Assembly (NCBI GenBank): GCA_048940445.1 | Contig: JBHLON010000008.1 | Span: forward strand, 23,134-87,133 | Direction: 5' to 3' | Length of the DNA stretch: 64,000 nt | Origin: Promethearchaeota archaeon | GTDB lineage: Archaea; Asgardarchaeota; Lokiarchaeia; Sigyniarchaeales; SOKP01 | Part shown: piece after piece, positions 1 through 64,000 of the stretch | How positions within the stretch are numbered: the stretch's first letter is position 1 | Layout: each line of letters opens with the position of its first letter | The notes under the pieces: generated by a model | Databases searched by the model: none | Told to the model about the DNA's origin: nothing | Seen by the model: only the letters and a program-made list of their open reading frames with translations | Program-made: the position numbers and the translations under genes

Positions 1-452
1 ATTTCATATTTAAAATCTTTAATTAACCGATTAGAAAAAACATAATTACTCATCTTCTCTATTAATATCTTGATTGTCTTAATATCTTTAGGATTATAAC
101 CACTTTGATATGCGAATCGTTTCAATGAATATAAGAATCGAATTGTCATATCAATATCTAACTCTGAATATCGATTCAATTCTAATGCAGGTTCAAAAAT
201 TGGTATAAATTGTCTAAAGGAAAATTGATCAAAAAAGTCTGTAAGTTCCTGATCTGCAAATTTTTCAAAATCATCCAGATTTTTTCCTTTTTCAAAGCAT
301 TTAAGAGATTCTTTCATCACAAATTCATAAAACGCGGAAGAACTCTTAAACCTCTCATCCATGGGAAAATTCTTGTGATTTTGAGTTACATATTCGTCAA
401 TTTTTTTCTTTAATTTATTCGAAATGGAAATAGTTTGTTTTATTTTTGACAT
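1..452 (-). CDS. Hypothetical protein with possible N-terminal ribbon-helix-helix (CopG-like) domain; runs off the window edge
   Basis: Not in the ORF track. Manual translation from ATG at 452 gives MSKIKQTISISNKLKKKIDEYVTQNHKNFPMDERFKSSSAFYEFVMKESLKCFEKG..., read without a stop to about position 181; the rest was not translated. The RHH call is pattern-based inference. Confidence 0.6.
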   Translation of the reverse strand, partial: MSKIKQTISISNKLKKKIDEYVTQNHKNFPMDERFKSSSAFYEFVMKESLKCFEKGKNLDDFEKFADQELTDFFDQFSFRQFIPIFEPALELNRYSELDIDMTIRFLYSLKRFAYQSGYNPKDIKTIKILIEKMSNYVFSNRLIKDFKYE

Positions 453-905
453 AACTATCAAATGCTACTATAGTTAAATTTATAAAAAGGAATACTAATA
501 TTAAAGTTACGTTTAAAACTGCTAGTTATCATAATATTTGATAATACAATTCTTTCAAAAGCAAATATTCTGTTTCATTACGACGTTATTACTTTTAAGT
601 AGATTAGGATCTTAGTTTCTTGTCCTTTGTTTATTTTGTTTCAAACGAATTCTTATCCGATCTTTTATTTTAAGCAGAAACGTACTTTTTGAATTATCGG
701 AACATAATCATTTTTTGATATATTTAATAAAATAGTTCCTGTTTTCCAGGTTCTTATCTATCATATTCATTTAAATATTAGACTAAAATATTAATTTATT
801 GTCAAAGAAATTTGACAAAATTTTTATTTTTAAGGAAGACTCCTGTCATAAAGCTAAAAGCAAGGTTTAAGGGCGAAAAACAATACAATCTTCAATAAAT
901 CGTTT

Positions 906-2528
906 TTAATTTAAGTTTTTGGATACGTAGGGACCATCAATTTTATATCCTAAGTCATAAAACCAATCTCTTGCTCCAATTCCACTAATAACTGCTAACT
1001 TTTTAGCATCATATTCATCATGAGATTCTCTTTCGGCATTTAGCATTAATAATTTGCCAAAGCCACGATGCTGAATTTGAGTATCTCTATTTGGTTTTAG
1101 ATCTTTAGGTACTAATTCTCCAACAACTCTAATTTCTCTAACGATCATAGTTTTCCCATCATTTAATTCTGATCTATGAGCAAAATCTGAAGGTTTTCTC
1201 AATCTTAGATATCCCACTAAAAAATTTTCATCCTTATTCTCATAAGATAGAAATAGCTCTTCTCCTTTTGAGGCTATATAAGCATTTCTATATAATTTTA
1301 CTTTATCAAAAGACTCTTCAGTGATAAAACCTTTTCTTTTCTTAATTCCAAATTCCCGACATCTTATACATGAGCATTTAATGTTTAATTCATGCATTCT
1401 TTTCTGAACAAATTGTCTTAAATTACTCTTTTTACAACCTGCTTCAATTAATTGAGCTGGAATATCTCTCATAATTCTTTGGATACGAACATAAGGAGGA
1501 ATATTACTTTTAATCTTAGCAATTAAGTCAATTAAATCTTCGTCAGAATAGGGTTCATACATTCCTTTTTTCCATAAATTATATAATTCAGTTCCCTTGA
1601 TAACGAGACAAGGATATATCTTTAACATATCTGGCCGAAAGTCTGGGTTCGAAAATAAAATATCGAATGCTTGAATATCTTTCGATAAATTTGATCCAAC
1701 TAAATTTGGCATCATATGAGCATTTACTTTTAAGCCTGCATCTTTAGCAATCCTTATGCTATCAATTGTATCTTGGATTGTATGACCTCTATTAATCAGA
1801 GTGTAAATTTCATTATAAACAGTTTGTACACCAATTTCTACTCTTGTCGCGCCATAATTCAAAATTCGATCGATATCAATTTCTTTACAATAATCAGGTC
1901 TGGTCTCAATAGTTAAGCCTATTAATCTTCTCTCAGATTTTTCTGCAAATTTTTTCGCTTGGTCTAACGATTTAGTCTTCCTATTAATTAAACCCTCATA
2001 GGCGCCCTTAATAAATTCTTCTTGATATTTAATATCTGTTGATAAAAATGTTCCTCCCATAATAACTAATTCAATTTTATCAACATTATGACCAATGGCT
2101 TCTAAATCATTAATTCTACTTTGAACTTGCTTAAATGAATCATAATCATTGTAGATTGATCTCATAGCTGCAGGTTCTTTCCCCGTATAAGATTGTGCAA
2201 CTTTCTGCCCAGGTTGCGACTCTTGACCAGGACAATATATACAAGTTCCAGGGCAGGGAAGCGGTTTTGTCATGATTGCAATAACAGATACACCAGATAA
2301 GGTCCTGGTTGTTCTCCTTTTTAATAGTCTAGTTATAATTTTCTTCTCTTCTTCAGTTGAGTAGTCTAGGATTGTAGCATTTTTGATAACACCCTTATAT
2401 TCAAATTTTTTAGCAAATCTTCCTTTAATATTAGTAATTTTTTCTTTTGGAGTCAGTGGATGTTGAAGAAGGTAATCAATAGTCGCTCTTGCTATCTTCT
2501 TTACTTTCTCAATTTTAAACGCTTCCAT
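906..2528 (-). CDS. elp3: Elp3 tRNA U34 carboxymethyltransferase (radical SAM + GNAT)
   Basis: CPGTCIYCP, QSYTGKEP, GGTF, ETRPD, LKIYP, QHRGFGKLL, ISGIGAR motifs. Confidence 0.96.
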   Translation of the reverse strand: MEAFKIEKVKKIARATIDYLLQHPLTPKEKITNIKGRFAKKFEYKGVIKNATILDYSTEEEKKIITRLLKRRTTRTLSGVSVIAIMTKPLPCPGTCIYCPGQESQPGQKVAQSYTGKEPAAMRSIYNDYDSFKQVQSRINDLEAIGHNVDKIELVIMGGTFLSTDIKYQEEFIKGAYEGLINRKTKSLDQAKKFAEKSERRLIGLTIETRPDYCKEIDIDRILNYGATRVEIGVQTVYNEIYTLINRGHTIQDTIDSIRIAKDAGLKVNAHMMPNLVGSNLSKDIQAFDILFSNPDFRPDMLKIYPCLVIKGTELYNLWKKGMYEPYSDEDLIDLIAKIKSNIPPYVRIQRIMRDIPAQLIEAGCKKSNLRQFVQKRMHELNIKCSCIRCREFGIKKRKGFITEESFDKVKLYRNAYIASKGEELFLSYENKDENFLVGYLRLRKPSDFAHRSELNDGKTMIVREIRVVGELVPKDLKPNRDTQIQHRGFGKLLMLNAERESHDEYDAKKLAVISGIGARDWFYDLGYKIDGPYVSKNLN

Positions 2529-2565
2529 TAAAATCAGACGTAATTATTAGAAAATTTAAAATCTA

Positions 2566-3417
2566 TTAGATAAATATTTTTTTTCCGGTGAAGTCTCTCT
2601 TAAATTTACCAAAATCATCTATTTCTCTTAAAATTTTCGAATTGAAAATTGGGCCGTCTTTACATACTAATAATCCTAAGGGATCAAGAGCACACAAACC
2701 ACAAAGACCACAACCACATCTCATATTTCGTTCTAAACTAGCCTCTAATTCTATGTTATATTTCTCGCAAATTTGAAATATTTTAAATAACATTATTTCA
2801 GGTCCACATGCATATACTTTTAGATTTACTAAATCAGATCTTAAACGCTTCTTAATTAGATTATTGAATGTATCAGAAGCTAATCCTTCTAATCCGAAAC
2901 TCCCATCATCAGTACAATAAAAGATTTCGGCATAATCATTATCTAATGTATTGAAATCATCAATAAATATTACTTCTTCACCAATTTTTGCTCCCTCAAT
3001 TATTATGGTTTTAAGTTTCTTTTTTGATAATTCAGAGGCAAGATATTTAAGTGGAGCAATCCCAAAGCCTCCCCCGATCAAAATTGAAAGCGTAGATCTT
3101 TCTTTTGGTAATTTGAAAGAGTTTCCGAGAGGTCCTCTGACTCCTATGAAGTCCCCTTCATTTAGATTATGAATAGCATTAGTACATTCTCCAACATTTT
3201 TTACGGTTATAGCCCAATTCCCATTTTCATCACATCCAGATAAAGACATTGGGACTTCATCAACTCCGGGAACCCATATCATCACAAATTGACCAGCTTG
3301 TGGTCTAATATAGTTAGGAGGGGCAATATCTTTTATATTAAATTCTAAAGTTTTAATTCCTGTACAATGTGTTTTTATTCTTTTAACTTTAACTGTTTGG
3401 ATAATATTTTCACTCAA
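2566..3417 (-). CDS. pyrK: Dihydroorotate dehydrogenase electron transfer subunit
   Basis: GQFVM, RGPLGN, GGGFGIAP, CGPE, MRCGCGLCGLC...CKDGP; adjacent to pyrD. Confidence 0.93.
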   Translation of the reverse strand: MSENIIQTVKVKRIKTHCTGIKTLEFNIKDIAPPNYIRPQAGQFVMIWVPGVDEVPMSLSGCDENGNWAITVKNVGECTNAIHNLNEGDFIGVRGPLGNSFKLPKERSTLSILIGGGFGIAPLKYLASELSKKKLKTIIIEGAKIGEEVIFIDDFNTLDNDYAEIFYCTDDGSFGLEGLASDTFNNLIKKRLRSDLVNLKVYACGPEIMLFKIFQICEKYNIELEASLERNMRCGCGLCGLCALDPLGLLVCKDGPIFNSKILREIDDFGKFKRDFTGKKIFI

Positions 3418-4339
3418 GATCAGGAACCTCCTGGACTTTCCACTTATGAGCTAAACCAATTAAATTGTCGATATGACTTAAATTTTCTCTCTCCAGATAC
3501 TTAATAAGATTTTGATTCATTTGAGAAATAAAGTCAAATCCTTGATATAATGCTGTTCCAATTTGAAATGCTGATGCTCCAGCTAAAAGGAATTCTGCAG
3601 CATCTTTCCAATTATAGACTCCGCCACATGCAATTATAGGAATTTTCAATACTTTATAAAGATCATATACAATTTTTACAGCAATTGGGTGTATGCCCTT
3701 TCCTGACATCCCTCCACTTCCATGAGAGAGAATAGGGCCTTTTACGTTAATATCAATTACCATTGCATTTACTGTGTTAATTGCTACTACTGCATCAGCT
3801 CCGGCTTTCTCGGCTGCGAGAGCAATTTCATTAATATCAGTTACATTTGGAGTCAACTTTACAAATATAGGAATATCAATACTTTCCTTTAACTCCGCAA
3901 CTAATGAATGAGTTAAATTTTTATCAATTCCAATAGAACAAACTTCTGCATGTGGACAAGAGATATTCAACTCTAAGGCATCTGCTCCAGCCTTTTCAGC
4001 TTTTAATGCAACTTCTAAGTAAGACTCAATGGTTTCTCCAAAAATACTTACAATCAAAGGAAATCCAAGCAATTTAATTTCTTCGATCTCTCTGATGAAA
4101 TTGTCAATTCCAGGATTCGCTAGCCCAACACAATTTAAAAATGTTCCAGGTGATATTTCAATAATTGATGGATTCTTATAACCCTTTCTAGCTTTAGGAC
4201 CAATAGATTTAGTTGTTATTGCTCCTATTCCAGCATTAATTACTCTCTTCATAGTAGAAAATGAAACTCCTAAAATGCCAGAAGCCAAGATTATAGGAGT
4301 TTTTAAATTTAAATCAGAAATATTAACTTCAAGCATCAC
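3410..4339 (-). CDS. pyrD: Dihydroorotate dehydrogenase family 1B catalytic subunit
   Basis: LASG, TTKS, NCVGLANPG, ELNISCPH, VKLTPN, GGMSG motifs. Confidence 0.95.
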   Translation of the reverse strand: MMLEVNISDLNLKTPIILASGILGVSFSTMKRVINAGIGAITTKSIGPKARKGYKNPSIIEISPGTFLNCVGLANPGIDNFIREIEEIKLLGFPLIVSIFGETIESYLEVALKAEKAGADALELNISCPHAEVCSIGIDKNLTHSLVAELKESIDIPIFVKLTPNVTDINEIALAAEKAGADAVVAINTVNAMVIDINVKGPILSHGSGGMSGKGIHPIAVKIVYDLYKVLKIPIIACGGVYNWKDAAEFLLAGASAFQIGTALYQGFDFISQMNQNLIKYLERENLSHIDNLIGLAHKWKVQEVPDLE

Positions 4340-4403
4340 TATTATAACTTAAGGAAATATTATTATTATTATTATTTAAGAAAATTTGTAGCAGAACACT
4401 ATC

Positions 4404-5603
4404 TTGAAAATGAAATGTTTTATAATAGATACGTTTATTGGAATATTTGCTACTGATGAAACTGATAATATCCTAAGCTATATTAATGTTAATAATGAAG
4501 ATAAAACTATTGAATTTTATCAATTATTAGATAATAAGACTATTTCTAATGATTTTAAGGCGTTTATAAAAGAATTAAAAAATTCTGGATTTAATTATTT
4601 TGTGTTTGATAATGCAAGATTGGAAGAAGTAGTAGCCCAATACTTAGATTATCAGACTTTGTTAGATATCGAAGCCCTTGAATTCAGAAATTTTCGTTTT
4701 AGCTTGAGTAAAAACTTAAATAAGGTTGGAATCAATATTTCTGAAAAGAATGTTCTCAATAAAGTAAAATCTATTGAAGAGCAATTAATTAAGAAGAAAG
4801 TTAGTATTCTAGGGGCTCAAAATGATATCATCATAATGCGTACTATTGATACAATAGATACTATTAAAAAATCTATTAGTTTATATTCCAATCGACTCAG
4901 AGAATGGTATGGATTACATTTCCCAGAATTAACTGATAAATTAGTTGAAGATAATATAGTTATCGCGAAATTAATTAGTACTTTAGGAGATAGAAGTAAT
5001 TTTACATTTGAAAAAATAGGTACTCATTTTGAATTCGGAGACGAGCACATAAAGATGTTAGTGGATTTAACTTCAAGGTCAATGGGTTCTAAAATTGATT
5101 TAGATATTGTTCAAAGTTTTGCAGAACAAATAATACAACTTGATCGTTTTAGAGAACAATTGGAGGAATATTTAGAGAGCTTAATGCGCTCAACCGTTCC
5201 TAATCTTAATGCTTTGGTAGGAAGTTTAGTTGGAGCTAAATTAATAGCAAAAGCAGGAAGTTTGAAAAAATTAGCATTTATGCCAGCATCTAGGATACAA
5301 ATTTTAGGTGCAGAGAAAGCCCTATATCGGTTTTTAAAATCTGGTGAAAAAAGACCAAAACATGGACTGATATATCAGTGGAATGTCATTAGAGGAAGCA
5401 AACAATATCTTAGAGGAAAAATCTCAAGATTAATTGCTGGAAAAATCGGTATTGCTAGTAAAGTTGATTATTTTAATGGAAAGTATATCGGAGAAGAATT
5501 GGCGAAGGAAGTAGAAGAAAAAGTGAAAGAAATAGAAAAAAAATATCCTAAGAAAACTGAAACTAAAAAAAAGTCAAAAAAGGTTAAAAAAAGAAAGAGA
5601 TAG
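4404..5603 (+). CDS. nop5: Nop5 (Nop56/58) C/D-box sRNP protein
   Basis: LREWYGLHFPEL, PASRIQILGAEKAL, PKHGLIY, K-rich tail; precedes fibrillarin. Confidence 0.95.
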   Translation: MKMKCFIIDTFIGIFATDETDNILSYINVNNEDKTIEFYQLLDNKTISNDFKAFIKELKNSGFNYFVFDNARLEEVVAQYLDYQTLLDIEALEFRNFRFSLSKNLNKVGINISEKNVLNKVKSIEEQLIKKKVSILGAQNDIIIMRTIDTIDTIKKSISLYSNRLREWYGLHFPELTDKLVEDNIVIAKLISTLGDRSNFTFEKIGTHFEFGDEHIKMLVDLTSRSMGSKIDLDIVQSFAEQIIQLDRFREQLEEYLESLMRSTVPNLNALVGSLVGAKLIAKAGSLKKLAFMPASRIQILGAEKALYRFLKSGEKRPKHGLIYQWNVIRGSKQYLRGKISRLIAGKIGIASKVDYFNGKYIGEELAKEVEEKVKEIEKKYPKKTETKKKSKKVKKRKR

Positions 5604-5622
5604 ACTCAATGGGGTAATAAGT

Positions 5623-6309
5623 GTGAGTGACATTGAAATCCGGAATCATCCAAGATTTGCTAATGTGTATATTTCTGGTCAACCTAACAGCTTGAAATTA
5701 TATACTAAAAACTTAATTCCTGGTAATAGGATATATGGAGAGAGGCTAATAAGTTATAAAGGTGCTGAGTATAGAGAATGGGACCCCTTTAGAAGTAAGT
5801 TGGCAGCTTTCTTACTAGAAAATCCAAGTATTGATCTGTTTAAGAATGATCTAAAATGCTTATATTTAGGAGCATCATCTGGAACTACAATATCTCATCT
5901 ATCAGACATCCTAGATAAAGGAATAGTCTTTGGGGTGGAAGTAGCCCCCAGAAGTATGAGACAACTTATCCAAAATACTTCAAATAGGAAAAATCTTGTT
6001 CCTATTTTAGGAGATGCAAATTTTCCAGAGAAGTATGCTAAATCTATTTTTTCTGAAATTGATTTAATCTATCAAGATGTTGCTCAACCAAATCAGGCTG
6101 AAATAGCGATTTCGAACTGTAGATATTACTTAAAAGAAGGAGGATATTTAATAATGGCGATAAAGTCCCAATCAATTAGTAGTGTACAAAAATCAGAAAA
6201 GATTTATGCAAGAGAACAAGAGATTTTAGAAAAAGCAGATTACAAAGTAATCAGTAAAGTTAATATTCATAAGTATGCTGCTAATCATATTATTTTGATT
6301 TTAAAATAG
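5623..6309 (+). CDS. flpA: Fibrillarin rRNA/tRNA 2'-O-methyltransferase
   Basis: YREWDPFRSKLAA, LYLGASSGTT, DVAQPNQ. Confidence 0.96.
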   Translation: MSDIEIRNHPRFANVYISGQPNSLKLYTKNLIPGNRIYGERLISYKGAEYREWDPFRSKLAAFLLENPSIDLFKNDLKCLYLGASSGTTISHLSDILDKGIVFGVEVAPRSMRQLIQNTSNRKNLVPILGDANFPEKYAKSIFSEIDLIYQDVAQPNQAEIAISNCRYYLKEGGYLIMAIKSQSISSVQKSEKIYAREQEILEKADYKVISKVNIHKYAANHIILILK

Positions 6310-6310
6310 A

Positions 6311-7018
6311 TCATAACAGATAATCCGTAATTTTTTTCATATAAATTGTTTCATTTAATAACTTTCTTGTAGTATCCCAAGTTTTTCGAGCAATAGAAGG
6401 GGGTTTTTTATTTTTTACTATCCACTCTCTCAGAAAATTAATAGTTTTAGTATCAGAGGGATATCCAGATCCAAAATCTCCATACTTTTCTCTTAAATTT
6501 CCAATTAAATTGTCTCTAATCTCTTTTGCAATAATGGAACTAGCCGACACAATAGGATATATGTCGTCTGCCTTATGTTTCGAGATAACTTTAGTGGGTT
6601 TAAAATCTAATAATTTTTTTATCGAATCTCCAAACCTTTTTTCATTTACATCAACTGCATCCACTATTATTATATTTGGTTTTAATTCATTGATTATCTC
6701 AATATATTTAAGTAACTCCAATCTATTGAGAGTAAAATGACTTTTTACTCTATTATCAATTTCTTTAGCACTTATTATTTTAACTTTCAAGGAATAGCAT
6801 TTTCTTTTAATAATTTGTGCAAGTTCAATTCTCTTTGAGCTAGTAAGTTTCTTAGAATCTTTTACTCCAATCTTACTTAGAATCTCTAAATCAAATGATG
6901 GAAAACATACACCACATATTACCATAGGCCCCAAGACTGGTCCTCTCCCTGCCTCGTCGATTCCACAAACTAATTTACAATTCTTGGATAACTTCAATAA
7001 ATTCCTCTTCATCATCAA
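6311..7018 (-). CDS. rnhB: Ribonuclease HII (true start may be slightly downstream)
   Basis: GIDEAGRGPVLGP, DSKKL, HKAD, SAASI-like SASSIIAK, GSGYPSD. Confidence 0.95.
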   Translation of the reverse strand: MMMKRNLLKLSKNCKLVCGIDEAGRGPVLGPMVICGVCFPSFDLEILSKIGVKDSKKLTSSKRIELAQIIKRKCYSLKVKIISAKEIDNRVKSHFTLNRLELLKYIEIINELKPNIIIVDAVDVNEKRFGDSIKKLLDFKPTKVISKHKADDIYPIVSASSIIAKEIRDNLIGNLREKYGDFGSGYPSDTKTINFLREWIVKNKKPPSIARKTWDTTRKLLNETIYMKKITDYLL

Positions 7019-7979
7019 TTTCTTCTAATTCTTTTACCTTGATAATTGGGATCTTTTCCTTCATTAAATCGTCAGATATTTTGATGTTATCGTTAATGAT
7101 GAAAAGGGCATTTTTATGAAATAATTTTGTGAATGTACGGAGGCATTCAACAATAGATTCATTAATTTTTCTTTGATCTTCTGTTATGCCTGAAAATATG
7201 GGATAAAAATTTGATTTTTGGTTGTCTTTTGAAATTTGTGAGTATAGAGACAATTGAAAGGGGATAGGTCCTTTTTTATACCAATAAGTACAAATACCAA
7301 TATCGTTAATAACCTCTTGTATATGAAACTCAAAAGGTGATAGATAACTCTCTTCTATATTTTCTTTATTATCTAAATCATATTTGATGGGCCAATCAAA
7401 AATATTAATTCTTTTAAAGATATCATTACTTTCTAGTATATCGGATATTTTTTCAGCAATTTTTTCAGAAGGACGTAAGCTTTCATTCTCATAGGAATAT
7501 ATTGTCCTCTTAGCTATTCCCAGCTTCTCAGATAATTCTTTTCGACTGATAGAATGTTGTTCTCTAAATTCTTTCATCAGAGATCCATTTAGAAAAACCA
7601 CCCCTCCACCACGTTTAGCCAAAATATACGGATATCTATTCCTGTTTAAAATATTTTCCAATGTATTTGAGGTTATAAAAGGTAATCCTTCTCTAATGTA
7701 AATAGTATTATCTTCTAATTTTTGGTATCTATTTCTAACACCAATCAGTAATGGTTTAGACTTCAACAATAGAGAGAGAGATTTTATATCATTAATAATT
7801 TCTGAGCTAATATTATCAATATTTGAAATCAATTTTACACTAAAAATTGAAGATTCTTTTTTTACTAATATATCAAAGCAGAATTTGCTTTTTTTGTTAG
7901 AATACTCATCTAAAAATAAAGTTTCAAAATCAGCTTTTTTTAATATTTCATTTATTTTGCTCAGAAGTGTTTCAGTCAT
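6975..7979 (-). CDS. Archaeal HTH (Cro/C1-type) transcriptional regulator, COG1395-like
   Basis: N-terminal CFDIL domain, RGGGVVF, then HTH ISRKELSEKLGIAKRTIYSYEN. Confidence 0.8.
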   Translation of the reverse strand: MTETLLSKINEILKKADFETLFLDEYSNKKSKFCFDILVKKESSIFSVKLISNIDNISSEIINDIKSLSLLLKSKPLLIGVRNRYQKLEDNTIYIREGLPFITSNTLENILNRNRYPYILAKRGGGVVFLNGSLMKEFREQHSISRKELSEKLGIAKRTIYSYENESLRPSEKIAEKISDILESNDIFKRINIFDWPIKYDLDNKENIEESYLSPFEFHIQEVINDIGICTYWYKKGPIPFQLSLYSQISKDNQKSNFYPIFSGITEDQRKINESIVECLRTFTKLFHKNALFIINDNIKISDDLMKEKIPIIKVKELEEIDDEEEFIEVIQEL

Positions 7980-8091
7980 TAAATCCCATTATTAAAAAAT
8001 TTAGCGGCTATAAAAATCTTTATTATTATTATGTATTTGATATTAATTAATTTGATTATATAACTAAAATTTATATATAATTTTATAATTT

Positions 8092-8637
8092 TTATTTGGT
8101 TATAAGTTTAAGAACGTCAGAATCTGTAATTATTCCAACATATATATCATTTTTTTTTACAAGGATAGCAGGATAATTACTTAATAAATTTGAAATATCC
8201 TTTGCATTCCAATCAACTTCAACTTCTGGAAAAGGTAGTTCTTTTAGAAGAGAGATATCCATATTTAAGATTTCTGGTTTATCTGTGATCTCTTTTTGTA
8301 TCTTTTTAGAGGTTATACTGCCAAGATTTTGCCCATTCTCTATTATTGGGAGTTGTGAAATGCTATTTTCGTACATTAATTCTATAGCTTCTTTAATTGA
8401 TGATCTAGGTCTTATTGATATTATTTTCTTTGTCATAATATCCTTCGCAATCATTTCAGCTTGGGACTTTTTCATAGTTTCCCTCTCTAAAAATTCATAA
8501 ATGACTTTGAATTTCGAATAGGGAGGATCCATGCTCCCATTTTCTATTCTCGAAATTGTGGACTGGGGAATTCTTAATTTTTCTCCCAGTTCTTTTTGGC
8601 TAATATTTAGACTTTTTCTTAAATACTTAATAGTCAT
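8092..8637 (-). CDS. XRE HTH + CBS-pair transcriptional regulator
   Basis: ISQKELGEKLRIPQSTISRIENG HTH; AKDIMTK, ISQLPI, VGIITDSD CBS motifs. Confidence 0.9.
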   Translation of the reverse strand: MTIKYLRKSLNISQKELGEKLRIPQSTISRIENGSMDPPYSKFKVIYEFLERETMKKSQAEMIAKDIMTKKIISIRPRSSIKEAIELMYENSISQLPIIENGQNLGSITSKKIQKEITDKPEILNMDISLLKELPFPEVEVDWNAKDISNLLSNYPAILVKKNDIYVGIITDSDVLKLITK

Positions 8638-8694
8638 ATAATCTGGTAAAATTGTTCTCTACCTAATGCATAAAGTTTTTTTACTATAATTTTA

Positions 8695-8711
8695 AAGCAT
8701 AATAAATGCTT
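8695..8711. promoter_or_regulatory. Palindrome AAGCAT-N5-ATGCTT, candidate operator between divergent HTH-CBS and mat genes
   Basis: Inverted repeat seen directly, with further ATGCAT at about 8666 and 8715; function inferred. Confidence 0.35.
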
Positions 8712-8808
8712 GAGATGCATTTTTTTTTTAATAATTATTATATTTGATTATGAATTTAAATTTATACTATATTAATTGTTAAAGTAAATTTTAATTTGGT
8801 TATGTAAT

Positions 8809-10056
8809 ATGTTGAAAGTTAATCAGCTTGATCTTAAATTTGCTGTTGAATATTCTGAATTTCCGGAGATTTGCGAAAGAAAAGGAGTTGGACATCCAGA
8901 TAGTGTATGTGATGCGATTGCAGATGCTTGTTCGAGGGCATTATGCTTATATTACTTAGATAAATTTGATCGTGTTTATCATCATAATGTTGATAAAGCA
9001 GCCTTGGTTGGTGGTGTAGCTAAACCAGAATTCAATGGAGGCCAAATGATTCAACCACAATATTTTTTAATTGTGGGAAGGGCTATAAATCAAATTCTTA
9101 CCGAATGTGGTCCAAATCAAAATAGGTTAGATTATATTCCAGTTGCTCCAATTTGTCTTGATACGTCGCGTAAAATTATGGGTGAAATTTTTAGAAACCT
9201 TAATTTGGATAAACATATTCAATTTGACTATGCGGTAAGACCTGGTTCAGTCGATTTAACTGGTGTTTTTGATGAATCTCATCATTCTGAAGAAGTTCCT
9301 CTTGCAAATGATACAAGTTTTGGGGTGGGTTATGCACCATATTCAGATGCAGAAAGAGTAACTCTTGAAACAGAAAAATTGATCAATTCAGATAAATTTA
9401 AAGATAAATGTAGAGCATCTGGAGAAGATATAAAAGTTATGACAGAGAGGGTTGGTAATAAAGTGGGGATTACGGTAGCTGCTGCTATGGTAAGTAAATA
9501 TATCGATGATATTGATGATTATATTAATAATGTTAATCAAATTAAAGATGCTGTACTAGATCTAGCGACTAAAGTTATTCCAGAGAGAGAAGTATCGTGT
9601 CAAATAAATGTTGCTGATATAATAGAGAAAAATTTAATCTATCTTACAATAACTGGAACATCAGCAGAATCAGGAGATGATGGGGAAGTGGGAAGAGGAA
9701 ATCGTTCAAATGGATTAATTACTCCATGTAGGCCAATGAGTCTAGAGGCGGTATGCGGTAAAAATCCAATAAATCACGTTGGAAAAATATATAACGTTGC
9801 AGCGACAAATATCGCTCGAGAGATTTACAAGAGGGGTGAGGGTGATATTATTGAATGCCATGTTAAACTTTTATCTCAAATAGGACGACCAATCACAGAT
9901 CCTTGGGTAAACTCTATAACATTAATTCCTGCAAATAATGTGAACTTTTCAAGTATCGAAAAAATAGCAAAAGAAGTATCTGAAGAATTTCTATCAAAAG
10001 ATTCACTGATTAAATTAAGAAAAAGATTGATTGCTGGCGAAGAACAAGTCTTTTAA
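8809..10056 (+). CDS. mat: Archaeal-type S-adenosylmethionine synthetase
   Basis: [59 protein letters not shown]. Confidence 0.96.
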
Positions 10057-10128
10057 AATACTTCGGAATTAAATTTAATTATTTATTCTTTTTATTTAAT
10101 ATAAAAATTAGAAAATTGTGAAAGTTAT

Positions 10129-10407
10129 TTGAGCTTGGAAAGATGGCTAAAACCGGGAAAAAAAGGTGATAAAAGTGAAGAGAAACAGAACAAGCCCGAA
10201 GAAAAAAGTGAAAAGGATGAAAGGAATACTAATGCAACATTGAAACAAAAACACGAGTTTGAAAAGCCAGTAGCTGTAAGAATAATTAAATTTAAGCTAG
10301 AATGTCCTAAAAGCACATGCAAATATAAAAAAACAATCATTAAAAAAAATTTAGAAGACAAGGATAAGATTTGTCCTAGATGTAAAAGTAAAATGAACGT
10401 TAAATAA
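10129..10407 (+). CDS. Small zinc-ribbon protein
   Basis: CPKSTC...CPRC; charged N-terminus. Confidence 0.65.
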   Translation: MSLERWLKPGKKGDKSEEKQNKPEEKSEKDERNTNATLKQKHEFEKPVAVRIIKFKLECPKSTCKYKKTIIKKNLEDKDKICPRCKSKMNVK

Positions 10408-10415
10408 AGCATTTG

Positions 10416-10637
10416 TTAAGCTTCTATTGGTTCAAGAGTTACAAGATCAAAACGAGTCTCACAATTAGGGCAGCGATCTTTTTTTTTTAAATATTTTAAT
10501 AGAAGATAAACGAAAAATCCCAGTCCACAGGTAAGAATAACCATAAAGAATAAAAGTTCATGATATAAACGATTAAAATTTTTCCTTCTTAATTGCACTT
10601 CACGTTCACATATTGGGCAATATACTTTTCTACTCGT
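10416..10637 (-). CDS. LITAF-like membrane-associated zinc-ribbon protein (probable ACG start at 10637)
   Basis: The frame extends upstream of the tracked GTG: ACG-SRKVYCPICEREVQL...hydrophobic segment...DRCPNC. The first CxxC lies upstream of the tracked start. Confidence 0.6.
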   Translation of the reverse strand, partial: TSRKVYCPICEREVQLRRKNFNRLYHELLFFMVILTCGLGFFVYLLLKYLKKKDRCPNCETRFDLVTLEPIEA

Positions 10638-10777
10638 TTAAACTCACTTCTTTATACTCTTTTAAATTTATAAATAAATAAAATGATTAGTGATTAATTT
10701 AACTTTTGAATATGACGGTTTTTACTGTAAAAAAATAAGTCAGTGTTTAATACATAATCAAGGAGTGTTTCTGATTT

Positions 10778-10903
10778 TCAATTTTCTTTTTTCTTTTTTG
10801 TTAAATCGGTTAATATATTCCATGTACTTTTTACGCCTAAGGTCTTCAATTTTTCTCTTTCTTCTTCTAAATCTTCTTGATTATTATTTTCTGCTTCGTT
10901 CAT
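10778..10903 (-). CDS. Small charged hypothetical protein (41 aa)
   Basis: Manual translation MNEAENNNQEDLEEEREKLKTLGVKSTWNILTDLTKKKKEN*; purine-rich, coding-like composition. Confidence 0.4.
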   Translation of the reverse strand: MNEAENNNQEDLEEEREKLKTLGVKSTWNILTDLTKKKKEN

Positions 10904-11079
10904 TGCTCCAGACCAATACCTATCCTATTTTATATATTTATATGATGATTAGAATATCTTATCTATATATATAGATAATATAACCTTGATTTAAATTTAG
11001 ACTTAATATTATTAATATTGAATTTTATATCAATAATAATACCTTAAATAAAAATAAATTAAATAGCGGTAATTGATTC

Positions 11080-12048
11080 ATGCCAATATGTTATCATTGT
11101 GGACGAGAAACAAACGAATTATATCATTGTAGTAAATGTAATCAAAATTATTGTATATTCCATAAATTACCTGTTGATCATGAATGTGATTTTTTAATAG
11201 CAAACATACAATCTTATCAAGCACCTTCAATATCTACTCAATATGTAACGACTCCACAATCTCAAGATTTTATCTCTTCAGAGTCCCCAATAAGAGGTAC
11301 AACAGATGGTACATATACATGGTATCGTCAAGAAAAGTCTATTCCTGATAATGCATTTGATGCTAATTCAGGAATTGAATTTAAAGGTATTTTATTAGCA
11401 CACAAGTCAGAGTTTTTACATTTCTTGATTGGGATTGCCCTTATATTCCTTATAGGATTTATTTCATTTTTCGAACTTATTTATATGAATTATACTTGGG
11501 CTTTATTTATGTTAGCTACGTTTTATATGACGACTTTCCTTTTTCATGAATTAGGGCACCGTCAAGTAGCGATCCATTTCGGACTTCAAACTAAATTTAG
11601 ATTACTCACATTTGGAATGCTAATAACTAGTTTTAGTATCATTATTGGATTGTACGGATTATTTACATCCTCACCAGGATTACCCATGCTTGCTTTACCT
11701 GGAGCAGTTGTGGTTCTAGGTTTAGACAAAGTAAGCAGAAAAACAGGGTTATGCAAAGCAGCCGGTCCCTTTATCAATTTGATTTATGGGGGCATACTTC
11801 TTGTTCTGTCTTTTCTTATTCCAAAAGGATTATATCCTATAAATACTTTTATCGGATATGCGGCATATTTCAACTTTATGTTAGGAAGTTTTAACATGTT
11901 ACCATTTGGAATCTTAGATGGTCAAAATATTTGGAAATGGAATAAAAAGATTTATATTCTCCTAATAATGCCACTCCTCATACTCTTAATAATTACACTT
12001 TGGAGTATTTTTGCTCCATATGATGTTAATCCATATATACAGCGATAA
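11080..12048 (+). CDS. AN1-type zinc finger + site-2 protease (M50) intramembrane metalloprotease
   Basis: CYHC...CSKC...C..HKLPVDHEC; HELGH; AAGP; FNMLPFGILDG. Confidence 0.88.
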   Translation: MPICYHCGRETNELYHCSKCNQNYCIFHKLPVDHECDFLIANIQSYQAPSISTQYVTTPQSQDFISSESPIRGTTDGTYTWYRQEKSIPDNAFDANSGIEFKGILLAHKSEFLHFLIGIALIFLIGFISFFELIYMNYTWALFMLATFYMTTFLFHELGHRQVAIHFGLQTKFRLLTFGMLITSFSIIIGLYGLFTSSPGLPMLALPGAVVVLGLDKVSRKTGLCKAAGPFINLIYGGILLVLSFLIPKGLYPINTFIGYAAYFNFMLGSFNMLPFGILDGQNIWKWNKKIYILLIMPLLILLIITLWSIFAPYDVNPYIQR

Positions 12049-12145
12049 TTAAATGGAAATATTAAAAAACAATCAAAAGAATTATGAAGTAAAAAGTTTT
12101 TTATTAAGTATAATATGTGTAATTTTTTTTCAAATTAATAAGTGA

Positions 12146-13081
12146 GTGGAATTGGCTTTCTGTGAATACTGCGGAGAAAAAATTGGCTATTTACCATTTA
12201 AATGTAAATACTGTGGAGGAATATTCTGTAAGAAGCATAGATTACCTGAAAATCATCAGTGTTCTTTTGAGCTTAAGCACGTTCCTTTAGTTCCTGTAGA
12301 TGCCAAAGAGATTCCTATGTATAACACCAAAGAAGCTAAAGTAACTGTACAAGAAGACTCATTTAAAGCTCCAAAAGCATTGAAAAAGTATTTAAAACGC
12401 CAAGAAAGAGAAGTTAAATTAATAAGAAAACGCACTCACCCCTCTATTTGGGGACGATCTCACATTAAAGGCACATGGATTCTAATGGTGTTGATTTTAG
12501 GATTTTCGATTACAGGTTTTATTCTTTTATCTTATGGTATTGGTAGTTATATTTACTTTGATTTACATATCCTAATCTATGATTATCTATTCCAAACTAT
12601 TCTTACTAGCCTGTTTATATACCCAGTTTTCGGTGCTTTTGGATTTATTTTCTTCATTATGATGATATTTTTCTTATTTTTTATCTCTCGAAGTATTGAA
12701 TTAGGTTTTGGAACATCCTTTTTAATTAAACTTTTTTTACTTAGCTCTGCAACCTCTCTGTTAATTTTTATATTACTGAGATTAGTTTTTATCGGTTTAT
12801 TCCCATTAGAATCGACAGTTATTTATTCTGGTTTTGCTTGGGGAGGAATTTATGGATTATTTTCATATATGATATTCCCGAATGCAAATAGGGAAATCAC
12901 TGCATTTCTTTACTTTTTCCCCATTAGATTGAAAGGAAGAACATTTCTCATAATAATAGTCTTAATTAACTTATTACCAGTAATATTTTATGGATCTATA
13001 GCTCTTTTAATTTATATTCCAGCACTTGGAGGAATATTGTTTTCATATTTAGTTTATAAGTTTAATTGGAATTTATCTTAA
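12146..13081 (+). CDS. AN1-type zinc finger + rhomboid-like membrane domain (apparently inactive)
   Basis: CEYC...FKCKYC...FCKKHRLPENHQC; about 6 TM segments; GFAWGGIYGL and PALGG in place of rhomboid GxSG and AHLGG. Confidence 0.7.
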   Translation: MELAFCEYCGEKIGYLPFKCKYCGGIFCKKHRLPENHQCSFELKHVPLVPVDAKEIPMYNTKEAKVTVQEDSFKAPKALKKYLKRQEREVKLIRKRTHPSIWGRSHIKGTWILMVLILGFSITGFILLSYGIGSYIYFDLHILIYDYLFQTILTSLFIYPVFGAFGFIFFIMMIFFLFFISRSIELGFGTSFLIKLFLLSSATSLLIFILLRLVFIGLFPLESTVIYSGFAWGGIYGLFSYMIFPNANREITAFLYFFPIRLKGRTFLIIIVLINLLPVIFYGSIALLIYIPALGGILFSYLVYKFNWNLS

Positions 13082-13146
13082 GAGTTTGAATTTCAAAAAA
13101 AATTATATCAATGATCTTTAATTAGTTCTTTTAACCTTATAAATAG

Positions 13147-13815
13147 TTGGATTTTATGCCAAAGGAAGAAATTTCAAAAATTATTGAATTAAATGAAGAT
13201 TTAATAAAGAATAATGATGAATTAGCTCTCCAAAACTCAGAACATTTCAAAAAGTATAAAATTCGCTGTTTTGAAATCGTTGGAGCAATTGGAGCAGGTA
13301 AAACAGCCTTAATTGAAGCATTAGTCAAAAAATTATCTAATGAACTACAGATTCTTGTGATTAATGGTGACGTTACGACACGAGTGGATGCGAATCGGAT
13401 TGAAAAGCACGGAGTTAAAACAATTCAAATTAATACTGGTACTGAATGTGCGTTAAATTCCTATCATATCTCTCAAGTAGTTAAAAATTATGATATGAGT
13501 AAATACAATGTAATTTTTATCGAAAATGTTGGAAATCTAATTTGCCCCTCTGATTTTATTTTAGGAGCTGAAAAAAGGATATGCGTAGTATCTATTACTG
13601 AAGGTGAATGGGTCATAGAGAAACATCCTATGCTTTTTAAGATGTCTGATTTAGCTGTAATTAATAAAATCGATTTATTAGATGTTATGGTTGTCAATGT
13701 TGATAAGATGATAGATGATGCTAAGGGGATTAATCCTCACGTTAAAATAATAAAATCTAGTGCAGTAACAGGAGAGGGCATACCAGAGTTGATAGAAACG
13801 CTGTTTCAAAAGTAG
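13147..13815 (+). CDS. hypB: Hydrogenase nickel incorporation GTPase HypB
   Basis: GAIGAGKT, INTGTEC, ENVGNLICP, KHP, NKIDL, SAVTGEG. Confidence 0.9.
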   Translation: MDFMPKEEISKIIELNEDLIKNNDELALQNSEHFKKYKIRCFEIVGAIGAGKTALIEALVKKLSNELQILVINGDVTTRVDANRIEKHGVKTIQINTGTECALNSYHISQVVKNYDMSKYNVIFIENVGNLICPSDFILGAEKRICVVSITEGEWVIEKHPMLFKMSDLAVINKIDLLDVMVVNVDKMIDDAKGINPHVKIIKSSAVTGEGIPELIETLFQK

Positions 13816-13886
13816 TATATTTTTAAATTAAGAATAAATGTAAGAAAACATATTAATAATAATAATACTAAAAATATTGAACCATA

Positions 13887-14315
13887 ATGTCCTTAAGACA
13901 GTATAATACAGAATTACAATCATTAATAGATAAAATTGTAAAGGTATATTTAGATAAAGATAAATTCTTCGTAGGATTATTGAAAGGAGTCAGTGAAGAT
14001 TCTAATATAATTCTTGAAAATGCAAAAAATGAGAAAAATAAAGACTTTCCTAAAGTCTTAATAAGAAGTACTTACTACTTTTTTATCACTGTTGAAGAAG
14101 AGCCCTTTCCTATGCAGGCTTTAGCAGATCGTATTGCTACTATCTTCTCAAAAGGTCATGTGAATTACATTGGAGATCAAAATATAATTTCAATTTTAAA
14201 TGGTAAAATTATTGTTGATGAAAATGGTGTGAGGGGTTCAGGTCCATCTGCAGAACGAGTAAAAAAGATATATGAACAATTTATATTAGATATTGAAAAT
14301 CCTTCAAAGGAATAA
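13887..14315 (+). CDS. Lsm/Sm-like protein with C-terminal domain (SmAP3-type)
   Basis: Sm-like N-terminus (VKVYLD..FVGLL..NIILENA), C-terminal DENGVRGSGPSAERVKKIYEQF. Confidence 0.8.
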   Translation: MSLRQYNTELQSLIDKIVKVYLDKDKFFVGLLKGVSEDSNIILENAKNEKNKDFPKVLIRSTYYFFITVEEEPFPMQALADRIATIFSKGHVNYIGDQNIISILNGKIIVDENGVRGSGPSAERVKKIYEQFILDIENPSKE

Positions 14316-14339
14316 TTTTTTTTAATATTTTAAATTTAA

Positions 14340-14849
14340 TTACTTCGAAAAAAGATCTAATAGATTTTTTAAATTTAAGGTTTGAATTATATTTTTCATT
14401 AACGCTTTCCCTTGAGGTGTCACTAATAAAACATTTGAATCTTCTGTTTTTCTTAAATAATCCTCTTTAATTAAAAATTCAATGTCGGATTCCCACACTT
14501 CGGAAAAGATCTCTTTTATATCTTCAATATTCAAATTATCATCAATTTCTTTACTTATAGCAAGAATTAATGCCAAAGTGCCATATTGAGAAGCTGAAAT
14601 TTTATCATCCTTTCCTTCAGCGGTTAGAATATAGAATGTTTCATTAAGAAATTTCGATTTAACAAATTCAAAACCAATATTTTTTAGCTTGAGATAGATT
14701 TCACCAATGACTTTATCAAAATCATATTCCTTGCACAAATTCTTGAGATCTTCTTCCCTAATCATATTTTGAGGTTGTGTTAAGATCGTTTTTGTCAATA
14801 ATTTAACAAGTTCTTCCATGATAATTACTTCAATTTTCTTTAATTTCAA
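14340..14849 (-). CDS. Tandem winged-helix protein, kite (MAGE/Nse3/Nse1)-like
   Basis: IREEDLK...FDKVIGEIYLKLKNIGFEFV...FYILT...YGTLALILAI pattern resembles the MAGE domain; inference. Confidence 0.5.
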   Translation of the reverse strand: MKLKKIEVIIMEELVKLLTKTILTQPQNMIREEDLKNLCKEYDFDKVIGEIYLKLKNIGFEFVKSKFLNETFYILTAEGKDDKISASQYGTLALILAISKEIDDNLNIEDIKEIFSEVWESDIEFLIKEDYLRKTEDSNVLLVTPQGKALMKNIIQTLNLKNLLDLFSK

Positions 14850-16512
14850 ATATTTTTACATACTCAATTTCCTTTTTAATTTCTATATTTGAAAGGATTA
14901 GAATTAAATTAAAATTACTTAAAAAATCAATTCTTTTAAATATAGGTATAATTTTTCTGAATGTTCTTAAAATAGAACCAGTCTTATTATAATCACTTGG
15001 AATAAATAAGTTTGAAAAGATAATATATTTCTCTTTTAAAACAATACAAATTGATAAATATAAGGTTATAATAAAGTACACTCTTTCTGGAGTCGTTAAT
15101 TCTTTAAATTTATATTCAACATTATCATTTTTCGTAAAAGAAGTACTTATGAAAAATTCAGTAGCAAGTTCATTAATTGTGATTTTAAAATGACTTGTTA
15201 ATTTAATCTCTGGTAAAAAATAATTTACTATCCTTTCAATTTCATTTAGTGTCGACTCAAATTTTCTATAACTATGAAGGGCTTCCAAGAAAGCCTTCTT
15301 ATTATTGTTTATAGTTAAAGTACCACCTTTTTTTGAAATAGTATCGGAAATATTTTTTAATTTTTCCTTCAATGATAATAAGTCTTGATCTTTCTCATCC
15401 TCAATTGACATTTTAGACTTTAATATTTCATTTAATTGTGAATCTACTTTCTTTATATCATCATTGATTTGTCTTAATGGTCTTAAAATGTTTACATTAA
15501 CTAAATCTCCGTGCTTTAGATTATCATCATGTTCTATTAATTTATCTTTCAATTCAGATTGTAATTCTTTAGCTTTCTTATCATCCTGCTCAATATTAAA
15601 TAAAATTTTTTCGTAATCATTTTTATAAATTTCATATTTCGGATAAATTGCATTTAGCTTTCTGATCAGATCTTCTTTCTGGGACTTTAATTGCTTAATA
15701 CTATATGAGAGTTCTTTTGCTTTTAATTGAAGTATACGGATTTTCTCCGAATTTGGAAGATTAACACCAATTCCTAAACCTTTTAAAGCTTCTTTATTTC
15801 CAGAAACATTTTCAGTTAATCTTGAAATTTGATTAATTTGGGAGAAGTACATCTTCTTTTCAGATTCTAATTCGTTTATTTTTAAATTATAATCATTAAT
15901 ATTATTCTCTATTTGATCAATTTGATTCTTCTGTATATAATAGTCTTTCTCTAAATATGATGCCTTCTTCCTATTATCTTCTATAGATTTTCTTATTTTT
16001 TTTAATAAATCTGAGAATGCATATAAATCTCGAGAACTTTTATAGGTTTTGGCAATTTCAAATTCATTATTTAGGGTTTCCTTTTTTCTCTCTAATGTAT
16101 TTAACTCTAAATTCAAGAGTAATAATTCCAAAATGTGAATATATTGAGAGACAATTTCAAAATTTTTGTTTATGACTTTATTTTGGTTATTTAAAATTTT
16201 TAAAAGTCTAGAGGTTTTTTCTAATTCATTTTTTTTTTTGATACCATTCAAAGTATTAAGAATTATTTCAAGTGGAATAATCTCTAAATGATTGCATAAT
16301 TCTGCAAAATTATTAATTTTGTATTGCTCTATAGAGTCGATTTTAAATTTACCTTTTATTAAAGTGAATTTATCTTCTATTTTTATTGCCTTAGAGCCAA
16401 CATTAATAGCAAAATGATCTTTCTGAATTATAAAATCACTCCAATTTTTAAGTATCTTCAAAATGCTTCTTAAATTTCTTATATTCTTCTTCTTTCTTAT
16501 TTTTTCTTTCAC
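14830..16512 (-). CDS. Long coiled-coil SMC/Rad50-like protein with degenerate C-terminal ATPase half
   Basis: About 300-aa heptad region; ELTTPERVYFIITLYLSI...YIIFSNLF aligns by eye to LSGGE.../ILDE; no Walker A seen. Confidence 0.5.
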   Translation of the reverse strand: MKEKIRKKKNIRNLRSILKILKNWSDFIIQKDHFAINVGSKAIKIEDKFTLIKGKFKIDSIEQYKINNFAELCNHLEIIPLEIILNTLNGIKKKNELEKTSRLLKILNNQNKVINKNFEIVSQYIHILELLLLNLELNTLERKKETLNNEFEIAKTYKSSRDLYAFSDLLKKIRKSIEDNRKKASYLEKDYYIQKNQIDQIENNINDYNLKINELESEKKMYFSQINQISRLTENVSGNKEALKGLGIGVNLPNSEKIRILQLKAKELSYSIKQLKSQKEDLIRKLNAIYPKYEIYKNDYEKILFNIEQDDKKAKELQSELKDKLIEHDDNLKHGDLVNVNILRPLRQINDDIKKVDSQLNEILKSKMSIEDEKDQDLLSLKEKLKNISDTISKKGGTLTINNNKKAFLEALHSYRKFESTLNEIERIVNYFLPEIKLTSHFKITINELATEFFISTSFTKNDNVEYKFKELTTPERVYFIITLYLSICIVLKEKYIIFSNLFIPSDYNKTGSILRTFRKIIPIFKRIDFLSNFNLILILSNIEIKKEIEYVKIFEIKEN

Positions 16513-17488
16513 GAATTAATTCTAAAGGGTCTTTATCTTCGCTCTCTTCAAAAGAGTTCTTATTCTCGAATGAGTCTTCGAATTGGGATTTAAATTCTTC
16601 TATTTTCTTCGAAATATTTTCTGGAATTTCAATTCTATCTTCACTTTTGCGTTTAATAGAAACTTCTTTTAATTTTTGTCGTTTCTTTCTACGTCTTAAC
16701 CTTTCAAATTCTCCTTTAGATAAGTGTAAATAATTTTCATAAGTCTCTTGTTGTTCTTGCTGTTTTTTTTTTAATTTTTCAATCTCTTCATTTTCTCTGA
16801 TCTTCTTTATAAAGTCCTCTTTTATTTGTAATTCTTCAGTGGTAAAGTTATGCTTTTTATCTTGAATAAACTGAAAAAAAGTTAAATTTGGATTCTTACG
16901 AAATTTTTGTTTGTATTCATCTCTTAAATCATCATCGACATCTTGAGGAATTCCATCTAAACCCCTTTCAAGTTTCTCTTGAATTAATAGATTATAAAAT
17001 TTAGATAATTTCCTTATAGTGTTTAAAAAGATTGAGTATTCTTTCAATGAACTAATTATATCTGACCATTGGTTTAAGTCAATAGAAGGAGTATAGGTTA
17101 TTCTATCAATTACTTTAGAGACATCTTTATTTTCTATTAAATCTAATCCGATTTTTTTTGTAAAATCTTTATCAATTTTTACTGCTTTTAATTTTTGTTT
17201 AACATTTTCTTTAAATTTCTTTACTAAGTTATCTTTATAAAAGTACAGTTGATTTAGGTTTTCTTTTAAAATCTCAATCATTCTATTGTTTAAATTATTA
17301 AAAATAGCCATTATTTCTTCATATTGATTAACAACAGTATTATCATTATATAATACTTCTGTTAAAGAATTCTTCTTTTCAGTCATGATCTTCTTAATTT
17401 CATTCAATTTATTTAGTTGAATTTGAAGATCATAAATTGGAGAACTTAATTCTTTAATTTTTTCGAGGTTAAATAATGAAAAATTCAT
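16448..17488 (-). CDS. Coiled-coil hypothetical protein
   Basis: 346-aa ORF, K/E-rich and helical; overlaps the next gene. Confidence 0.75.
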   Translation of the reverse strand: MNFSLFNLEKIKELSSPIYDLQIQLNKLNEIKKIMTEKKNSLTEVLYNDNTVVNQYEEIMAIFNNLNNRMIEILKENLNQLYFYKDNLVKKFKENVKQKLKAVKIDKDFTKKIGLDLIENKDVSKVIDRITYTPSIDLNQWSDIISSLKEYSIFLNTIRKLSKFYNLLIQEKLERGLDGIPQDVDDDLRDEYKQKFRKNPNLTFFQFIQDKKHNFTTEELQIKEDFIKKIRENEEIEKLKKKQQEQQETYENYLHLSKGEFERLRRRKKRQKLKEVSIKRKSEDRIEIPENISKKIEEFKSQFEDSFENKNSFEESEDKDPLELIRERKNKKEEEYKKFKKHFEDT

Positions 17489-17534
17489 ATATTTGAGGTC
17501 AATAGGATTTGTAATTATAATTTAATATAGTTGA

Positions 17535-18641
17535 TTAAATTTCTGGTGGACCTTCCATTTTGTCTGATCTATTTTCAATTGTTTTTTGAGAAGATTTTTT
17601 TATACTGCTTAAGATATCTTGACGTTCAACATGAATTGCAGTTCCCCCAACCAGCTTTAAAGCTTGGTAAAACATGTCATAAGTTAATATTTCTCTATTC
17701 ATAGCTTTCAATAATGCAACTTTGGTGCCTCGTTCAATATCAGAACCTGAATAACCATGAGTCAATTTTAAAATTCCCTCAATTTTACTCTTTTTTTGGA
17801 TTTCTCTCCAGAGTGTATTATCTTCAAATTCGGATATTTTTTCTCCAATTTTACGCTTTAAATCTTTTTCCAAACTCTGTAACTCTTCATACTCTTTATC
17901 TAGGCTTGCAAATAGGTATTCATCAACACCTATTTTAGCGTTTTTTATTTTTTGTAAAAAAGAATAAATTATTTTCTTTCTTAGATGAAAATCAGGGAAA
18001 TCAAATTGAAGATGAAAAGTAAATCTTCTCCAAATTGCAGAATCTAATTGATTTTGATGATTTGTCGCCCCAAAAATTGCTAATGGAACACCTTCATAGT
18101 TAATTCTATCAATAACTTGCAAAAATGAGATCACTGCCCTTTTAATTTCTCCTACTTCATGAATATTTGATCTTTCAGAGCCAATAGCATCTATTTCATC
18201 AAAAAATAAAATAAAAGCAGATCTTTCTCGAGCAATTTCAGCAGCTAAATCTACAACACGTCTTATCTGTTTAATAGTATCTCCTAAAAGGGGGGAAACT
18301 AATCTATCAGTTTCTACTACGCATATGGGAATTGCAAATTTCTTCGCAAATCCTCTCGTTAATGAAGTTTTACCGGTGCCTGGTGGTCCATATAAAAGAA
18401 CTGTTAAACTCGGATTTAATTTAGTTTCTTTTAACCGTTCAGTATAATCTTCATATTTATTTAGGGCATCAAAGAAATCGTTTAAAATTTCTTTTTTAAC
18501 TTCATTTCCTAGGATGTCTTCAACAGTTTCTTTTATTTCATATGGGAAGTATACAGCTCCATATTTACCCATTCTATCTTTAATGATATCATCAGTGTAT
18601 ATGATTTTTTTTTCACTTTCTTTATTACTAATAAATCTCAT
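17535..18641 (-). CDS. AAA+ ATPase (classic AAA clade)
   Basis: [43 protein letters not shown]. Confidence 0.92.
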   Translation of the reverse strand: MRFISNKESEKKIIYTDDIIKDRMGKYGAVYFPYEIKETVEDILGNEVKKEILNDFFDALNKYEDYTERLKETKLNPSLTVLLYGPPGTGKTSLTRGFAKKFAIPICVVETDRLVSPLLGDTIKQIRRVVDLAAEIARERSAFILFFDEIDAIGSERSNIHEVGEIKRAVISFLQVIDRINYEGVPLAIFGATNHQNQLDSAIWRRFTFHLQFDFPDFHLRKKIIYSFLQKIKNAKIGVDEYLFASLDKEYEELQSLEKDLKRKIGEKISEFEDNTLWREIQKKSKIEGILKLTHGYSGSDIERGTKVALLKAMNREILTYDMFYQALKLVGGTAIHVERQDILSSIKKSSQKTIENRSDKMEGPPEI

Positions 18642-18656
18642 CTCTTTTTTTGTAAT

Positions 18657-19973
18657 TTAATTATTTTTTCTTTCTTTTTCAAATTTTTCACAAAATTCTG
18701 CAATCTCAGAAATTAGGATTTTCAGATTATCTATTTCAGCCCCCATAAAGTTAAAAATTTCCTTTCTGTATTGAGGTGAGTCTCTAATTTTCATTTTATC
18801 TAAACCTAAATAATTTGGAAAGCAAATTAACTTCATAAGATATGGGAGGATCTTCTCATTTGTTTGTAAATCTTTAAAAATAGGGTAAAAAATATTCTCA
18901 TCAGACAATTTCCACTTCAAAATACCCATATAAATTAGAAAAGCAAAATTCATTGAAATCCAATTTATTAATTCTTTTGATAAAAACCCACGTCTTTGAG
19001 AAGCAAAAGCTAAGTAGTAGAGGAATAGTGTCTCATTACTAAACTGGGGATATAACCTGATAGTCCCATCAGATTGTTTATTTTCACGTAAAAAATTATT
19101 AGCTATTAATATGTTTACAAAATCTTCATGAAGCGTTAAAAAGATCTCATCTATTAATCTAAGACCTATTCTTTCAGAAATAGATTGTACAGCTTGTTCT
19201 TCAGCATTAGCAATTGAATCAATATAAGGTAGAAAAACATCAGTCTTTAATATCATTGGAATTTCATAATTTTCTTTTTCTGGATATTTTCCAAAATTTG
19301 GATCAAGATTAAAAAGTGATGTGATATTATTGATAAGTTGAGTCACTTTAGGGGATAAGGATGGTACTTCAAAAGTATCAGGAGTCTCTATTTTTTCACG
19401 ATAATATGTGTGGGATTGTAAAATGTGTCTTTGACATTCAAAAAAATGCTGAGCATTTTTTAATAATTTTTCATATATAAATTTCAAATTTACTCCCCTA
19501 GGAAAAACTACTGCCTCGATATACTTTACTAAATTATATAAATATGTATCTTCTAGATTAATTTCATCTGGATTTGTGATATGTCTTAATACATTTAAAG
19601 CATCTATTGATTCATGAAGGAAATCTACAATGTAATCTTTTATATCAATTAGAGGTATTTTTTCTCTATATTTAATAATAAAATCCTTAATAATCTCGTA
19701 AATATTTGATCTATACATAGCTGAGAATTCTGATAAAGCTCTTACTTTTCTAATATTTCTTTTTTCTTCCTCTTGTCGGATTTTATCTAAGACTTCTGTA
19801 TCAAATAAAAGATCTGCATCTAAATCGATAATAATTCTTCGGGTTTCTCTAAGAATTGGCCTCATATGGCTAATAAATGTTAAATATCTAGGAAGTATTT
19901 CTGTCCATTTCTCTCTTTTTCTTCCTGATTTAATTGTTGTTATTGATTTCTTTTTATAGCTTATTTCAATCAC
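18657..19973 (-). CDS. Hypothetical protein
   Basis: 438-aa ORF in a tight operon. Confidence 0.8.
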   Translation of the reverse strand: MIEISYKKKSITTIKSGRKREKWTEILPRYLTFISHMRPILRETRRIIIDLDADLLFDTEVLDKIRQEEEKRNIRKVRALSEFSAMYRSNIYEIIKDFIIKYREKIPLIDIKDYIVDFLHESIDALNVLRHITNPDEINLEDTYLYNLVKYIEAVVFPRGVNLKFIYEKLLKNAQHFFECQRHILQSHTYYREKIETPDTFEVPSLSPKVTQLINNITSLFNLDPNFGKYPEKENYEIPMILKTDVFLPYIDSIANAEEQAVQSISERIGLRLIDEIFLTLHEDFVNILIANNFLRENKQSDGTIRLYPQFSNETLFLYYLAFASQRRGFLSKELINWISMNFAFLIYMGILKWKLSDENIFYPIFKDLQTNEKILPYLMKLICFPNYLGLDKMKIRDSPQYRKEIFNFMGAEIDNLKILISEIAEFCEKFEKERKNN

Positions 19974-19989
19974 CCAATTTCATGAAATT

Positions 19990-21129
19990 CTATTCTTCTT
20001 TATATCCAACTAACACTTCAGTTAAGATATTACCTATACTGACAAAAATGGGTATTTCTACTCTAACCAACTGCCCTAAAATCCATTTATTAACATCTTT
20101 TAATAAAAATCGTATTTGATTTACAATTCTTTTATTAACTTCAGAATCTATTATCTCGGAAATCCACAAACCTCCTCCTAGTCTGTAGGCAACTATTTTA
20201 ATAAGAGGGTCAAATAAATTTTCTAATACCTGCTTCATCATCCAAGATTTTGGAACAATACTCATTTTAGTATCATCATAATTAGGATCATTTAAGATTG
20301 GACTTGTTTCATCAACTGAAATTTTTGGCAAAAAACTTAACAATAAAATTACAGAGAATATTGCTGAAATCCCATTAATAGTATAAGTTCCTCCAATTTT
20401 TTCTAGATCGTCCCTATTTATAGCAATATTTGCTAAGAACATACAAATAAAGACATTTCGGTCAAACTCCTCTGAAACATATGCATATCCTAACTCCTCA
20501 TCAATTACTAAATATTTCTCTTCAAGAATTTTAATGATATCCTCTGGAAAGGTATAAAAAGTATATTTTTTTTGGCTGCTAGTCCTCACATCTTTTTCTA
20601 CAACAAGCTCTTTTGATATTAATCCAAACATATTTATAAGTTGTTCAAGCTGCTTTTTCACATAATGCTTAGGTTTATTAGGATCTCCAAACATTGCAAA
20701 GAATTGGTGATCTACAATATGAAAGTCATTTCTTTTACTAAAGGCTTCAACCATCCTATCAATTATTGGACCTTGAGTTCCTATTACAATTGCTTTTGCT
20801 TTGGAGGTGACAAATCCATTTAACAATTCATTAATTATAAAATCTTGTTCATGAGTGCGTGATTTTAAAATTTTTTCAAATGCTAGAGAAAAATCCTTAG
20901 TGTTAGGAAAAAATGTGTTTTGTATCTTATCATTTATAGATTTAATGAAAATTTCCCCGTTGTTTTTAGGAAAAATTAATTTCATATCATTTAATCGTTG
21001 TATCAAAGCCTGTTTAGCACCTGGAATATTCTCAATGTCTCTGTTTTCAAGTCGTTCTATTGCATTCTCTAAACCCTTTTCAAAATCTAAAATTAATTTA
21101 TTCCAATCTGGATCTAAAATTTCAGCCAT
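19990..21129 (-). CDS. Hypothetical protein
   Basis: 379-aa ORF in a tight operon. Confidence 0.8.
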   Translation of the reverse strand: MAEILDPDWNKLILDFEKGLENAIERLENRDIENIPGAKQALIQRLNDMKLIFPKNNGEIFIKSINDKIQNTFFPNTKDFSLAFEKILKSRTHEQDFIINELLNGFVTSKAKAIVIGTQGPIIDRMVEAFSKRNDFHIVDHQFFAMFGDPNKPKHYVKKQLEQLINMFGLISKELVVEKDVRTSSQKKYTFYTFPEDIIKILEEKYLVIDEELGYAYVSEEFDRNVFICMFLANIAINRDDLEKIGGTYTINGISAIFSVILLLSFLPKISVDETSPILNDPNYDDTKMSIVPKSWMMKQVLENLFDPLIKIVAYRLGGGLWISEIIDSEVNKRIVNQIRFLLKDVNKWILGQLVRVEIPIFVSIGNILTEVLVGYKEE

Positions 21130-21147
21130 TTTATTTACAACTTTTTT

Positions 21148-22107
21148 TTAATCAATATTCCAATTCATTTCGATAGATATTTTTTTTAATGCATTTATCA
21201 GAGGTTTTATTAACTTCTTATCAAAAATATTTGGAGAGGCGATACCTTTTTGGGCTTTCCAACCCATTTGAACGCCATTTCCTATTTCTCTTTTACCAAA
21301 TTTAATGAAATTAGTTAAATCTCGAACCCACCAGTAGAATCTTAACCATTTCTTATTGGGGTTATCCTTAGAATAGATAATTACTATAGCTTTCCATTCA
21401 CCTACTAACCATTTTACTGTAATTCCACTTAACGGCATGTAATAATTAATTGGGAAATTACTGTGAAAAGATAAATCAAGATCGGAGGGGGAGATACTAA
21501 AAATTGGTTGATTATATCCTTCTAATATTACAATTTCTGAACAATGCTGACAAATATAATGGGATTTTTTTTTTTCCATTTTGTTCTGGCAATTTGGACA
21601 TGTTCGATTTTCAATGATTCGAGCTTTAATAATCTCTAACTTTCTTTCTTTTGCTAATACTTCTTCTGATTTTGGTTTAGATTTACCATATATTCCTTTC
21701 CAATTCCAAAAATCATCAAAAGATTCTTCAATTTTTTCCAAAACTTTTATAGTATTTTTTAGTACTGCATTATCGTAAATTTTGAATAGTCCTGCGTGTT
21801 GATAATTTTTCCACCATGATAATCTTACATATCTTTCTTTATAGGAGCTTTCACAGATTAAAACTGCCATAACATAATTGGTAGTTTTATTTACAATTAT
21901 TCCTTTTTCACAAATTTCATAAGTCTTATTTAAACTAAGATTTTTATGGAAATATTCCCCCTCCTGAAATTCACCTTCCTTAATAACATCTTTTTGCTCT
22001 TTTACAATTTTTTCTTCCGATTGTTTTAAGATTTTTCTACACTGCGGACATTGAAATATACCCGCAACTAATGATTCCATTTCTATATTACAAGAAGGAC
22101 ATTTCAA
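21148..22107 (-). CDS. Protein with duplicated Zn-ribbon + beta-sheet/helix module
   Basis: CPSC..CPQC and CPNC..CQHC, each followed by VRLSWW or LRFYWW segments. Confidence 0.75.
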   Translation of the reverse strand: MKCPSCNIEMESLVAGIFQCPQCRKILKQSEEKIVKEQKDVIKEGEFQEGEYFHKNLSLNKTYEICEKGIIVNKTTNYVMAVLICESSYKERYVRLSWWKNYQHAGLFKIYDNAVLKNTIKVLEKIEESFDDFWNWKGIYGKSKPKSEEVLAKERKLEIIKARIIENRTCPNCQNKMEKKKSHYICQHCSEIVILEGYNQPIFSISPSDLDLSFHSNFPINYYMPLSGITVKWLVGEWKAIVIIYSKDNPNKKWLRFYWWVRDLTNFIKFGKREIGNGVQMGWKAQKGIASPNIFDKKLIKPLINALKKISIEMNWNID

Positions 22108-22109
22108 AG

Positions 22110-23210
22110 TTATTCATCACTACCAACTATTATAGCTCTTTCATAATCCAAATTTAATAGCTTTACTTCTTTTTTAGAATATTTAGAAATTTTATTATTA
22201 ATTTTCACCAATTTTCCTCGGAGCTTTAATAGAGTATCTTGAATTTTATCGACAATTTTTTCCTCATTAAACGATACTTTTTCTATAAATGTAAGATAAC
22301 CGCACTTTTTATCCCTACCAGAATACAATCTCTTATTATCCAAAAGTTTCTTCTCAATGTTATTTAATTTTAAGCTTATATTGAGCAAATCAATTAATTT
22401 TGACTTCCACTGTAGAAAAATTTTGTTTTTTGTATTTATCTTTTCAAATTTAAATTTCTCAGGAAGTTCAATTTTATTTTCATTAAGGAAATTAAAAATG
22501 TCCTTATTTTCTTCTATTGCTTTATAGATCTTATTTAACACAGGTTTGGTATTTAAACTTGGTTCAAATATACTTATAAATTCATTAGTTTTACCTTTAA
22601 TTTCTTTGAATCTTTGAAAAAAACCCTCTATTGTAATCTCAATTTTTATAGTCTGATAAATATTGCCATACTGATCTAATATATAGTATAGATCATCAGA
22701 TAAAGTATAATCATGATCGCTAATTTCAAATATTAAAGAATGAATAATATTACTAGATTCACACCTTACCCCTTTTAATTTTGTGAGAGCTAAATTAAAA
22801 TTTCTTCTTGACAAAGATTTAAACTTTTTATTTATGATTAGAAAAAGTGTATCATCGGGTACAGAAATCACGTTATTATCCAATGTTACTGTTTCCATAC
22901 CTAATTTTATAATAAAATCATCTTTCTTTTGTTCAAATTCTTTTATACTCCGAATATTTTTGAATAATCCAAGATCGATTGCTGTCTCAGTAAATTCTCT
23001 TGGCCAAAATTTTATAATATTACTTTTATAAATATCATCTAATACTAAAACTCTCTCGTATGATTCTATAATACTTTGATCGCTTAAATCTTTAAATAAA
23101 TCATTCCTGATGATGTAGAGAAATAATATGATATATCTCATGTCTATATCGTCAAGGATTTTATCAATTAGATTCTTATCATAATCCATTGACAAATTTT
23201 TGTGTTCCAT
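22110..23210 (-). CDS. Hypothetical protein, possible winged helix + coiled coil
   Basis: 366-aa ORF, first gene of the operon; helical C-terminal half. Confidence 0.75.
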   Translation of the reverse strand: MEHKNLSMDYDKNLIDKILDDIDMRYIILFLYIIRNDLFKDLSDQSIIESYERVLVLDDIYKSNIIKFWPREFTETAIDLGLFKNIRSIKEFEQKKDDFIIKLGMETVTLDNNVISVPDDTLFLIINKKFKSLSRRNFNLALTKLKGVRCESSNIIHSLIFEISDHDYTLSDDLYYILDQYGNIYQTIKIEITIEGFFQRFKEIKGKTNEFISIFEPSLNTKPVLNKIYKAIEENKDIFNFLNENKIELPEKFKFEKINTKNKIFLQWKSKLIDLLNISLKLNNIEKKLLDNKRLYSGRDKKCGYLTFIEKVSFNEEKIVDKIQDTLLKLRGKLVKINNKISKYSKKEVKLLNLDYERAIIVGSDE

Positions 23211-23396
23211 ACCTAAAATCCACTAGTTTATAATTAAATCTATTTCGATTAAAAAGAGTGAGTAATGTAATTAAGCATTCCTAAAAAGTTTTACGATTTC
23301 CTCTTACTTGTTAATTAAAAAGCGAAAATTTTTTAGATTTGATTTCTAGATACTTTGTGAATTAGATTAAGAAAAATTAAATAAACTTGATTTTAA

Positions 23397-23978
23397 ATGG
23401 GAAGAAGAAAAAGAAAGCAACAGACATATAAAAGAGTTAAGAAAGTACCAAAAATATTTACTTGTCCTTCATGTGGAGAAAAGTCAGTTAAGGTAGAAGG
23501 GCTTAGAAAAGGATTAATAGCGACAGTTAAATGTGGGTATTGTGGTTTGACAAAAGAGGTATTAGTCAATTCGATCTCAGAACCTGTTGATGCCTTTGGT
23601 GACTTTATTGATATCTATTATGCTGATCAAGAAATGCAACGATTAGAAAGAAGAGTTGAAAAGTTGAAAGAAGATAATGAATGGGGTGAATTGGCTCTAT
23701 GTTACTCAATTTTGTCCGATTTAAGTAAAGTAAAAGCCGCAGAGTTATTAGAAGATGAGGAAAATGCAAATATAGATGAAATAAATAGTTGGAAGTTGAG
23801 AGCAGAAGAATTTAAGAGAAAAGAAAAAGATGCACTAAATCAATTGGATCTCCATGAGATGGAAAAAGGAATAAAGACTGATGAAGAATCCTTATTTTCT
23901 GAACATGACGAAAGTAGTATAAAAAAGGAAAAAAAAATTGAAGATATATTTGATGATCCTGGATTTCTGGAATTTTAA
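23397..23978 (+). CDS. elf1: Transcription elongation factor Elf1 with long C-terminal extension
   Basis: MGRRKRK, FTCPSCG..CGYCG, EPVDAFGDFID. Confidence 0.88.
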   Translation: MGRRKRKQQTYKRVKKVPKIFTCPSCGEKSVKVEGLRKGLIATVKCGYCGLTKEVLVNSISEPVDAFGDFIDIYYADQEMQRLERRVEKLKEDNEWGELALCYSILSDLSKVKAAELLEDEENANIDEINSWKLRAEEFKRKEKDALNQLDLHEMEKGIKTDEESLFSEHDESSIKKEKKIEDIFDDPGFLEF

Positions 23979-23996
23979 AACATAGATTATTAAAAA

Positions 23997-25706
23997 TTAT
24001 ACTTTCAAGATTTTTGATTTTATATTCTGAGGAATATATTTCCAAATAGGAAGTTTTAAAATAAACTCAAAAAATCTTTTTCTACTAAGCTTATTTCGTA
24101 AAATAAAATACCCCCAGTTATAAAAAGCTAACCTATTGAAAAGGTGCATTAGATTTACACCAAACGGATTATAACGTGAAGCTAAAAAGCTAGCAATGTA
24201 AGCACCAAATCTTTTTGTATGAGGCACTGCCTCTGGATAAATAGTTTCAGACAAGGGCCTATTGAATATTTCATATATTGAAAATATTGGTATTAGCTCA
24301 TCCAACATTTTTTTTACTTTTAGATTATAATCTTTCTCATCAATAGAACACTTGGAGAGTTGATTTAATTCATTTAGTGCATATATAAAATGATGATCTC
24401 TGAATGCTAACCACATTTCTGACATATCGTCTTTTAATTCATTTATCTTATTAAGTATATTTTCATCTTCGAAATCAAATTTGTATTTATTTTCGTAGTA
24501 TTTCAAACATAATAAGAAGATTGAATCAATTGGCTTGTTCTTTAAATTCATATTATGACTCTTTTCTTTAATACAAAATTTGATTTCTTCATTTGTTAAA
24601 AAATGTAAAGTGTGAGTATATAGAGGAGTTGTCCAGAGTAATTCTAACATTCTTTCCATGATATAAATATAAAGGTTACATTTCTCAATTTCAAAAATAT
24701 TTTTAGAATATTCAAGGAGAGATTTATTAAATCTTGTTGATCGATTGAAAAATAGTTTTAACTTTTTTTTCCGACTTAATTTGATCTTAAGTTTTCTTTT
24801 TTCAGCTTTATATGTTATGATTTTAGTTATTAATATTTTTTTAAATGAGAGAAGTTTTAAGGTATAAGCATAAAAGTTGATGTCATATTTCTCTTTCACG
24901 TTATGATTAGAAATTAAAGGTACATTTAGAATCCTTTTGGGAGGATCTAATTCAATGCTCATTGAATGATCTCCAATAGAATAGGAAAAGTAAGTATTTT
25001 GAAGAACGTGATTCAAAGATTTAAAATTTCCGAGATTCTTTGGTTCTTTAGTGAAATATCCATGTAAAAGAGTATCAATGCCTTTATAGATACTATTATT
25101 ATATTCAGAGATAATAATTGACTCAAACTCCCCAGGATGATGCCTTTTAATATTATATCGATTTGCTACTAAAAAGATTGCTTGATTTGCCCTATGACAT
25201 ACAGTATGGCTCCATTTCAATATTGGTTCTAATATCTTACCGTAAGTTAATATATATCCGTAAAATTCTGGGCCAAAATATATTGGAAATCCAAATCCAC
25301 GGGATGTGGCAAATATAAACTGAAAAAGATGCCTTACTTTTTCATTTTTTAAAAATCCTGGAAATTTATAATGTAAAGTAAGCATAGGATATAATGCATT
25401 AATACCCAAAGTCATCCAAGCTTCGAATAAAGTGATACTGTCGGGAAATATAGATGAATCTTTTCTGTCTATTAAATTATTACTTAACTTACTTAAAGTG
25501 AATAGTCTCCAATTTGACTTAAATTTCAATATTTCTTTATTATCATTTAGAAGTAGTCGTTTATTTTGATTTGTGGACTGCATTTTTTTAAAGTAATATC
25601 GATTCATCACTCTTATTAATGATGGTATCTCTAAAATCTGCCTTTTAAGATCATTGATAACTTTAACAGATGATTCTTCAGTAATTTCGTTATAGACTTG
25701 TTCCAA
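23997..25706 (-). CDS. Hypothetical protein
   Basis: 569-aa ORF; no motif recognised. Confidence 0.75.
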   Translation of the reverse strand: MEQVYNEITEESSVKVINDLKRQILEIPSLIRVMNRYYFKKMQSTNQNKRLLLNDNKEILKFKSNWRLFTLSKLSNNLIDRKDSSIFPDSITLFEAWMTLGINALYPMLTLHYKFPGFLKNEKVRHLFQFIFATSRGFGFPIYFGPEFYGYILTYGKILEPILKWSHTVCHRANQAIFLVANRYNIKRHHPGEFESIIISEYNNSIYKGIDTLLHGYFTKEPKNLGNFKSLNHVLQNTYFSYSIGDHSMSIELDPPKRILNVPLISNHNVKEKYDINFYAYTLKLLSFKKILITKIITYKAEKRKLKIKLSRKKKLKLFFNRSTRFNKSLLEYSKNIFEIEKCNLYIYIMERMLELLWTTPLYTHTLHFLTNEEIKFCIKEKSHNMNLKNKPIDSIFLLCLKYYENKYKFDFEDENILNKINELKDDMSEMWLAFRDHHFIYALNELNQLSKCSIDEKDYNLKVKKMLDELIPIFSIYEIFNRPLSETIYPEAVPHTKRFGAYIASFLASRYNPFGVNLMHLFNRLAFYNWGYFILRNKLSRKRFFEFILKLPIWKYIPQNIKSKILKV

Positions 25707-25842
25707 TTAACTTAACCATTGTTTAATTTTATCTTTTTTTAATCTAAAATATAATTGTTCGATTAAAATTTTAATTAAAATTTGAATAAAGATGTATGAA
25801 TAACCCAAATATAAAAAGATAGTGTATTTAATAGATGCAAAA

Positions 25843-26307
25843 CTAACTTTGAGTTTTACGTTTATCAAATAGTTGTTTAAGTTCACTCATTATGGCACCT
25901 CTCAAACTTATGGGACTAGCTGGGCGGGGTTGTCCCGGAGCTCCTGGTGGGCCCCCAGGCGGTGGAGGTGGGCCTCCAGGGGGTGGGCGTGGACCTGCAC
26001 CTGGAGATGTGGTAGGGGGTCCTCCAGGGGGAGGTGGGGCACTGCTAGGGGCTTTTGGGGCAGATACAATTGGTGAGACTCCCCCTCCTGTAGATCTAAC
26101 AGTTGCTAGATCATTATTTAAAGTGTTAACTCGTGTTTCCAAGGTTGATATTTTTTGATTTATTGATGATAACGATTGATCTAATAAATCAGGAATTCTA
26201 AGAAGCATGGACATCATTCTTTCAACAATATCTCCGAAAGCATTCAACTTTTCTTCGAGAGGCGCCTTTCTAGTTTCTTGCATGAAATTTGCGAATTCTT
26301 CTGCCAT
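25843..26307 (-). CDS. Coiled-coil / polyproline / C-terminal amphipathic helix protein
   Basis: LSSINQKISTLETRVNTLNNDL; APPPPGGPP, GGPPPPPGGPP; LRGAIMSELKQLFDKRK. Confidence 0.85.
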   Translation of the reverse strand: MAEEFANFMQETRKAPLEEKLNAFGDIVERMMSMLLRIPDLLDQSLSSINQKISTLETRVNTLNNDLATVRSTGGGVSPIVSAPKAPSSAPPPPGGPPTTSPGAGPRPPPGGPPPPPGGPPGAPGQPRPASPISLRGAIMSELKQLFDKRKTQS

Positions 26308-26448
26308 TTTTTATCTCAATTTTTATTTTTAAAGAATTATCCAATATTTTTACTAATAATTATATATCTGAATTATTTAATAAATTTAAGTTCGTAAGAG
26401 TTAAAACTATTTCAAGTAAGGTTATAAAAAATTTTAAAAAAAATTAAA

Positions 26449-27072
26449 TTAACTTGATTTAGAGATCGAATTTTTCAAGATCAGCCATAATTCGTCGAGT
26501 TCTTTTCTAACCTCTAAAAATTGATGAATTTTTTTCAATAATACATCTCTAGCTATATCAAAATCTCGTTGATAATCTTCGAATTCAGCATCTAGAATTT
26601 TAAGTTTTTCACCCTCAATCAACTTGTTTTTCATCTTTTCTACATTTAAAGCCTTCTTAATTACTGCACTTCTTTTACTGGCAAGTTCATTAAGAGCATC
26701 TGCAAATTCATTTTTTTTTTCAATGAAATATTCCTTCTTTAAGGCAAGATTCTTAATTGCATCTATATATTTATTATTAGTATCAATATATTCATCATTT
26801 TTATGAATAATATCTTGATATAATCTTATCTCTTCTTCTTGTATATTTGATTTTTTTTCTCTGACTAAAGTTTGCATCTGTTTGATTACATCTCTAAAAG
26901 TTCTATTTAACATTTCTCTGGCGAGGTTTGCTTTAGTAAGATTTTCTGCGTACTTTTTTTGAGAGTTAATGAGATCGCTTTGGGCTTTAGCTAATTTTTT
27001 TATCTGATTAACTAACTCCTTTTCTGTTCTTGCTAATTCAAGTTCATCCTCATGTGTGATAATAGGACTCAT
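26449..27072 (-). CDS. All-helical coiled-coil protein, BAR-domain-like
   Basis: About 200 aa with three long amphipathic helices; BAR-like helix 3 pattern (inference). Confidence 0.6.
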   Translation of the reverse strand: MSPIITHEDELELARTEKELVNQIKKLAKAQSDLINSQKKYAENLTKANLAREMLNRTFRDVIKQMQTLVREKKSNIQEEEIRLYQDIIHKNDEYIDTNNKYIDAIKNLALKKEYFIEKKNEFADALNELASKRSAVIKKALNVEKMKNKLIEGEKLKILDAEFEDYQRDFDIARDVLLKKIHQFLEVRKELDELWLILKNSISKSS

Positions 27073-27171
27073 TTTAATCAGCTTCTATTAAAAATTAATT
27101 ATATTTATTTAGTGTATGTTTATTATGCTAATACATAATTATATATTTTAGTTTTTTAAATTTAATTATAA

Positions 27172-28221
27172 TCATGCAGGAAATAAAGCTGTTAATATAT
27201 TATCTTTAAAGTTTATCTTTATTATTTCTGCTTTAATTTTTTTATTTAACATTTCTTCGGAAAATACGAAAGGTTTTTTCAATAGAACTTTTATTCCATA
27301 ATTATCATCAAATTTTCCAATACATTCATAATCCCAACGTCCTCTGGACACTATCTCTAATTCAATTAAGTCATGTTTTTTTAAATTAATGCTTGAAATA
27401 GGCGAGGTCTTATGAATTCCAAAATCATTTGGTCCAAGTTTTAATTTGATATTATACTTCTTTTCTAGAGATGTTAACTGGTTATAGAAATAATCCCATG
27501 ATTTTGGTCGAATTTTTTTTAATTTCCTTCCTGTTTTATATATGAGGTATTTCTGAATGCCGATTTGGACTTTTTGATTAGAATAACCTTTATTTCGTAA
27601 TTGAATAACAAATTTTATTATTTCTTCAATATCTTTGTCATTTTGATTTGGAAACCATACAGGGGCAATTAAAATATCGATATTTGTATCCAGTAGCAAA
27701 TTAATATTTTTAATAAGTCCTTGAAGATTGTATTGCTTGCAATCACATAAATAATTTGCTTTTCTTTCATCTAAAGTATTTAAACTGATATTTATACGTG
27801 TAAGATTTAATTCATTTAGCACTTTAATAGTCTCTTTCGATAATAATAAGCCATTACTTTGCATCGATATAATTTTTATACCTTGAACTTCCCAAAGTTG
27901 ACGTATCAAACTATATAGTTCGGGATATAATAAAATTTCACCATAAGGTGCTATATGAATTTCAATATCTGAACATGTTTTTATATCAACAGCTTTTTTT
28001 ACTTCAGCAATTAAATAATCTGCACTCACTAAAAAATTGGTATTATAATTACCTGCATTTACAAAACAATATTTACATTTCAAATTACACAAAGTCAGGG
28101 GCTTTATTTCAAGCACATTTGTACCACGATCTATTATTCCAATAAAGTCAACTCCCATTAGAGGGATGTTTGATTTTTTATCTATATATAAATTAGTATT
28201 AGTCATTAGTCTTGAAGTCAT
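27172..28221 (-). CDS. Radical SAM protein (archaeal COG2100-like)
   Basis: GIIDRGTN, CNLKCKYC, GEILLY, MQSNG. Confidence 0.87.
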   Translation of the reverse strand: MTSRLMTNTNLYIDKKSNIPLMGVDFIGIIDRGTNVLEIKPLTLCNLKCKYCFVNAGNYNTNFLVSADYLIAEVKKAVDIKTCSDIEIHIAPYGEILLYPELYSLIRQLWEVQGIKIISMQSNGLLLSKETIKVLNELNLTRINISLNTLDERKANYLCDCKQYNLQGLIKNINLLLDTNIDILIAPVWFPNQNDKDIEEIIKFVIQLRNKGYSNQKVQIGIQKYLIYKTGRKLKKIRPKSWDYFYNQLTSLEKKYNIKLKLGPNDFGIHKTSPISSINLKKHDLIELEIVSRGRWDYECIGKFDDNYGIKVLLKKPFVFSEEMLNKKIKAEIIKINFKDNILTALFPA

Positions 28222-28234
28222 TTACCTAATTTAT

Positions 28235-29308
28235 TTAAGGTTTATATCTCAAAATGGCTACAATATCTCCTAAATCAATTATCTGCTGACCAGTGGGTTG
28301 TTCACTACTTAAGATGTGATATTTTCCTCCAGAATTTTCAATATCTGTCAAAACTTCTTCAATTTCAAGCTTTTTTTCTTTTGAGGTCCCTCTTATTAAA
28401 ACATCTGCAATAAACAATTCTTCAATTACTCCATTCTTCGATAAATTAGCGATTTCTTTCATTCCAATAGCGATTTTATCTGGATCAGTTGCTAAAATAG
28501 TAAGAATGTCCTCAATCTTTTCTGTTTCTTGTATCACTTTTACTTTTTCTTTCAAATCTTTTAACTGGGGAGATTTTAATATCTCAAATATCGCACTCTC
28601 GGTACCAGAACTAGCATGAATTGTAGTGATTTTTGAAAGATAATCTGGTTGTTTCTTTTCTTTAATATAATTTAAAAATTTATCTTTTATATTTCCAGGA
28701 CCACATAAAACAATTAAATTAATATTTATATTTTTTATATTCTCATCTAATAATTCATAGATATCATTAAAAAATTCTTCATAAGCTTTGTTACGATGGA
28801 TTTGTTCATACCTTTTTCCAGGAATTGTTTTTTTAATCGTAGCTATTTTTGTATGACTGAAGTTAGTAATCAGTACAGAATTCGCTAAACCAGTTTCGAT
28901 AGCTATTATAAGTATAACAAAATTTGTTTCAAATTTTGAAGATTCTTTTAACCTTCTTATCTCGCTTTTTAACCAAGTGTCCTTTACAATATTTATGGTA
29001 TTACCCACTTCAACATTGAAAGTATGATAGGCTCCAAATCTCACAAAATCTTCGGGTCCTTCATTGATTGTACCTTTAATCCTTAATCTATTTGAAAATT
29101 CATGGAATGAAATAGATTCTACCTTTAATTTTATCCACATATTTTTTCTTTCTCCTTTAGTACCTTCCCTTAATACAACTCTCCTAGAAGTACGCATAGA
29201 AACATAATCATCCTTAGAAATAAGATTATAAAGTGTCCATAAATCATTTAATGTTTCAGTTTTAACAACGACTTCTTGATTTTTTTTATCTATTTCAAGA
29301 ACCTTCAA
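28235..29308 (-). CDS. pelA: Pelota/Dom34 ribosome rescue factor
   Basis: ETLNDLWTLYNLI, RLRIKG, GAYHT, IPGKR, GPG, LGDIVAILRY. Confidence 0.95.
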   Translation of the reverse strand: MKVLEIDKKNQEVVVKTETLNDLWTLYNLISKDDYVSMRTSRRVVLREGTKGERKNMWIKLKVESISFHEFSNRLRIKGTINEGPEDFVRFGAYHTFNVEVGNTINIVKDTWLKSEIRRLKESSKFETNFVILIIAIETGLANSVLITNFSHTKIATIKKTIPGKRYEQIHRNKAYEEFFNDIYELLDENIKNININLIVLCGPGNIKDKFLNYIKEKKQPDYLSKITTIHASSGTESAIFEILKSPQLKDLKEKVKVIQETEKIEDILTILATDPDKIAIGMKEIANLSKNGVIEELFIADVLIRGTSKEKKLEIEEVLTDIENSGGKYHILSSEQPTGQQIIDLGDIVAILRYKP

Positions 29309-29439
29309 ATATTAAGTCATCTTTCCTAAATTGAGTATTCCTAATTTAAATAAAGAATAAATATTTGAAAAGCTTACTTTTTTAAAGCTTATTTTAAACA
29401 ATAAATAAAAAAAGGAAAATGAATCATAAATAAAGTGAA

Positions 29440-29592
29440 TTATTCTTTTTCTCCTAAGGCTTTTTTTATTTTTTCAAGTTCTTCCATTCTTTTCTTCTTT
29501 TCTTCTTCCCTCTTTCTCAGTTCATCCACACTAACCTTTTGAAGAGTGACTCCTTTCTTAATCTCATCTTGCAACTCTTTATCAATTGGCAT
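29440..29592 (-). CDS. 50-aa protein with WH2-like motif + charged helix
   Basis: Not in the ORF track. MPIDKELQDEIKKGVTLQKVSVDELRKREEEKKKRMEELEKIKKALGEKE*; AAGGAG SD about 10 nt upstream. Confidence 0.75.
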   Translation of the reverse strand: MPIDKELQDEIKKGVTLQKVSVDELRKREEEKKKRMEELEKIKKALGEKE

Positions 29593-29717
29593 TTTTCCAC
29601 AACTCCTTTTGAATTGATAATTTCTGAGAAGAAATTATAATCTTAAATTTACAGATATTATAACAATTTTTATTTATAAGTTTTAGTTTATAGAAAAATA
29701 TTAAAATTGAAAGAAAA

Positions 29718-30164
29718 TTAAAGAATCAATTCCATCAAATAAGCATTTTCATGATTACTATAATAATTCTCAATTTCTTGCACTATCTGGAATTCAAAGT
29801 TTTGATAAAGTCTTATTGCGATCTTATTATTTGTTTTTACATTTAAAATAACTTTATGGATATCTTGGTTCTTTTTTATCAATTCTAAGGTTGTTTGTAA
29901 TAAGTAAGAGCCATAACCCATACTTTGATACTCTTGTTTTATTGAAAGATTTATTATATTAATAGTGTGTCTATTATCATGGATTGCGATTATATATCCT
30001 ATTGTTTTAGATACTTTTTGGTTTTCTACCAACTTTAAGAATAAAGAATTACTTAGAATCAATTTTGTGATTGTTTGTTTTGAGAAAGATTCTGATTTGA
30101 AAACACTTTTCTCAATTTTCATAATTGTTTTTAGATCTTCTAAATTAACTCTCATTATTTGCAT
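29718..30164 (-). CDS. rimI: RimI/Ard1-like N-acetyltransferase (GNAT)
   Basis: YQSMGYGSYLL, LNVKTNNKIAIRLY, YYSNHENAYLM. Confidence 0.85.
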   Translation of the reverse strand: MQIMRVNLEDLKTIMKIEKSVFKSESFSKQTITKLILSNSLFLKLVENQKVSKTIGYIIAIHDNRHTINIINLSIKQEYQSMGYGSYLLQTTLELIKKNQDIHKVILNVKTNNKIAIRLYQNFEFQIVQEIENYYSNHENAYLMELIL

Positions 30165-30165
30165 T

Positions 30166-31305
30166 TTATTCCATCTCTTCTTTAAACACCTTTATTGGAG
30201 TTTTTTCTGTTATTTGAGCATATTGCTCTTCTCTAAATGGAGTAGTTTCTATAATAAATCCATTTAATTTATAATCATCTAGTATTTCAATAAATTTTTC
30301 TTCTAAAGTGAAAATAACTGGTACCTTTATCTTTTGCTTGTCATAAAAAATATAACTTTGTGGCATTTTTATTTTAAACAATAAATTTTCTATAAGTTTA
30401 TCTAAGTTTTGCTTACTTCCTTCAATCTGAGCATATAGTAATAATCCATCTTCTGTAATTTGTTCAAATGGCATTTTAATTGATTTTGCTCGGCGCAAAT
30501 ATCGTTCTTTTAGTTGCCAATAATCTTTAGCATTTATAGTACAAAAATGAATCTTTAGAGAGACTTTATGTAAAAGCTCTTGTAATAAAGCTAGGGCCAT
30601 TTCTTTACTGTGTTCTACAGCAGCAATTGAGCCCTTTTTTAATTTAAAGCCTCTTTCTATTAAGTATTGGCTGTTTGGAAAAGAAAATTCAAATTCATTC
30701 AAATTTATAAAGTGGGCTCCAACTTTATCAAGAAATAATATAAATTCTCTGAGTTGCTTTATATATTCATTATTCGGAATTAACGGAACCTCTGCTCCAA
30801 CCTTAATTCCTTTTTGTAATGCTAATGGGATTGAATTCCACTTTTCTTTTGGAGGATTAAATCTAATTTCATCTAGTCCTACTTCAGCTAATGTGTCGGA
30901 TATTTGTTTATTAAAACTTAATCCATTGGTATATAAATGAATGTGGAATTTCTTTCCCTTCTTTTCCTTAACATATTTTATTAAATCTATTGTTTTTTGA
31001 AAATTAGTTTCACTAAGGGGCTCTCCTCCGGTTACACTCATCCCTTTTGCCTTAGTTTTATTAATTTCATCAAGTATTTCTTCGTTGGTAAATACTCTAA
31101 TTTCATTTGCATAAGTAAAATCTTTTCCTTTTCTTTCAGTAGAAATTGGACAATACCAATAACAATGCATGGGATTTTGACATTTTCCATTAAGAAATAA
31201 AACAGTTTTTGCTCCAATTAAACACAACTGGCATCCTTTTGGAATTCCTTTTCCTTTAATAAAAAAAGTTTGTGCTCTTGATTTTTTTATTCTTCTTCTT
31301 TTCAT
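30166..31305 (-). CDS. Radical SAM protein (COG2108-like)
   Basis: PKGCQLC, CQNPMHCYWYCP, TGGEPL, HLYTNG, GLDEIRF, NLNEFE. Confidence 0.85.
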   Translation of the reverse strand: MKRRRIKKSRAQTFFIKGKGIPKGCQLCLIGAKTVLFLNGKCQNPMHCYWYCPISTERKGKDFTYANEIRVFTNEEILDEINKTKAKGMSVTGGEPLSETNFQKTIDLIKYVKEKKGKKFHIHLYTNGLSFNKQISDTLAEVGLDEIRFNPPKEKWNSIPLALQKGIKVGAEVPLIPNNEYIKQLREFILFLDKVGAHFINLNEFEFSFPNSQYLIERGFKLKKGSIAAVEHSKEMALALLQELLHKVSLKIHFCTINAKDYWQLKERYLRRAKSIKMPFEQITEDGLLLYAQIEGSKQNLDKLIENLLFKIKMPQSYIFYDKQKIKVPVIFTLEEKFIEILDDYKLNGFIIETTPFREEQYAQITEKTPIKVFKEEME

Positions 31306-32009
31306 TTTTTATAGAGTTTTTTTCTTACGATAGGTTTTTTATTTGATAATCTTTTTAATACCTCTTCTGTACTTTCTTGAAAAGCGATTGCTTTTTTTAA
31401 GAAGACTCCTGTTTTTCCATGTTTTTCTCTTTTTAGTAAAACACTAATTCTTTCATTTACGGTATTTAAACTTATTTTTAACTCTTTTGCTGCTTTAAGT
31501 TCATTTCCAATGATAGAGTATTCTTCATGTCCTTCATGATTTGGTTTAATCATTACTAGTCGTTTATCAACTCCTGGTATTCTAAGATGATTTTTCAAAT
31601 CATTAAGACTTAGCTTACCTCCAAAATCATAAAATTCTAGTGAAGTGGTATCCATTTTTGAAAGTGGTATAGTTATACTTTCTAATTCACTTAAATATAT
31701 GTATAATTTTAACGAATCATTAGGTGTTGCCATAATTATTTCTCGAAAGTAAGAAGTAATTCCGTTTTTATTCAAAAGATACTCAATTTGAAAAGGGGAA
31801 ATTAATTGCAGAAAAATAAGATCAATATCACTGTCTTCATGCACATCCCCACGTGCAATACTTCCATAAATATAGGGAGCAATTCCTGCTTTAGTAAATA
31901 TTTCTAATAATTCAATAGCTCTTTTTCTTTTTGTTTCAAGAAGTTCCATTTGTTTTTCGGAGTAGACGCATAATTGATAATGTTCTCTTAATATTTTTTC
32001 CTTATTCAT
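31302..32009 (-). CDS. Minimal nucleotidyltransferase-domain protein (COG2413-like)
   Basis: YGSIARGDVHEDSDIDL; RIPGVDKRL; GKTGVF. Confidence 0.88.
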   Translation of the reverse strand: MNKEKILREHYQLCVYSEKQMELLETKRKRAIELLEIFTKAGIAPYIYGSIARGDVHEDSDIDLIFLQLISPFQIEYLLNKNGITSYFREIIMATPNDSLKLYIYLSELESITIPLSKMDTTSLEFYDFGGKLSLNDLKNHLRIPGVDKRLVMIKPNHEGHEEYSIIGNELKAAKELKISLNTVNERISVLLKREKHGKTGVFLKKAIAFQESTEEVLKRLSNKKPIVRKKLYKK

Positions 32010-32028
32010 AGATTTAGCTTATTAGAAT

Positions 32029-32838
32029 TTATTTATTTTCTATAATCTTTATTATAGATCCGAAAAGTAATGTCTCATAGTACTTGAATGCATTGGAAGC
32101 TTTTCCAAAAATATTAATACCTTTTTTAATGCTTCCATAAAAATCAAGTTCTTCAATAAACCCTTTTAGAGACACTTTTTTAAGGATTCGATTTATTTTA
32201 CCACTAAAAATTATGGATAACTTTGAGTTTAAGTTATTCGATTTAAACACGGAGTTTAAAAGAGTTTTATTAAAATTATTTAATTTTGGATTGATTAAAA
32301 TAAGTTTATCATTATTGATATCATAAATAAATGAATTATACATAAGTTTAGTGCGTACAAAATTTATGACATCATAATTTTTATTTAAATGAATTCTGTT
32401 TTGTTTAAAAAATTCAAATAAAGATTGGATTAACTTCATGAGTTCTTTTTGACTTTCTATCTTGATACTTTCTTTGGTTGGTTTTTTAAGATTTTTAAAT
32501 TGTAATATAATTACATCAACACTATAACTGCTTATAGCTTCAGCTAAAGCGTTAATTAATTTTCTTTTTTTTGATGTCTTAAGAATCATTATTAATGGAT
32601 TATTTTTTTCAGAGCTATCCTTTATTAGTGATAATCTTTTTAGAGAATAATTTTTATTTATAACACTTAGAACAGATCCTTTGAAACTAATTTTTATTAA
32701 TCGTTCATTAGAGATTAAAGTTCTCCATCTATTTAAACGTTTGAAAACTTTAACAGCTATCAGTATTAGGAGTAAAAAAATAATTATAATAGAATCTACT
32801 AAGATCCAGTTTATGTGAAATATATCAAAAGCCATCAA
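32029..32838 (-). CDS. Membrane-anchored hypothetical protein
   Basis: N-terminal TM helix, 269 aa. Confidence 0.65.
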   Translation of the reverse strand: MMAFDIFHINWILVDSIIIIFLLLILIAVKVFKRLNRWRTLISNERLIKISFKGSVLSVINKNYSLKRLSLIKDSSEKNNPLIMILKTSKKRKLINALAEAISSYSVDVIILQFKNLKKPTKESIKIESQKELMKLIQSLFEFFKQNRIHLNKNYDVINFVRTKLMYNSFIYDINNDKLILINPKLNNFNKTLLNSVFKSNNLNSKLSIIFSGKINRILKKVSLKGFIEELDFYGSIKKGINIFGKASNAFKYYETLLFGSIIKIIENK

Positions 32839-32856
32839 TGGTCATTAAGGAATTAG

Positions 32857-33171
32857 TTATTTTATACTTTCATTTATCCAATTTAAATATTTTTTAGATC
32901 CTTTATCAATTTCGATTCCTATACATTCTGGTGTATCATAGCTATGGATCTCATTAATTTTTTCAATTAATTGGTTAGATTTTTTGTCATTTGTCTTAAT
33001 CAGAAGTAAATATTCATTATTTTCTTCTATATTTCCTTTCCATCTATAAATAGATAGAATATCTTGAATTATATTTACACACGCTACAATTCTACTCTCT
33101 ACCAATATTTTTGCTAATTTTTTACCTTCTTCAAGATTAGGAACAGTAACAAAAAAGAGATAATTAGGCAT
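32857..33171 (-). CDS. cutA: Divalent-cation tolerance protein CutA
   Basis: VACVN, SIYRWKG, IKT, HSYDTPEC. Confidence 0.95.
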   Translation of the reverse strand: MPNYLFFVTVPNLEEGKKLAKILVESRIVACVNIIQDILSIYRWKGNIEENNEYLLLIKTNDKKSNQLIEKINEIHSYDTPECIGIEIDKGSKKYLNWINESIK

Positions 33172-33292
33172 ACTAATTAATTGCTTTAATTCCGTTTTTC
33201 TATTACTATAATACTGATCTACAAATCATTTAAGATTTTCTGTATCTTAAAAAATTAGTGTAAAATAATAACTTAGATTTATAGTATGGTTA

Positions 33293-33583
33293 ATGGATAA
33301 TAATCATGATGATTGGTGGTACAATAAGATTATTAAAGGATATATTAAAGCACGAAATAATAGGTATGAAATGCTATGGTTATGTAAAATACTCAAAAAG
33401 TTAATGTTCCTCTTAAATGTAGCACAAGATACGACATTAGTAAGGAATAGTTTAATTATACTCTTGAGTCTTATAGAAGATCTTCCTTTAGATAGATTTG
33501 CAAAAATAGGTAAAGATTTAAAATACCTATCTCTTAAAGAAAAAAGAGAACTAAAACAACTTTTAAAAGATGCATTAGTATAA
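33293..33583 (+). CDS. Hypothetical protein
   Basis: 96-aa ORF. Confidence 0.55.
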   Translation: MDNNHDDWWYNKIIKGYIKARNNRYEMLWLCKILKKLMFLLNVAQDTTLVRNSLIILLSLIEDLPLDRFAKIGKDLKYLSLKEKRELKQLLKDALV

Positions 33584-33648
33584 AGGGTATATTATTTAGA
33601 TACTATTTTAGATTAAATAAACAAATTTTAATTAATATAAAGAAAAAT

Positions 33649-33837
33649 ATGGAGCTTAAAGATCAATATATCAATAATATAACAAAACACACTGGATTGT
33701 CTCAAAGAGAAATTGAATTTCTTATCGCTAAAAAGAAAGAAGAACTTGCTGAAATTTCTAAAATAAATGTATTATATGTGATTTGTAAAGAACTTGCAGT
33801 TGATGTTAAAAGTATATACGATTCGTATCAAATTTAA
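33649..33837 (+). CDS. Small helical protein (DUF2240/RPA N-terminal-like)
   Basis: YINNITKHTGLSQREIE...ICKELAVD pattern. Confidence 0.55.
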   Translation: MELKDQYINNITKHTGLSQREIEFLIAKKKEELAEISKINVLYVICKELAVDVKSIYDSYQI

Positions 33838-34022
33838 GTCTTAGAGATAATTTCTCTGTTGACGTAAAGTAAGCTAATTTTTTAATAGTTAAATTGGTAA
33901 GAATGACTATTTTTTTATGTAAGAGTCATAGATTCGTGTACTTTTTACAATTTTTCTTTATATACATTTGCACTATAAGGGTAATTAAAATAATTATATA
34001 AAAAAATAAATTTAAAAATTGA

Positions 34023-36314
34023 ATGATTATGAACAATAAGTCCTTTAAATCTTATTCTTCAAAAAAAGATGTAAAAGAAAACATCGTCAACCCTTCCTAT
34101 TATGATCCTAATACCTCAAAACGTAAAATTGAAGCATCAAAATTCACAAACATAAATGATAAACCGAAAAATGTAATCAAAGCTCCAAAAGTTGAACATT
34201 TCTCTACCTCCAAAAATAAAATTAACTCTCCACATCTCGATTCCAAGCCAGAATCATTAAATAGAATCGAATCACCTACAATGGCAATAATCAGTCCAAT
34301 CAAAAATGAAACCCAACTACCACAAACTCAAGAATCCATCGATGTAGTGAAAAAATCAAGCACGTATAGTTCCCAAAAAAGTTGGAAATTTATGAATTAT
34401 GACCAAAACGGCAAAACTTTTTCTCGAGAACAAAAATTAAAAGTTGCAGAAAAATATTTCAATTCCAAGATCTTACCAAAATTAAAATTAGATACTAAAA
34501 TTAAAGAAAAATTAAAATCAGGAAAGGGAATAGGTGTCCGAGACCTTAATACACATGGATTTAGTATGTTCTATCACAGTCTTACGAATTATGGAATTAA
34601 GGTTAAGTGGAATGAATTTAAAGCATTTGTAGGGTATAAAATTAGTATCGACCAAGATAAATACCGATTCCTAAATTTCAATAAAGATGGAAACCGCTTA
34701 ACCAAGCAAGAAAAAATGAGTATTGCCAAAAAGCATTTCAAAAATACAATCTTACATGATTTAGCAAAGATACCTGAAATCAAAGAAAAGTTAAGCATGG
34801 GAAAACCACCTACATATGCAGATTTACATCGTTATGGTCATTCAGGATTTATTGGTCCTCTTAGTCAAAAAAAACCTAAAATACGATACAATGAATTATT
34901 GAGAAGTTTTGATTTTAGACCAAATGTTATTAGAGGAAAGTATAAGTTCCTAAATTACGATAAAAATGGAAATCTATTATCCTCCAGGGAGAAATTAAAT
35001 ATTGCAGTAAAACAGCTCAAGGGACATATTATCCCTACTCTTTTAGAAAAAGGAAAATATAAAGAAAGCCAACCTATTACAAGAAAGCTTCTTGATCAAC
35101 ATGGTTTCCAACACTTTACACATGCATTTGCTAATGAAGGTCCAAAAATTAACTTTAACGCATTATTAACTAAAGCTGGATATGAAATTAATATTGATCA
35201 TAAAAAATGGGTTTTTTTAAAATATAATAAAAATGGTAAAATTCTATCCGTTAAAGAGAAACTAGAGAAAGCTGTGGATTATTTTCAGAATAAAATCTAT
35301 CCGGGCTTGGTCCAAAAAGGAGTAGTAATCAAAGGTGAAGCTCCTACAACATTAGATTTAATTAAAAATGAATTTACAGATTATTTAAATGCTATTATTC
35401 AAAAAAAACCTAAAATTTCTTTTAATCAAGTCATAAAGAAAGCAGGATTTGAACCAAAATCTTCTCAAGACCACGATAAGTGGAAGATTTTCTATGATGA
35501 AAATATGAAACCATTCTCTAGAGATGGAATTTTAAAGGTTGCAGCAAAATATTTTAAGGAGAGTGTAATTCCAGATTTAATTAAAAAAAAAGCCATTGTA
35601 AAGGGTCAAAATCCAAGTGTGCATATATTAAAGAAATATGGACATTATGATTTTTTCAAGGCTATTGGAAGAAGAGGTTTGAATTATAATGAAATTCTTG
35701 TTGAAGTAGGTTATGACCCAAATTTTGCTAATAAGATGTCTGAAATCGGAGTAAACTTTCATTGGAATGCTGAAAGAATCTTTTTAGAGCATACAAGAAA
35801 TCTGAAATGTAATTCATTTTATGAAGTGAAAGGTAATGCTGATAATTCGATAATTGTTAACGAGAATTTTAAACAACTATCACTTCTTTCAAATACTTTT
35901 ACTCAAAAGCATCCTGAGATTAAAATTATTAATTTTGATTATTATTTAAGCGCAGCGAAAGAAAAGGTCTTAGAACACGGCGTAAGAGGTTATCAAGGAG
36001 AAGATAAAGCATTAATTCTTGTTCCAATCAATGCAAAAAAACCCCAAAAAATAGAATATGATTTGCCTTTTAGTTCTAACATTTTAGTGCTTAATCCCAA
36101 AACTTTTATTAATTTTATGGGTTATAAGAGCAAGATTCGGGAAGAATTCATAGAGATTATTGAACTAGCAAGAAAAGCGCCTTTTACACAGATTTGTGAA
36201 CAATTACTTCGACAAAAAGCTTTAAAGAGTGTAAAATCAATTAAATTGGTTAAAAATGATCTAAATTATTCTACTAATGAATATAGAATTTACATAAAAG
36301 AGAAAAAGGATTAA
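34023..36314 (+). CDS. Large protein with five ~90-aa tandem repeats and a C-terminal domain
   Basis: Repeats begin K[WY]xFxN[YF]xxNG; see findings. Confidence 0.85.
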   Translation: MIMNNKSFKSYSSKKDVKENIVNPSYYDPNTSKRKIEASKFTNINDKPKNVIKAPKVEHFSTSKNKINSPHLDSKPESLNRIESPTMAIISPIKNETQLPQTQESIDVVKKSSTYSSQKSWKFMNYDQNGKTFSREQKLKVAEKYFNSKILPKLKLDTKIKEKLKSGKGIGVRDLNTHGFSMFYHSLTNYGIKVKWNEFKAFVGYKISIDQDKYRFLNFNKDGNRLTKQEKMSIAKKHFKNTILHDLAKIPEIKEKLSMGKPPTYADLHRYGHSGFIGPLSQKKPKIRYNELLRSFDFRPNVIRGKYKFLNYDKNGNLLSSREKLNIAVKQLKGHIIPTLLEKGKYKESQPITRKLLDQHGFQHFTHAFANEGPKINFNALLTKAGYEINIDHKKWVFLKYNKNGKILSVKEKLEKAVDYFQNKIYPGLVQKGVVIKGEAPTTLDLIKNEFTDYLNAIIQKKPKISFNQVIKKAGFEPKSSQDHDKWKIFYDENMKPFSRDGILKVAAKYFKESVIPDLIKKKAIVKGQNPSVHILKKYGHYDFFKAIGRRGLNYNEILVEVGYDPNFANKMSEIGVNFHWNAERIFLEHTRNLKCNSFYEVKGNADNSIIVNENFKQLSLLSNTFTQKHPEIKIINFDYYLSAAKEKVLEHGVRGYQGEDKALILVPINAKKPQKIEYDLPFSSNILVLNPKTFINFMGYKSKIREEFIEIIELARKAPFTQICEQLLRQKALKSVKSIKLVKNDLNYSTNEYRIYIKEKKD
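34378..35730 (+). repeat. Five degenerate intragenic protein repeats (~85-95 aa)
   Basis: SWKFMNYDQNG / KYRFLNFNKDG / KYKFLNYDKNG / KWVFLKYNKNG / KWKIFYDENM, each ending in [WYF]N...G[YF] or similar. Confidence 0.85.
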
Positions 36315-36483
36315 ATTATTTTTTTGAAAGTAATTAATGGCTCTTGAAAAAGAAATTATAAATATTGAGAATATTATTATTAATAAAATAAAAAATAGAG
36401 CTATTATTATCTCAAATAAAAATAAGGTAATGAAAATGTGTTGGCTTAATAGGACAATAAGCTTAAGAGGTGAACCATAAAAA

Positions 36484-37273
36484 GTGCTCCATAATTTTTA
36501 TTTAATAGATCAGTATACAGGTAAAAAATAAAAGGATTTTTTTCTTATTTTCCTGAATTTGTCTGATCCATAGGAAATATGGAACCATTGAGTTTAATCA
36601 AGATTTAGTTTCAGGTTTTCTAACTGCCCTTAAAGACTTTAGTGTTGAGTTCTCAAAAGGAAGTGGTGAACTCAAAATTATAGATTGTGGATAGAGTATA
36701 TTCATAAATAAAAATATGCAGATTTTTTATCTGTTGTTGGTCTTTAAGGAGGGTGTATTATGTACTGCTGCAGCTGACAAAAATGATGATGCTAAAATTA
36801 CCCATAAAGCGTTGAGCGATATTATTGACAAATTTATTGAAGTTCATGGTGAAACAATTAAAAATTGGGGAGGTGATGTTCGTCTTTTTAGAGATTTTGA
36901 ACCAATTATAGATACAATTCTACAGGGAGGAAGGATAGCAGAAGTCCAAATGAAGATACCAATACTAAAGATTTATGAAAAAGATTTCCTTAAGTCCCGT
37001 AAGCAGATTACAAAAAAAGGTTTGATAATTTCTGAAGAAGATTTGCGAAAGTCTCAAAACCAAAAGCCTGAATGGACTTCAAAGAGATTACCAACACAAA
37101 TAATAACTCAAGGTTTTTTGGATGAACAAATGTATAAGATAGCACACTTAGCAGATGGTTTTCATACAATTTCAGATATTGCAGAAGAAAGTGGTAAACC
37201 TGAAAGTGAAATCGAAGTAATGATTGATGATTTGGATGATTTAGGGCTTTTAAAATTTATTGAGCTTAAGTAA
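36484..37273 (+). CDS. Longin-like domain + C-terminal winged-helix protein, split by two BHB introns (exons 36484-36523, 36558-36683, 36714-37273; 241 aa)
   Basis: GAGGTGA SD at 36467-36473. Spliced product MLHNFYLIDQYTGICLIHRKYGTIEFNQDLVSGFLTALKDFSVEFSKGSGELKIIDMQIFY...; C-terminal DGFHTISDIAEESG...LDDLGLLKF wHTH. Confidence 0.82.
36524..36557 (+). other. Putative mRNA intron 1 (34 nt, BHB type)
   Basis: Helix CAGG(36518-21)/CCTG(36552-55), bulges UA^A and AA^U, intron stem AAAATAA/TTATTTT, exon stem GATCAG/CTGATC. The insert contains a stop and shifts the frame. Confidence 0.82.
36684..36713 (+). other. Putative mRNA intron 2 (30 nt, BHB type)
   Basis: Helix TTAT(36678-81)/ATAA(36708-11), bulges AG^A and AA^A, 9-bp intron stem TTGTGGATA/TATTCATAA; contains in-frame TAG. 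Confidence 0.75.
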
Positions 37274-37405
37274 AAATTTTAATATAAAGTTATAAACATT
37301 GATTTTCAATACTTTTTATATTTAATAAAAATAGGTCTCTTTCCTAATTTTCTTCCTTATAAAAATAAAAAAATTTATGAAAATTCTTCTATTTATTAAT
37401 GTATT

Positions 37406-38872
37406 ATGAATATGAATAAAATTGATGACAATATATACGAAATACCACCAACAACGCTAATGGCACGAGTGGAAGGGAGAATTGAGAAATTTCAAATGAA
37501 GGTACCCGTCCATATTTATGCTAATGAGTATATTCTTGAAAAAATCAAACAAGATAAAACTCTTGACCAAATTGCTAATGTAGCTTGTTTAAAGGGAGTT
37601 GAAAAGCATGTTATAGCCCTCTCAGATGCTCATCAAGGCTACGGTTTTTGTATAGGAGGTGTTGCTGGGACAGATGCAGAAACAGGGATGATATCACCTG
37701 GAGGAGTTGGTTATGATATTAACTGTGGGGTAAGATTATTAAGGACAAATTTGATGATTCAAGACATAGATAACACGTTACCAAGTTTATTGAATACCAT
37801 TTTTAAAAATATACCATCTGGTTTGGGTTCCAAAGGGAAACTAAATATTAATTTTTCAGATTTAGATGATGTATTGAATACTGGAATGAATTGGACATTA
37901 GAAAATAATTATGCTATTGATGAAGATCTTAAACATTGCGAAGAAAAAGGTTGTTTGAAAGATGCTGATGCTAATTTAGTTTCCAAAAAAGCTAAGGAAA
38001 GGGGATTCAAACAACTTGGATCACTAGGGAGTGGAAATCACTTTCTTGAGATACAGAAAGTTGATGAGATTTTTAATGAATTAACGGCAAAAAAGTTAGG
38101 GATATATGAGAAAGACCAAATCACGATTATGGTTCATACAGGATCTCGGGCGCTTGGACATCAAGTTTGTACCGATTCGTTACGAAGTGTAGAAAGAGCA
38201 ATGAAGAAATACAACATAAAAGTACCAGATCGTGAATTAGCATGCGTTCCTGCAGACACTCCTGAAGCTCAAAATTATCTAAGTCAAATGGCTTGTGCGG
38301 CAAATTTTGGATTTGCTAATCGTCAGTTGATTACTCATTGGTTACGAGAATCTTTTCAACAACATTTCAAAGGGGAGGATTTAGATTTGCAATTGGTATA
38401 TGGAGTATGTCACAATATTCTGAAGATTGAAGAGCATGAAATAAATGGGAAAAAAGTGAATTTAAATGTACATCGTAAGGGTGCTACTAGGGCTTTTCCC
38501 CCTGGGCATCCAGTACTTCCTCAAGAGTATAGAGATATAGGACAACCAGTATTAATTCCGGGTACCATGGGTAGCGCTTCATATCTTTGTGTAGGGAAGC
38601 CCAAATCAATGGAACTTTCTTTTGGGTCTACTGCTCATGGATCGGGAAGAATTATGTCTAGATCTAAAGCGATTTCAAAATATAGGGGGTCTATAGTAAG
38701 AGAAGATCTCAATAATCGAGGTATTTTAATTAAAGCAGCATCAATGAAAGTAATTGCCGAAGAAGCCCCAGGTGCTTATAAAGATATCGATCAAGTTGTT
38801 CAAGTAAGTCATGATTTAGACATTGTTGAAAAGATTGTAAGATTAGTCCCGATTGGTGTTGTAAAAGGTTAG
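37406..38872 (+). CDS. rtcB: RNA-splicing ligase RtcB
   Basis: DAHQGYG, VGYDINCGVR, LGSLGSGNHF, HTGSR, HNI, HRKGAT, PGTMG, HGSGR, EEAPGAYKD, VVKG. Confidence 0.97.
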   Translation: MNMNKIDDNIYEIPPTTLMARVEGRIEKFQMKVPVHIYANEYILEKIKQDKTLDQIANVACLKGVEKHVIALSDAHQGYGFCIGGVAGTDAETGMISPGGVGYDINCGVRLLRTNLMIQDIDNTLPSLLNTIFKNIPSGLGSKGKLNINFSDLDDVLNTGMNWTLENNYAIDEDLKHCEEKGCLKDADANLVSKKAKERGFKQLGSLGSGNHFLEIQKVDEIFNELTAKKLGIYEKDQITIMVHTGSRALGHQVCTDSLRSVERAMKKYNIKVPDRELACVPADTPEAQNYLSQMACAANFGFANRQLITHWLRESFQQHFKGEDLDLQLVYGVCHNILKIEEHEINGKKVNLNVHRKGATRAFPPGHPVLPQEYRDIGQPVLIPGTMGSASYLCVGKPKSMELSFGSTAHGSGRIMSRSKAISKYRGSIVREDLNNRGILIKAASMKVIAEEAPGAYKDIDQVVQVSHDLDIVEKIVRLVPIGVVKG

Positions 38873-38879
38873 TTTACAT

Positions 38880-39317
38880 TTAGATATCGAATATAATCTC
38901 GATTTCAAATTTATCTTTTTTTTCTTGTATATTCATATATGAATAAGTAACCGCTTTTACTTCAGTCCCAATTTCATGTTTATTTTTATCAAATTTCTCT
39001 CCTTTAACAATAGATTTTAGATAATAGTCATTATTTGTTATCGTTATCAAATCAACTATAATATCGCTAAAAATTAATCCTTCTACGTCAAAAAAATATA
39101 GAAATTCAGAGAGATAGTCAAATAATAAAGAATATATATCTTCTGATGTTACTTCAATATTCTTTTCAATAAATGGTGATACTTTTTTTAAATCTGGAGA
39201 CATTATAGCCATTAAACTTAAAGCTGTTTGTGTAAATGCTTCTTCTAAAGTTGTTCCCCAACTTCTCACTTTAATGTCTGCAGTATGTTCTTTAAATTCA
39301 AATCCTGCTTTCTTCAT
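38880..39317 (-). CDS. Archease (RtcB cofactor)
   Basis: EHTADI, EVKAVTY, C-terminal FDI. Confidence 0.95.
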   Translation of the reverse strand: MKKAGFEFKEHTADIKVRSWGTTLEEAFTQTALSLMAIMSPDLKKVSPFIEKNIEVTSEDIYSLLFDYLSEFLYFFDVEGLIFSDIIVDLITITNNDYYLKSIVKGEKFDKNKHEIGTEVKAVTYSYMNIQEKKDKFEIEIIFDI

Positions 39318-39369
39318 TGTTATAACTAATTCTAAAAGATAATTAGTATTTTTTAAATTTTTATATCAT

Positions 39370-39960
39370 TTGAATTTTTTTAGGACTTTAAATCTCTTTT
39401 TAAAAAGATTCTTTTGTATGTTTTATACGAACTTAGATGATTTGATCTTTTATCAGTGTTTAAAATTCATTAGAAAATATTCCAATTTTGAACTTAAATT
39501 ATTTCATTATTTTTATAACAAAACCAAGATTTATCCGAAGAATATCATAATCATCAATCATATTATTTTCTTTTTTGTTAATAATGAAGACTATTTTGAA
39601 GCAAAATCTTATTTACATGCTTTAAGACTTAATTTATGCAAAAAAGTAGCATTAATTCGTTCAGAAAATGTATTAATCAATTTAATTCATAGTTTTTTTC
39701 CAGATATTTATATTCATGATATAAGAGTTGAATATAATATTTATTCTCATAAGCGAGAAATAACCGTTAATCTTCTCACATTTGAAGAAAGAGGAATTGC
39801 GGTAGGAAAAAATGGAGATTATATAAAGGCTATTAATGAATTAATCGAAAAATATATAGAATTTCAAAAATTTGGGAAACCCCTAAAAATAACATGTAAA
39901 GTTACTAGGTTATTTACCACGGAACGCCCTTTAAACCAGTTAGATACGCTACTGTATTAG
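39370..39960 (+). CDS. NusA-like KH-domain protein (start probably ATG at 39418)
   Basis: ERGIAVGKNGDYIKAI KH GxxG motif. Confidence 0.65.
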   Translation: MNFFRTLNLFLKRFFCMFYTNLDDLIFYQCLKFIRKYSNFELKLFHYFYNKTKIYPKNIIIINHIIFFFVNNEDYFEAKSYLHALRLNLCKKVALIRSENVLINLIHSFFPDIYIHDIRVEYNIYSHKREITVNLLTFEERGIAVGKNGDYIKAINELIEKYIEFQKFGKPLKITCKVTRLFTTERPLNQLDTLLY

Positions 39961-40708
39961 CAATAATGCTCACCGAGGGTGTTAAAATCAATAGAAAAGT
40001 AATGATTAAGATATCAGGGGCTAAATATAATCCAGGGAAAATTAAAGCAGGTATTGACGCAAAAAGAATTGCAAATAATACAAAATCTAATTGATCAATT
40101 ATCCAAAAAGGATCCCCACTCTGAATATTCAATCTTCTTTTAAAAAAAGAGCCAACTAAATCCCCAAATGCAGCTCCATAGGAGCATAAAATTATTCTTA
40201 ATAGTATCATTAGGATCCCTACTGGGAAAGGCCCTCCAATAAAATAATATTGATAATAAATTAAATTTGAATAGACTTTATATATTCCATTTGTTATTCC
40301 AGAAAGTGGTATAACTTCAATAGCTGGCCACAGTGCTAGAAATAAAAGAAATATTCCAAAAGAAATTGGTAGACCTAGATAAAGTGGACCAAAAATAAAT
40401 CCACGCCAGGTTTTATGATTACCAAATATCCTTCGGCCATCTTTTAAAACTTTTCCCCGATCTATCGGGGAAAGGTTGCCTCCACCAAATCGTGGATGAG
40501 TTACCACCACCATACCTGCATTTGCTATATAGCCTGGGGCGATAAATAATAAACTAAAAATGAGAAGAGCAACCCAATCAGTCCACGAAAACACGAGAGA
40601 AATAATCAAAAAATTCATAATAAGTAAGCATGTGAAGCTTATAGCTAAAATCTTTGCAATGTTAATATTTCTCTTCTTAAAAGAATCAGTATTATCATTT
40701 TGAGACAT
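39914..40708 (-). CDS. carS: CDP-archaeol synthase
   Basis: PGYIAN, PIDRG..DGRRIFGNHKTWRG, GDLVGSFFKRR, DQLDF, LKGVPW. Confidence 0.93.
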   Translation of the reverse strand: MSQNDNTDSFKKRNINIAKILAISFTCLLIMNFLIISLVFSWTDWVALLIFSLLFIAPGYIANAGMVVVTHPRFGGGNLSPIDRGKVLKDGRRIFGNHKTWRGFIFGPLYLGLPISFGIFLLFLALWPAIEVIPLSGITNGIYKVYSNLIYYQYYFIGGPFPVGILMILLRIILCSYGAAFGDLVGSFFKRRLNIQSGDPFWIIDQLDFVLFAILFASIPALIFPGLYLAPDILIITFLLILTPSVSIIANTVAYLTGLKGVPW

Positions 40709-40970
40709 TTTTCTGGAACAAATTGTGAGAAAACTTAGTTAAATTAATTATTTATTAAAGTTAAATATTAGTAAAAATAAATTAGGGTAATAAATCATTA
40801 ATAATATTGTTGTATAAATAACGATCTTTTAAAAGTGAAACTGTGATATAAAAAATACAGAAAAGATATGTCAGAATATATTAATGATTTAACAGCTCTC
40901 GATTAATTTGTCGGTTAACAAATAGTGTTTAAATATTTGGCAATAATAAATATAGCATAGGTGTTATTGT

Positions 40971-42293
40971 TTGTTGACAAACTCTAAAGATAATGATAAC
41001 TACTCCTTTAATATTGATAGATTTTATAGGAATTATTTAAAGGGCCCTAAAATTTTTAGGATGCGTGAAGCTTTAGAGCCCTCATATGTTCCTGATGAAT
41101 TACCACACAGAGATAATGAGATAAGGAAAATTGCGGGAATTACAGCATGTGCATTAAACGGAGATGTACCGTTTAATTTTATATGTTATGGTAGCACAGG
41201 GACTGGAAAAACAGCAACTATAAGATATATAAGTCAAAAACTAGCTCAACATTGTGAGAAAGCACCTCCATGGTGGATTTATATTAATTGTAATATAATT
41301 TCTACACCCTATCGTATACTGGCTCATATTTTTAATACAATAGTAGGAAAAGAAAAAATACCGCCAACAGGCTTACCAAAAGATATAATTTTCAAAAAGT
41401 TATTAGGATTATTAGATGTTCGTATAAAAAATAGTGTATGTTTTCTGGTTTTGGATGAGATTGATGTTCTTATAGAAAAAAAGGGCGGAAATGAAATCTT
41501 ATATGATTTAACTAGATTAAATGAAAATTTGGATTCATGTAGATCTTGCGTAATTGGTATATCAAATAAATTAAGGTTCATGGAAAAGTTAGATTCAAGA
41601 GTCACATCAGGATTATCAGGCCAAGAACCAATAGTATTCCATCCTTATAATGCTAATGAATTAGCAGATATACTTAAACAACGATCCAAAATCGCTTTTA
41701 ATGAAGGAGTTTTGGAAGAAGGTGTTATAAAACTATGTGCTGGTTTAGCTGCAAAAGAACATGGAAATGCTAGGAAAGCTCTTCAATTACTAAGGAAGGC
41801 AGGTGAGATAGCAGAGAGAAAGCAACATAAAGTAATCTCAGAATCGGATGTTTCTAGTGCTCAAGAAAATCTTGAAAAAGATCATATTGTAGAATATATA
41901 CTTTCTATGCCACTTCAGGCTCAATTGACTCTAGCAGCAATCTATATCTTAAAAAAGTTTGGAAAAGATCATATTATTACTTCTGGAGAAGTATATGAAA
42001 CACACTCAGAATTAACTAACCTATTACCCGGTGTGAAACAATTAACACAGAGGAGGATAAGTGATTATATTAATGAATTAGCTTTAGCAGGGATAATAAG
42101 TGCTAGTACAAAATCTATGGGACATTATGGTAGGACAAAATTAATTAACATTGATATAGAAATAGATATAATTGAACGAAGTTTATCACAAATAAAAAAG
42201 ATAAGAATAAGTGGCATTCTAAATTATAAACCAATTATCTTACAAGGAGATAAGGTAAAGATCAAGAATAATGTATTTAGAAAGCTGCTTTAG
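40971..42293 (+). CDS. cdc6: Orc1/Cdc6 replication initiator
   Basis: YVPDELPHRD, GSTGTGKT, YINC, LDEID, PYNANEL, HGNAR, GRT wHTH. Confidence 0.96.
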   Translation: MLTNSKDNDNYSFNIDRFYRNYLKGPKIFRMREALEPSYVPDELPHRDNEIRKIAGITACALNGDVPFNFICYGSTGTGKTATIRYISQKLAQHCEKAPPWWIYINCNIISTPYRILAHIFNTIVGKEKIPPTGLPKDIIFKKLLGLLDVRIKNSVCFLVLDEIDVLIEKKGGNEILYDLTRLNENLDSCRSCVIGISNKLRFMEKLDSRVTSGLSGQEPIVFHPYNANELADILKQRSKIAFNEGVLEEGVIKLCAGLAAKEHGNARKALQLLRKAGEIAERKQHKVISESDVSSAQENLEKDHIVEYILSMPLQAQLTLAAIYILKKFGKDHIITSGEVYETHSELTNLLPGVKQLTQRRISDYINELALAGIISASTKSMGHYGRTKLINIDIEIDIIERSLSQIKKIRISGILNYKPIILQGDKVKIKNNVFRKLL

Positions 42294-42973
42294 TTTGAAA
42301 AGTCCCATTCCTCAATTTCTACAGAAATCTTCTTAAGGAGAGAAACTGATGATATTTCATCTTTTTCTTTTAATAGTAAAAATAACCTGACAAGATGTTT
42401 GCAAAATCTTTTCTCTTTCGATTTCCTTGTTTGGAAATCATGGCAGTTATGCATTATACTTTTGTTATTTGAATCTATCTCAATTATATACGGTTGATCT
42501 TCAGATCCCCTGACAGATGCTTTTATCAAACCCTTATTTAAATTAATTAATTGAAATTTAAATGCTGATCCCAAAATACTAACAGCTCGATTAAGAGTTG
42601 GTTTATCTGAAAAACCTTTTAAGAGTATATTAAATTCACTCTTGTTATTTTGTTGAAATTGATACTCTAGTTCATTTTGCCTTTTTATAGAATTAATTTT
42701 TTGCAAGATCTCACTCTTTCTGTTCTCTTGCCAACCTTTAAGTTCTAAACTTAAGTTCTCAGATAATCGTAGATTGTTATTATCATCTTGAATAAGATAT
42801 TTTCTCTTAATAGCATTTGTAATAAATTCTTCTGCCTCTTTAGGATTATATAAAAATAATTCAAAGGAGATTATGTAAAGGAGGTCATTAAATGAAATGT
42901 ATGGAAGATTTATGATTTTCCATATATACAGAACCATATCCGAAATTTTTTGCCTGGGAATTGAGAAAGACAT
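42290..42973 (-). CDS. SWIM zinc-finger protein
   Basis: VRGS...Y.I, HNCHDF...FCKH. Confidence 0.8.
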   Translation of the reverse strand: MSFSIPRQKISDMVLYIWKIINLPYISFNDLLYIISFELFLYNPKEAEEFITNAIKRKYLIQDDNNNLRLSENLSLELKGWQENRKSEILQKINSIKRQNELEYQFQQNNKSEFNILLKGFSDKPTLNRAVSILGSAFKFQLINLNKGLIKASVRGSEDQPYIIEIDSNNKSIMHNCHDFQTRKSKEKRFCKHLVRLFLLLKEKDEISSVSLLKKISVEIEEWDFSN

Positions 42974-43006
42974 AGAAATTTGGCCTAAAATGCTAATGTA
43001 TAATAA

Positions 43007-44722
43007 TTAATAATTACTTTTTAAGTCTAGTTCAAATGCTTTTAAATTATCTAACTGAATAATTGGCACGATTCCAGGTGTTGGATTAATCCCAAAGCTC
43101 TTCATAAAATCTGTCTGAGCTTGAAAGCATCCAGAATTAATTAATGTTACATTATTATACTTCCCTATTCCATTTATATGAATATGTCCCGTATGAAAAA
43201 TATCTGGAATACTATCTATCACTAGCCAATCTGTTTCCATGGGAGCTATTTGTGTCTTTTCTCCATATACTGGAGCTAAGTGTCTACAAATTAGGAGTTC
43301 TTTCATTGCATCGACGGGTTTATTAATATCTAATTCATGAATCAGTAAATTTAAATCATGAATACTTTCACCATGATAAATAAGTGTATTGACATTATGA
43401 GTTTTAAGTAAAGATGGATTTCCTAAACATGAAACATTTATATTTAGTAAATCTTGACAATATTTTTTAGGGACTGCGGGTCTAGGAATTGCGTTTCTTA
43501 CCGGTTCATGATTACCAGAAATGTAAAATATTTTTATATAATTAGGAATTTCAGTTAGAAATTCAAGTGCTTTTTTAAATTGATCATAAATATCAGAAAT
43601 TACTAAGTCTTTTTGTTGATTAGGGTAAACTCCTATTCCATCCACTAAATCTCCATTTATTATAATATATTTTACCTTTCCAGCTATTTCTCTTAACTTC
43701 TTATTTCCTATCTTTCCATTCAAAAAATTGATAAATCTTTTAAATAACGGTTCTTCGAATTCTTTACTACCAATGTGAGTGTCAGAAATTAAAGCAATGG
43801 AAAGAGGATCTAAAGATTTATTTGGTTGATAATCCGTGGGTATATCTATTTTTGAAACATAATTAGCAAAAATAATTCCCTTATTAAATTTATCACCCGC
43901 ATTATATACCCCTCTAACATATATCAGTTGATCATAAATAGCTTTCTTAATAGTTTTTATAGAATCTTGATCTTCTAAATCTTGTCTTACAAGAACATTG
44001 ATGATACCGGTCAAATCTTCTAAAGCTATTAAATAATTTCCACTTTTAGTTTGGCGTATATCCTTAATTAAACCGGTTAGAGAGATTTCATTATCTTTTG
44101 AAAACTCAGTAAGATTCCTAATTTTAAATGCTGAGCGCAAATCAAATCTTCTTTTCATGAGTGCTTCTAATTTTTCAAATTTGCTCAAGGTCAATTTATA
44201 AAAATCTGAATATTCTCCATTTGTATACATCTTTCCTGTTGGATCTTTAAGTATTTCAAATTCTGGCTCAAAATCCTTAGCACTAGGAGAAAATCTTATG
44301 GTTGATTTTCCTGCCCCGTAATCAAGCTTTAAATCAGCAGTTCTTTTTGAATCCATTGTAGTGTTAGGCTTCTGTAATTGAGACTTTATTTCATTAGATT
44401 GTGTCTTGGTTATATCATTAATTCCTTGAGTATTGGTTTCAATCGTGAGGATTTTAGGTTTTTTCTGATCATTTCCTTCCTTTTTAAAAACTCGTTTTAG
44501 TACTCTTTGTAATTCTTGATTTGAAATTTTATGGATAATATTTTCTGTTATATGACTATTGAAATCTGGTGTAAAGCTTAGCTCTTTAATTAATAAATTT
44601 AAAATTTTTAGAGGATTTTCTAAGTTTAAAATACGTCCCAAGCTTTCAGGTGTTATATTAATTCCTGAATTAGCTAAAGTATTAATTAGAATCCGTTTTT
44701 TCTCTATTAAATCCTTCTGCAA
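43007..44722 (-). CDS. polB: DNA polymerase D small subunit DP1
   Basis: OB fold; SDTHIGS, GDLVDG, GNHE, YHG, RHLAP, HTGHIH, NSGCFQ. Confidence 0.95.
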   Translation of the reverse strand: MQKDLIEKKRILINTLANSGINITPESLGRILNLENPLKILNLLIKELSFTPDFNSHITENIIHKISNQELQRVLKRVFKKEGNDQKKPKILTIETNTQGINDITKTQSNEIKSQLQKPNTTMDSKRTADLKLDYGAGKSTIRFSPSAKDFEPEFEILKDPTGKMYTNGEYSDFYKLTLSKFEKLEALMKRRFDLRSAFKIRNLTEFSKDNEISLTGLIKDIRQTKSGNYLIALEDLTGIINVLVRQDLEDQDSIKTIKKAIYDQLIYVRGVYNAGDKFNKGIIFANYVSKIDIPTDYQPNKSLDPLSIALISDTHIGSKEFEEPLFKRFINFLNGKIGNKKLREIAGKVKYIIINGDLVDGIGVYPNQQKDLVISDIYDQFKKALEFLTEIPNYIKIFYISGNHEPVRNAIPRPAVPKKYCQDLLNINVSCLGNPSLLKTHNVNTLIYHGESIHDLNLLIHELDINKPVDAMKELLICRHLAPVYGEKTQIAPMETDWLVIDSIPDIFHTGHIHINGIGKYNNVTLINSGCFQAQTDFMKSFGINPTPGIVPIIQLDNLKAFELDLKSNY

Positions 44723-44798
44723 TTATATCTCTTCCTAGTTAAATTTATAATATTAATATCGAGACAAAATTTAATTGTTTATTATTAAAGAAAAAACA

Positions 44799-44829
44799 AA
44801 ACACTCCTTTTTATAACTAGGGAGTGTTT
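44799..44829. promoter_or_regulatory. Inverted repeat AAACACTCC-N13-GGAGTGTTT between divergent DP1 and DP2
   Basis: Perfect 9-bp arms, GC-richer than the AT-rich surroundings; function inferred. Confidence 0.4.
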
Positions 44830-44996
44830 AAAATATCAAGTTAATAAGTTATTAATTGATTTTAGAAATCCTATATCTCTATCAATTAATATACATAAAA
44901 TCAATTAGCGTATTAATAAATTAATTTATTTGGTATATTATTATTTAAAGGATTAGTTTTTCCTTCTAATATTTTACTTTTCAAAGTTGATTTAAA

Positions 44997-47900
44997 ATGG
45001 TTGAGATGAGCAACGAAATAGAGAGATATTTTTCAATGATTCAAAATCAAGTTGATAAATGTTATGCAATAGCAGAAATGGCAAGGAAGAAAGGTTTAGA
45101 TCCAGAAATGTTTGTGGAGTGTCCCCAAGCAAAAGATTTAGCTGGAAGAGTGGAAAAGCTTGTAGGACCAGATGGTGTTGCCGAAATTATTAGGAAACTA
45201 AAAAGTCAGGGAAAAAATGATGATGAGATAGTATTTCAAGTAGTTACTGATATATTGGATCAGAAAGTAGGAGATATCCAAGCATTAGAGGAAAGAGTGG
45301 AAAGAGCGATTAGAGTTGGTTTAGCTATAAAAACTATGGGAGTTGTTAGCGCTCCTTTGGAAGGAATATCAAAGATACTTGTTCGAACAGATAAACAAGG
45401 TAATAAGTATTTATCCCTTTATTTTGCAGGACCAATAAGAGCTGCAGGAGGAACCACAGCAGCATTATGTGTTTTAATTGCAGATTATGTCAGAGAAAAA
45501 ACAAAAATACCTAAATATGAGGCTACAGAAGCTGAAGTTGGTAGGTATGTAGAAGAAATTAAGTTATATGACCGAAGAGTTCACTTGCAATATCCTTCAT
45601 CTAATGATGAAATTAGGTATGCCGTAAAACACTTACCAGTTGAAATTAATGGTGACTCAACAGAAGAAGAAGAAGTTTCAGCTTTTCGAAATTTACCGAG
45701 AATTAATACAAATAAAATTCGTGGAGGTGCCTGTTTAGTTTTAAATGATGGAATTTTGTTAAAGGCACCAAAATTGTTAAAGATAGCAACCGCAATGAAT
45801 TTAAAAGGTTGGGAATGGTTAGGTGATCTTAACAAAATTGGAAGTAAAGGAGAACGTAAGAATAAAGTAAAAAAGAAAGATCTGATAGAGAAAGAACAGG
45901 TTAAAGTCCCTCCTAACTCAAAGTACGTTGCTGATATTATTGCTGGAAGACCTGTTTTTAGTCACCCTTCAAGAGTAGGAGGGCATAGGATAAGATACGG
46001 TCGATGCAGAAATACTGGTTTAGCTGCTGCAGGTATTCATCCTGCTACAATGGGCATTTTAGATAATTTTATCTCCATAGGAACTCAATTAAGGACTGAA
46101 AGGCCTGGTAAAAGTGCAAGCGTTTGCCCTGTTACTTCTATTGAGCCTCCAATCATCAAATTAAAGAATGGAAATGTAACCAAAGTAAAAAATTATGATC
46201 TAGCAGTTAGATATTTTCCCCTAATTGAAAAAATATTATTTCTTGGAGATATTCTTTTTAGTTATGGAGAATTTGCCGAAAACAATCATTTGTTAATTCC
46301 TTCTGGTTATGTTGAAGAATGGTGGGCATTAGATTTAGAAAAAGCAGTCATGAAGAGTCATAATTTAGATCAAAAGATAAAAGATTATGTAAATGACCCA
46401 TTTCAATTTAAACCTTCTGCTGAGGAAGCTATAAAATTATCACTAACTCATAAGATTCCTTTACATCCTTACTATACTGATTTTTGGGGAAACATTTCTA
46501 TAGAGGAGTTATTTCTGTTAAGAAAAGCATTTTTATCAGGTTTTTCAAAAACAGAAGATAAATTTTTCCTAGAAAATAATAAGGATGTTAAAGATATTTT
46601 AGAGAAGTGTTTTATCCTTCATAAAATTAAGGATAACAAAATTTCATTTAATAAAGAGATGAATAAAGTATACAAGGTATTATTTTGTCCAGAAAAAAGT
46701 GAAATAATGGAGTTAGATAAGGAAGATGTTTTTAGTTATTTCTATAGACTATCTTCTATAATAGTAAAGGACAAAGCCCCTCACTTTATGGGTACCAGGA
46801 TGGGGAGGCCTGAAAAATCTGAAAGAAAAAGTATGAAGGGGGTTCATACTTTATTTCCACTAAGCAATAAAGTAGGAAATTCAAGATTAGTTGAAAAAGC
46901 GATGAATCTGAAAAAAATAAAGATAGATGTATGCAGAAGGTTATGTCCAAAATGTAGTAATGTAAGTATATTTAATATTTGTCCCAATTGCAATACTCAT
47001 ACTGATTTAAAATCAATCTGTTTAAAATGTAAGAGGCTATATTCAGCAACGGATCCCCAAGAGAACAATTTATGCCCAAATTGCCATGAAGTGTTGAAAT
47101 CTTCAAGCGAGGCTCTATTTGATATTAAGTCCTATCTAGATTCAGTATTAGACTCACTTCAGATTTCTTTACCAAAGAAGTTAAAAGGTATTTTTGGTCT
47201 AACTAATACTTTTAAAGTTCCAGAACCTATAGAAAAAGGAATTTTAAGAGCTAAAAATGATGTTTTAGTTTATAAAACTGCTGAAGTAAGGTATGATGCT
47301 ACAGATATCCCTTTAACTCATTTCAAAGCTGATGAAGTTGGTGTTTCCGTTGAAAAGTTAAGAGATTTAGGTTATACTCTTGATTTCAAAGGAGACTCAA
47401 TATTAAATAGCGATCAAATTATTGAATTAAAAGTACAAGATGTTATCATCTCGAACGATTGTGCTAATTACTTAGTTAAAGTTTCAAAGTTTTTAGATGA
47501 TGAATTAGAATATTTCTATAAAATGGATAGATTTTATAATATTTCTGAAAAAGAAGACTTAATTGGTCACTTAATAGTAGGATTAGCACCTCATACAAGT
47601 GCCGGAGTTATAGGTCGTATTGTTGGATTTTCTCCTGCAAGGTCTACTTATGCCCATCCCTATTGGCATGCTGCTAAAAGAAGAAATTGCGATGGAGATG
47701 AAGATGGGATCATGTTGCTTTTAGATCCTTTAATGAATTTTTCTCGGTATTATTTGCCTAGTAAAATTGGGGGTAGAATGGATGCTACATTAGTTATCGG
47801 AACATTACTTGATCCAAATGAAATTGATGTAGAAGCTCATAACATAGATACCTTATATAGATATCCTTTAGAGTTTTATGAAGCAACTGAAAAATATAGT

Positions 47901-48446
47901 TCACCTTCGGTAATTGAAAATTTAATGGGACTTGTGAAAAGTCGATTAGGTTCTCCAGAACAATATGAAAATATTGGGTTTAATATACCAACTGAAGATA
48001 TCAATGAGGGGTCGACTATAACAGCTTATAAAACTTACGAATCTATGGATAGTAAAATAGATGCCCAATTATATCTTGCTAAAATTATTAAGGCGGTAAA
48101 TGCTAAAAAAGTTGCGGAAAAAATATTAATGTCTCACTTCAATCCAGATATTTTAGGTAATTTAAGAAAATTTTCTGTTCAAGAATTTAGATGTGTGAAA
48201 TGTAATGAAAAGTTTAGAAGACCTCCTATTTCTAATTCAGGAAACTGTACTAAATGTGGTAATAGAGTCATATTAACAGTTAATAGAGGGGGAATTGAAA
48301 AATATATTCCTCGCGCTATTAAACTATGCAAAAATTTTAATCTAGATAAATACACAGTCCAGAGAATGGAATTAGTTGAAGATTATGTTGAAAGTCTAAC
48401 TAATAATCCCAGAATTAAACAACAAAAGCTTTCCGATTTTTTTTAA
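44997..48446 (+). CDS. polC: DNA polymerase D large subunit DP2
   Basis: APLEGI, AGPIRAAGGT, AGRPVF, HAAKRRNCDGDED, C-terminal zinc finger; no intein evident. Confidence 0.97.
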   Translation: MVEMSNEIERYFSMIQNQVDKCYAIAEMARKKGLDPEMFVECPQAKDLAGRVEKLVGPDGVAEIIRKLKSQGKNDDEIVFQVVTDILDQKVGDIQALEERVERAIRVGLAIKTMGVVSAPLEGISKILVRTDKQGNKYLSLYFAGPIRAAGGTTAALCVLIADYVREKTKIPKYEATEAEVGRYVEEIKLYDRRVHLQYPSSNDEIRYAVKHLPVEINGDSTEEEEVSAFRNLPRINTNKIRGGACLVLNDGILLKAPKLLKIATAMNLKGWEWLGDLNKIGSKGERKNKVKKKDLIEKEQVKVPPNSKYVADIIAGRPVFSHPSRVGGHRIRYGRCRNTGLAAAGIHPATMGILDNFISIGTQLRTERPGKSASVCPVTSIEPPIIKLKNGNVTKVKNYDLAVRYFPLIEKILFLGDILFSYGEFAENNHLLIPSGYVEEWWALDLEKAVMKSHNLDQKIKDYVNDPFQFKPSAEEAIKLSLTHKIPLHPYYTDFWGNISIEELFLLRKAFLSGFSKTEDKFFLENNKDVKDILEKCFILHKIKDNKISFNKEMNKVYKVLFCPEKSEIMELDKEDVFSYFYRLSSIIVKDKAPHFMGTRMGRPEKSERKSMKGVHTLFPLSNKVGNSRLVEKAMNLKKIKIDVCRRLCPKCSNVSIFNICPNCNTHTDLKSICLKCKRLYSATDPQENNLCPNCHEVLKSSSEALFDIKSYLDSVLDSLQISLPKKLKGIFGLTNTFKVPEPIEKGILRAKNDVLVYKTAEVRYDATDIPLTHFKADEVGVSVEKLRDLGYTLDFKGDSILNSDQIIELKVQDVIISNDCANYLVKVSKFLDDELEYFYKMDRFYNISEKEDLIGHLIVGLAPHTSAGVIGRIVGFSPARSTYAHPYWHAAKRRNCDGDEDGIMLLLDPLMNFSRYYLPSKIGGRMDATLVIGTLLDPNEIDVEAHNIDTLYRYPLEFYEATEKYSSPSVIENLMGLVKSRLGSPEQYENIGFNIPTEDINEGSTITAYKTYESMDSKIDAQLYLAKIIKAVNAKKVAEKILMSHFNPDILGNLRKFSVQEFRCVKCNEKFRRPPISNSGNCTKCGNRVILTVNRGGIEKYIPRAIKLCKNFNLDKYTVQRMELVEDYVESLTNNPRIKQQKLSDFF

Positions 48447-49645
48447 ATCGATTTATTTAAGTCTATAGTTTTCAAGGTTTCATAACATATTTCTAAACAA
48501 CCACTTAAATTTTTTAAATATATTCTTTTAGGAGTATCCTTCGAAGAATGAATATATTTGGAATCTTTTGCTGTATGGAAGCAAGCTACTTGTAATTTTG
48601 TTTTTGTTTTTTTAGCAAATTTCTTAAATGAGATATGATCAGTTCCGGGTCTAATTAATCTATTGTAACTCACAATAGGAATCTTATTTTTAAGTGCTGA
48701 GGCAATTATTATGTTGTTTAAATTTCTATTAAGTCTTTTTTTAAAAATACCTGTTTTATTAATAAGACCGATATAAGAGCCAACCATATCAACATTTATG
48801 GCAAAAGATTCGTCAAGATCATAGATTTCTTCAAATTCCTCTCTGTGTTTTTTTAGAAATCTATTTGCTCCTATTAGTCCCCATTCTTCAGCTCCGCTCC
48901 ATAGAATGATTACATCATAATTTTTAGGTGGATTTCTTTTCAGGATTTTCATTAATTCAAGTAATATTGAAACACCAGATGCATTATCGATTGAGCCTTT
49001 AGATTTCTTATTATCATAAATTAAAAGAAAAATCAAAATGATTATCCCAAACTCAATTATGGTTGTGATAAATATAAATGAATTAAGAGACTCTTCTACA
49101 TATATATATAAACCAAATACATTAGCAACTACTAATATAGAAGTAAATATTAAAATTGTAAAGTAAGGAACTATTATCATTCTAAAGATGAAGAATAAGA
49201 TATTCTGTAACCTATAGGGTGCTGCTGCCGAAAAAGAATCATAATGCGCACATAAAAAGATAACGGGTCTTCTTTCTTTTGTGTTATTGACTGAAATATT
49301 AGTGTAAATGTTTCTAGATTCTTCTTTTTGAATTAATGAATATTTACGAAGTTTTGGAAAGAGGTATTTTATTGCAAAAAAAGAAACTAAAATTAAAAGA
49401 GTCTGAATATGTAATATAAAATATATTATGAAAATCACATAAAAAAGCCTCATTAACGCTCTTTTTGGACCAGTCCAATCAAAAAATTCTATTGTAGGGG
49501 TCAGATTTTCATTTCGTATCGCATCCTCAAGATAAATGAGAGCTTTTGTTTCTCCATTTGTTGTTGCGGTGCGACTATAAGATAATTCATATATATGATC
49601 AAGTAATGCTATTTCTTCATATAATTTACTTTCCAAAATTGTCAT
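48443..49645 (-). CDS. Membrane M28-family metallopeptidase
   Basis: AHYDS, DNASG, GAEEWG, NVDM, TDH, IHS. Confidence 0.88.
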   Translation of the reverse strand: MTILESKLYEEIALLDHIYELSYSRTATTNGETKALIYLEDAIRNENLTPTIEFFDWTGPKRALMRLFYVIFIIYFILHIQTLLILVSFFAIKYLFPKLRKYSLIQKEESRNIYTNISVNNTKERRPVIFLCAHYDSFSAAAPYRLQNILFFIFRMIIVPYFTILIFTSILVVANVFGLYIYVEESLNSFIFITTIIEFGIIILIFLLIYDNKKSKGSIDNASGVSILLELMKILKRNPPKNYDVIILWSGAEEWGLIGANRFLKKHREEFEEIYDLDESFAINVDMVGSYIGLINKTGIFKKRLNRNLNNIIIASALKNKIPIVSYNRLIRPGTDHISFKKFAKKTKTKLQVACFHTAKDSKYIHSSKDTPKRIYLKNLSGCLEICYETLKTIDLNKSI

Positions 49646-49738
49646 ATCATACTCTGAATATTTTGGGAAACTTATGTAAGTTATGGTTTTTAATAATAAG
49701 TAAGATCTTATTTTTAGAAAAAAATGTCCATATGAAAA

Positions 49739-49823
49739 TGCAGGGGGAGGGATTTGAACCCTCGAACTCCTATGAGACTAGAGCCTCGGTCTAGCACCGT
49801 TGACCAGGCTTGGCTACCCCTGC
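49739..49823 (-). tRNA. tRNA-Leu(GAG)
   Basis: Cloverleaf GCAGGGG/CCCCTGC, long variable arm, anticodon loop CCGAGGC. Confidence 0.9.
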
Positions 49824-50028
49824 TAAAACTAAATTCTAAAATCAATATAATAGGATAAATTAATAATATTTATCATTAAAAGTTATTGAAATAAAAATAT
49901 TCGACGTTTTAAAAATTTATTTTCACTTCTACTTTCAAAAAAATTTTTATTAGAACGTGGCTAACTAGTTATATAATTTATAAAATTCGTTTTTCAACAT
50001 TCTCTAATTGCATAAAGTGTTTTAGATT

Positions 50029-51039
50029 TTGTCAATTGATACTAAAAAGTTGAAGGCATTATTACAATGGTATTCTCAAAGTATAGAAGATTTAATTGCA
50101 GTTCTTGTAGTTAACAGACAAGGACTAGTAATTGATGCTTTAACAAAATCATCAGAAAAGAGTTTAGATGAAGAGATCTTAGGAGGAGTCAGTGCATTAG
50201 TTGAGCCTGTATTAACGAGAATCACTGAAGAATTTAGTTCTGGTTCTTTTGGAACAGGAACCTTTGATACAGAGGATTACAGACTGATTTTTTGTGAAGC
50301 TGGCCCTGAAGCAGTTTTGGTGACAATTTTAGATGCAATTGCCGGAGTAGATCCGATATTTCCATATGCCTATTTAGCAGCAGAAAAAATTGCTCGGATT
50401 TTTGATGGTCGTTCAGTAAGTCCTGTTATTCCAAAACTTATAACTAAAGAAGATTCTAAACATATTCAAAGAAAAGTAGATAAACTTCAAAAGGTTAAAA
50501 TTAAGTCCGGTGAATACGCATTTAAATTAATATTAGGAGGAGATGGCAATGTGGGGAAAACTAGTATGGTACACAGGTTTGTAGAGAACACTTTTGCCTC
50601 AGATTACAAATCTACAATAGGAACTTCAATTATGAAAAAAGAATGTAATTTTGAAGGTTTACAAAGTATTGTACGCTTTACAATTTGGGATTTAGCTGGT
50701 CAGGCTCAATTTAAAAGAGTTAGATTGTCTTATTTAGCGAATGCTAAGGCAGGAATATTAGTTTTTGATGTGACTAGTAAAACATCCTTTGAAAATCTTG
50801 AAAATTGGTTTAATGAAATAATAAAATCCTCCCCAAGCGTTTCATTAATATTAGTAGGAAATAAAATTGACTTAGAAGATGAGAGAGTGATTTCCACTGC
50901 AGAGGGCGAAAGAATGGCGAAGAAACTCAATTTATCATATATTGAAACTTCTGCCAAAACTGGAGAAAATATAAATGATGCTTTTAGAACACTAGCTTTA
51001 CAAATAATAAATAAATATCTAACGGCTGAGGATATATAA
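50029..51039 (+). CDS. Roadblock/LC7 domain fused to Rab-like small GTPase
   Basis: N-terminal roadblock fold; GDGNVGKTS, STIG, WDLAGQ, NKID, ETSAK. Confidence 0.92.
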   Translation: MSIDTKKLKALLQWYSQSIEDLIAVLVVNRQGLVIDALTKSSEKSLDEEILGGVSALVEPVLTRITEEFSSGSFGTGTFDTEDYRLIFCEAGPEAVLVTILDAIAGVDPIFPYAYLAAEKIARIFDGRSVSPVIPKLITKEDSKHIQRKVDKLQKVKIKSGEYAFKLILGGDGNVGKTSMVHRFVENTFASDYKSTIGTSIMKKECNFEGLQSIVRFTIWDLAGQAQFKRVRLSYLANAKAGILVFDVTSKTSFENLENWFNEIIKSSPSVSLILVGNKIDLEDERVISTAEGERMAKKLNLSYIETSAKTGENINDAFRTLALQIINKYLTAEDI

Positions 51040-51043
51040 TTAA

Positions 51044-51175
51044 AGCCTCTGGGGGGATTTTCAGATATACTTGAAACAGATATACTCACTTGAACCCCCG
51101 GCCTATTCTTCCGAAAGGATTATTTCCAATTCGACTGATTACGAATCAGTTGCTCTACCACTAAGCCACAGAGGC
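51044..51175 (-). tRNA. tRNA-Thr(CGT) with two non-canonical introns (~29 nt near 43-45; 31 nt at 59/60, 51058-51088)
   Basis: Acceptor GCCTCTG/CAGAGGC, anticodon arm ACTGA-TTCGTAA-TCAGT; 132 nt versus 72 nt mature. Confidence 0.88.
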
Positions 51176-51226
51176 AATATATCTAACTAATTAAATATAA
51201 ATTTTAGAAATAATAAAATTTTTCTA

Positions 51227-52243
51227 ATGAATAGTAAAAAAGATATTAGATCTCTTGGAGAATTAAAAATAATTAAAAAAATTGATGAAAAAATTCTCGA
51301 AAAAACTAATAAAAGACTAATTCACGATGATAGCTTTTTTTTCACAATCCAGAAGGAAAATTTCCAAGCTAGTCTAGTTTTGAATTCTGATATGTTGGTA
51401 TCTACAACAGATACCCCAAAGGAAATGAGCTTTTATCAGATAGGACGTAAATCTGTTCTAATGAATATAAGTGATTTAATGGTGAAAGGAGTAGAACCCC
51501 GAGCAATTATTGTTTCAATGGGTTTACCAGAGGATATGGGTATCAATATTTTCAATCAATTAATAGATGGTATTATTGACTATTGTAAAAAATGGAAGCT
51601 TGAATATATTGGAGGAGATATTAATAAGACAAAGGAATTAATTATCAGTCCTACTGTATTTGGGTTTAAAAAGCGTTCTGATACAATTTTTAGGAAAGGT
51701 TTACAAAAAGGTGATGTATTAGCAATTAATAATAAATTTGGTTTGACCGGTGTAGGTTTTGATATACTTTTAATTAGAGAAGGTGCCCTAGATAGTTTTC
51801 CACGTTATAAGAGATCCATATTAAGTGTTTTAGAACCAGCAGATCCTGGTAATGAAGGGTTTATTTTGGCCAATAATGGTTTGGCTACTTCAAGTATAGA
51901 TTCATCAGATGGGTTAATTAAATCTTTAAGAGATTTAATGTTCTCTAATCCTCATTTAGGATTTGAAATCATGGATAATGAAGATTTAATAGATGAGGAG
52001 GCACTCATTTATTCTGAAGAATTTAATGTTCCTTTAGAACAACTAGTATTTGAAGGAGGCGAGGAATTTATTCAAATTTTTACAATAGATACTAATAATT
52101 TTGAAAAAGCTCAAAGAAAGGTCAAAGAAAGAGGAGGTCAATTATTTAAAATAGGAAGAGTCATTTCTGAAGAGAAAATATATTTTAGAAAGAGTAATAT
52201 CAAACTTGAGCTAAAAAGTCATGGTTTTGAGCACTTTATATAA
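51227..52243 (+). CDS. thiL: Thiamine-monophosphate kinase
   Basis: GEL, DD, SDMLV, NISDL, GGD, DSSDG, GGEEF. Confidence 0.9.
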   Translation: MNSKKDIRSLGELKIIKKIDEKILEKTNKRLIHDDSFFFTIQKENFQASLVLNSDMLVSTTDTPKEMSFYQIGRKSVLMNISDLMVKGVEPRAIIVSMGLPEDMGINIFNQLIDGIIDYCKKWKLEYIGGDINKTKELIISPTVFGFKKRSDTIFRKGLQKGDVLAINNKFGLTGVGFDILLIREGALDSFPRYKRSILSVLEPADPGNEGFILANNGLATSSIDSSDGLIKSLRDLMFSNPHLGFEIMDNEDLIDEEALIYSEEFNVPLEQLVFEGGEEFIQIFTIDTNNFEKAQRKVKERGGQLFKIGRVISEEKIYFRKSNIKLELKSHGFEHFI

Positions 52244-52342
52244 ATTGAAAAACTTCACGGAAAAAATTTTATATCATTGTATATTTGTAAAATTGTATTT
52301 GAAGTTTAAATAGATAATTAATCTCTTGGTAAAATTTTGTTC

Positions 52343-52445
52343 GGGCTATTAGCGCAGTCAGGTAGCGCAGCAGGCTTTTAACCTGAAGGTCGGGGGTTCA
52401 ATAAACGTTCCATTTCGGATAGTTCTGAAAATCCCCCATAGCCCG
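52343..52445 (+). tRNA. tRNA-Lys(TTT) with 29-nt T-loop intron (52403-52431, position 59/60)
   Basis: GGGCTAT/ATAGCCC acceptor, CTTTTAA loop; BHB helix TTCA/TGAA. Confidence 0.9.
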
Positions 52446-52541
52446 CTATTTTTTCTCCTTTTTCTGCTATTGATAGAAATTTTAAATATAATAAAATAGA
52501 TAAAATAAAATTTTACTGTATTCTAATTTATTTATCAAAAA

Positions 52542-53585
52542 TTGGTATTTAACTATCTTAAAATGGAAAATTCCAAGTGTTTCTTACCATCTGATGAAGC
52601 CGAGCAACTTTTAGTTAAGTCTCAAGATAATCCAAATTATGCTTATGGTTGTGATCCAGAAAAAAGGAAAATTGAGGATTTACTTCAGTATGGAGTCATT
52701 AATTTAGATAAACCTAAAGGTCCAACAAGTCATGAAGTAGTTTCTTGGGTTCGTAAAATTATGGATATTTCTATTGCTGGTCATGGAGGAACCTTAGATC
52801 CTAAAGTCAGTGGAATACTTCCATGTGCTCTTGGAAAAGCAACTCGTGTTTTAGGTGCTTTATTAGATGCAGGTAAGGAATATGTAGGGATAATGTATTT
52901 ACATAAATCTGAGTTAAAGCAAAAGATTGAAAAAATATTTAGAATTTTCACTGGAAAGATTTATCAAACCCCACCCTTGAAATCCTCAGTTGTTAGGAGA
53001 TTAAGAATAAGAGAGATATATTATTTTAAGGTGATTGATGTAAATGAAAATTTTGTTCTCTTTAAAGTCGGCTGCGAGGCAGGAACTTATATACGTAAAT
53101 TGTGTTTTGATGTGGGTGAAGCATTATGTTCAGGAGCTCATATGCTTGAACTAAGACGAACAAGAGTGGGCAACTTTCAGGAGGATAAAAGTCTTGTTAC
53201 CTTACAAAATGTTAAAGATGCATTCACTATTTACCAATCTGAGGGTGAAGAATATTATTTGAGGAAAATTGTTTTCCCAATGGAGAGAATGGTTTCACAT
53301 ATCCCTAAAATATTTGTTAGAGATACTGCTGTTGATGCTATATGTCATGGAGCTGACCTTGCTGCTGCAGGAATATGTTATATCGATGCTAGAATAAAAA
53401 TTGGCGATTTAGTGGCTTTAATGACTCTTAAAAAAGAATTAATTGGGTTTGGAATCGCTAAAATGAATGCAATGAAAATATATAAAGCAAAATCAGGGAT
53501 TATGGTAAAAACTGATAAAGTATTTATGGAACGCGGTATTTATCCTCACTGGAGCGAATCAAAAGAGAAAAGAACTCAAAAATGA
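52542..53585 (+). CDS. cbf5: H/ACA pseudouridine synthase Cbf5
   Basis: LDKPKGPTSHEV, GHGGTLDPKVSG, CEAGTYIR, LRRTR, PUA domain. Confidence 0.96.
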   Translation: MVFNYLKMENSKCFLPSDEAEQLLVKSQDNPNYAYGCDPEKRKIEDLLQYGVINLDKPKGPTSHEVVSWVRKIMDISIAGHGGTLDPKVSGILPCALGKATRVLGALLDAGKEYVGIMYLHKSELKQKIEKIFRIFTGKIYQTPPLKSSVVRRLRIREIYYFKVIDVNENFVLFKVGCEAGTYIRKLCFDVGEALCSGAHMLELRRTRVGNFQEDKSLVTLQNVKDAFTIYQSEGEEYYLRKIVFPMERMVSHIPKIFVRDTAVDAICHGADLAAAGICYIDARIKIGDLVALMTLKKELIGFGIAKMNAMKIYKAKSGIMVKTDKVFMERGIYPHWSESKEKRTQK

Positions 53586-54211
53586 ATAATAAAAATCAAC
53601 ATTATTTCAGTCCTTTTCCAGATTCAAAAATCAAATTTCATTCCATTTCAGTAACTTTGAGAAGACACTTATATCTTTTTAAAACTATTTCCGGGGTATT
53701 CTCTTATAAAAAATTAGATTTAGGTACAAAAATATTAATTGAAAATATGATTATTCCTCAACAATCTACTAATTTGATGGACTTAGGGTGTGGATACGGT
53801 GCAATTGGGATAGTATTAGCCCGTGAATCTCCTTTGAGTAAAATTTATTTAATTGATATAAATAAAAGAGCTATTTGGTGTACCAAGGAAAATATAAAAA
53901 TTAATATACCTGAAAGCAAAAATCGCGTTTTAGTTATGCAAGGTAGCTATCTTAAACCAGTAAAAGGCAGAGAGATAATGTTTGATGGAATTTACATGAA
54001 TCCTGCCCTAAGGCAGGGAAGAAAGTCATTCTTAACTCTTCTTAGTAAGGCTATTTTATATTTAAAATCAGAAGGTACTTTTCAATTCGTAATAAGAAGG
54101 AAAATGGGAGCAGATTATATTTTAAACTATTTAAAAAACCATTTTTCTAAGGAATCTATCGAAATAATCTGTAAAAAAAGTGGATATTGGGTTTTTAAAT
54201 TTATTAAATAA
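53582..54211 (+). CDS. Class I SAM methyltransferase (RsmC/MTS-like)
   Basis: GVFS..LDLGT, DLGCGYG, NPA. Confidence 0.88.
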   Translation: MNNKNQHYFSPFPDSKIKFHSISVTLRRHLYLFKTISGVFSYKKLDLGTKILIENMIIPQQSTNLMDLGCGYGAIGIVLARESPLSKIYLIDINKRAIWCTKENIKINIPESKNRVLVMQGSYLKPVKGREIMFDGIYMNPALRQGRKSFLTLLSKAILYLKSEGTFQFVIRRKMGADYILNYLKNHFSKESIEIICKKSGYWVFKFIK

Positions 54212-54313
54212 AATTTAAAATAACTAAATATTAAATGATCCCATATAAATTAGTAAAATTTTTTAGAAATCTCGCACTTTTATTATTAATTTGCTAGACA
54301 AGAGGATTTTTTC

Positions 54314-54571
54314 TTGACAAAAAAACGTAAAATTGATGTTTTACTTCATGAGCTAGTTCCTAAGCACCAACTTCTAACTAAAGAAGAATCACAGAAACTC
54401 TTAGAAACATACCAAATCGGGGTAATAGATCTACCCCAAATGTCTGAAAAAGATCCAGTTGCAATTGCTATTGGAGCAAAAGAGGGGGATATAGTTAAAA
54501 TCATACGGAATTCTCACACAACTGTAAAACAAATTAATTATTACAGGTATGTCACAAAAGAAAAAGTCTAG
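54314..54571 (+). CDS. rpoH: RNA polymerase subunit Rpo5 (H)
   Basis: HELVPKH, LP, DPVA, GDIVKIIR, YYRYV. Confidence 0.96.
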   Translation: MTKKRKIDVLLHELVPKHQLLTKEESQKLLETYQIGVIDLPQMSEKDPVAIAIGAKEGDIVKIIRNSHTTVKQINYYRYVTKEKV

Positions 54572-54610
54572 TTACGTATTATTTTATATCGAAAATTAGT
54601 AAGGAGTTAA

Positions 54611-57600
54611 ATGAAGTTGACTTCCGAGTATTTATCTAATTCTGATAAATGGGTTGTGTTAAAAAGTTTATTCGATGAAAAGGGATTAGTTCGTCAGCAT
54701 TTGGATTCATATAATAATTTTATTGAGTATGAGATGCAAGAAATTGTTGATGAATCAGGTGAAGTTATTCCAGATATCCCAGGATTTAAGATAAAATTTG
54801 GTAAAATAAAAGTGGGAGTCCCTAAAGTCAGAGAAGCTGATGGTGCTACAATGGAAATAACTCCAATTGAAGCTAGGATTAGGGAATTAAGCTATGCGGC
54901 AGATATAACCTTAGAAATGACTCCAATCACTATTGACGAACGGACTCAAAGGGAAGAAGCTGAAGAAACCTTAGAAATTTACATTGGAAAAATCCCTATA
55001 ATGCTTAAAAGTTGTAGATGTCCTTTGGAAAGTCTTTCCGAACAAGAACTCATAAATCGGGGTGAAGATCCTCTTGATCCGGGAGGATATTTCATTATAA
55101 ATGGAACCGAACGTGTTCTAGTTACTCAAGAAGATTTAGCACCAAACAGGATTCTTGCTGAAGAAGCTAGTAGAAGTTCTAGTGCAACTCATCAAGCAAA
55201 AGTATTTTCAACTCGAAGTGGTTTCCGAGCGCCAGTTACCATTGAGAGAAAAAAAGATGGTAATTTAAGAGTATCATTCCCTTCTGTTCCTGGTAAGATT
55301 CCTCTAGCAATTCTTATGCGAGCTTTAGGGCTGCATTCAGATAGAGAAATTTTTGAAGCAATATCTGAAAATGAAGAAATTCAGAAAGAATTAATCCCCG
55401 TTATAGATGTTGCTTCCGAAATTCAAGTACTCAAAGATGCTGAAAAATCTCAGCAAAATGCTTTGGATTATATAGGAAAAAGAGTTGCAATAGGTCAAAC
55501 TAAGGATTACCGTATCCGACGTGCACTTCAAGTATTAGATAGATATCTTTTGCCACATATTGGTAATATAGAAGAAGATAGAATAAAAAAAGCTTATTAT
55601 TTAGGTCAAATGGCCCAAAAAGTTATGGAACTTGCTTTAGGTTTGAGGGAGCCAGATGATAAAGATCATTATGCTAATAAAAGACTGAAACTGGCTGGAG
55701 AATTATTTACATCTTTATTTAGAGTAGCTTTCCTAAATCTAGTAAAAGATATTAAATATCAATTGGAAAGAACAGCAGTAAGAGGACGAGCCCCTAATAT
55801 AAAAACAGCAGTAAGAGCAGATGTTATAACTGAAAGAATAAGGCATGCATTAGCTACAGGAAACTGGGTGGGAGGAAAAGCAGGAGTTAGCCAATTATTA
55901 AATAGAACTAACCATGTTGGCACATTAAGTCATTTAAGGAGAGTTATATCTCCATTAAGTCGAAGTCAGCCACATTTTGAAGCTAGAGATTTACATCCTA
56001 CGCAATGGGGAAAAATTTGTCCTGCGGAAACCCCCGAGGGCCCGAATTGTGGTTTGGTAAAAAATTTAGGACTAGCTTCTATTATTTCAGTCGGTGCTGA
56101 CGAAAGAATTATAGAGAATATTCTTATTGATTTAGGAGTAATTCCGATAAATGAAGTTAAGAACGTTAGAGGTTCAAAAGTCAAGGTATTTTTAAATGGT
56201 AAACTAGTAGGGATCCACCAAAAACATAATCCTTTTATTAACCAACTCAGAGAAAAGAGAAGGAAAGGTGAAATTGGTCAGCATGTAAATATAGGATATT
56301 ATCACGATTCACGAGAGATACAAATTAATTGTGATGCTGGAAGAGCAACTAGACCTTTATTTGTTATAAAAAATAAACAACTTTTAATCGCAAAAGAAGA
56401 TATTGAGAAGCTGAGACAAGGGAAATTTTTATGGTCAGATTTAATCCAGAAAGGTGTGATTGAATATTTAGATGCTGAAGAAGAAGAAAATGCATATATA
56501 GCTATGTTTCAAGAAGATATTACTGCTGAACATACTCATATGGAGATTTCACCCGCTGCAATTTTAGGAATATGTGCTTCTATAATTCCATTTCCTGAAC
56601 ATAATCAATCTCCCAGAAACACTTATGAAGCGGGTATGGTAAAGCAAGCATTAGGTTTATTTGCTGCTAATATGCATTTAAGACTTGACACACGAGGACA
56701 TACTCTTCATTACCCTCAACAGCCTCTAGTCAAAACCAGTCCAATGGAAATTATTGGGATAAATAAAAGACCTGCAGGACAAAATTTTATAATTGCTATG
56801 ATGAGTTATGAAGGTTTTAATATTGAAGATGCTATAATTATAAATAAAGCGTCTATAAATCGTGGTTTAGCAAGAAGTCATTTTTTTAGAACATATGATG
56901 CTGAAGAAAGGAAGTATCCTGGAGGAGAGGTCGATAAATTTGAAATCCCAGAAAGAGGGGTAAGAGGATTCAAATCAGCAGAATCATATCGATTATTATC
57001 TGAAGATGATGGAATAATAGAACCTGAGACTACTGTCAATGGAGGAGACGTATTAATTGGTAGAACATCTCCACCAAGATTTATCAAATCCTATGAAGAG
57101 TTTGAGTTAATGCAGCCTAATAGAAGAGAGACTTCTAAAAACATGAGACATAATGAAAAGGGAATAGTAGATACTGTAATAATTTCAGAAACTGTAGATG
57201 GCAACAAACTTGTAAAAATTAAAGTTAGAGATCTAAGAATTCCAGAATTAGGAGATAAATTTTCTTCTCGTCATGGTCAAAAGGGAGTCCTCGGGTTAAT
57301 CCAACCTCAAGAAGATATGCCATTCACTTCTTCGGGTGTTATTCCTGATATCATTGTGAACCCTCATGCTATGCCTTCCAGAATGACATTGGGACAATTA
57401 TTCGAGGGAATTAGTGGAAAGATAGCAAGTACAACTGGTAAACTTGGAGACGCAACCGCTTTTGAATGGAAAGATATCACTAAACTGCAGGAACAATTAG
57501 TGGAAGCCGGTTTTGAGTTCAATGGAAGAGAGGTCATGTATAATGGGATTACCGGTGAAAAATATGAAGCTGGGATTTATTGTGCTCCAATTTATTACCA

Positions 57601-57988
57601 AAAATTATATCACCTTGTAGCAGATAAACTTCATGCTAGGGCTAGAGGTCCCGTTCAAATATTAACTAGGCAACCAACAGAAGGTCGTGCACGCGAGGGA
57701 GGATTACGTTTTGGAGAAATGGAAAGAGACTGTTTGGTTGGTCATGGATCTGCATTATTATTGAAAGAGAGATTACTGGACGAATCTGATAAGACTGTAA
57801 TTTTAGTTTGTGAAAAATGTGGGTTACTAGCGACATATGATAGGAATAGGGATAAACGATATTGTCCTGTTTGTGGGGAGGGAACTATGATTTCTAAAGT
57901 TGTATGTTCCTATGCATTTAAATTACTTCTACAAGAAATGATGAGTCTAGGATTGGCACCAAGACTTAAATTGAAAGAAAAAATCTAA
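54611..57988 (+). CDS. rpoB: RNA polymerase subunit Rpo2 (B), unsplit
   Basis: QHLDSYN, GGYFIING, ETPEGPNCG, GDKFSSRHGQKG, GGLRFGEMERD. Confidence 0.98.
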   Translation: MKLTSEYLSNSDKWVVLKSLFDEKGLVRQHLDSYNNFIEYEMQEIVDESGEVIPDIPGFKIKFGKIKVGVPKVREADGATMEITPIEARIRELSYAADITLEMTPITIDERTQREEAEETLEIYIGKIPIMLKSCRCPLESLSEQELINRGEDPLDPGGYFIINGTERVLVTQEDLAPNRILAEEASRSSSATHQAKVFSTRSGFRAPVTIERKKDGNLRVSFPSVPGKIPLAILMRALGLHSDREIFEAISENEEIQKELIPVIDVASEIQVLKDAEKSQQNALDYIGKRVAIGQTKDYRIRRALQVLDRYLLPHIGNIEEDRIKKAYYLGQMAQKVMELALGLREPDDKDHYANKRLKLAGELFTSLFRVAFLNLVKDIKYQLERTAVRGRAPNIKTAVRADVITERIRHALATGNWVGGKAGVSQLLNRTNHVGTLSHLRRVISPLSRSQPHFEARDLHPTQWGKICPAETPEGPNCGLVKNLGLASIISVGADERIIENILIDLGVIPINEVKNVRGSKVKVFLNGKLVGIHQKHNPFINQLREKRRKGEIGQHVNIGYYHDSREIQINCDAGRATRPLFVIKNKQLLIAKEDIEKLRQGKFLWSDLIQKGVIEYLDAEEEENAYIAMFQEDITAEHTHMEISPAAILGICASIIPFPEHNQSPRNTYEAGMVKQALGLFAANMHLRLDTRGHTLHYPQQPLVKTSPMEIIGINKRPAGQNFIIAMMSYEGFNIEDAIIINKASINRGLARSHFFRTYDAEERKYPGGEVDKFEIPERGVRGFKSAESYRLLSEDDGIIEPETTVNGGDVLIGRTSPPRFIKSYEEFELMQPNRRETSKNMRHNEKGIVDTVIISETVDGNKLVKIKVRDLRIPELGDKFSSRHGQKGVLGLIQPQEDMPFTSSGVIPDIIVNPHAMPSRMTLGQLFEGISGKIASTTGKLGDATAFEWKDITKLQEQLVEAGFEFNGREVMYNGITGEKYEAGIYCAPIYYQKLYHLVADKLHARARGPVQILTRQPTEGRAREGGLRFGEMERDCLVGHGSALLLKERLLDESDKTVILVCEKCGLLATYDRNRDKRYCPVCGEGTMISKVVCSYAFKLLLQEMMSLGLAPRLKLKEKI

Positions 57989-58047
57989 TTTGATTTTTTA
58001 CTTTTTTAAAATTAAAAAAAAATTATTAATTTTTAACTTTCTTATCT

Positions 58048-58482
58048 TTAACCAAATGGAACAAGTTGATACAATTCTGGAACCAAAGAATAGATTATAT
58101 ATAGGATAAATAATGTAAGTAATGAAATCCATAATGCATGTTCCCATGTAACATCAAGTATAAATTTGGTTAATACTAGTAGTAGTAAAAAGAATATTAT
58201 AGGACCAAAATTTGAAAGAAAATTTACACCAGAAGGCGAAATTGCGGTTCTTATATCAGCAAGACCTTGCCCAATGAAATTAAGTACAAGCATTATTGCC
58301 CTAACTATAATTGGTAGAACTAAAACTCCAATGACAGCCAGAAGAAGTATCATAAACTTTTTATCAGAGGCTTTTGTTTTGGATACAACAACAAGTACAG
58401 CAATATAAAGTATTAAAGTAACAACGACTATACCTAAAATTAATCCTATCCAAAAAAGAGGTGAATCATATTGAAATAACAT
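58048..58482 (-). CDS. Membrane protein (about 4 TM)
   Basis: Hydrophobic 144-aa ORF. Confidence 0.75.
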   Translation of the reverse strand: MLFQYDSPLFWIGLILGIVVVTLILYIAVLVVVSKTKASDKKFMILLLAVIGVLVLPIIVRAIMLVLNFIGQGLADIRTAISPSGVNFLSNFGPIIFFLLLLVLTKFILDVTWEHALWISLLTLFILYIIYSLVPELYQLVPFG

Positions 58483-58600
58483 TTGGTGTAATCACATATG
58501 ATAGATATTTTGATTAAAATAAGAATAGGTTTCTTCTTTTTTAAATATTAACAATATAACTTTAAGGTGGTAAATAGAAAATATATTGCAGAGATTCTTT

Positions 58601-58828
58601 TTATACTCCAAAATTAAGAAGGAAGAAATGAATTGCAAAGCCTAAAAATACTGCTGCAATAATAATTGCTAATAAAGAGAGCCTAATAGATATTTCTCTT
58701 CCATATCTAGTATATATGATTAAAATTGTAATAGAAATTAATCCTATAATTAAAAAAAACCATGCTAAAATCCATAAAGTTAAAGATGGTGGCTCAAATG
58801 GTGAAATTTGGAAGATTGTAAACAGCAT
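58601..58828 (-). CDS. Small 2-TM membrane protein
   Basis: Hydrophobic 75-aa ORF. Confidence 0.65.
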   Translation of the reverse strand: MLFTIFQISPFEPPSLTLWILAWFFLIIGLISITILIIYTRYGREISIRLSLLAIIIAAVFLGFAIHFFLLNFGV

Positions 58829-59021
58829 TTATATCATATATCTTCTTTTAAAGTTATAATAATCAAATTTTTTATTTTTTTTTAATTTTTTCAAGTTTTT
58901 TTTAAAAATAATGCAAATTCGAATAAAAGCTTTAAATTTTTAAATTTCAACGTTAAAATTTAAAGATATGGACTTTTTATATAGAATTATTAGATCATCA
59001 TAACCATTGTGAAATTTAAAA

Positions 59022-59804
59022 ATGCATTTCATTCAAAAAATTATTCAGACTCCTATTTTAGAAAATCCCGCACAGAACCAAATGTTTGTTCACCGTCACT
59101 TTTATAGATATTCTAGAGGTACATTTACAGGCCCAGCATTAAAGATTTCAAAAACAAGCTCAAAAATAACTTTAAAAGGATCACACGAATATGAAGATTT
59201 AATTTTAGAGTTAGTGACAGAATCTATATCTAATTCAAATGAAAGTTTTGAAGTAAGAGGTAATTTGATAACTGGGAGTGATATTCAAGAGCAGTTATCT
59301 CAATTAGGACTAAATTGGGATCTAAAAATATCCACTGGAAAAACTAAATATTATAAATCAGATATTAAAGAGAAAATAAAGCAAGAAAAACTGTTGGAAA
59401 TTATAGACCCCTTACGAGAAAATAGTTATCTATTACTATCTTTTGTTATCAATCCTAACTGTAAAATTACTACTAAAAAAAATATTCCACAACCGTCCAA
59501 AAAGAAGATAGAAGACGATAACATGAATCAAAGAATTCAATTTTGTACAGGTTATTTAAGTAATACAGAAAAAAATGTAAATTCTACCTTAAACTCTGCC
59601 CTTTCAGACTTTAAGTCCGAGATACATGATAAATGGAAAACAATTTTAATTTTAAATAATTATAAAGTTAAGGATCTGATATTGCCTAAAAATGTGAAAA
59701 ACTCAAGGATGTTAAGAATTATGGCAATAAGAAAGGGAACACTTATGCGTTCGGTCGAAGTCGATGGTGATTTAATAGAGAAACAATATGAGATTGTTGT
59801 TTGA
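59022..59804 (+). CDS. Conserved archaeal hypothetical protein
   Basis: VHRHFYRYSRGTF.GP and AIRKGTLMR motifs; 260 aa. Confidence 0.8.
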   Translation: MHFIQKIIQTPILENPAQNQMFVHRHFYRYSRGTFTGPALKISKTSSKITLKGSHEYEDLILELVTESISNSNESFEVRGNLITGSDIQEQLSQLGLNWDLKISTGKTKYYKSDIKEKIKQEKLLEIIDPLRENSYLLLSFVINPNCKITTKKNIPQPSKKKIEDDNMNQRIQFCTGYLSNTEKNVNSTLNSALSDFKSEIHDKWKTILILNNYKVKDLILPKNVKNSRMLRIMAIRKGTLMRSVEVDGDLIEKQYEIVV

Positions 59805-59891
59805 ATTCATTTTTTTAAGATTTATTTTTAAAAAAATTTAACTTTTAAATTAAATTTATTGATACTAATTAGAGACTAAAAAGGAAAAGAT

Positions 59892-60485
59892 TTGAAAAAA
59901 TTAAGCTCTATGTTGAGGTCATTCTTATATATCATCGGGGGTGACATAGCAATTGAAGTTGGAATTGAGTTGTTAAATTCCGAAAATAAAGATATCACAG
60001 ATGAGGATATCACAGAAAATGTCAAAGAAAGAATAGAAAAGGAAGGAAGAGATATAGATTTCGAACCGGATGATACTGAAATATTAAAGTTAAATACTGT
60101 GCGTAAGACTTTATATAAATTATATAGCGAAAAGTTAGCTCAATTCAGAAGAATTAGAGACAAGTCAACAGGATGGTTTATATATTATTGGTGGCATGAG
60201 TTTGATCTACTTGAAGAAATTTTAATGGAAAAGAAAAAAGTTTTAGAGCAAAAATTGAGAGAAAGATTGCAATTTGAAGAAAATAACTACTTCTTTATTT
60301 GCAAAGACTGTCAATCTTCTTATACAAAATATAATTTTGAAGAAGCATTCGAACTTAACTTTAGATGTCCTGAATGCGGTGGACCTTTACAGGCTCAAGA
60401 TAATGATAAACTAATTCAATTTTTAAAAGAGAAAATAGTGCTCATTGAAAAGGCACAGCTTACATCGATAAATAATAAAGAATAG
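59892..60485 (+). CDS. tfe: Transcription initiation factor E (TFE alpha)
   Basis: TDEDI, LNTVRKTLYKL, TGWFIYYW, CKDC...FRCPECG. Confidence 0.93.
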   Translation: MKKLSSMLRSFLYIIGGDIAIEVGIELLNSENKDITDEDITENVKERIEKEGRDIDFEPDDTEILKLNTVRKTLYKLYSEKLAQFRRIRDKSTGWFIYYWWHEFDLLEEILMEKKKVLEQKLRERLQFEENNYFFICKDCQSSYTKYNFEEAFELNFRCPECGGPLQAQDNDKLIQFLKEKIVLIEKAQLTSINNKE

Positions 60486-60551
60486 AGTTTTTTACTTAAA
60501 GTTTTACATACTTTTGAAAAGAGTTCCAAACGGATATAATTTGGTGTTAAT

Positions 60552-62585
60552 TTGGTTTTAAATAGAAACATATCAAAAAAGATGAGATTTGGAACATGTT
60601 CTAAGGATTGCTATGGTTCTTGCGTTTTTATAGGTAAATGGGATGATCATGCACCAGAAATTAAATTCATATCAGCTACACCGTTAAAGCAACATCCTTT
60701 TACAAATGGGTTTTTTTGTGATAAATACAATCATAGGGAGAACTTAATTTATCATTCTCAACGAATTAAAAAACCTTTAATTCGAAAAGGTGATAAAGGG
60801 AGTAATGAATTTATACACTCGGATGTTGCATTCACGCTAGATATTATTGCTAGAAAATTACTTAAAGTTAAGCAGGATTTTGGTCCAAAATCTATTCTAG
60901 CAGCTTTTAATGCGGGAAATTATGGTTTGTTATCTAGATATGGCCCATTAAGATTCTTCGAAAAATTAGGAACTTCAATCACTACTGGTGGTATTTGTAA
61001 TGAAGGAGGATGTGCTGGATTAAAAGAGATTTTTGGGACCTACTCCACTACAAATCCTTTTCAAATTAAAAATCCATCAACAAAATTGATTGTAGTTTGG
61101 GGAAGTGATGTTTCTAATAGAAATGTACACGCTTATTACTTAATAAAAAAAGCGCAAAAAAGAGGTGTAAAATTGGTTGTTATTGACTCTCATAAAACTA
61201 AAATTGCAGAAGAAGCTAACATTTTTATCAATACAAAACCAGGAACGGACCATATCCTAGCACAAGCACTTATGAAGTGTTTATTAGAAACTCAATCCAT
61301 AGATCTGAAGTTCTTAAAGAATTACGTTGATAATTATAGAGCGATTATATTAAAATTATCTAAATTTGATTTTGATAATAAAACATCTTTTCTGGATCTT
61401 AAAAAATTGCATCAAATTGTTGATTTTTTAGTCAAATTTAAACATCACACCATTTTTAATGTGGGTTATGGGATTCAAAAAGATTTCTTTGGCGGTAGAA
61501 TTGTTCAAACAATAGGTTTGATACAAATATTACTTGGAAATTTTGGAAAACCTGGTACTGGTCTTATATATTCACAGAGTGATTTTAATCAAGGTTTTCT
61601 ATCAAGTATTATTAATTACATTATAAAACCGGGATTATCTCACAAATCAAAAGTATTTGAAACTAATTTAATCAAATTAGGCGAAAATCTAGCTTCTGAC
61701 AAGTATAAGATGCTCTTCATATATAATTTTAATCCCGCAAGTTCACTTCCAAATCAAAATCAAATTAAAGAATCCTTAATGAGAAAGGATTTATTTATAG
61801 TTGTACTTGAGCATTTTTTAAATGAGACTACTAAATTTGCTAATATCGTTATACCTTCAAAATTTGATCTTGAGACTTATGATCTAATTGCCCCATATTA
61901 CGTTCCTGGAATATCAATTAATGAAGCGGGACCATGTCCTTATCAAGAATGTTTTTCTAATTATGAATTTTTCCGTCAACTTGCATTAAAGATTGGTTTT
62001 CAGGATGATCCAATATTTAATGAAGATCAAGAATTGATTCTTAATAGGTGTTTAAACTTATTACCCTTAAAGATACGAAGAAGTATCAAGGAGAAGGCAT
62101 ATTACGTATTATTTAAAGAAGAAGATGTACCTTTTAAGAACCTTAAATTCCCAACACCTAAGGGGAAGATACAACTTAAAAATATCAGATTTAATTTTGG
62201 AGAATATCTTCATAAAGAAAGTTTAAAGCAAAATGAGTTTTTTCTACTTACTCCTTCTCATAAATATTTTATCCATTCTCAATTTGCTCAGATCCATCCA
62301 AACTATTTAAATGATTTTCAAAAAGTATTTCTATGCTCAGATGACATCAAAAGGTTAGGTTACGCTATAGGAGAGAAACTTAAAGTTTCAAATAGACTTG
62401 GTTCATCTACATATGAATTAGCAGAAGATAATTCATTGTATCCCTGTATAGCTATGATATATTCAGGTTCACCATTAAATTTAACAAAAAGTCAAAATGT
62501 AAATATTTTCATTTCTGATATTCCTGAGGAATTAGGTTTATCAGGAGCCTATAATTCCGCAAAAGTTTTTATCACTAAATTATAA
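60552..62585 (+). CDS. Molybdopterin/tungstopterin oxidoreductase (DMSO reductase family)
   Basis: CSKDCYGSC..HPFTNGFFC, ICNEGG, WGSD, PGTD, NPA, ETTKFA, HSQF. Confidence 0.87.
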   Translation: MVLNRNISKKMRFGTCSKDCYGSCVFIGKWDDHAPEIKFISATPLKQHPFTNGFFCDKYNHRENLIYHSQRIKKPLIRKGDKGSNEFIHSDVAFTLDIIARKLLKVKQDFGPKSILAAFNAGNYGLLSRYGPLRFFEKLGTSITTGGICNEGGCAGLKEIFGTYSTTNPFQIKNPSTKLIVVWGSDVSNRNVHAYYLIKKAQKRGVKLVVIDSHKTKIAEEANIFINTKPGTDHILAQALMKCLLETQSIDLKFLKNYVDNYRAIILKLSKFDFDNKTSFLDLKKLHQIVDFLVKFKHHTIFNVGYGIQKDFFGGRIVQTIGLIQILLGNFGKPGTGLIYSQSDFNQGFLSSIINYIIKPGLSHKSKVFETNLIKLGENLASDKYKMLFIYNFNPASSLPNQNQIKESLMRKDLFIVVLEHFLNETTKFANIVIPSKFDLETYDLIAPYYVPGISINEAGPCPYQECFSNYEFFRQLALKIGFQDDPIFNEDQELILNRCLNLLPLKIRRSIKEKAYYVLFKEEDVPFKNLKFPTPKGKIQLKNIRFNFGEYLHKESLKQNEFFLLTPSHKYFIHSQFAQIHPNYLNDFQKVFLCSDDIKRLGYAIGEKLKVSNRLGSSTYELAEDNSLYPCIAMIYSGSPLNLTKSQNVNIFISDIPEELGLSGAYNSAKVFITKL

Positions 62586-62589
62586 AGAC

Positions 62590-63117
62590 TTATTTTTTTT
62601 TATCTCTTCTTTTTATGAAAGCTACGTCACCTAAAGAGCTACCAGACGATTTTTTTAAGAACTTATCAGTTTGAACACTTGCTTCAACTTCATCAATCTT
62701 TTTTAGTAATTTTATATTAAAGAAATTCTCGATTTTTTTTGCTAAACTTATTGTTGGTTCGACTTTATGAGATTCAATTCTTCTGATTAATGAAGGTTTT
62801 TCATTGAGTTTTTGTGCAAACTGCTCTTGGTTAAGCTTTAATGTTTGTCTCGCTCTCCTTATTTTATGGTCATAATCTTCTACAAGATCAAAATTAGTTT
62901 CATAATCAGAAGTTTTGAATTTTTTCTGTGATGTTACACTTTTTGTTCTTTTTGGCATACTCTTTTTAGGCGTGAGAACTTTTTTCCCATGCTTTGCGCA
63001 AGCGGGACAAACAACGATATTAGCCCCTTCAATCAAAACATTAATTCCTTTACCCCATATTATACTGCCACAAATAGGGCATTCTTTACTTAAATCATTA
63101 ATTCCTTTTTTAGCCAT
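62590..63117 (-). CDS. mbf1: Archaeal multiprotein bridging factor aMBF1
   Basis: CPICG..IEGA..VCPACAKHG zinc ribbon + HTH QEQFAQKLNEK. Confidence 0.92.
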   Translation of the reverse strand: MAKKGINDLSKECPICGSIIWGKGINVLIEGANIVVCPACAKHGKKVLTPKKSMPKRTKSVTSQKKFKTSDYETNFDLVEDYDHKIRRARQTLKLNQEQFAQKLNEKPSLIRRIESHKVEPTISLAKKIENFFNIKLLKKIDEVEASVQTDKFLKKSSGSSLGDVAFIKRRDKKK

Positions 63118-63350
63118 AATTCGATATAAATAATTAAGGAGATGATTATATGAATAAAATTGGTTTGAGAATTCTTATAATTTTTGGTTTAAAGGGTTAA
63201 TCCATTATAAAATATAACCTATAAATTTTTTAAAACCCAACTTTTTTATGATATATCGGTATTACCTTAAATTTAAATGAAGAAATAGTTATTATAAAAT
63301 TAATCAATAATCTTTAAATTTAACACATTCATAAAGGGGTATTTTGCCTT

Positions 63351-64000
63351 TTGACCACAACTAAGGAAAAACGAAAAAAAGAAGAAACTAAGGATGGAGA
63401 ATATCTAATTACATATACCAGACATTTAGAAAAAAGACTTCGTAATTTAGAGACTGAAAAGCAATTATTAGATGCAGAAAGAATACGATTAGAACAAGAA
63501 TTACATAGTTTGAGAAATGAAATTGATAGATTAAGGGAACCTCCTTTGGTTTCTGCGACTATAATTGATATATTGGATGAAAAAGGAAGGGCAATAGTAA
63601 AAAGTTCTACTGGACCCAGTTTTGTAGTTAATATGAGTAGGAAGGTAAAAAATGAAAAATTAACCTCTGGAATGAGAGTTGCCTTAAATCAAAGAACCTT
63701 CGCCATTATGGAAGTTTTACCAACAAAATTGGATCCATTTGTTAAGGGAATGGAAGTTATTGATTCTATTCCCGATGTTTCTTATCAAGATGTAGGAGGA
63801 CTAAATCAACAACTAGAAGAAGTAAGAGAAACTGTCGAATTACCATTACTAAAACCGGATTTATTTAAGAAAGTAGGTATTGAACCACCTAAGGGTGTTT
63901 TGTTATATGGTCCTCCTGGAACTGGTAAAACTTTAGTTGCAAAAGCAGTTGCTCATGAGACAGAAGCTACTTTCATTAGAATAATAGGATCGGAATTAGT
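63351..64000 (+). CDS. pan: Proteasome-activating nucleotidase PAN (partial, runs off window)
   Basis: Manual translation: coiled coil, [46 protein letters not shown]. Confidence 0.95.

Follow-up and report, generated by a model that had tools for sequence, protein, structure and literature searches.

A conserved 50-residue microprotein of Loki-type Asgard archaea carries a single copy of a repeated 45-residue unit with a weak WH2 resemblance

A short open reading frame in the genome of an Asgard archaeon (Promethearchaeota) raises the question of whether as few as 50 codons can encode a protein that binds actin. The frame lies in the window, which is the whole stretch of 64,000 nt that was analysed. 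A first reading, made from the sequence alone, had seen in it a stand-alone thymosin- or WH2-like regulator of Lokiactin.

A short gene under selection

The coding sequence of the microprotein extends from ATG to TAA at 29440..29592 (-), stop codon included. A Shine-Dalgarno-like GGAG is located at 29603..29606 (-), 10 nt 5' of the ATG, so the 50-aa frame with a good ribosome-binding signal that had been described in the sequence-only reading was borne out. A related element, AAGG[AT]G[AT]TG, is kept 5' of the orthologues. The translated protein begins with MPIDKELQDEIKKGVTLQKV, which is followed by an E/K/R-rich stretch. The frame had also been called unannotated. This is correct for the window, but orthologues are on record at NCBI and JGI. 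A large protein collection yielded 203 relatives of 27 to 88 aa, all from Promethearchaeota-type MAGs, and the named records among them (NCBI and JGI) all read 'hypothetical protein'.

Conservation in relatives and translation were among the checks put forward in the sequence-only reading, and both were observed. A frame of 50 to 53 codons was open in 24 of 24 genomes of the genus, with 63 to 94% identity, and was also kept in other families of the same order. For 51 distinct orthologues, dN/dS was about 0.10, and the variable sites at codon positions 1, 2 and 3 numbered 30, 24 and 49, respectively. In L. ossiferum, the small orthologue sits between UYP46131 (GNAT) and UYP46133 (ZPR1). Its 69-codon annotated form has a mass of 8.24 kDa, matching GNAMCCOK_02436, which was detected by mass spectrometry in all proteomes (mean log2 18.4) and with 5 peptides and 43.5% coverage in a Lokiactin coimmunoprecipitation. 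The small orthologue is translated in L. ossiferum, and the 50-codon microprotein gene is real and under selection.

A chance open frame without function in AT-rich DNA might have been suspected, since the frame is short, of low complexity and under the usual cut-offs for gene calling, and since its WH2-like motif is by itself not beyond chance. Selection on the frame, with low dN/dS, dominant third-position variation and preservation across families, together with the orthologue peptides, refutes this explanation, whose probability we put at virtually nil.

The spacers on both sides of the gene are AT-rich, with 125 nt upstream and 131 nt downstream. The upstream spacer, 29593..29717 (-), contains TATA-like TTATAA/TTATAAATA boxes and, judged from the sequence, is probably the gene's own promoter; a spacer of similar size was kept in 40 related loci. 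T-runs follow the stop codon, and the T-rich tract at 29400..29425 (-) is probably an archaeal terminator. Together, the AT-rich spacers and the T-runs suggest that the microprotein gene is a separate transcription unit. A scan of the locus for bacterial promoters and terminators was set aside as not meaningful in an archaeon.

The same-strand neighbours encode a pelota/Dom34 homologue (eRF1 domains 1-3), a GNAT acetyltransferase, two radical-SAM proteins, a nucleotidyltransferase and an uncharacterized 207-aa protein that has no Pfam match. These genes form a seven-gene block at 26449-32009 (-) of the window, in the order nucleotidyltransferase, radical SAM, GNAT, microprotein, pelota, radical SAM and 207-aa protein, and the order was identical in 40 of 40 related loci.

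A 45-residue unit with a WH2-like front half

The conserved part of the microprotein is a unit of about 45 residues. A short amphipathic helix (helix A) is followed by a loop of the form G..L.K[VI][DS], and a capping box then leads into helix B, a long charged helix of some 27 residues. Helix A and the loop, which reads G..L.KV in the microprotein, make up the WH2-like part, ELQDEIKKGVTLQKV, at residues 6-20 (29533..29577, -). The S/D-x-x-E capping box and helix B occupy residues 21-47 (29452..29532, -). Residues E31, K34, R35 and E37 of helix B are invariant, and the most conserved residue of all, R35, lies outside the WH2-like part.

Larger proteins contain this unit as well. The small proteins and the tandem units are homologous across all 43 aligned columns (hhalign 97.7%, E 1.4e-12), and a profile of the small proteins retrieved tandem and fused units at E 1e-9 to 1e-22. 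In a sister family, to which MK-D1 and L. ossiferum belong, proteins of 480 to 500 aa contain about ten tandem copies. Behind a profilin domain, the unit is present once, twice or four times. The unit also stands behind Ras-like GTPase or LRR domains, usually then followed by a ribbon-helix-helix (RHH) domain, behind a lone RHH domain, and at the end of a coiled-coil protein. A word-index search for longer fused forms gave nothing, K/E-rich proteins crowding its results; the fused forms were found by other searches. The family is present in 63 of 68 and 7 of 7 genomes of two families of one order and in two further families, and in almost none of about 225 genomes of other Asgard families. This restriction to one order argues against an ancestral relation to the eukaryotic WH2 and thymosin motifs.

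Proteins of 120 to 141 aa that consist of an RHH DNA-binding domain and one unit were observed at L035:1143-1565 (+) and L026:1884-2276 (-) and in P0187. Should the unit bind actin, these RHH-unit proteins would follow the logic of ParR, which likewise has an RHH domain and binds with its tail to the cleft of ParM, an actin-like protein.

An AlphaFold2 (AF2) model of the MK-D1 ten-unit protein (pLDDT 61, pTM 0.20) showed no compact fold or solenoid. It consisted of about ten helices of about 36 residues, each helix B running into the next helix A, and the low-confidence loops of 8 to 10 residues between them are exactly the G..L.K[VI]D motifs. Since no compact solenoid was formed, the model does not predict that helix A hides its hydrophobic face inside the protein. 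As modelled, the ten-unit protein fits a string of linear binding motifs.

Residues 6-20 follow the spacing of a WH2 motif, with L7, I11, G14, L17, K19 and V20. In the alignment of the small proteins, K19 and V20 never vary, G14 and L17 hardly do, and the hydrophobic residues L7 and I11, spaced as i and i+4, are conserved. A motif of the LKKT/V type is present after the helix and reads LQKV in the small protein. At this position in the tandem units, the leucine is invariant and V/I is kept, while the lysine is variable, so K19 is not conserved there. The segment of helix A is predicted to be helical in the relatives, and many tandem units read LL..I.

Taken by itself, this resemblance is weak. 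Neither Pfam WH2 (PF02205) nor Thymosin (PF01290) matched the microprotein or its orthologues at E<=10, and the search with the WH2 HMM that the sequence-only reading had proposed as a check did not detect the microprotein frame in a scan of its own genome. On the tandem proteins, Pfam WH2 scored 12.8 to 13.6 bits, against a gathering cut-off of 23.1 bits and a score of 15 bits for an unrelated frame of the same genome. The scan of the own genome and three relatives gave sub-threshold matches only, one of them in an unrelated 217-aa protein of MK-D1, indicating that such scores arise by chance. Pfam scans of the microprotein, orthologues and tandem proteins found no WH2, Thymosin or RPEL domain and returned noise only (DUF7067, DUF3921). 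The [KR]-[PV]-x-x-x-E-[LI] spacing of RPEL (PF02755) is present, but the hydrophobic pair that should follow is absent and there is no Pfam match, so RPEL was rejected. A loose WH2-like regular expression matched 4 frames in this genome and 2 to 6 in shuffled frames, and a strict one matched 1 and 0 to 2, respectively. The WH2-like motif alone is no commoner than chance. The motif named in the sequence-only reading was upheld in its spacing and conserved columns, but not by the Pfam WH2 and Thymosin models or by the regular expressions.

In searches of the PDB with two family profiles, N-WASP WH2 came first or second. With a profile of 14 small proteins, the tandem-WH2 chain of N-WASP, 3m3n_W, ranked first of 177,635 PDB sequences at E 2e-4, a value that sums three near-identical engineered repeats of 5 to 10 bits each and is evidence of rank, not of significance. 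The same profile matched 2vcp_D at E 0.46. A second profile, built from tandem units only (mutually 25 to 35% identical), had four PDB matches, two of which were 3m3n_W and 2vcp_D. With both family profiles, helix B matched PDB coiled coils, natural as well as designed. The nearest named ESM Atlas cluster to the microprotein in language-model features was Thymosin, with a score of 0.86, which by the calibration of the tool is a lead only. On these comparisons, the WH2 resemblance is genuine yet weak, and homology to eukaryotic WH2 or thymosin is not demonstrable.

Compared with the eukaryotic WH2 motifs of N-WASP, WAVE, WIP, MIM, Spire and Cobl, the unit has a similar, predicted short amphipathic helix with hydrophobics at i and i+4 and a glycine three residues before L-x-K-V. 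Like them, it occurs singly and in tandem, and its relatives are associated with actin and fused to profilin. It differs in that the small protein has Q or K at the second leucine of the LL pair, in its scores under the Pfam thresholds, in its length of 45 aa with an obligatory long charged helix that WH2 does not have, and in its restriction to one archaeal order. With beta-thymosin, actobindin and ciboulot, the microprotein shares a stand-alone form of about 45 to 55 aa, K/E-richness, helices at both termini and a motif of the LKKT type, and tandem-repeat versions exist in both families. In the orthologues of MK-D1 and L. ossiferum, the sequence EIE.HDKS.MK.V recalls the core of thymosin beta-4. 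In contrast to beta-thymosin, the microprotein has no flexible linker, its second helix of about 27 residues starts at a capping box, it has no Pfam Thymosin match, and the enrichment of its orthologue in coimmunoprecipitation was weak. Because the Pfam tests failed and the extra helix is obligatory, the microprotein is, on its sequence features, assigned to neither the WH2 nor the beta-thymosin family.

Two other proteins carry similar strings. A 267-aa helical protein of another Asgard class (G269), at L038:1222-2022 (+), contains the near-canonical WH2-like string ELKASILSGVSLKKVDEE. It was matched in 2 of 76 genomes of its family and was set aside as probably a chance similarity. The eukaryote-like protein P0182 (762 aa), which has FHA, PP1-binding and two SAP domains, contains about 14 repeats of TP.RN.IKAG..L..V with a weak Pfam WH2 score of 18.1 bits. 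These repeats match the front half of the unit only, and P0182 is probably unrelated. Its setting is presumably nuclear, which counts against an actin reading of the front-half motif.

Relatives fused to profilin and coprecipitated with Lokiactin

The source genome contains four actin-family genes, the best scoring 442 bits, and its Lokiactin is encoded at C72:30196-31308, so the stand-alone microprotein of the sequence-only reading does have an actin in its own genome. The only profilin-like match of this genome is located on the contig of the microprotein gene, about 15 kb ahead of the window (C94:7975-8214); its 19.3 bits are under the Pfam cut-off and in the range of four fusion proteins, in which Pfam Profilin was the top match at 16.6 to 21.6 bits. 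One of the fusions, of 251 aa, was modelled with AF2 from an alignment of 43 sequences (pLDDT 75.5). Residues 1-120 fold as a profilin and matched the Odin profilin 5zza at E 8e-10, with a TM score of 0.88 and an rmsd of 1.5 Å. They also matched the Loki profilins 5zzb, 5yed and 5yee, with all profilin matches at E 8e-10 to 4e-8 and TM 0.80 to 0.88. As modelled, the fusion partner of the unit is a profilin fold. The unit itself appeared as a helix at 145-162 (pLDDT about 56), a loop below 50 and a helix at 170-193 (about 75), and was not a confident part of the globular domain.

In Leishmania, a WH2-like helix built into profilin has been shown experimentally to bind the actin cleft (PMC10907219). 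The Loki-type fusions are alike in having a profilin and a WH2-like helix in one chain, and the i/i+4 hydrophobics of the trypanosomatid helix are those that bind the cleft (PMC10907219). However, the trypanosomatid element is inserted within the profilin and has neither an LKKV stretch nor a charged helix (PMC10907219), whereas the Loki fusions carry one to four whole units after the profilin domain, and the two are of independent origin.

In two close relatives, the profilin-unit gene (L092:6017-6790, +) adjoins genes for two CheB proteins, CheY, CheC, CheD and a Roadblock-Ras-like GTPase (6839-12531, G233 C3; likewise L094). The linkage was rejected as a general feature because it was found in these two relatives only and not in G172. 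This neighbourhood could hint at a link between chemotaxis and actin or could be a coincidence.

A published Lokiactin coimmunoprecipitation from L. ossiferum was examined for members of the family. The ten-unit protein of L. ossiferum B-35, encoded at C1:4726363-4727826 (-) (L088:1364-2827), has 488 aa and a monoisotopic mass of 56.41 kDa, and its neighbours have masses of 24.5, 58.2, 68.5 and 54.0 kDa. In Supplementary Table 2 of the preprint, GNAMCCOK_04085 is listed at 56.41 kDa (bioRxiv 10.1101/2025.11.30.690169). The offset of about 43681 between locus tags and accessions (Supplementary Table 3) and the adjacent YggS gene UYP47767.1 place GNAMCCOK_04085 at UYP47766. From the mass match, supported by the accession offsets, we infer that the ten-unit protein is GNAMCCOK_04085. 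The enrichment of this protein over IgG was log2 4.53 (adjusted p 0.0021), with 44 peptides, 70.5% coverage and 366 spectra, just above Lokiactin itself (4.44) and 2DGel1 (3.97) (bioRxiv 10.1101/2025.11.30.690169). GNAMCCOK_04085 is mentioned in the text of neither the preprint nor the Nature version.

The ten-unit protein was among the four most enriched noncontaminant proteins of this coimmunoprecipitation. Ranked above it were GNAMCCOK_00333 (37.5 kDa, log2 9.2), GNAMCCOK_02751 (67 kDa, log2 7.7) and GNAMCCOK_04250 (20.6 kDa, 91.7% coverage, log2 5.1). The small orthologue GNAMCCOK_02436 was not significantly enriched in the Lokiactin coimmunoprecipitation (log2 0.57, p 0.042, adjusted p 0.105). 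The experiment was made on cell lysate with filaments present and reports association, not direct contact.

Actin docking, its alternatives and the place of the unit among Asgard actin regulators

We tentatively favour, at a confidence a little short of even, the reading that the microprotein is a single-unit, low-affinity direct binder of actin that docks on Lokiactin in a WH2-like way. The frame would then encode the one-unit form of a 45-residue module that is specific to Loki-type Asgard archaea, and the front half of the module would dock as a WH2 or beta-thymosin peptide does. Helix A, with L7 and I11, would occupy the hydrophobic cleft on the barbed face of actin, the L-x-K-V stretch would run along the actin surface, and the long helix B would provide a second contact or a rigid spacer. 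A single unit would have modest affinity and fast exchange, and may buffer monomers or compete with other cleft binders. Multi-unit proteins would gain avidity and line up or decorate several actin subunits, acting as high-avidity organizers. For the unit, direct contact, the binding site and an effect on polymerization are what we infer. The coincidence of the conserved front-half columns with the functional positions of WH2 was counted in favour of docking, and the fusions to a profilin fold together with the coprecipitation of the ten-unit protein tie the unit to actin through its relatives. The fusions to RHH, Ras-like GTPase and LRR domains are not obviously related to actin and count against docking. 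The thymosin/WH2-like regulator of Lokiactin that was originally proposed is partly supported: it is favoured by the profilin fusions and the coprecipitation of relatives, but not by the 45-aa extent of the unit, with R35 outside the WH2 part, or by the small orthologue, which was not significantly enriched.

The same fusions could mean that the unit serves protein-protein contacts or coiled-coil formation and directly contacts not actin but a GTPase or roadblock component, another hub, or a second helix B. The ten-unit protein would then reach Lokiactin indirectly, and the small protein would buffer or compete for that other partner. We consider this unlikely, though worth serious attention. 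The range of fusion partners besides profilin, the coiled-coil matches of helix B, the position of R35 in that helix, the failure of the WH2 and Thymosin models and the behaviour of the small orthologue in the coimmunoprecipitation are all in keeping with it. It accounts poorly for a ten-unit protein that was enriched as strongly as actin with very high coverage, for the profilin fusions, one of which has four units, and for the conservation of the amphipathic helix and the invariant L.K[VI][DS] loop as a linear motif and not as a heptad pattern. Binding to the side of the Lokiactin filament is improbable in our judgement. Here, one unit would be bound per subunit in the manner of nebulin or tropomyosin; the ten-unit protein would stabilize the filament or serve as its ruler, and the small protein would weakly decorate single sites instead of binding monomers. 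Subunits along an actin strand repeat every 55 Å, and the ten 36-residue helices of the AF2 model would each span about 54 Å, so one unit per subunit would be geometrically possible. The filaments in the lysate and the weak pull-down of a single unit, as expected of avidity-dependent binding, would also fit. However, no similarity to nebulin or tropomyosin repeats was seen, the front half resembles cleft-binding peptides, and the fusion to profilin, a binder of monomers, points to G-actin.

A role in translation or ribosome rescue, together with the neighbouring pelota (Dom34) and N-acetyltransferase, would make the WH2 likeness a by-product of a K/E-rich helical peptide. This is highly improbable, even though the seven-gene order is fixed in all 40 related loci, the arrangement GNAT-small gene-pelota is kept in two genera of another family, and a GNAT gene also lies 5' of the small gene in L. 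ossiferum. The AT-rich spacers suggest a separate transcript, the small gene has lost its synteny with pelota in MK-D1, in L. ossiferum and in the GC-rich family, no translation factor is found among the fusion partners of the unit, and the ten-unit paralogue precipitates with actin.

Current papers describe Asgard actin as regulated mainly by profilins and gelsolins. A WH2-like motif of the LKKT type has been reported in the linker of Asgard two-domain gelsolins (PMC9433394; PMC7444086; bioRxiv 10.1101/2025.11.30.690169), and in the literature searched this four-residue stretch was the only WH2-like element reported in Asgard archaea. The present unit is mentioned in none of these three papers. 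The two are alike in the L-x-x-V stretch, which in the gelsolins lies on actin in crystal structures. They differ in that the gelsolin motif has four residues and no preceding cleft-binding helix of its own, whereas the present unit stands on its own, recurs in tandem and is joined to other domains. Judged by its relatives, the microprotein is probably an undescribed actin regulator.

It is distinctly improbable, in our estimation, that the 45-residue unit is a true archaeal counterpart of WH2 and beta-thymosin. Cleft-binding peptides, single and tandem, would then have existed in Asgard archaea; the ten-unit protein would be a Spire- or Cobl-like nucleator or filament organizer, monomer delivery would fall to the profilin-unit fusions, and the 50-aa protein would be the thymosin of archaea. 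If this were true, actin regulation in Asgard archaea would extend well beyond profilins and gelsolins. Since the family is restricted to one order, which is not the order closest to eukaryotes, a parallel invention of a WH2-like solution is more likely than an ancestor of the eukaryotic motif, and such an invention would also be informative.

The organisms, the antibody and the proteomics for Lokiactin already exist, and the ten-unit protein is among the strongest of the coprecipitating proteins. The family further indicates that a gene of 50 codons, shorter than gene calling usually accepts, can be part of a cytoskeletal system. Beside profilins and gelsolins, an actin-associated peptide unit that stands alone, is repeated and is shuffled among domains would be a third class of regulator in those cultured organisms that are most closely related to eukaryotes.

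What the first reader, a model, noticed from the sequence alone, without database searches (positions are those of the whole stretch)
36484..37273. Protein-coding gene split by two bulge-helix-bulge introns: candidate pre-mRNA splicing in an Asgard archaeon
Seen: the tracked 185-aa ORF lacks the first half of its longin-like domain. That half lies upstream in two pieces behind a GAGGTGA SD and a GTG start. Insert 1 (36524-36557, 34 nt, stop + frameshift) forms helix CAGG/CCTG with 3-nt bulges UAA and AAU, an intron stem and an exon-exon stem GATCAG/CTGATC. Insert 2 (36684-36713, 30 nt, in-frame TAG) forms helix UUAU/AUAA with bulges AGA and AAA and a 9-bp intron stem; its exon-exon pairing is weak. 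Established: archaeal EndA cuts after the 2nd nt of each BHB bulge. Applying that rule gives GGT A|TT TGT (G-I-C) and ATA G|AT ATG (I-D-M), a seamless 241-aa ORF. Two independent junctions obeying the rule is unlikely by chance. Established: BHB mRNA introns are known mainly from crenarchaeal cbf5. Inference: I know of no multi-intron mRNA in Asgard archaea, and here it affects a eukaryotic-signature-type protein. Gene callers would truncate such genes, so more may be hidden genome-wide.
Basis: partly seen in the sequence, partly recalled or inferred. Interest (0 to 1): 0.96.

Follow-up and report, generated by a model that had tools for sequence, protein, structure and literature searches.

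The report
tRNA-type mini-introns split Asgard longin gene
A gene of an Asgard (Loki-type) archaeon is broken by two roughly 30-base inserts shaped like tRNA introns, and at least 12 other genes of this genome, some essential, carry the same kind, so this lineage almost certainly splices many messenger RNAs with its tRNA-splicing enzymes, which the papers I could search show inside only one archaeal coding gene.

Summary
Confirmed. Removing 36524-36557 and 36684-36713 by the EndA rule gives a 241-aa longin/winged-helix protein that aligns without gaps to about 130 intronless orthologs. Fourteen other orthologs carry similar inserts at three sites (21 with the window's two). All are disruptive, follow the cut rule and show compensatory pairing. 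Exons 1-2 are under purifying selection. The inserts are genomic. New here: (1) intron 2's weak exon stem is replaced by two exon hairpins, kept mainly in intron-bearing alleles (14/14 and 12/14, against 9/131 and 20/131). (2) Presence or absence changes together with whole 5' blocks of exon sequence, which points to exchange by recombination rather than precise loss. (3) A motif-free comparison with a relative, plus leads I checked, gives 15 such inserts in 13 genes, including single-copy metG, dnaG, mvk and uL11. uL11 is split in many genomes of one family and in none of 15 outside it. EndA (two subunits), RtcB and archease are encoded. Splicing itself was not observed, because no RNA run was available. 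An XBP1-like switch is not supported. This scan reported the same class on other genomes before. In print I found only cbf5 and a Haloferax 5'UTR.

The parts
36467..36473 (+). Shine-Dalgarno-like GAGGTGA, 10 nt before the GTG
   Evidence: sequence; similar motifs upstream in most orthologs
36484..36523 (+). Exon 1 (GTG start, 13 codons + 1 nt)
   Evidence: matches the N-terminus of intronless orthologs; synonymous changes exceed nonsynonymous; only 68% identical to the closest relative, against 89-97% for the rest
36524..36557 (+). BHB intron 1, 34 nt, in-frame TAA (36529-36531) and frameshift; helix 36518-36521 with 36552-36555; bulges 36522-36524 and 36556-36558; exon stem 36508-36513 with 36563-36568
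   Evidence: same site occupied in L003 (helix changed on both sides to CGGG/CCCG) and L004
36558..36683 (+). Exon 2 (126 nt), first half of the longin domain
   Evidence: near-invariant protein; 5-22 synonymous against 0-2 nonsynonymous codon changes versus five relatives
36647..36673 (+). Hairpin in exon 2 next to intron 2 (36647-36654 with 36665-36673)
   Evidence: 8/8 pairs in 14/14 alleles with this intron, 9/131 without
36684..36713 (+). BHB intron 2, 30 nt, in-frame TAG (36692-36694); helix 36678-36681 with 36708-36711; bulges 36682-36684 and 36712-36714; stem 36685-36693 with 36699-36707
   Evidence: same site occupied in 13 other orthologs, helix 4/4 in all; compensatory changes
36714..37273 (+). 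Exon 3: rest of the longin domain, linker and C-terminal winged helix; contains the 185-aa ORF from ATG 36716 that gene callers report
36718..36734 (+). Hairpin in exon 3 next to intron 2 (36718-36723 with 36729-36734), with compensatory synonymous changes
   Evidence: 6/6 pairs in 12/14 alleles with this intron, 20/131 without
37406..38872 (+). rtcB, RNA ligase expected to join the exons
   Evidence: PF01139 E 5e-168; downstream of the gene in 68 of 80 loci, with or without introns
38880..39317 (-). archease, RtcB activator, convergent with rtcB
   Evidence: PF01951 E 8e-43

Best explanation
The two inserts are true bulge-helix-bulge introns in a messenger RNA. The transcript folds locally so that the last four exon bases before each 5' bulge pair with the 3' end of the intron. 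The two-subunit EndA endonuclease cuts after the second base of each bulge, and RtcB with archease joins the exons, giving an mRNA for a 241-aa longin/winged-helix protein. Unspliced RNA stops after about 15 codons. At intron 2 the exon side is one base pair plus two exon hairpins, a relaxed motif. The gene is one of at least 13 in this genome with such introns. They behave as tolerated, probably selfish, inserts at conserved sites, and their presence is exchanged between lineages by homologous recombination of surrounding blocks. SHOWN: the inserts, their geometry, covariation, selection on exons, single-copy essential genes only in split form, the enzymes encoded, and mosaic alleles. INFERRED: cleavage and ligation in the cell, which enzymes do it, the direction of allele exchange, how the inserts first arise, and the protein's role (probably a small-GTPase-associated regulator, from the longin fold).
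For: 67 of 79 orthologs are continuous across both junctions. 21 inserts at 3 sites in 15 genes all give 241 aa by the cut rule, 17 with a 4/4 helix and 4 with 3/4, and all are disruptive. For 13 site-2 introns, 95% of cells pair and 9 pairs change on both sides; 0/500 shuffles reach this and slid controls pair 37-47%. The helix-forming exon codons occur in 14/14 intron alleles and 21/131 others. Motif-free census against a relative: of 37 well-anchored inserts, the 10 with BHB score of 13 or more are all disruptive, and none of 14 stop-free in-frame inserts reaches 13. metG, dnaG, mvk and uL11 are single-copy and split. 18 of 30 uL11 loci carry 1-3 inserts at four or more sites. Two EndA paralogs are present, one with the Tyr/His/Lys catalytic residues; Asgard EndA is reported as the broad-specificity two-subunit type (PMC5829648). 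Mosaic alleles: L392 (no intron) against L388-L391 (two introns) is 71-87% identical over nt 1-260 and 97-100% over nt 260-550.
Against: No spliced read or cDNA was seen for this gene. Several motifs are relaxed (a single exon pair at intron 2; 3/4 helices at the third site), and EndA activity on them is untested. A motif-only genome scan does not separate true from decoy geometry (517 against 481), so detection depends on homology and favours conserved sites. The sequences are related, so shuffle controls overstate significance.
Confidence: 0.93

Rival explanations
1. Regulated switch: splicing of this mRNA senses RtcB/EndA capacity and controls a regulator, in the manner of HAC1/XBP1. This is compatible with the introns being real.
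For: The gene lies directly upstream of rtcB and archease. It has three independent intron sites in its first 170 nt. All eight 3n-length BHB inserts of the census carry an in-frame stop (joint p about 0.014 under shuffling). The gene uses weak start codons.
Against: About 88% of orthologs have no intron and keep the same synteny (58/68 against 10/12). Intron status differs among near-identical alleles. The same inserts occur in unrelated housekeeping genes, and one (Rab-like GTPase) showed at that site only in this genome among the 41 genus genomes with a match.
Confidence: 0.12
2. Translational bypass: ribosomes hop or frameshift over the hairpin inserts, and the RNA is not cut.
For: Each insert is a hairpin containing a stop codon, as in known bypass signals (own knowledge). 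No RNA data exclude it.
Against: All inserts fall inside codons at phase 1 here, with no matched take-off and landing codons. The conserved feature is the exon-to-intron 4-bp helix with two 3-nt bulges, which covaries. Lengths of 21-38 nt in all three frames fit one cutting rule.
Confidence: 0.03
3. The gene is a pseudogene, or only the 185-aa product of exon 3 is made.
For: Databases list a 185-aa product.
Against: Exons 1-2 stay under strong purifying selection in intron-bearing lineages (window against L004: 11 synonymous and 0 nonsynonymous changes in exon 2). There is no SD before ATG 36716. Essential single-copy genes are split in the same way.
Confidence: 0.02
4. Assembly artefact, or removal at the DNA level in part of the population.
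For: Intronless alleles exist among close relatives.
Against: The inserts are in contigs of four runs with no skipping joint. Homologous but diverged inserts occur in independent assemblies. The intronless alleles differ throughout the 5' block, so they are not excision products.
Confidence: 0.01

Closest known systems
cbf5 pre-mRNA BHB intron of Crenarchaeota (Watanabe 2002; Yoshinari 2006; Yokobori 2009, PMC2738675)
   Same: Small intron inside a coding sequence at a conserved site, BHB or relaxed BHB, cut between the 2nd and 3rd bulge base, patchy presence, host with a two-subunit EndA.
   Different: cbf5 is one intron at one site in one gene; that paper says introns in other genes were only predicted. 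Here there are two introns in one mRNA, three sites in the gene family, at least 13 genes in one genome, lengths clustered near 30 nt, and a different phylum. cbf5 splicing is shown by experiment; this is not.
BHB intron in the 5' UTR of Haloferax HVO_1309 (Schwarz 2020, PMC7714728)
   Same: EndA-cut BHB element in an mRNA.
   Different: It lies outside the coding sequence and is a single case.
Non-canonical tRNA introns of Asgard archaea (bioRxiv 10.64898/2026.10.13.758758)
   Same: Repeated gains of short BHB inserts missed by annotators; two EndA paralogs; route of arrival unknown.
   Different: That paper covers tRNA genes only: 'mRNA' occurs 0 times in its text.
Eukaryotic IRE1/RtcB splicing of XBP1 and HAC1 mRNA (own knowledge)
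   Same: A small frame-disrupting intron removed by a protein endonuclease and a tRNA ligase.
   Different: That system has a dedicated stress sensor, two stem-loops rather than a BHB, and one regulated target. Nothing here shows regulation.
Longin-domain proteins (Sec22b, AP sigma, TRAPP) and GATOR1/SEA chains
   Same: Best Foldseek matches to the model: Sec22b longin E 7e-5; chains of SEA/GATOR1 complexes aligned over about 290 columns at E 1e-4 to 1e-3. Weak Pfam Longin and winged-helix hits.
   Different: The model has pLDDT 61, TM-scores by query are 0.2-0.4, and identity is 10-15%. Function and partner are not shown.

Membership tests
Archaeal BHB introns (EndA/RtcB) | 4-bp central helix between the 5' exon end and the intron 3' end, with two 3-nt bulges on opposite strands | tested here: met
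   Both inserts 4/4; 17 of 21 ortholog inserts 4/4, four 3/4; covariation
Archaeal BHB introns (EndA/RtcB) | Cutting after the second bulge base restores the functional sequence | tested here: met
   241 aa, gap-free against intronless orthologs, in all 15 genes
Archaeal BHB introns (EndA/RtcB) | Intron-side outer helix | tested here: met
   11/12 and 9/9 pairs; five pairs change on both sides at site 2
Archaeal BHB introns (EndA/RtcB) | Exon-side outer helix (strict hBHBh') | tested here: inconclusive
   Intron 1: 1 pair, a loop, then 6 pairs. Intron 2: 1 pair plus two exon hairpins. These are relaxed forms, which are known substrates of two-subunit EndA.
Archaeal BHB introns (EndA/RtcB) | Host encodes EndA, RtcB and archease | tested here: met
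   Two PF01974 genes on C3 and C62; rtcB and archease in the window
Archaeal BHB introns (EndA/RtcB) | Spliced RNA or excised intron circle observed; cleavage by EndA in vitro | not testable with these tools
   No RNA holder listed for this stretch
Group I/II self-splicing or homing-endonuclease introns | Ribozyme core or intron-encoded protein | tested here: not met
   Inserts are 21-38 nt hairpins with no ORF; insert 1 has no other copy in the genome
HAC1/XBP1-type regulated splicing | Intron conserved across the gene family and splicing tied to a signal | tested here: not met
   130 of 147 orthologs have no intron; signal dependence could not be tested
Longin-domain proteins | Longin fold in the N-terminal ~125 residues | tested here: met
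   Foldseek to Sec22b, probability 1.00, TM 0.62 by target, on a low-confidence model
NPRL2/GATOR1 subunits | GAP activity or complex with Rag-type GTPases | not tested
   Only weak whole-length structural resemblance

The most novel reading that the evidence does not exclude
One family of Lokiarchaeia routinely splices dozens of protein-coding mRNAs, including essential and multi-intron ones, with the tRNA endonuclease and ligase. The introns form a class of roughly 30-nt, stop-carrying hairpin elements that are still being gained and exchanged between species by recombination at conserved sites. This is a non-spliceosomal intron proliferation in the archaeal group closest to eukaryotes, and current gene calling misses it.
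Probability: 0.85. Interest if true: 0.92.

Novelty: new variant of a known kind. Interest (0 to 1): 0.86.

Why it matters
In the papers I could search, splicing inside an archaeal coding sequence is documented for one gene. Here it appears to be needed for tRNA charging, primase, mevalonate kinase, a ribosomal protein and small GTPases in a whole Asgard family. That changes the picture of gene structure in the relatives of eukaryotes. It gives an observable case of introns arriving in and leaving protein-coding genes without a spliceosome, and it offers precise substrates for a simple in vitro test. It also means that Asgard gene catalogues, including eukaryotic-signature proteins, contain truncated or missed genes. 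The restriction to one family in the uL11 survey may explain why cultured Asgard strains have not revealed it (inference).

Tried and rejected
RNA evidence: no RNA holder was listed, and the one read-laying run used four runs taken as DNA; this says nothing about expression. Search for spliced transcripts among database proteins: no full-length protein identical to a spliced product was found. One 761-nt intronless contig (L382) has intron-type flanks, but its RNA or DNA origin is unknown and its 3' part matches another lineage, so I did not count it. DNA-level gap listing against the relative was too noisy at 78% identity. The de novo BHB plus ORF-fusion scan gave as many decoys as hits. The shared-intron scan gave 15 hits against 12 decoys, of which only mvk and a GH38-like gene are convincing. 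My first reading, an old intron lost precisely through cDNA, was suggested by parsimony (14 changes) and by intron distance tracking the gene tree (Mantel rho 0.61). I dropped it as the main route: intronless near-relatives differ over the whole 5' block, and no RVT_1 reverse transcriptase was found in this 93%-complete genome. The promoter/terminator scan was at chance level and uses a bacterial model. The Atlas search returned only unnamed Asgard clusters. Six literature searches found no report of Asgard mRNA introns (also 107); most subscription journals are not covered. No complex prediction was run, because no binding claim is made. My notebook says 22 inserts; the correct count is 21.

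Full report
Observation. The window is G000:C94:23134-87133. Its orthologs come from Promethearchaeota (Lokiarchaeia) assemblies. Removing 36524-36557 and 36684-36713 gives a 241-aa ORF from GTG 36484. A shuffled insert in coding DNA of this genome meets the same standard in 0.04% of placements. The inserts are present in contigs of four runs taken as DNA, with no skipping joint.

Orthologs. Of 79 genome loci with upstream sequence, 67 are continuous and match the joined product without a gap. With metagenome loci added, 15 genes carry 21 inserts at three sites: nt 34, 40 and 166 of the coding sequence. All give 241 aa when cut after the second bulge base, and all carry a stop or a frameshift. 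The central helix covaries: CAGG/CCTG becomes CGGG/CCCG, and TTAT/ATAA becomes TCAT/GTGA. Over 13 introns at site 166, 95% of cells pair and nine pairs change on both sides; no shuffle reaches this and slid controls pair under 50%. Exons 1 and 2 change almost only at synonymous positions, also between intron-bearing lineages, so they are translated.

Exon architecture. Alignment folding shows one closing pair and a hairpin in each flanking exon. These hairpins are complete in 14/14 and 12/14 alleles with this intron, but in 9/131 and 20/131 without it. The helix-forming codons occur in 14/14 against 21/131. Synonymous sites are therefore constrained where the intron exists, which is what selection on an RNA substrate predicts. 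The sequences are related, so these counts are not independent trials.

History. Intron 2 is scattered over the gene tree (14 parsimony changes), yet intron sequence distance follows gene distance (rho 0.61). Near-identical alleles help to resolve this. L392 (no intron) and L388-L391 (two introns) are 97-100% identical over nt 260-550 but 71-87% over nt 1-260. The window's exon 1 is 68% identical to that of its closest relative, which lacks intron 1, against 89-97% elsewhere. Presence and absence thus change with blocks of flanking sequence. This fits homologous recombination between lineages better than precise loss through cDNA; no RVT_1 gene was found. The direction of exchange and the origin of the inserts remain open. 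Insert 1 has no other copy in the genome.

Genome-wide. I fetched about 2.3 Mb of a relative (G019) and aligned proteins to DNA with free insertions, without using the motif; 1.84 Mb of G000 aligned. This recovered both inserts and found four more: in a small Zn-ribbon-like gene, an AIR-synthase-like gene, a Rab-like GTPase (just before WDxAG) and a low-molecular-weight phosphatase (in the catalytic loop). It also found at least four different ones in G019. Of 37 well-anchored inserts, the ten with a strong BHB are all disruptive and none of the 14 stop-free in-frame inserts has one; all eight 3n-length BHB inserts carry a stop. Leads from other readers of this genome were then checked: metG, dnaG, mvk, fwdA, a rubredoxin, uL11 (two) and an RHH gene all hold such inserts, and metG, dnaG, mvk and uL11 have no intact second copy. 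For metG, dnaG, mvk, fwdA, the rubredoxin and the RHH gene the junctions were judged by geometry and restored motifs, not against intronless orthologs. With a GH38-like gene shared with G019, the total is 15 inserts in 13 genes, 21-38 nt long with a mode at 30. A few dozen per genome is my estimate. uL11 carries 1-3 inserts at four or more sites in 18 of 30 loci of the genus. In a class-wide survey its N-terminal domain is split or shortened in many genomes of the same family and whole in all 15 genomes of other families.

Machinery and mechanism. The genome encodes two EndA paralogs, one with the catalytic Tyr, His and Lys and one without the His. This fits the broad-specificity two-subunit type reported for Asgard archaea (PMC5829648). 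rtcB and archease follow the gene directly. The best explanation is EndA cleavage and RtcB/archease ligation of the pre-mRNA (0.93). Cleavage, ligation and enzyme identity are inferred; no RNA run was available.

The protein. A low-confidence model (pLDDT 61) matches longin domains best (Sec22b E 7e-5) and SEA/GATOR1 chains weakly over the whole length; Pfam gives weak winged-helix hits. A role with small GTPases is an inference. The neighbourhood of rtcB invites an XBP1-like reading, but synteny is the same with and without introns, most orthologs are intronless, and unrelated genes carry the same inserts, so I give it 0.12. Separately, the family mostly starts at near-cognate codons (ATT 41, TTG 40, ATC 31, ATG 10 of 147 at the aligned position), while an ATG lies near the start of the neighbouring rtcB in 62 of 67 loci.

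Comparison and novelty. In print, the cbf5 intron is the confirmed coding-sequence case and others were only predicted (PMC2738675). A Haloferax 5' UTR intron is the second mRNA case, and that paper calls cbf5 the only other example (PMC7714728). A 2026 preprint on Asgard introns covers tRNAs only. The mechanism is known; the scale, the multi-intron mRNAs, the essential targets, the uniform size and the allele exchange are not in the papers I could search. This scan has reported the same class in other genomes, and one note cites RNA support that I did not check. Verdict: new variant of a known kind, interest 0.86.

Noticed in passing
window 36484-36486 and orthologs: The gene family mostly uses near-cognate start codons behind a strong SD (ATT 41, TTG 40, ATC 31, ATG 10, GTT 6, GTG 5, ACG 4 of 147), unlike the neighbouring rtcB; this may be translational control.
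   Followed up: partly
window 34023-36314: 763-aa lysine-rich repeat ORF with no Pfam hit; a homolog lies near this locus in only about 9 of 80 relatives and is absent at this place in the closest relative (L343); possibly a mobile insertion.
   Followed up: partly
window 37406-39317: rtcB and archease are convergent, 7 nt apart, in most relatives.
   Followed up: partly
G000 C134:+109550, C61:+8911, C72:-22765, C84:-60595, C78:+67401: BHB inserts in a Zn-ribbon-like gene, an AIR-synthase-like gene, a Rab-like GTPase, a low-molecular-weight phosphatase (21 nt) and a GH38-like gene.
   Followed up: yes
L231, L297, L273, L276, L255 (G019): The relative has its own 29-30 nt inserts in a Rag-like GTPase, an Fe-S enzyme, an MglA-like GTPase, a nucleoside-phosphorylase-like gene and one more gene (weaker helix); names are from motifs, not searched.
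   Followed up: partly
G055:C3:37730, G057:C1:34078, G022:C121:3087: Orthologs of the Rab-like GTPase with a stop inside the match and a missing N-terminus; possibly further introns near the start.
   Followed up: no
L382 (ENA ERZ25073481, 761 nt): Intronless copy that spans little more than the gene and keeps intron-type exon flanks; either a spliced transcript or a recombinant allele.
   Followed up: partly
L388-L391: Near-identical alleles carry two unrelated-looking intron sequences at the same site (nt 34), each with its own exon 1.
   Followed up: partly
G000 whole genome: ARAGORN finds only 20 tRNA genes, 10 with introns, so many tRNA genes are probably multiply interrupted or unassembled.
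   Followed up: no
L347 3238-3240: rtcB of one metagenome contig has a TAG in place of a Trp codon, with no insert; sequencing error or pseudogene.
   Followed up: partly
window 49739-49823: tRNA-Leu(GAG) without a called intron; the protein comparison with G019 found no other BHB insert on this contig.
   Followed up: partly
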